Source: Candidatus Velthaea sp. (GTDB lineage: Bacteria > Vulcanimicrobiota > Vulcanimicrobiia > Vulcanimicrobiales > Vulcanimicrobiaceae). From it: 16,983 nucleotides of DNA. This document shows positions 1-16,983 of the stretch, in pieces; the stretch's first letter is position 1, and each line of letters begins with the position of its first letter. The notes beneath the pieces were generated by a model. It searched no databases. It worked only from the letters and a program-made list of their open reading frames with translations, and was not told the DNA's origin. Position numbers and translations under genes: made by a program. The stretch is from the NCBI GenBank assembly GCA_050012475.1, contig JBEKHC010000103.1, forward strand, positions 1 to 16,983, read 5' to 3'.

Positions 1-1215
1 GCAGCGACGTTCGACGCGCTGGCCGCGCGGACGCCCGGAAGCACGTACACGTCGTTCTTGGGCGCTGGCGCCTACCGGCATTACACGCCCCCGATCGTCG
101 CGGCGCTGGCGATGCGCGGCGAATTCCTCACTGCTTATACGCCGTATCAAGCCGAGGTGTCTCAAGGCTACCTCCAAGCGATCTACGAGTGGCAGACGTA
201 CGTCGCGCTGCTGACCGGATTGGACGTGGCCAACGCCTCGGTCTACGACGGAGCGACGGCTTTGGCCGAGGGCGCGATCATGGCGGTGAACGCCACCGGC
301 CGCAAGGCGCTGCTGGTCTCCGCGGCCGTCCATCCGAATTACCGGACGGTCTTGCGGACGTACGCCGAAGGCTTGGAGCTCGTCATCGACGAGCTGGACT
401 ACGCACCCGACGGGACCACCGATTTCGATGAGATCGAGGCGCGGCTGGCTGACCGGCGCTATGCCGCCGTGGTCGTGCAATCGCCGAATTTCTTCGGCGC
501 GATCGATGCGCCGGCGGGCCGCAAAGGCGTCATCAAAGCCAGCGGGACGCTGCTCATCGGTGTCATCGCCGAAGCCTTGTCGCTGGCGGCGCTGGCGCCG
601 CCGGGGCGTTGGGGCGCCGACATCGCGGTGGGCGAAGGCCAATCCTTCGGCGTCGCGATGGCCTACGGCGGTCCGCACGTCGGGTTCATCGCGACGACGA
701 CCGAACATTTGCGCCGGATTCCGGGCCGGCTCGTGGGCCGGACCGTCGACAAGGAGGGCGCTCCGGCCTATACCCTCACGTTGCAGGCGCGCGAACAACA
801 CATCAGGCGCGAGAAAGCCACCTCGAACATCTGCACCAATCAGGCCCATTGCGCGCTCTGCGCCACGATCTATCTGGCCGCGATGGGCCAGACCGGGCTG
901 CGTGATTGCGCCGCGCACAACCTCGCCCGCGCGCGCGAGCTCCAAGCCCGCGTCACCGCCGTGCCGGGCGTGCGGGCGCGCTTCGCCGCCCCGACCTTCA
1001 ACGAGTTCGTCGTGCAAGTTCCCGGCCGGGCCGCCGACGTATTGGCGCGTTTGCGCGGACGCTACATCCTGGGCGGCTTGGACCTGGGCCGCTTCTATCC
1101 CGAGCTGGCCGATTGTATCTTGATGACGGCGACCGAACTGACGACCGGACCGGAGATCGATGCGCTCGTTTTCGCTCTCACCGAGCAGGTGGCACATGCA
1201 ACAGCGCGCGTTTGA
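1..1215 (+). CDS. gcvPA: Glycine dehydrogenase (decarboxylating) P-protein subunit 1, 5'-truncated by the window
   Basis: Frame is open from base 1 (AATFDALAARTPGSTYTSFLGAGAY). Contains the GcvPA motifs FLGAGAY, EFLTAYTPYQAEVSQG, NASVYDGATA, GGPHVGF, PGRLVG and LQAREQHIRREKATSNICTNQ. Confidence 0.95.
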   Translation, partial: AATFDALAARTPGSTYTSFLGAGAYRHYTPPIVAALAMRGEFLTAYTPYQAEVSQGYLQAIYEWQTYVALLTGLDVANASVYDGATALAEGAIMAVNATGRKALLVSAAVHPNYRTVLRTYAEGLELVIDELDYAPDGTTDFDEIEARLADRRYAAVVVQSPNFFGAIDAPAGRKGVIKASGTLLIGVIAEALSLAALAPPGRWGADIAVGEGQSFGVAMAYGGPHVGFIATTTEHLRRIPGRLVGRTVDKEGAPAYTLTLQAREQHIRREKATSNICTNQAHCALCATIYLAAMGQTGLRDCAAHNLARARELQARVTAVPGVRARFAAPTFNEFVVQVPGRAADVLARLRGRYILGGLDLGRFYPELADCILMTATELTTGPEIDALVFALTEQVAHATARV

Positions 1216-2713
1216 CACTCCGTTGATCTTCGAGTCGGGGCACCCCGGCCGCGCCGGACGCTATCTGCCCGCCGGCCCCGCGCTGGCCGACTTTTTGCCG
1301 GCCGCGATGCTGCGCGGCGATCTGCCGCTGCCCGACAACACCGAACTCGACGTCAACCGGCATTTCACGCGGCTCTCGCAGAAGACGTTTGCGATCGACC
1401 TGGGCTTCTATCCGCTGGGCTCGTGCACGATGAAGTACAACCCCCGCATCAACGATGCGATGGCGAATCTGCCCGCGTTTCGCGATCTGCATCCGTTCGC
1501 GCCCGACGAGTTGGCGCAGGGCGCGCTGGCGGTCATGTGGGAACTCGAACGCAGTCTGGCGTCGCTGTTCGGGATGGCCGCGTTCTCGCTCAACCCGGCC
1601 GCCGGCGCGCACGCCGAACTCACGGCACTGCTCATCGCCAAGGCGTATTTCAAGCAGATCGGCGCCGGCGCCACGCGCCGGACGGTCATCGTTCCGGATA
1701 CGGCGCACGGCACCAACCCGGCCTCGGCGGCGATGGTCGGCTATCGCGTCGTCTCACTGAAATCCGACGCGCGGGGCCGCGTTTCGGTCGACGAAATCAA
1801 AGCGGCGATCGGACCCGACACCGCGGTCTGCATGATGACGAACCCCAATACGCTGGGCCTCTTCGAGGACCACATCAAAGAGATCACCGACGCCGTGCAC
1901 GCCGCGGGCGGCCTGATGTACTACGACGGGGCGAACGCGAACGCGCTCATGGGGAATTCGCGGCCCGGCGACATGGGCTTCGACCTCATGCACCTCAACT
2001 TGCACAAGACGTTTTCCATCCCGCACGGCGGCGGCGGCGCGGGCGCCGGGCCGGTCGGCGTGGCCCAAGCGCTGGTGCCGTTTCTGCCTACGCCGGTCGT
2101 GGTGTGCAACGAATCGGCCGGCGCGGACGGCTGGGAACCATCGGCGGGCAAGTCGTTCCGGCTCGATTTCGAGCGGCCCGACGCGATCGGTTCGATGCGC
2201 TCGTTCTGGTCGAACTTCGCCCACATGGTGCGCGCGCTGGCATATGTGTACGCCAACGGGTTCGAGGGTCTGACGCAAGTCTCGAAGCTCGCCGTCCTCA
2301 ACGCGAACTACATCCGGGCCTCGATCAAGGACGCGATCGAGTCGCCGTACGATGAGAACTGCCGGCATGAGTTCGTCGTCTCGGCCCAGCAGCTCAAGCG
2401 TGAGACCGGCGTCCGGGCGCTCGACATCGGCAAGGCGCTGCTCGACCGCGGTTATCACGCTCCCACCGTGTACTTCCCGCTGCTCGTCCCCGAATGCCTC
2501 ATGATCGAGCCGACCGAGACCGAATCGAAAGAGACGCTGGACGCGTTCATCGCCGATTTTCGTGCGATTTTGGCCACGGCGAAGACTGATCCGGCGGCGA
2601 TTCTCGCTGCTCCGGTCAAGACCGTGGTGCGCCGGATCGACGAAACGCGCGCCGCGCGCCAGCCCGATCTGCGCTGGCATCCGCCCGCTCCGGAGGGGGG
2701 CCAAGAGGCCTGA
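1196..2713 (+). CDS. gcvPB: Glycine dehydrogenase (decarboxylating) P-protein subunit 2
   Basis: Motifs FYPLGSCTMKYNP, PAAGAHAE, AHGTNPASA, YYDGAN, PLP-lysine motif HLNLHKTFSIPHGGGG, HAPTVYFP and IEPTETESKETLD. ATG 1196 follows GAGCAGGTGG and overlaps the end of gcvPA; preferred over the ORF-track start at 1160. Confidence 0.95.
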   Translation: MQQRAFDTPLIFESGHPGRAGRYLPAGPALADFLPAAMLRGDLPLPDNTELDVNRHFTRLSQKTFAIDLGFYPLGSCTMKYNPRINDAMANLPAFRDLHPFAPDELAQGALAVMWELERSLASLFGMAAFSLNPAAGAHAELTALLIAKAYFKQIGAGATRRTVIVPDTAHGTNPASAAMVGYRVVSLKSDARGRVSVDEIKAAIGPDTAVCMMTNPNTLGLFEDHIKEITDAVHAAGGLMYYDGANANALMGNSRPGDMGFDLMHLNLHKTFSIPHGGGGAGAGPVGVAQALVPFLPTPVVVCNESAGADGWEPSAGKSFRLDFERPDAIGSMRSFWSNFAHMVRALAYVYANGFEGLTQVSKLAVLNANYIRASIKDAIESPYDENCRHEFVVSAQQLKRETGVRALDIGKALLDRGYHAPTVYFPLLVPECLMIEPTETESKETLDAFIADFRAILATAKTDPAAILAAPVKTVVRRIDETRAARQPDLRWHPPAPEGGQEA

Positions 2714-2717
2714 GATC

Positions 2718-2752
2718 GACGCCGCCCGGCCTGCCGGTGCGGCGTTCTTCTT
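2718..2752 (+). terminator. Probable intrinsic terminator after gcvPB
   Basis: GACGCCGC(2718-2725)/GCGGCGTT(2739-2746) stem extended by CCGG/CCGG with a 1-nt bulge and CCTG loop, followed by CTTCTT. Confidence 0.6.
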
Positions 2753-2760
2753 GGGCTGGG

Positions 2761-2775
2761 GTGATAAAATAAAAC
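2761..2775 (+). promoter_or_regulatory. Candidate sigma70 -10 element for the Nudix-scpAB block
   Basis: AT-rich patch with TAAAAT at 2765-2770 preceded by TG at 2762-2763 (extended -10 TGnTAAAAT), in an otherwise GC-rich intergenic region. Confidence 0.45.
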
Positions 2776-2823
2776 CAATCCCCGGGATGAACGTGCCCGG
2801 GCTTATTTGTCGGAAAGCGATCC

Positions 2824-3312
2824 ATGCGCATCAAATACGAGGTGTCAGCCGGTGGCTTGGTCCTGCGGCGGAATGGAGCGGACCTCGAAGCCCTTCTCAT
2901 CGGGCGGGGCATGCCGCGTGTTTGGTCGCTGCCCAAAGGCCATGTCGAAGCACGTGAGACGCACGAACAAGCCGCGCTGCGCGAAGTCCGCGAGGAAACC
3001 GGCTGTTGGGCCGAGATCCTCATCAAGCTGTCCGACATCTCGTACTGGTTCTATTTGAACCGGACCAAGCACAAGAAATCGGTGCATTTCTATTTGATGA
3101 ACTACTTGTCCGGCGATACCGCCAACCACGATCACGAGGTGGATGAAGCGCGCTGGTTCGAGATCAAGGCGGCGAAAAAAGCCCTCAAGTACGTCAACGA
3201 GAAGCGGCTGGTCGACTTGGGACTCGAGTGGATCGAAGGCGATCGCTCGAACATCTTCGCCCCCGAACCGATGCCGGCGGTTGAATCGGTGAGGGATTCG
3301 AGCGCGAGTTGA
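2824..3312 (+). CDS. Nudix hydrolase (Ap4A-hydrolase-like)
   Basis: Nudix box GHVEARETHEQAALREVREETG preceded by WSLPK; N-terminal SAGGLV; HDHEVDEARWF. Substrate cannot be determined from sequence. Confidence 0.88.
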   Translation: MRIKYEVSAGGLVLRRNGADLEALLIGRGMPRVWSLPKGHVEARETHEQAALREVREETGCWAEILIKLSDISYWFYLNRTKHKKSVHFYLMNYLSGDTANHDHEVDEARWFEIKAAKKALKYVNEKRLVDLGLEWIEGDRSNIFAPEPMPAVESVRDSSAS

Positions 3313-4049
3313 ACGACGCCCCGGCAATCGACGAACGGCTGTTGCGCGTCTCGCTCGACGTCTTCAACGGTCCGCTCGACTTGCTCCTCAATCTCGTGCG
3401 CGAACAGCAACTCGACATCGCAACGGTTCCGCTGGCGGCGGTTGCCGACCAGTATTTTGCCTTCATCTCGGCGATGCAGGACATCGACGTCGAACTGGCC
3501 GCGGATTATTTGGTGATCGCCGCAACGCTGGTGTTTCTCAAGTCCAAGTCGCTGCTGCCGCCGATTCCGCTCGAGTTCGAGGCCGGCGAAGAATCGGCCG
3601 AGGTCGTCGAGGCGCGGCTGCGCGAGCGGCTTATCGCCTACTCGAAATATCGCGACGCCGGGATCGACTTGCGTACCCGGGCGCTCGAGGCGGCGGCGTA
3701 TTACCTGCGGGCGGAAGGCGGCGACTCGTCGGCCGAACTCGTCCAGCGCTACCGGGTCGACCCGGCCAAACTCGCCGCGGCACTGGCGGCGGCGCTGCGC
3801 GCCGCCAAGCCGGAAAAGCGGACCATCGTGCGCGAACGGGTATCGCTTATCGAACAGATGGAATTCGTGATGCGAACGCTGCGCTCGGCCGGCCGGGCCA
3901 CGTTTTTCGCGCTGGTCGAACGGCTCGACCGTCCGGCGATCATCGTGACGTTTCTGGCGATCCTCGAACTCGTGCGTCGCGGCCGAGTCGGTTTCGCCCA
4001 ACTCGAGGCCTTCGAGGATATCGAATTGCTGTTGCCGGCGGCGGCCTGA
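3309..4049 (+). CDS. scpA: Segregation and condensation protein A (kleisin)
   Basis: FNGPLDLLLNLV, ELAADYLVIAATLVFLKSKSLLP and IVTFLAILELVR motifs. TTG start overlaps the Nudix stop (TTGA). Confidence 0.93.
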   Translation: MNDAPAIDERLLRVSLDVFNGPLDLLLNLVREQQLDIATVPLAAVADQYFAFISAMQDIDVELAADYLVIAATLVFLKSKSLLPPIPLEFEAGEESAEVVEARLRERLIAYSKYRDAGIDLRTRALEAAAYYLRAEGGDSSAELVQRYRVDPAKLAAALAAALRAAKPEKRTIVRERVSLIEQMEFVMRTLRSAGRATFFALVERLDRPAIIVTFLAILELVRRGRVGFAQLEAFEDIELLLPAAA

Positions 4050-4741
4050 TGCAGGCCGAACTCATCGACACCGGCGCCCTGACGCGGTCGATCGAAGCCG
4101 TGCTGTTCGTGGCCTCCGAGGCGCTGTCGATCAAGGCGCTGGCCAAGCTGACCGGCGCCGAAGAAGCCGACGTCTCGCTGGCGCTGGCGCGGATCGATGC
4201 CGAGTATGCCGAGCGCGGCATCGTGCTGCGCGAGATTGCCGGGGGGTACCGTTTCGCCAGCGCGCCGGCGGCACGCAGCGCCGTCGAGGCCTACCTCATG
4301 CCGCCCAAAACCAACCTCTCGCCGGCGGCGCTCGAAACCCTGGCAATCGTCGCGTACTTGCAGCCGGTCACCAAAGCCGATATCGAAGGCATCCGCGGCG
4401 TAAGCGCTGACTCGGTGCTGTCGACCCTGGTCGACCGCCGGTTTTTGGCCGAAGCGGGGCGCAAAGAAGTGGCGGGCCGGCCAATTCTGTACCGAACCAC
4501 GCCCGAGTTCCTCGAGGCCTTCGGACTGCGGTCGCTCGAAGAACTGCCGGTAGTCGACATCGATTCCGCCGCGCCGGTCGAACTGGTGTTGCCCATCCCG
4601 ACCCAAGCGGTGCCGGGTGCTGAGGAACCGAAGAGTCAAGGCGACCCGGCGCCCGATGCGGCTGCCGGCATCGATCCCCAGCCCGAGCCGGCGGAGGCGT
4701 CCGCGGCCGTAGACGAGAGCGAGAACGTATTAGCACCCTAG
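4049..4741 (+). CDS. scpB: SMC-Scp complex subunit ScpB
   Basis: IEAVLF, LSPAALETLAIVAYLQPVTKADIEGIRGV and GRPILYRTTPEFLEAFGL motifs. TGATG coupling to scpA. Acidic Pro/Ala-rich C-terminal tail. Confidence 0.94.
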   Translation: MQAELIDTGALTRSIEAVLFVASEALSIKALAKLTGAEEADVSLALARIDAEYAERGIVLREIAGGYRFASAPAARSAVEAYLMPPKTNLSPAALETLAIVAYLQPVTKADIEGIRGVSADSVLSTLVDRRFLAEAGRKEVAGRPILYRTTPEFLEAFGLRSLEELPVVDIDSAAPVELVLPIPTQAVPGAEEPKSQGDPAPDAAAGIDPQPEPAEASAAVDESENVLAP

Positions 4742-4779
4742 AAACCCAGATCTGGTCGACGATCGACCACAACGCCCAG

Positions 4780-5970
4780 GTGGTCGCCCTGGCGCACGAA
4801 CTCATCCAACCCGGCGAAGCGTTTACGCTCACCGCCGATCAGCGCACGGCGATCGATACGATCAGTGCCGGGCTCGACGACGACATTTTCGAATTCCTCC
4901 TCAAGGCGCCGACCGGGTCGGGCAAAACCGAAGTCATGCTGCGCGTCGCCGTCGATACCGTGCTCAAGGAAGAGAGCTACGTGTGCTTGATCGCGCCGAC
5001 GCGCGACCTGGTGCGCCAGCACGTCGCGTACTTCGAGAATCGGCTGGCCGGCACGCCGCTGGGCGTGGCGCAAGTGCACGGCGGGATGTCGCCGGCCGAA
5101 CGCCGGGATGCCGACACGGGGATCGCCGACGGCTCGATTCGTGTCGTCTGCGGTTCGGCGATGCTGCTCTCGAGCAAGCACTGGTGGGACGTCATCGATC
5201 GCAGTTCGCTGCTCATCATCGACGACGTGAACGCCTTCGACGAGCGCGAGCACTTGCGGCTGCTCGAAGATCTCGACTGTCCGATGCTCTTCGCCAGCGC
5301 GACGCCGAGCGAGATGCGGCCGTTCCTCACCCGTATCGGCGCCATGGACCACGTCGTTTCGATGAAGAAGATGCCCTTCGACGTCATCCCGACCACGGTC
5401 CACAAGCCGGAAGGGGTCTGGGGCGAGCCGCCGGCCGAGCAGCTCAGTCATGCCGACGCGCTCATTCGCGATCATCTCGAGCGCAAGTCGCGCATTTTCG
5501 TCATCAGCCGGACCCGCGGCGACGTCCCTAAACTGGCCGAACGGCTCGAGTCCACCTACGGCATCCCCGTCCAGCAGCTGCGCGGCGACATGGCCGACAC
5601 CACCGAGCACGGCAAGCGTCATCGTCGCAACGGCGTGAAGGTGCACGGGACCCTCACCCGGGTCGAGATGATGACCGCCTTCCGCGACGGCGCGCCGGCC
5701 ATTCTTGCCGCCACGAACCTGGTCGGCAGCGGTCTCGACATTCCGGCGGCCGATTTGATCGTCCTGACCGACGCGGATGCCTTCGGCGAAGCCGAGGTGG
5801 AGCAGCTCATCGGGCGCGTCGGCCGGCGCGAACGGCCCTCCGACGCCGTTCTCGTGAGCAAGACGACGTTTGAAAAGAATCCGTCGCGCAGTATGGGCAG
5901 CGGCCCCCGGCGCACCTTCATGCCCGCCGGCATGCGCTCGAACCAGCTGCGCTTCACCCGGCGGAAGTAA
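4780..5970 (+). CDS. RecG-like superfamily 2 helicase core (no wedge domain, no TRG motif, motif II DDVN); start may be a non-canonical ATT at 4729
   Basis: Q-motif-like FTLTADQ, Walker A APTGSGKT, Ia APTRDLVRQH, II IIDDVNAF, III SATP, V ATNLVGSGLDIP, and DADAFG...QLIGRVGR matching the RecG AERFG...QLRGRVGR pattern. Confidence 0.8.
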   Translation: MVALAHELIQPGEAFTLTADQRTAIDTISAGLDDDIFEFLLKAPTGSGKTEVMLRVAVDTVLKEESYVCLIAPTRDLVRQHVAYFENRLAGTPLGVAQVHGGMSPAERRDADTGIADGSIRVVCGSAMLLSSKHWWDVIDRSSLLIIDDVNAFDEREHLRLLEDLDCPMLFASATPSEMRPFLTRIGAMDHVVSMKKMPFDVIPTTVHKPEGVWGEPPAEQLSHADALIRDHLERKSRIFVISRTRGDVPKLAERLESTYGIPVQQLRGDMADTTEHGKRHRRNGVKVHGTLTRVEMMTAFRDGAPAILAATNLVGSGLDIPAADLIVLTDADAFGEAEVEQLIGRVGRRERPSDAVLVSKTTFEKNPSRSMGSGPRRTFMPAGMRSNQLRFTRRK

Positions 5971-5989
5971 GCGCCGATAACCGAAAACG

Positions 5990-6748
5990 ATGATCGAACA
6001 ACATGTGCGCGGGGGTGCCTTCGAGGGCCTCGCCGCCGACTATCAACGCTATCGGATCGGTTATTCGAGCGAGCTCTTCGAGGTACTCGAAGGTTTCGGG
6101 TTCCGCCGCGGCGCGAGCGTCCTCGACGCGGGCTGCGGGACCGGCCTCTCGATGGCGCCGCTTGCGGCGCGCGGAATGGCGCCCACCGGACTCGATCCCT
6201 CACCGCAGATGCTCGCAGCCGCCATGCTCGCCGTGCCCAGCGCAACGTTCGTCGAGGGCAGGGTCGAAGCGTTGCCCTTTCCCGACCGCCGCTTCGACGC
6301 CGCGGTCAGCGCGCAAAGCTTTCACCGGTTCGATCCTGACCGGGCCTACGCCGAGCTCGCGCGGGTCGTGAAGCCCGGCGGACCGATCGCCGTTTGGTGG
6401 AAGATTTTGGGTTCGGACGACTCACTGCGCGCGTTGCGCGCGGCCGCTTGCGCGCGGATCGGTGCGCTGCCCGTCCCGGATCCGCTGCGCGGCGGATTCG
6501 GCGCATTCTACCGCGCGCCGTTCGCGACGCGAACGCTGCGGGTGCTGCCGTTTACGGCGCGTTTCGGGGTCGATGATTGGATCGGATACGAGCGTTCGCG
6601 CGCCTCGGCCCGTGACGCCTATGGCGAGAAGCTCGAGCGCTACCTCGACGCGTTGAGGTTCGAACTGCTGGCCAAATACGGCTCGCCGGCCGCGCGGGTG
6701 GAAGTGCGCTACACGCAGTTCCTGTACGTCGGCATCACGCCCCGCTAA
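5990..6748 (+). CDS. Class I SAM-dependent methyltransferase (Methyltransf_11-like)
   Basis: Motif I VLDAGCGTG, GLDPSPQML, ALPFPDRRFDAAVSAQSFH and RVVKPGG. Confidence 0.88.
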   Translation: MIEQHVRGGAFEGLAADYQRYRIGYSSELFEVLEGFGFRRGASVLDAGCGTGLSMAPLAARGMAPTGLDPSPQMLAAAMLAVPSATFVEGRVEALPFPDRRFDAAVSAQSFHRFDPDRAYAELARVVKPGGPIAVWWKILGSDDSLRALRAAACARIGALPVPDPLRGGFGAFYRAPFATRTLRVLPFTARFGVDDWIGYERSRASARDAYGEKLERYLDALRFELLAKYGSPAARVEVRYTQFLYVGITPR

Positions 6749-6811
6749 ATGGCGGCTTCGACGGCGTCGAATCCGTCGCGTACGGCTTCGCCGCGCCGCC
6801 GGGCAAAATAG

Positions 6812-7666
6812 ATGCACTTTGGCCTGCACGTGCACGTCGGCGCCGGTTACGACGACGCGGTCGCGTACGCGCAGCGCCTCAATTGCACCGCGCTGCAATT
6901 TTTCAGCGGCAATCCGAAAACGTACCGGGTCGGCCCGATCGACCGTCCGGCGCTCGAGCGCTTCGCCGCCAAACGCGCTGCCGCCGGTATCGTGTCGGCC
7001 GCCATTCACACGTCGTATCTGATCAATCTGGCCAGCGAAGATCCCAAGATGGCGGCGAACTCGCTGCGGTTGGTGCGCAACGATTTAGCGGTCGCCGCCG
7101 CAGGTTCGGTCGCGTTCGTCAACACGCATCTGGGTTCGTACGGCAAACGCGACCGCCGCGAAGGTTTCGTGGCGGTCGTCGCCGCGCTCGAAGCGGCGCT
7201 CGAAGGCATCGCACCGGGCGTGTTGCTGGTGCTCGAAAATAGTGCCGGTGCCGGCCAGCTCTGCGGCGGCACGCTCGAGGAACTCGGCGCATTCATCAAG
7301 GCCGTCGATCATCCGCAGCTGGCCGTGTGTTTGGACACCGCTCATTCGTGGGCGGCCGGTTACGACATCGATACGCGCGACGGGGTCGAGCGCTTCATCG
7401 CCGGGGCCGATCGGCACGTCGGAATCGACCGGGTGGTGATGTTCCACTTCAACGACACGCAAGTACCGCTGAACGGTCACAAGGACCGGCATTGGCATAT
7501 CGGCGACGGGCTCATCGGTTTCGAAGGTTTTCGCGCATTGGCGTCGCACGCCGGGCTGGCGAACAAGACCGCGATCCTTGAAACCCCAGGCGAAGAAGCG
7601 GACGACGAACGCAATATGCAAACCATCCGCAGCATCTTCGCCCGCGCCGCAAACTTGGGAGACTAA
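6812..7666 (+). CDS. nfo: Endonuclease IV (AP endonuclease 2)
   Basis: Metal-ligand motifs HTSYLINLAS, HLGS, LENSAG, CLDTAH, HFND, DRHWHIGDG and ILETP. Confidence 0.92.
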   Translation: MHFGLHVHVGAGYDDAVAYAQRLNCTALQFFSGNPKTYRVGPIDRPALERFAAKRAAAGIVSAAIHTSYLINLASEDPKMAANSLRLVRNDLAVAAAGSVAFVNTHLGSYGKRDRREGFVAVVAALEAALEGIAPGVLLVLENSAGAGQLCGGTLEELGAFIKAVDHPQLAVCLDTAHSWAAGYDIDTRDGVERFIAGADRHVGIDRVVMFHFNDTQVPLNGHKDRHWHIGDGLIGFEGFRALASHAGLANKTAILETPGEEADDERNMQTIRSIFARAANLGD

Positions 7667-7722
7667 CATAGCGGTGGAGTCGTGCGGCGCCCCGGCGAAC
7701 GCTGCGGGCGGCGGGCTTTGCG

Positions 7723-8784
7723 ATGATTCTGCACTTTGACTTGGATGCGTTCTACGCGGCGGTCGCCCAGCGCGACGACCCGGCGCTGCGCGGCAAGCCG
7801 CTGGCGGTTGCGGGCAGCGGCCGGCGCTCCGTCGTCCTCACCGCCTCGTACGAAGCCCGGCCCTACGGAGTGCGCTCGGCGCTGCCGCTCTACAAGGCGC
7901 GAGCGGCCTGTCCGCAGCTCGTGGTCGTGCCGCCCGACTTCGCGAAGTATCGCGCCGCCTCGCTAACCGTGTTTGCGATCTTCGCCGACGGCGCCGAAGC
8001 CGTTGAGGGCCTGTCGCTCGACGAGGCGTTCGTGGCGATCGCCGGCGACTCGGTTGCCGAAGCGGTGGCGTGGGCGGCGCGCGTTCGCGTCCGCGTTCGC
8101 AGCGAGGTCGGGCTGACGATCAGCGCCGGCGTGGCGAGCGGAAAGATGGTCGCGAAGATCGCCTCCGATTCGTGCAAGCCCGACGGACTGGCGGTCGTCG
8201 AACCGGGCACCGAGGCGGCGTTTCTGGCGCCGCTTTCGGTTTCCCGGCTCTGGGGAATCGGCCCGAAGACCCAAAGCCGGCTCGAAGCGGCGGGTGTGCG
8301 CACGATCGGCGACGTCGCCGCACTCGACGACGCGGGGGCCTTCGCGCTGCTCGGACGCTGGGGCCGCGAGGCACGCGCGCTTGCCCGTGGTATCGACGAC
8401 CGGCCCGTGGACGGGACTCGCGAGCGAAAATCGATCTCGACCGAAGAGACCTTCGAGTACGACCTGCACGACGAGGAGCGCATCATCGCGCTCTTGCGCA
8501 GCCAAGCCGATGAGATCTCCGCCGACCTGGCGCGTCTGGGCCTGCGCGGGAGCACGATCGGGGTCAAGATCAAAGCCGCCGATTTCAGCATTACGGGCCG
8601 TCAGACCAGCGTGGTAGTGCCGACCGATCGCGCCCAGGACATCTTCGCTGCCGCCCTCCACTGCTGGCAGCGCAGCGAGATGGCGGGCAAGCCGATCCGC
8701 CTGCTGGGGACGCGGGTCGCGTCGCTGAGCGAGGAAACCCCGCCGGAGCTGCCCCTTTTCGGGCCCTCCGGGGGCTCGTTGTAG
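7723..8784 (+). CDS. dinB: DNA polymerase IV (Y family)
   Basis: ILHFDLDAFYA, ASYEARPYGVRSA, SLDEAF, KMVAKIASDSCKPDG, LWGIGPKT, KSISTEETF and IRLLG; ends in a clamp-motif-like ELPLF. Confidence 0.93.
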   Translation: MILHFDLDAFYAAVAQRDDPALRGKPLAVAGSGRRSVVLTASYEARPYGVRSALPLYKARAACPQLVVVPPDFAKYRAASLTVFAIFADGAEAVEGLSLDEAFVAIAGDSVAEAVAWAARVRVRVRSEVGLTISAGVASGKMVAKIASDSCKPDGLAVVEPGTEAAFLAPLSVSRLWGIGPKTQSRLEAAGVRTIGDVAALDDAGAFALLGRWGREARALARGIDDRPVDGTRERKSISTEETFEYDLHDEERIIALLRSQADEISADLARLGLRGSTIGVKIKAADFSITGRQTSVVVPTDRAQDIFAAALHCWQRSEMAGKPIRLLGTRVASLSEETPPELPLFGPSGGSL

Positions 8785-8891
8785 CGGTAACTACTGCTGG
8801 CGCGAACCCCGAAGGCGCTAAAATAAGACACTACCACCACAGAGATACCAACCGACCCATAAGCGTGCCGCTCTCGGAGGGGATTAAAATA
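8783..8891 (+). promoter_or_regulatory. Candidate promoter, leader and RBS of the light-harvesting cassette
   Basis: Imperfect palindrome AGCGGTA-AC-TACTGCT (8783-8798), -10-like TAAAAT (8819-8824), A/C-rich leader, and SD GGAGGGG (8876-8882) 9 nt before ATG 8892. Confidence 0.5.
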
Positions 8892-9068
8892 ATGGCAATT
8901 GCTTCAGAAGCCGTCGAGGTAATCGGTAACGATCGCGTTCCCGAAAGTTACCGCGGTTTCTTCGACAACGCGGATTGGACGCTGCACTCGATCGTCGTGC
9001 AGGGTTCCTGGATATTCCTGATCCTGGCGATCGTCGTTCATTTCCTCGCCATCGGCGCGTTGCATTAG
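8892..9068 (+). CDS. pufB: Light-harvesting antenna beta polypeptide, Chloroflexus/Roseiflexus (B808-866-like) type, 58 aa
   Basis: DRVPESYRGFFDNADWTLHSIVV...AIVVHFL closely follows the Chloroflexus beta pattern as I recall it ([23 protein letters not shown]...AIAHLL). His32 and His50 are 18 residues apart, the hallmark beta His-18/His0 pair, with one transmembrane helix and AxxxH. Strong SD supports ATG 8892. Symbol denotes family; orthology to core pufB is unproven. Confidence 0.88.
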   Translation: MAIASEAVEVIGNDRVPESYRGFFDNADWTLHSIVVQGSWIFLILAIVVHFLAIGALH

Positions 9069-9081
9069 GAAGGGTGAGAAA

Positions 9082-9309
9082 ATGTCGTACGATCCCATTA
9101 TAGGCTTTTCAAGAAGCGGCGGACCGAAGTACCGCGATCATATCCATGACTTCAAAGCTTCCGTGTTCGGCTATGCAGCCAGCGGAGTCGCGGCGATGAT
9201 CATCATTCACTGGGTTGTCCTAACGTCGCCGTTAGGGCATGCGAAATGGCTCGACGTTGTCGGCGCCGGCGTGCAGACGACAACGACGTCGACCACCGTC
9301 ACCAAGTAG
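9082..9309 (+). CDS. pufA: Light-harvesting antenna alpha polypeptide, Chloroflexus/Roseiflexus type, 75 aa
   Basis: DFKASV...AMIIIHWVVLTSP...WL parallels the Roseiflexus/Chloroflexus alpha pattern as I recall it (EFRTSV...ALLIHFVVLSS...NWL). One transmembrane helix with BChl-ligand His43; SD AGGAAGG; canonical beta-then-alpha gene order. Symbol denotes family only. Confidence 0.82.
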   Translation: MSYDPIIGFSRSGGPKYRDHIHDFKASVFGYAASGVAAMIIIHWVVLTSPLGHAKWLDVVGAGVQTTTTSTTVTK

Positions 9310-9339
9310 CAACCGCCGGTCCCGGTGGATTACGGGCAT

Positions 9340-9383
9340 TGAAGTGGTGTCGCGCCGGACGGCGACGGCACCACTTCATTATT
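9340..9383 (+). terminator. Long hairpin after the alpha gene (terminator and/or mRNA 3' stabiliser)
   Basis: TGAAGTGGTG(9340-9349) pairs perfectly with CACCACTTCA(9369-9378), continued by TCG/CGG and CGCC/GGCG with a 1-nt bulge and GGAC loop; followed by TTATT. Confidence 0.75.
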
Positions 9384-9423
9384 CGGGCCGCGCATCGCTG
9401 ACGTGCGTGGAGCGAAGGGAGTT

Positions 9424-10137
9424 ATGGATCACAACGGGCAGACGCCGTATACCGACGAGCTCAAGGCCGACACCACCGGCGGCTTCGCGAGCATCGAATT
9501 CGCGGAGAACCCGGAGCCGCGTTGCGCTTGCGTGCTGCTTCTCGATACCTCGGGTTCAATGCAGGGCGCGCCTATCGAGCAGCTCAACCTGGGGCTGCGT
9601 TCGTTCAAGGATGAGCTGATGTCCGATTCGCTCGCGGCCAAGCGGGTCGAGGTCGCGGTCCTGACGTTCGGCGATCAGGTTCGGCTGGCTTCGGACTTCA
9701 CCGACGCCGCCGGTTTCGAGCCGCCGCTGCTGACCGCCGGCGGACTGACGCCGATGGGCGCCGCGATCTGGGATGCGCTGGGCCGGCTCACCGCGCGCAA
9801 GGAAACCTATCGCACCAACGGCGTGGGCTACTACCGGCCGTGGGTCTTTCTCATTACCGACGGCGAGCCCACCGACGAGTACGAAACCGCCGCGGCCAAA
9901 GTTCGCGAAGGCGAAGGGAAGAACGCTTTTTCGTTCTATGCCGTGGGCGTCAGCGATGCCAACATGATCAAGCTGGCCCAGATCGCACCGGTCAATCGCC
10001 CGCCCGTCAAGCTCGACGGCTTGCGCTTTCGCGATCTGTTCGTGTGGCTCTCCAAATCGATGCGGACCGTCTCGCATTCGGCGATCGGGCAGACCATCTC
10101 GCTCGAACCTCCGGGTTGGATCACGACGCAGGCGTGA
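9424..10137 (+). CDS. terY: TerY-like von Willebrand factor A domain protein (YegL-like), TerY-P triad
   Basis: FAENPEPRCACVLLLDTSGSM (MIDAS DxSxS), GGLTPMG, YYRPWVFLITDGEPTD and FRDLFVWLSKSM. SD GAAGGGAG supports ATG 9424. Confidence 0.9.
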   Translation: MDHNGQTPYTDELKADTTGGFASIEFAENPEPRCACVLLLDTSGSMQGAPIEQLNLGLRSFKDELMSDSLAAKRVEVAVLTFGDQVRLASDFTDAAGFEPPLLTAGGLTPMGAAIWDALGRLTARKETYRTNGVGYYRPWVFLITDGEPTDEYETAAAKVREGEGKNAFSFYAVGVSDANMIKLAQIAPVNRPPVKLDGLRFRDLFVWLSKSMRTVSHSAIGQTISLEPPGWITTQA

Positions 10138-10907
10138 GCTGGCGTTACGTTGACGCGTTCGCTGTCGGCTTATCGCATCGTGAGAATGACACGCCTTGCC
10201 AAGACCGCTGCGCGGGCGCGGTTATCGCGAGCCTGGACGGCGGCGATGTTTTCGTGACGGTCGTTTCGGACGGAGCCGGCAGCGCCGCTCACGCCGAGCG
10301 CGGTGCGCAGATCGTCTGCGACGTCCTCGCCACGGTTGTGGGTGAAGCCGTTCGCGCGAGCAGCGATCTCGACCGCATCGGCGATGAACTGGTGCGCTCG
10401 TGGTTCTTGTGCGCGCGTGAAGCCGTACGCGAGGAGGCCCGTGCGCTCGACGGCGAGATTCGCGAGTATGCGGCTACCGCGCTGCTGGCCGTCGCGAGCG
10501 ATCATCAAACCCTATGCGCACGGATCGGCGACGGCGGCATCGTATTGCGGCGGACACCCGCCGATGCTTTCGAGGTCGCGCTCTGGCCCGATAGCGGCGA
10601 ATACGCCAATCAAACCTATTTCATCACCGACGACGCGGCCGCCGAGCGAATCGCGATCGCGCGTTTCGACGACGTGTCGGATGTCGTCGCCTTTTCCGAC
10701 GGGCTGCAGAACCTCGCTCTCGAGCAAGCAACGCGCACCGCGTTCCCGCCGTTTTTCTTGCCGCTGGTCGCGGCCGTGCGCCGCGCGCGCGACACGAACG
10801 GCAAGCTGCACGCGGAGCTGGTCGACTATCTCAACTCGCCGGCCATCAACGAACGGACCGCCGACGACAAGTCGCTCGTTGTCGGCTGCCGAATCACGCC
10901 GACATGA
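10134..10907 (+). CDS. PP2C-like Ser/Thr phosphatase (YegK/PphC-like), TerY-P triad
   Basis: Start GTG 10134 overlaps the terY stop (GTGA), giving MSWRY...GLSH...PCQD. Motifs VSDGAGSA, IGDG, GEYANQTYF, FSDGLQ and ERTADDKSL. The ORF-track extension from 9840 is a shadow of terY. Confidence 0.9.
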   Translation: MSWRYVDAFAVGLSHRENDTPCQDRCAGAVIASLDGGDVFVTVVSDGAGSAAHAERGAQIVCDVLATVVGEAVRASSDLDRIGDELVRSWFLCAREAVREEARALDGEIREYAATALLAVASDHQTLCARIGDGGIVLRRTPADAFEVALWPDSGEYANQTYFITDDAAAERIAIARFDDVSDVVAFSDGLQNLALEQATRTAFPPFFLPLVAAVRRARDTNGKLHAELVDYLNSPAINERTADDKSLVVGCRITPT

Positions 10908-12871
10908 CCAAACTGCGCGCCGACGGCGGCGCCGTCGTGAGTTTGGGCAAGCAGCTCGGCGCGGGCGGCGAGGGCGTGGTTTTTCGCATCAACGAAGAAC
11001 CCGCGAGCGTCGCCAAGATCTACTCCGAACCGCTCAAGCCGCGGCAAGTCGCAAAGCTGCGAGCCATGGTCGACGTCGCCGACGATCCGTTGCGGACGGT
11101 CGCCGCGTGGCCGACAGCGATGCTCTATGCCGGCTCCATTCCCGTGGGGTTCACGATGCCGCTGGTTCCGGCGCAGCGGCCGCTGCACGAGTTGCTGGGC
11201 CCGCGCAGCCGCCACGAACTCTTTCCCAACGCGCACTGGTCGTTTCTCATTCACACCGCGCGCAATTTAGCGCGCGCCTTCGGCGTGCTGCACGAGCGCA
11301 ACGTCGTCATCGGCGACGTGAACTCCAACAACATCGTGGTGTGCGGCGATTCGACCGCGAAGCTCATCGATTGCGACAGCTTCCAGTTCGCGGCCAAGAG
11401 CGGCGTGTTCCGCTGTAACGTCGGTGTGCCCGACTATCAACCGCCCGAACTGCAGCACGGTAATTTCGACGCCGTCGACCGGCTGCCCGAACACGACCGG
11501 TTCGGGCTCGCGGTGGTGATTTTCCAGCTGCTCTTCGTGGGCAAGCACCCCTTCGCCGGCGTCTTGCCGCCCGGCGCGCCCGGCGACGGAGCGATCGGCG
11601 CCAACGTTGCGGCGAAGCGCTTTTTTTATGGTCCGCACGCGCGCCGCCGCGGCTTGCGTCCGCCGCCCGGAAGTCCGACGCTGGCCTCGCTGACGCCCGA
11701 AGTGGCGGCGCTTTTCTCGCGGGCGTTTTTGGGCGAGCCCGCGCAGCGCCCGAGCGCCGCGGAGTGGGACGCCGCACTCGAAGACCTTGCCGGGCGGGTC
11801 GTGCGCTGCGCGAAGAATCCGCTGCACCGCCATCTGCGCGACGCGCGCTGCCCGTGGTGCACGCTGGCCCGGCGCGGATTGCACTATTTCATGCCGCCGG
11901 GCGCGCGGCGTGAGGAATACGGCCTCGACGAATCGATTTGGCAGCACGGCTCGAACGCCGAGGTCGAGAAGGTCTGGGCAGAAATCACGGCTGTCGCGCC
12001 ACCGCCGGCGCTCAACGCGGGTCTGGGCTCGGGCCGAACCTACCGCCGGTCGCCCGTGCGGCTCTGGACGCCGCGCTTGCGCGTCGCGTACGGAGCCGGC
12101 GCGGTGGCGATCGTCATCGCCGCCGTCGTCGCCACGCTGGCCGGCTGGCCGATCCTCATCCTTCCGCTCCTTGCCGGCGGATTCGCGCTGGCGGCGGTCA
12201 ATCGGCCCGACGCGCGCGCGATCGTGTCGCGCGCTTGGCGCCGGCAATCCGAGTTGCGCAAGGCGTTTGCCTCGGCCCAGCGGGAATGGGAGCGCGAAGC
12301 GCGCGCGACCTGCTTCCATCAAGAGCGGGCCCGGCTCGCGCAGGTGCGCAACGATCTGCTCAATCAGCGGCGGCGCTACGAAGCCGACATCGCGGCGGTC
12401 GAACGCGACCGGCTGCGTCGTGAGTGGGCGGCCTTCCTCGAAAGCCGCATCATCGCCGACTGGCACTTGCGCCAAATCGATCCGCGCACGCGGGCGCGTT
12501 TGCGGGCATTCGGCATCGTCAATGCCGCCGACGTCACGCGCGAAAACCTGCGCCGGATTCCGGGCCTCTCACGGCACGCGCAGTTGTGTCTCACGGTGTG
12601 GCGGCAGAATATCGAGCATGAGTTCCAGCGCCGTCCGCCGCCCGGGCGCGAGGTGCGCGCGATCCATGCCGTCAAGCTGCGCCACTTGCGCGAACGCGCG
12701 GGGAACTGGTCGCGGCTGACGGGTCAAGCCGCCGAATTGCGGCGGCTGGCGCTGGAGATCGAGTCGCGCCGGCCCATGCTTCGCGCGCGCGCGGCCGAAC
12801 TTTCCGAAGCGCTGGCGCAGGCCGCCGCCGACGCCGATATCTCGCCGATTTTCTACAAGACGTGGACGTGA
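10904..12871 (+). CDS. YegI-like membrane Ser/Thr kinase with Cys/His cluster, transmembrane hairpin, coiled coil and HhH-like region, TerY-P triad
   Basis: LGAGGEG, VAKIY, AWP, IGDVNSNN, LIDCDSFQ, YQPPELQ, DRFGLAVVIFQLLFVGKHPFAG; CAKNPLH...CPWC; hydrophobic segment about 12083-12200; LRAFGIVNAADV. ATGA overlap with the phosphatase. Confidence 0.9.
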   Translation: MTKLRADGGAVVSLGKQLGAGGEGVVFRINEEPASVAKIYSEPLKPRQVAKLRAMVDVADDPLRTVAAWPTAMLYAGSIPVGFTMPLVPAQRPLHELLGPRSRHELFPNAHWSFLIHTARNLARAFGVLHERNVVIGDVNSNNIVVCGDSTAKLIDCDSFQFAAKSGVFRCNVGVPDYQPPELQHGNFDAVDRLPEHDRFGLAVVIFQLLFVGKHPFAGVLPPGAPGDGAIGANVAAKRFFYGPHARRRGLRPPPGSPTLASLTPEVAALFSRAFLGEPAQRPSAAEWDAALEDLAGRVVRCAKNPLHRHLRDARCPWCTLARRGLHYFMPPGARREEYGLDESIWQHGSNAEVEKVWAEITAVAPPPALNAGLGSGRTYRRSPVRLWTPRLRVAYGAGAVAIVIAAVVATLAGWPILILPLLAGGFALAAVNRPDARAIVSRAWRRQSELRKAFASAQREWEREARATCFHQERARLAQVRNDLLNQRRRYEADIAAVERDRLRREWAAFLESRIIADWHLRQIDPRTRARLRAFGIVNAADVTRENLRRIPGLSRHAQLCLTVWRQNIEHEFQRRPPPGREVRAIHAVKLRHLRERAGNWSRLTGQAAELRRLALEIESRRPMLRARAAELSEALAQAAADADISPIFYKTWT

Positions 12872-14631
12872 ACGCCGCCCGGCTCCTGTGGTCGCTGATC
12901 CCCGCCGGCCGCTGCCGCCTTTTGCTCGCCGTGTCGGCGCTGCTCGGCACGTTGAGTGCGGTGGTGGCGCTGGTGCCCGCTTTCGTCGTCTACGTCCTAG
13001 CCGAGATCATCTTCAACCGCATCGATATCGGCCTGGACGTGATGCAGGTCGTCTTCGTCGGTATTGCGGCGGTGATCGCACGCCTGGGACTGCTGCTCGT
13101 GGCCCGCAACGCGGCAGGGACGGCGACGGAGTTTCTCAGCCAGAGCATGCGCTCGCGCGCCGCCGTCACCATCGGCGCGTTGCCGCTGGGCGTGATCGCG
13201 GAAACCGCGAGCGGGTCGTTCGAGACGATTTTGCTCGACGATGTCGAGACCGTCGGCCAGTACGTCTCGGGGCCGCTGGTGGATCTCATCGGCGCGTGGG
13301 CGATGCTGCTCGCCGCAGCGGTCGTGCTGCTGGCGTGCAATTGGCGTGACGCGACAGCGGCGCTTGCGCTGACGCTGGCGGTCACGGCCTTTCTCCGTTT
13401 TCGCGCCCTGCGTGCCGCCGCTGAAGTCGAGCGCGAGCGCCTCGCGCGGGAAAAACTCGCCGCGACCGTGTTCGCAGCCGTGCGTGTGCTCGCACTGCAG
13501 CTTTCGTTGCCGCCCGCTCCCGGCAGCGTGCACCCCGTGCGCCGGCTCGCCGAGGACGACCGCCAGGTGACGGACCTGCGGCTCGCGCGATCGGCTGCGC
13601 TGCGGGCGCGGCGCGTTGGCTTTGCCACGGCGCTTCCGGCTGCCGTCGTGTTGGCGGCAGTGGTCTTGAGCGGAACCCGCCTCGATCTGCCGACTCTCGT
13701 GCTGTTCGCGGCGTTCGGCCTGCGCCTTACCGGAGCGCTGGGGTGCGTGCTGCGCGCGGATACGACCGGCGCGCCCGCGCGCGAAGCTGCGCAGCGGATC
13801 CGCGCTCTGCTCGACCGGCCGCCGATCGCCGAGGGGACGGCGGAACTTCCCGACGACGCGACGCTGCGCTTCGCGCACGTCGACTTCGCGTATCCGGCGG
13901 CGACCGGCGGCCGCGCCGTGCTGCACGACATCGACTTCGTCGCCAAGCCCGGCCAGGTGACGGCGATCGTCGGTCCGTCGGGCTCGGGCAAGACCACGGT
14001 GACCCGGCTTGCCGCCCGTTTGTGGGACGTCGACCGCGGCAGCGTGACGCTGGGCGGTGTCGATGTGCGGTCGTTTCCGGTCGACGCGCTCATGCGCCGC
14101 ATCGCGTGCGTCTTTCAAGATGTCGCCTTGCTCGACGACACGGTGGCGGCGAATCTCAAACTCGGCCGGCCGGATGCCGGCGATGAAGAGATGATGCTGG
14201 CAGCGTCCGCCGCCGGAGCGCATGCCTTCATCAGCGCGCTGCCCGAAGGGTACCAAACACTCGTCGGCGACCGTGGCCTGTTCTTGTCGCGCGGTGAACG
14301 GCAGCGGCTGCAGATCGCGCGCGCGCTGATCAAAAACGCGCCGGTGGTCATCCTCGACGAGCCGACGGCATCGATGGATCCCGCGACGGAGTTCGAGGTT
14401 CAGGCCGCATTGGCTCCGCTGTTTGCGGGCAAGACCGTGCTGGTGGTCGCGCACCGCTTGACGACGATCGTGGGCGCGCAGCGGATCGTGGTCCTGGGCC
14501 GCGATGGGGGGATCGAAGCCCAGGGCACGCATGCCGTGCTCCTGGCGACCAGCCCTACCTATTTGCGACTGTGGAGCGACTACTGCGCCTCGTTCGACTG
14601 GTCACCCGGCGCCCAGAGCGCTGCGCGATGA
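12868..14631 (+). CDS. ABC transporter fused TMD-NBD half 1 (type IV fold, IrtA/YbtP-like)
   Basis: N-terminal hydrophobic helices; Walker A GPSGSGKTT, RLWDVDRGSV, Q-loop VFQD, signature LSRGE, Walker B/D-loop VILDEPTASMD, H-loop VAHRL. GTG 12868 overlaps the kinase stop (alternative GTG at 12862). Confidence 0.85.
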   Translation: MNAARLLWSLIPAGRCRLLLAVSALLGTLSAVVALVPAFVVYVLAEIIFNRIDIGLDVMQVVFVGIAAVIARLGLLLVARNAAGTATEFLSQSMRSRAAVTIGALPLGVIAETASGSFETILLDDVETVGQYVSGPLVDLIGAWAMLLAAAVVLLACNWRDATAALALTLAVTAFLRFRALRAAAEVERERLAREKLAATVFAAVRVLALQLSLPPAPGSVHPVRRLAEDDRQVTDLRLARSAALRARRVGFATALPAAVVLAAVVLSGTRLDLPTLVLFAAFGLRLTGALGCVLRADTTGAPAREAAQRIRALLDRPPIAEGTAELPDDATLRFAHVDFAYPAATGGRAVLHDIDFVAKPGQVTAIVGPSGSGKTTVTRLAARLWDVDRGSVTLGGVDVRSFPVDALMRRIACVFQDVALLDDTVAANLKLGRPDAGDEEMMLAASAAGAHAFISALPEGYQTLVGDRGLFLSRGERQRLQIARALIKNAPVVILDEPTASMDPATEFEVQAALAPLFAGKTVLVVAHRLTTIVGAQRIVVLGRDGGIEAQGTHAVLLATSPTYLRLWSDYCASFDWSPGAQSAAR

Positions 14632-16361
14632 TCGCACCGTCGCCGGCAACGGGTCTACGTCTGGGCGGTGCTGCGCTGCGGCCCGCGATTGCGCTCGCCG
14701 CCGGCGGCGCCGTGCTGGCGAGCATTCCGACGGCGATCGTCGCATTCGTGCTCTACCGGGCGCTCGGCCAGGCAACGCGTCCGCGCGAACTAGCGCTTGC
14801 GGCGCTGATCTTGGCGCTCGCGCTCGGCTTGCGCATCGCGCTGGCATCGGCTGCCGGGCGCCGCATTCGCCGCGTCCTCAACGAACTCGCCGAGCGCGCC
14901 CGGGTCGAGGTGCTCGAAGGCTTGCAGCGCCTCCCCGGACGGCGTGTGCGGGAGATCGATGCCGGGCGGGTGGTGGCGCTGCTGACGACCGGGCTCGATG
15001 AAGCGATCGGCGTGTACGGCGACGCGTTCGAGGCGATCTTCAGCGGCATCTCCACCGCGCTGCTGCTGTTCGTTTTGTTGGCGTTCATCGATTGGCGCAT
15101 CTCGCTCGTCGCGCTGGGCTTCGCACCGCTGACGGCGATCTATCTGCGGCAGTCGCGCAAGATCAGTTCGCGCGCCGCGCCGCGGCTGGTGCGCGCGCGC
15201 GCCGAGGGCACTTCGCGCTTTTTCGAGTACGTCGAATCGGTCGCGCTGCTGCGCACGTTCGGACGCACGGCGGAACGCGCGCAACGCTTGGCCTGGGCGC
15301 TGCAAGAACTCAAGATCAAAGCGTTCGAGACGAGCATCGCCCCGATTCCGTTCGGCGTGCTGGCGTTGTTTTTCGTCGAGTTCGGCTTTGCGATCACGGT
15401 GATGGTTGCAACGGAAGTCAATGCCGGCGGCGTTTTTGCGGTGACGCGTTATCTGCTGGCGCTGATCGTGGCGCTGAGTTATTTTCAAACGTTGTTTGAC
15501 GCGACCGACGCGTACTTGCGCTTGCGCGATGCGCGCTCGACGTGGACCGAGGTCGAACGGCTGCTCGCCGCGTCGGCGCCGGCCGCGGCGCAGACGGTCA
15601 AAGCGCCGCGCGCCTTCGACATCGCGCTCGACGGCGTCACGTTTGCCTACGATCGCGGGCCGGTTTTGAGCGACGTCTCGTGCCGGTTTCCCGAACGCGG
15701 CGTCACGGCGCTCGTCGGCCGTTCGGGAGCCGGAAAATCTGCGTTGGCCGGCGTGATCGCGGGCCTCAACGACGCGAGCGCCGGCACCGTGCGCATCGGC
15801 GGCGTCGAACTCAAAGATCTTTCGGCGGCCGATCGCGCGCGCATGGTCACGCTCGTGTTTCAGGACACGGAGTTGTTTGCCGGGACGGTCGGCGCCAACA
15901 TTGCCGCCGGACGGCCGGGCGCCGGCCATGCCGAGATTCGCGCCGCCGCGCGCATCGCGCAGTGCGACGATTTCGTTACGGCGCTGCCGCACGGTTACGA
16001 CACGCTGCTGCGCGCCGGCGCGCCCAACCTGTCCTTAGGCGAGCGTCAGCGCATTGCGATCGCGCGCGCCCTGGTGGGAAACGCGCCGGTCGTCATCTTC
16101 GATGAGTGCACGGCCAGTCTCGATCCGGAGGCCGAGCGCGCCGTGCACGCCGCGATCGAGACGCTGTCGCAGGACTCGACGGTCGTCTTGATCACGCACC
16201 GGTTGGGAACGGTCCGCAACGCCAAGCGAACCATTGTGCTCGCCGGCGGCCGAATCGCTGAAATCGGCACGCATGAAACGCTCATGCGCAGCGCCGGTGA
16301 ATACGCGCGCTTGTGGTCGGCCTTCGAAGCGGCCCACGCCTGGCAGGATTCGCGGCGCTGA
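14628..16361 (+). CDS. ABC transporter fused TMD-NBD half 2 (type IV fold, IrtB/YbtQ-like)
   Basis: TMD with FIDWRISL and FEYVESVALLRTFG; Walker A GRSGAGKS, VFQD, signature LSLGE, VIFDECTASLDPE, ITHRL. ATG 14628 overlaps the upstream stop (ATGA). Confidence 0.85.
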   Translation: MIAPSPATGLRLGGAALRPAIALAAGGAVLASIPTAIVAFVLYRALGQATRPRELALAALILALALGLRIALASAAGRRIRRVLNELAERARVEVLEGLQRLPGRRVREIDAGRVVALLTTGLDEAIGVYGDAFEAIFSGISTALLLFVLLAFIDWRISLVALGFAPLTAIYLRQSRKISSRAAPRLVRARAEGTSRFFEYVESVALLRTFGRTAERAQRLAWALQELKIKAFETSIAPIPFGVLALFFVEFGFAITVMVATEVNAGGVFAVTRYLLALIVALSYFQTLFDATDAYLRLRDARSTWTEVERLLAASAPAAAQTVKAPRAFDIALDGVTFAYDRGPVLSDVSCRFPERGVTALVGRSGAGKSALAGVIAGLNDASAGTVRIGGVELKDLSAADRARMVTLVFQDTELFAGTVGANIAAGRPGAGHAEIRAAARIAQCDDFVTALPHGYDTLLRAGAPNLSLGERQRIAIARALVGNAPVVIFDECTASLDPEAERAVHAAIETLSQDSTVVLITHRLGTVRNAKRTIVLAGGRIAEIGTHETLMRSAGEYARLWSAFEAAHAWQDSRR

Positions 16362-16442
16362 ACGCGCCGCGAATCCATGGCGTTCGGCGCTGCGCGCCGA
16401 GCCGCGGGCTTAGGACGCGGCTGCGCCGAATCCGTGCGGTTG

Positions 16443-16615
16443 CCGCGCGACCACGCACTGATCCGCCTTCTGTATGCCTACTGTATAACGGTGGACTGCG
16501 GGTGTCGGAGCTAGTGCTAGTCACCCTCCGCTGGCGCAACCTCGTGGACGGCAGCGTGAATGTCACCGGCAAGGGCGGCAAGACCCGAGTGGTGCGACTC
16601 TCGCGCGGCACGTAG
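16443..16615 (+). pseudogene. Tyrosine recombinase (XerC/D or integrase family) fragment, frameshifted and truncated
   Basis: One frame gives PRDHALIRLLY (16443-16475); another continues LLYNGGLRVSELV...LRWRNL...VTGKGGKTRVVRL. This covers the catalytic Arg box and GKGxK Lys loop only, with no HxxR or catalytic Tyr, and stops at 16613-16615. Confidence 0.82.
16465..16486 (+). repeat. 11-bp tandem duplication causing the recombinase frameshift
   Basis: GCCTTCTGTAT (16465-16475) is followed by GCCTACTGTAT (16476-16486), one mismatch. Confidence 0.8.
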
Positions 16616-16716
16616 CGGTCTCTGCCTTCAATGATGGCAACCGACAGTCTCGTGCGGCGCGTCAAATACGAGCCACCGCTAGTGGATTTTTCCGCAGACG
16701 GGTCGAATGTCTAGAC

Positions 16717-16971
16717 ATGCAACCCCTAGACGAATTTCAGTCACTGGTGCAGGCCGACGCACGGGAAGTCGCTCAGCGCAGCCTGCGGTACCGCTTTGGT
16801 CGCCTAAGCAACATGCGCATCCTAAGCGTCTTACGCCCAGCGGCCAACAAAGTCGACGGACTGCGCCGGCTTTCCGATTCCGAGCTCCTCGATCGGTGGT
16901 TCGTCGAATTCGGCCGGCTCCGCAGCGAAATGCAGCGCCCTGCCCGGGAGCCTGCTAGACGGCAGGGGTGA
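16717..16971 (+). CDS. Hypothetical protein, 84 aa
   Basis: ATG-started ORF with protein-like, amphipathic helical composition; no clear SD and no recognised family. Confidence 0.4.
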   Translation: MQPLDEFQSLVQADAREVAQRSLRYRFGRLSNMRILSVLRPAANKVDGLRRLSDSELLDRWFVEFGRLRSEMQRPAREPARRQG

Positions 16972-16983
16972 TTCGCCCAAGAC

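Follow-up and report, generated by a model that had tools for sequence, protein, structure and literature searches.

We report that the window, by which we mean the whole stretch of 16,983 nucleotides analysed here, encodes a beta-alpha pair of light-harvesting (LH) polypeptides that belongs to a class of its own (type 2), separate from the LH pair of the ordinary puf operon that the same genome carries. Both genes of the pair are genuine and conserved, and purifying selection acts on them. Type-2 pairs occur only in genomes that also bear pufLM, and the palindromic promoter element of the puf operon is present at the window pair as well. We put the probability that type 2 is a functional second LH class within the puf regulon at about 0.9. 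From the residues that differ between the classes, we tentatively suggest, at somewhat less than even odds, that type 2 may be an accessory, probably blue-shifted antenna.

We know of no account of how the antenna of the Eremiobacterota is built. The phylum is the third known lineage with type-II reaction centres, as described in PMC6664022, and for V. alpinum a single pufBA pair is given in the annotation and in the text and Table S8 of PMC9758169. A description of a second LH pair in the Eremiobacterota was not found among the papers searched; the PufA tree in the supporting information of PMC11194577 (Fig. S19) might include such sequences.

Results

The gene pair and its putative transcript

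Two small single-helix open reading frames in beta-alpha order had been proposed in a preliminary description of the window, and both were found in place (Table 1). Each chain has one hydrophobic stretch, with a conserved histidine in the helix. Pfam searches of 16 ORFs in the window identified gcvP1/P2, NUDIX, scpA, scpB, a DEAD helicase, a methyltransferase, AP_endonuc_2 and dinB in its first part and, after dinB, VWA, PP2C, a weak kinase match and two ABC transporters; none of these is a photosynthesis gene, as had been claimed. Orthologues of the pair were found in further genomes and metagenomes, and dN/dS, at saturated dS, was 0.088-0.230 for beta (computable in 8 of 9 comparisons) and 0.164-0.288 for alpha (7 of 9). 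Because orthologues exist elsewhere and dN/dS lies between 0.09 and 0.29, the two ORFs did not arise by chance.

Table 1. Positions of the gene pair and its flanking elements in the window
Feature	Position	Strand	Remarks
Type-2 LH beta gene	8892..9068	+	58 aa; ATG 8892, stop 9066-9068
Type-2 LH alpha gene	9082..9309	+	75 aa; ATG 9082, stop 9307-9309
Shine-Dalgarno GGAGGGG for beta	8876..8882	+	seen in sequence
Shine-Dalgarno-like GGAAGGGTGAG for alpha	9068..9078	+	within the 13-nt beta-alpha spacer
14-bp palindrome GTAGCGGTAACTAC	8781..8794	.	putative operator of CRP/FNR form, 5-N4-5
-10-like hexamer TAAAAT	8819..8824	+	24 nt after the palindrome; transcription start inferred
GC-rich hairpin, then ATTATT	9340..9378	+	likely transcript end or stabiliser of a bicistronic unit

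Purine-rich boxes resembling the Shine-Dalgarno sequence of beta precede the beta gene in all six type-2 loci compared. The hairpin downstream of alpha, also part of the preliminary description, was borne out by a fold energy of -42.4 kcal/mol (z -5.0) that none of 200 shuffled sequences equalled; a simple terminator scan of positions 8600-9500 did not call it. Hairpins at z <= -2 follow alpha in 17 of the 23 type-2 loci, and many of them are followed by a run of T. Together, the Shine-Dalgarno boxes and the hairpin, here and in these 17 loci, suggest that the pair is its own transcription unit. In RNA libraries from two studies, assembled contigs match the pair at 99-100%, although such libraries can contain DNA; one further run gave no contig, and runs with small word shares were left aside for statements on habitat or expression. 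One contig of 337 nt runs from beta into alpha (8888-9224) and another (8691-8837) covers the end of dinB and the promoter, while dinB and VWA are otherwise almost uncovered.

Light-harvesting identity and key residues

A search with the Pfam LHC family (PF00556) gave 24.8 bits for beta, above the cut-off of 23 (24.5 bits in the genome scan), and alpha had no Pfam match at E<=10. A profile of beta and five orthologues matched the LH beta chains of Roseiflexus and Chloroflexus at E 1e-9 and 6e-9, and proteobacterial LH2 chains at E 0.001-0.3 only. The corresponding six-sequence profile of alpha matched the LH alpha of Roseiflexus castenholzii (5yq7_T) at E 0.0059 over 35 positions, the ligand histidine included, and the core alpha of the same genome matched the window alpha at E 0.007 with 37% identity. 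These matches confirm the LH identity that had been assigned to the pair for beta, and for alpha they make it probable. The description of the chains as Chloroflexota-type stands in that their nearest solved relatives are from Chloroflexota; the chains themselves form an Eremiobacterota lineage and are not Chloroflexota as such. Alpha matched 46 database clusters; apart from a single stray name, 'repressor of nif and glnA expression', their sources were called hypothetical or uncharacterised.

Histidines of the pair had been noted as bacteriochlorophyll (BChl) ligands. Among the orthologues, H32 and H50 of beta are invariant across 23 sequences and H22 and H43 of alpha across 22. Beta H32 aligns with the histidine of the WLVH of Roseiflexus beta, that is, the third, cytoplasmic-side histidine, and is a putative B800 ligand; beta H50 and alpha H43 are putative B8xx ligands. 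Alpha also carries the motif GGPKYRDHIHDFKA. In the alignment, the window alpha has a tryptophan at +13 from the ligand histidine, not at +11, and is missing the NPAPGAK tail, and the window beta ends at +8 without a tryptophan and is missing the canonical W-x-W-[RK]-P-W tail. By analogy with proteobacterial LH1, we take alpha Trp+11 and beta Trp+9 of the core pair to be hydrogen-bond donors. Hydrogen bonds to the C3 acetyl group of BChl tune LH absorption, as described in PMC12817894.

The host genome and its ordinary puf pair

A pufB-pufA-pufL-pufM-pufC cluster lies on contig C88 of the same genome and the window pair on contig C103, so the window pair is a second pair. Contig C88 also bears a BchY match (391 bits), a NifH-like bchX candidate and the crt-type genes for phytoene synthase and an amine-oxidase family protein. 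The preliminary description had named three findings that would speak against it. A lack of similarity to LH polypeptides is contradicted by the matches given above; that the pair is the only one in its genome, or that the genome lacks BChl genes, is contradicted by contig C88. Its guess at the phylum, Eremiobacterota/Vulcanimicrobiota, agrees with the closest named records, which are Vulcanimicrobiota or Eremiobacteraeota metagenome-assembled genomes (MAGs) and V. alpinum.

The genome is a MAG of 204 contigs, 93.8% complete and with 5.3% contamination. Given this contamination, the assignment of C88 and C103 to one organism depends on the two classes being paired likewise in another genome of the genus (G003), which has both LH classes and the same dinB-pair-VWA order, and in a complete one-contig genome, in which the two classes lie 1.9 Mb apart. 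The PUCC (LhaA/PucC) family, PF03209, had no match in the host genome, which at 93.8% completeness is not proof of its absence.

Phylogeny, distribution and gene order of type 2

A phylogeny had been proposed as a check on the pair. Removal of three truncated pairs and merging of 19 identical duplicates left 51 unique beta+alpha pairs for a maximum-likelihood tree. In it, 23 type-2 pairs stand apart from 28 puf-linked ones; the branch between the two groups has 100/100 support and a length of 1.44 changes per column, and the window pair falls in the separate, conserved class. A search with the beta profile (85 clusters) yielded no usable named outgroup, the taxon-named clusters being all from Eremiobacterota and most clusters having no name. 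Since no Chloroflexota outgroup was available, the tree is unrooted and gives no direction of duplication.

Among 401 genomes of the phylum that were sampled, 28 have a clear LH pair; type 2 is present in six of these, all six with pufL, and missing from the other 22. One further genome (G251) gave a weak match (E 0.0065) in a short locus with neither alpha nor pufL and was not counted as having an LH pair. Two of the four genomes of the host genus are without the type-2 pair and retain dinB. The complete genome with the proteins of cultured V. alpinum has the type-2 pair as WPS_06630 and WPS_06640, the alpha being filed as hypothetical.

No PufL follows the pair in loci L015-L019, whereas pufL follows every other pair. 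The type-2 pair stands head-to-head with pufBALMC in L061, L064, L071 and L079 and in tandem before pufB in L056/L084, and in genome G238 both pairs lie in tandem before pufL, each with a palindrome site. The orphan position that had been emphasised in the preliminary description is therefore true of the window and peculiar to the host genus; in other lineages pairs of this class sit beside the puf operon, and even here the pair retains a promoter element of the puf type. Because the type-2 pairs of other lineages adjoin the puf operon, the orphan position is a derived one. Upstream in L056 there is one degenerate alpha-like remnant in which glutamine replaces the ligand histidine.

Promoter palindrome and candidate regulator gene

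The palindrome upstream of beta overlaps the stop codon of dinB (8782-8784). Ahead of beta, the form GTA[GA][CT]N4[AG]CTAC is present at every one of 50 LH loci, which represent both classes; L065, with 67 nt of upstream DNA only, is not in this count. Inspected by eye, most of the 50 aligned regions also show a TAnnAT-like element at a similar distance, and the base flanking the palindrome differs, being mostly TGTAGC in the window's subclade and GGTAG in puf promoters. A sigma-70 consensus scan of 8600-9500 found no promoter, the TAAAAT hexamer not being a full consensus match, so that the promoter reading, which had also been made in the preliminary description, is upheld by conservation across loci.

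In a whole-genome scan with a position weight matrix, the top three hits (22.4, 19.4 and 17.3 bits) were the sites of the C88 pufB and the window, and the next reached 15.6 bits; the matrix had been built on 50 sites, among them the two scored in this genome. Five other genomes had the site at eight of eight LH operons and only three sites elsewhere. Of the other exact palindromes in the genome, the one at C26:21889 falls within a large ORF, probably by chance, and the one at C2:47306 is intergenic, without a clear -10 box. Directly after pufC, a gene with cNMP_binding and HTH_Crp_2 domains was found in six of six genomes; in the host genome it lies at C88:7443-8123. The near-unique palindrome and this regulator gene provide a first handle on the control of photosynthesis genes in the phylum.

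Discussion

The host is a phototrophic bacterium of the Eremiobacterota with an ordinary pufBALMC core and, most probably, a functional, separately transcribed type-2 beta-alpha operon. The CRP-family regulator encoded after pufC may bind the palindrome, at about -43, and switch on both operons together. In each alpha-beta unit, the BChl a ligands would be alpha His43, beta His50 and beta His32, an arrangement like that of Roseiflexus, and the invariant alpha His22 perhaps holds a further pigment. The absorption of such a unit is expected to lie to the blue of the 868-nm core, because the hydrogen-bond donors alpha Trp+11 and beta Trp+9 of the core pair are missing. Since the type-2 alpha is also without the conserved ends of the core alpha, the subunits would most likely form an accessory antenna of their own, peripheral or as an outer ring, from which energy would pass downhill to the core reaction centre-LH complex. 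A more specific version, which we regard as possible though speculative, is a ring made of type 2 with four histidine ligands per unit, alpha His22 holding an extra BChl on the cytoplasmic side, the ring and the reaction centre being under joint control of one CRP-family regulator that activates both from the dedicated palindrome.

The in vivo spectrum of V. alpinum in PMC9758169 is given with bands at 798 and 868 nm only, although this organism has the type-2 pair; either the pair was not made under those circumstances or it is not spectrally distinct. This spectrum, with no third band, is consistent with the main rival to an accessory antenna, to which we give somewhat lower odds, namely that type-2 units and the ordinary pair share one ring around the reaction centre, type 2 being placed at particular positions or in variable proportion. 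Positions beside the ring opening or the cytochrome anchor may be envisaged. Precedent comes from Alc. vinosum, in which three pufBA pairs feed one 16-mer ring (PMC10861460), and the head-to-head and tandem arrangements with the puf operon, the palindrome common to both operons and a beta still about 59% identical to core beta all fit such a ring. The type-2 alpha, however, is just 33-37% identical to core alpha and is without the RRxYNFRA and NPAPGAK ends, which would be expected to matter for ring fit and for contact with the reaction centre or cytochrome; the classes are separated by a long branch with 100/100 support, the pair is served by a separate promoter and terminator instead of a place on the puf transcript, and it is missing from 22 of the 28 LH-bearing genomes. 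On the other side, the lack of a PUCC match counts against an accessory antenna, and the puf linkage and common operator suit a mixed core ring equally well.

It is unlikely that type 2 replaces the core pair as the sole ring of the reaction centre under some condition of light (its quality or its intensity), oxygen or temperature, as a spectral or stability variant. A separate transcription unit would in principle permit separate regulation, and both the residues beside the BChl ligands and the base flanking the palindrome do differ; a common operator, however, argues for co-expression and not alternation, the two pairs of G238 follow one another in tandem ahead of pufL and both have a site, and alpha is without the conserved ends of core alpha. 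Least probable by far, and already contradicted by the data, is that the pair is an idle, decaying duplicate of pufBA, or that C103 is a binning artefact carrying the ordinary LH1 of another organism. The contamination and fragmentation of the MAG, the failure of Pfam to recognise alpha and the alpha-like remnant of L056 could be read in this way, but not the low dN/dS at saturated dS, the invariant ligand histidines, the conserved Shine-Dalgarno boxes, operator and hairpin, the matching RNA-library contigs, or the presence of both classes in the complete genome and in G003.

An accessory antenna of this kind would be the first known, peripheral or concentric, to be made from chains of the Chloroflexota/Eremiobacterota type, and extra LH rings would then have arisen independently three times, the other two being LH2 and the LHh of Gemmatimonas. 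Since a second subunit class is conserved and its pigment-tuning residues are altered, the antenna of Eremiobacterota is more complex than has been assumed and may comprise an accessory ring whose evolution was independent of LH2 and LHh. As cultured V. alpinum (WC8-2) carries the class, the question is directly testable.

Comparison with known antenna systems

Among the systems closest to type 2 are the type-1 pairs of the same phylum (for example V. alpinum WPS_26270/WPS_26260 and the C88 pair), with which it has in common the beta-alpha order, the three ligand histidines with their 18-residue spacing in beta, the beta N-terminus VPExYR...DWxxH and the promoter palindrome. It differs in forming a separate clan, in an alpha without RRxYNFRA, KYNW (Trp+11) and NPAPGAK and with GGPKYRxxIHDF containing the invariant His22, in a beta without W-x-W-[RK]-P-W (Trp+9), and in that pufL does not follow it. 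Compared with the LH1-type core antenna that the puf operon of Eremiobacterota encodes, pufLM is on C88 and not after the window pair, and Trp+11, Trp+9 and NPAPGAK are absent.

The nearest solved chains are those of the Roseiflexus castenholzii B800-880 and Chloroflexus aurantiacus B808-866 complexes (5yq7, 8iug, 8ydm). In Roseiflexus, conserved histidines on both sides of the membrane bind two B880 and one B800, and the LH chains of both genera have one cytoplasmic-side beta histidine and two periplasmic-side histidines for three BChl per alpha-beta unit, as described in PMC10516601. These organisms belong to a different phylum, and theirs is the only LH of its complex and forms the core ring (PMC9243436), whereas the window pair exists in addition to a core pair, as a second class.

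The pufBA2 (LHh) of Gemmatimonas is likewise a duplicated pair of puf type in which alpha has diverged far more than beta. The duplicated pair gave rise to an extra antenna, the LHh outer ring, in which a tryptophan hydrogen bond determines the absorption (PMC12817894). LHh comes from proteobacterial LH1 in a gene cluster gained by transfer; in type 2, beta too has a form of its own. Several pairs per genome are also present in Chromatiaceae (Allochromatium vinosum, Alc. tepidum), puf-linked in some lineages, and the products of their multiple pufBA pairs mix in a single 16-mer LH1 ring (PMC10861460).

With the proteobacterial LH2/LH3 (pucBA), type 2 has in common the stand-alone beta-alpha operon outside the photosynthesis cluster and a presence that varies among relatives. 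The probable loss in type 2 of hydrogen-bonding aromatic residues near the BChl ligands also has a parallel in B800-820 forms. Type 2 is nevertheless not a member of LH2/LH3 by sequence, and no PucC-family gene was found in its own, 93.8% complete genome. The promoter itself may be one of CRP/FNR class II, for which a 5-N4-5 palindrome centred some 41-44 nt ahead of the start would be expected; the palindrome and its distance from the -10-like box were observed, as was the CRP-family gene after pufC in six of six genomes.

Results and Discussion

A second light-harvesting pair in the host genome

The preliminary description had placed a light-harvesting (LH) beta-alpha gene pair outside any photosynthesis cluster, and this was correct: the two frames, separated by 13 nt, have the start signals of genes (Table), their profiles find known LH chains, and their neighbours are not photosynthetic. 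The beta passed the Pfam LHC family (PF00556) at 24.8 bits, above the cut-off of 23, while the alpha had no Pfam match at E ≤ 10, so that the proposed family check held for one chain only. Profiles that combined each window chain with five orthologues were compared with solved proteins, and the nearest were LH chains from Roseiflexus castenholzii and Chloroflexus aurantiacus (E 1e-9 and 6e-9 for beta; 0.0059 for alpha); in the beta search proteobacterial LH1 and LH2 chains ranked far below these. Pfam assigns the 16 larger ORFs to housekeeping or signalling functions: gcvP1/P2, NUDIX, scpA/B, a DEAD helicase, a methyltransferase, an AP endonuclease family gene and dinB, followed by VWA, PP2C, a weak kinase match and two ABC transporters.

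The host assembly (G000; 5.36 Mb, 204 contigs, 93.8% complete, 5.3% contamination), in which the window is contig C103, carries on contig C88 an amine-oxidase-family (phytoene desaturase-like) gene, a phytoene synthase gene, a 62-aa beta, a 61-aa alpha, pufL, pufM, pufC, a CRP/FNR-family regulator gene, an ADH_N-domain gene, a NifH-like gene and a BchY match (391 bits), in that order. The host is therefore a type-II phototroph with an ordinary core cluster and bacteriochlorophyll (BChl) synthesis genes, and the window pair is its second LH pair, not its sole one. The earlier guess of an Eremiobacterota/Vulcanimicrobiota host agrees with the closest named records holding a window-type alpha, which are Vulcanimicrobiota/Eremiobacteraeota MAGs and Vulcanimicrobium alpinum. 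The two contigs could in principle derive from different organisms, but both kinds of pair occur together in G003, of the same genus, and in the complete one-contig genome G027. Despite the two encoded LH classes, PUCC (LhaA/PucC, PF03209) had no match at E ≤ 0.001 in the whole 93.8%-complete assembly.

Type 2 as a distinct class

A search of 401 genomes of the phylum with the window beta gave 39 matches in 29 genomes, of which a weak one in G251 (unpublished) was not counted. In the remaining 28 genomes every matched beta has an alpha after it, and all pairs lead to pufL except five: the window, G003:C91, G306:C9, G377:C17 and G027 at 658 kb. The same diagnostic features mark these five and the leading one of the two tandem pairs in G238; together the six represent type 2. 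Their alpha carries the motif GGPKYR-x-x-IHDF[KR], whereas three core-alpha elements are missing: the RRxYNFRA start, KYNW (whose Trp is at +11 from the ligand His) and the NPAPGAK end. Type-2 beta ends 7-9 residues past the ligand His, and the W-x-W-[RK]-P-W tail of the core chain, with its Trp at +9, is absent. Found in 6 of the 28 LH-bearing genomes, every one with pufL, type 2 is accessory in distribution.

An unrooted maximum-likelihood tree of 51 unique beta+alpha pairs (73 including metagenome loci, less 19 identical copies merged and 3 truncated pairs dropped) separated 23 type-2 from 28 puf-linked pairs with support of 100/100 and a branch of 1.44 changes per column, and the phylogeny suggested earlier thereby sets the window pair apart from the core class. 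Type 2 splits into two subgroups, that of the window (17 rows; alpha C-terminus SPxGHxKW) and one including the V. alpinum form (GDPTLxH). In comparisons with nine orthologues, with dS near saturation, dN/dS could be computed eight times for beta (0.088-0.230) and seven times for alpha (0.164-0.288).

Shared promoter palindrome and transcription

The comparison of upstream regions took in 50 unique pairs from the two classes and left out one whose upstream DNA was too short. All 50 carry GTA[GA][CT]-N4-[AG]CTAC, usually in the longer form GTAGC-N4-GCTACAxC, 70-162 nt before the beta start, with a TAnnAT-like box about 21-24 nt after it. For the flanking promoter and hairpin described earlier, the window has the palindrome with TAAAAT and a strong hairpin; consensus scans around the pair called neither promoter nor terminator. 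A hairpin at z ≤ -2 follows alpha in 17 of 23 type-2 loci, many with a T run after it. The dinB stop codon (TAG, window 8782-8784) lies inside the first arm of the palindrome; in G003 about 80 nt separate the two.

A weight matrix of the 50 sites, two of them the G000 sites being scored, was run over both strands of that genome; the three highest scores were 22.4 bits, upstream of pufB on C88, and 19.4 and 17.3 bits, both at the window site, with the next best reaching 15.6 bits. The exact pattern is rare in G000, where base composition would predict about 45 strand matches and 13 occur. Across five further genomes, the 15-nt pattern gave 12 matches at 11 sites, 8 before all 8 LH operons and 3 elsewhere, and a reversed control pattern gave 3-21 matches per strand per genome. 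The exact palindromes away from LH genes may mark extra regulon members; one in G027 lies 770 bp upstream of pufB in opposite orientation.

Class II CRP/FNR sites have the same 5-N4-5 form, centred about 43 nt before the start (here an inferred start), and the palindrome would also fit the GTA-N8-TAC pattern of NtcA boxes. Directly after pufC, all six genomes checked (G000 and five others) have a gene whose product combines cNMP_binding and HTH_Crp_2 domains; this protein, in which an FNR-type cysteine cluster was looked for and was absent, is the obvious candidate to bind the palindrome.

Coordinates of features in the window and at compared loci
Feature	Position	Strand	Details
LH beta, 58 aa	window 8892-9068	+	ATG; purine-rich ribosome-binding box upstream
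LH alpha, 75 aa	window 9082-9309	+	ATG; purine-rich ribosome-binding box upstream
Palindrome	window 8781-8794		cross-locus comparison
-10-like TAAAAT	window 8819-8824		cross-locus comparison
Hairpin after alpha	window 9340-9378		-42.4 kcal/mol, z -5.0
TerY-like VWA, PP2C phosphatase, kinase-like block	window 9403-12871; L071:4285-7867		after type-2 pair
CRP/FNR-family regulator gene	G000:C88:7443-8123		locus L087
Regulator orthologues	G001:C5:497850; G002:C22:524843; G027:C1:2568919; G238:C27:62551; G377:C9:218028		
Palindromes away from LH genes	G027:C1:2573696-2573710 (L046:3197-3211); G001:C5:5734; G238:C27:178; G000:C2:47306		exact
Degenerate alpha2-like frame	L056:3332-3520	+	Gln at ligand-His position; 29 bits against type-2 alpha profile
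Multi-copy beta-alpha-pufL	L037, L047, L048 (G168); L038, L049 (G033); L040, L050 (G007); L041, L051 (G166)		

In RNA library X1 a 337-nt contig matches window 8888-9224 without mismatch, running from beta into alpha, and a second covers 9195-9293; X3, from the same study, covers 8918-9040 and 8691-8837, and X2, from another, 9145-9335 with two differences. The contigs leave dinB and VWA almost uncovered. Because assembled contigs may include DNA, this is only a hint that the pair is transcribed.

Genomic position of the type-2 pair

Upstream DNA of 3.2 kb or more is available for 18 loci. In 14 of them, several being near-identical copies, no puf gene is nearby; pufBALMC stands head-to-head with the type-2 pair in three (L061, L071, L079), and in one (L056) the pair lies in tandem before pufB. 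The short contigs L064 and L084 repeat the head-to-head and tandem arrangements. L071 reads pufC-M-L-A-B, then divergently beta2-alpha2 (the type-2 genes)-VWA-PP2C-kinase, and since this downstream order is the window's own, the window looks like an ancestral site that the puf operon left. VWA lies downstream in 8 of 17 loci compared; the VWA-PP2C-kinase block may reflect plain synteny or a functional link. Two genomes of the host's genus, G001 and G002, retain dinB, but at the DNA level both the type-2 pair and the VWA-PP2C block are missing from them.

Ahead of its tandem pairs, G238 has a third alpha2-like frame, which is degenerate. Within a divergent Eremiobacterota group, four genomes each carry two or three beta-alpha-pufL copies, spaced tens to hundreds of kb, with identical beta and alpha; pufL is seemingly split into two frames in two G168 copies.

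Putative pigment ligands and proposed function

In Roseiflexus, two B880 and one B800 are bound by conserved His residues on the two sides of the membrane (PMC10516601). Their type-2 counterparts, alpha H43, beta H50 and beta H32, never vary within the class, which makes three BChl a per alpha-beta unit likely. An extra invariant His22 in alpha (Tyr in the core chain) should lie on the cytoplasmic face, being 21 residues before the ligand His, and could, speculatively, hold a further pigment. The core Trp residues at alpha +11 and beta +9 are presumably H-bond donors to BChl acetyl groups, as in proteobacterial LH1. Such bonds tune LH absorption (PMC12817894). Since type 2 lacks these Trp residues, it would most naturally be expected to absorb to the blue of the 868-nm core band.

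We consider that the window pair represents a second class of LH subunits that is functional and belongs to the puf regulon (probability about 0.9). Tentatively, type-2 units would form an accessory antenna of their own that feeds the core, which would fit the predicted blue shift, the strongly diverged alpha without core ends, the separate transcription unit and the patchy distribution; the Gemmatimonas LHh likewise came, in a comparable way, from duplicated pufBA (PMC12817894). The main rival, a mixed core ring of the kind described for Allochromatium vinosum (PMC10861460), is possible though rather doubtful, and draws on the puf linkage of the type-2 pair, the operator common to both classes and the 798- and 868-nm bands, the only ones reported for V. 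alpinum cells (PMC9758169). That type 2 conditionally replaces the ordinary pair seems improbable, and we would be greatly surprised if the pair were an idle copy or an artefact.

Annotation and earlier descriptions

In what is available of the V. alpinum paper one puf operon is named, and Table S8 has one pufA and one pufB (PMC9758169); the accessible text of Ward et al. 2019 mentions only puf2A/puf2C (PMC6664022), and a 2025 review gives only the 798/868 bands. No description of a second LH pair in Eremiobacterota was found in the full-text literature searched, though the PufA tree in the supplementary information of PMC11194577 might include such sequences. The class is testable in a cultured organism, V. 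alpinum, whose type-2 alpha (WPS_06640) is hypothetical or uncharacterised in databases and whose beta (WPS_06630) is hypothetical at NCBI and 'Light-harvesting protein' in UniRef; automatic annotation has therefore reached the beta chain only.

Among 1.84 billion proteins the type-2 alpha family has only 7 representatives at 50% identity; its 46 clusters at 90% identity have no Pfam domain, and their source names are all hypothetical or uncharacterised bar one stray 'repressor of nif and glnA expression'. Two longer database proteins matching the alpha profile, P0047 (212 aa) and P0051 (1149 aa, five weak stretches), could be fusions, miscalled ORFs or chance matches.
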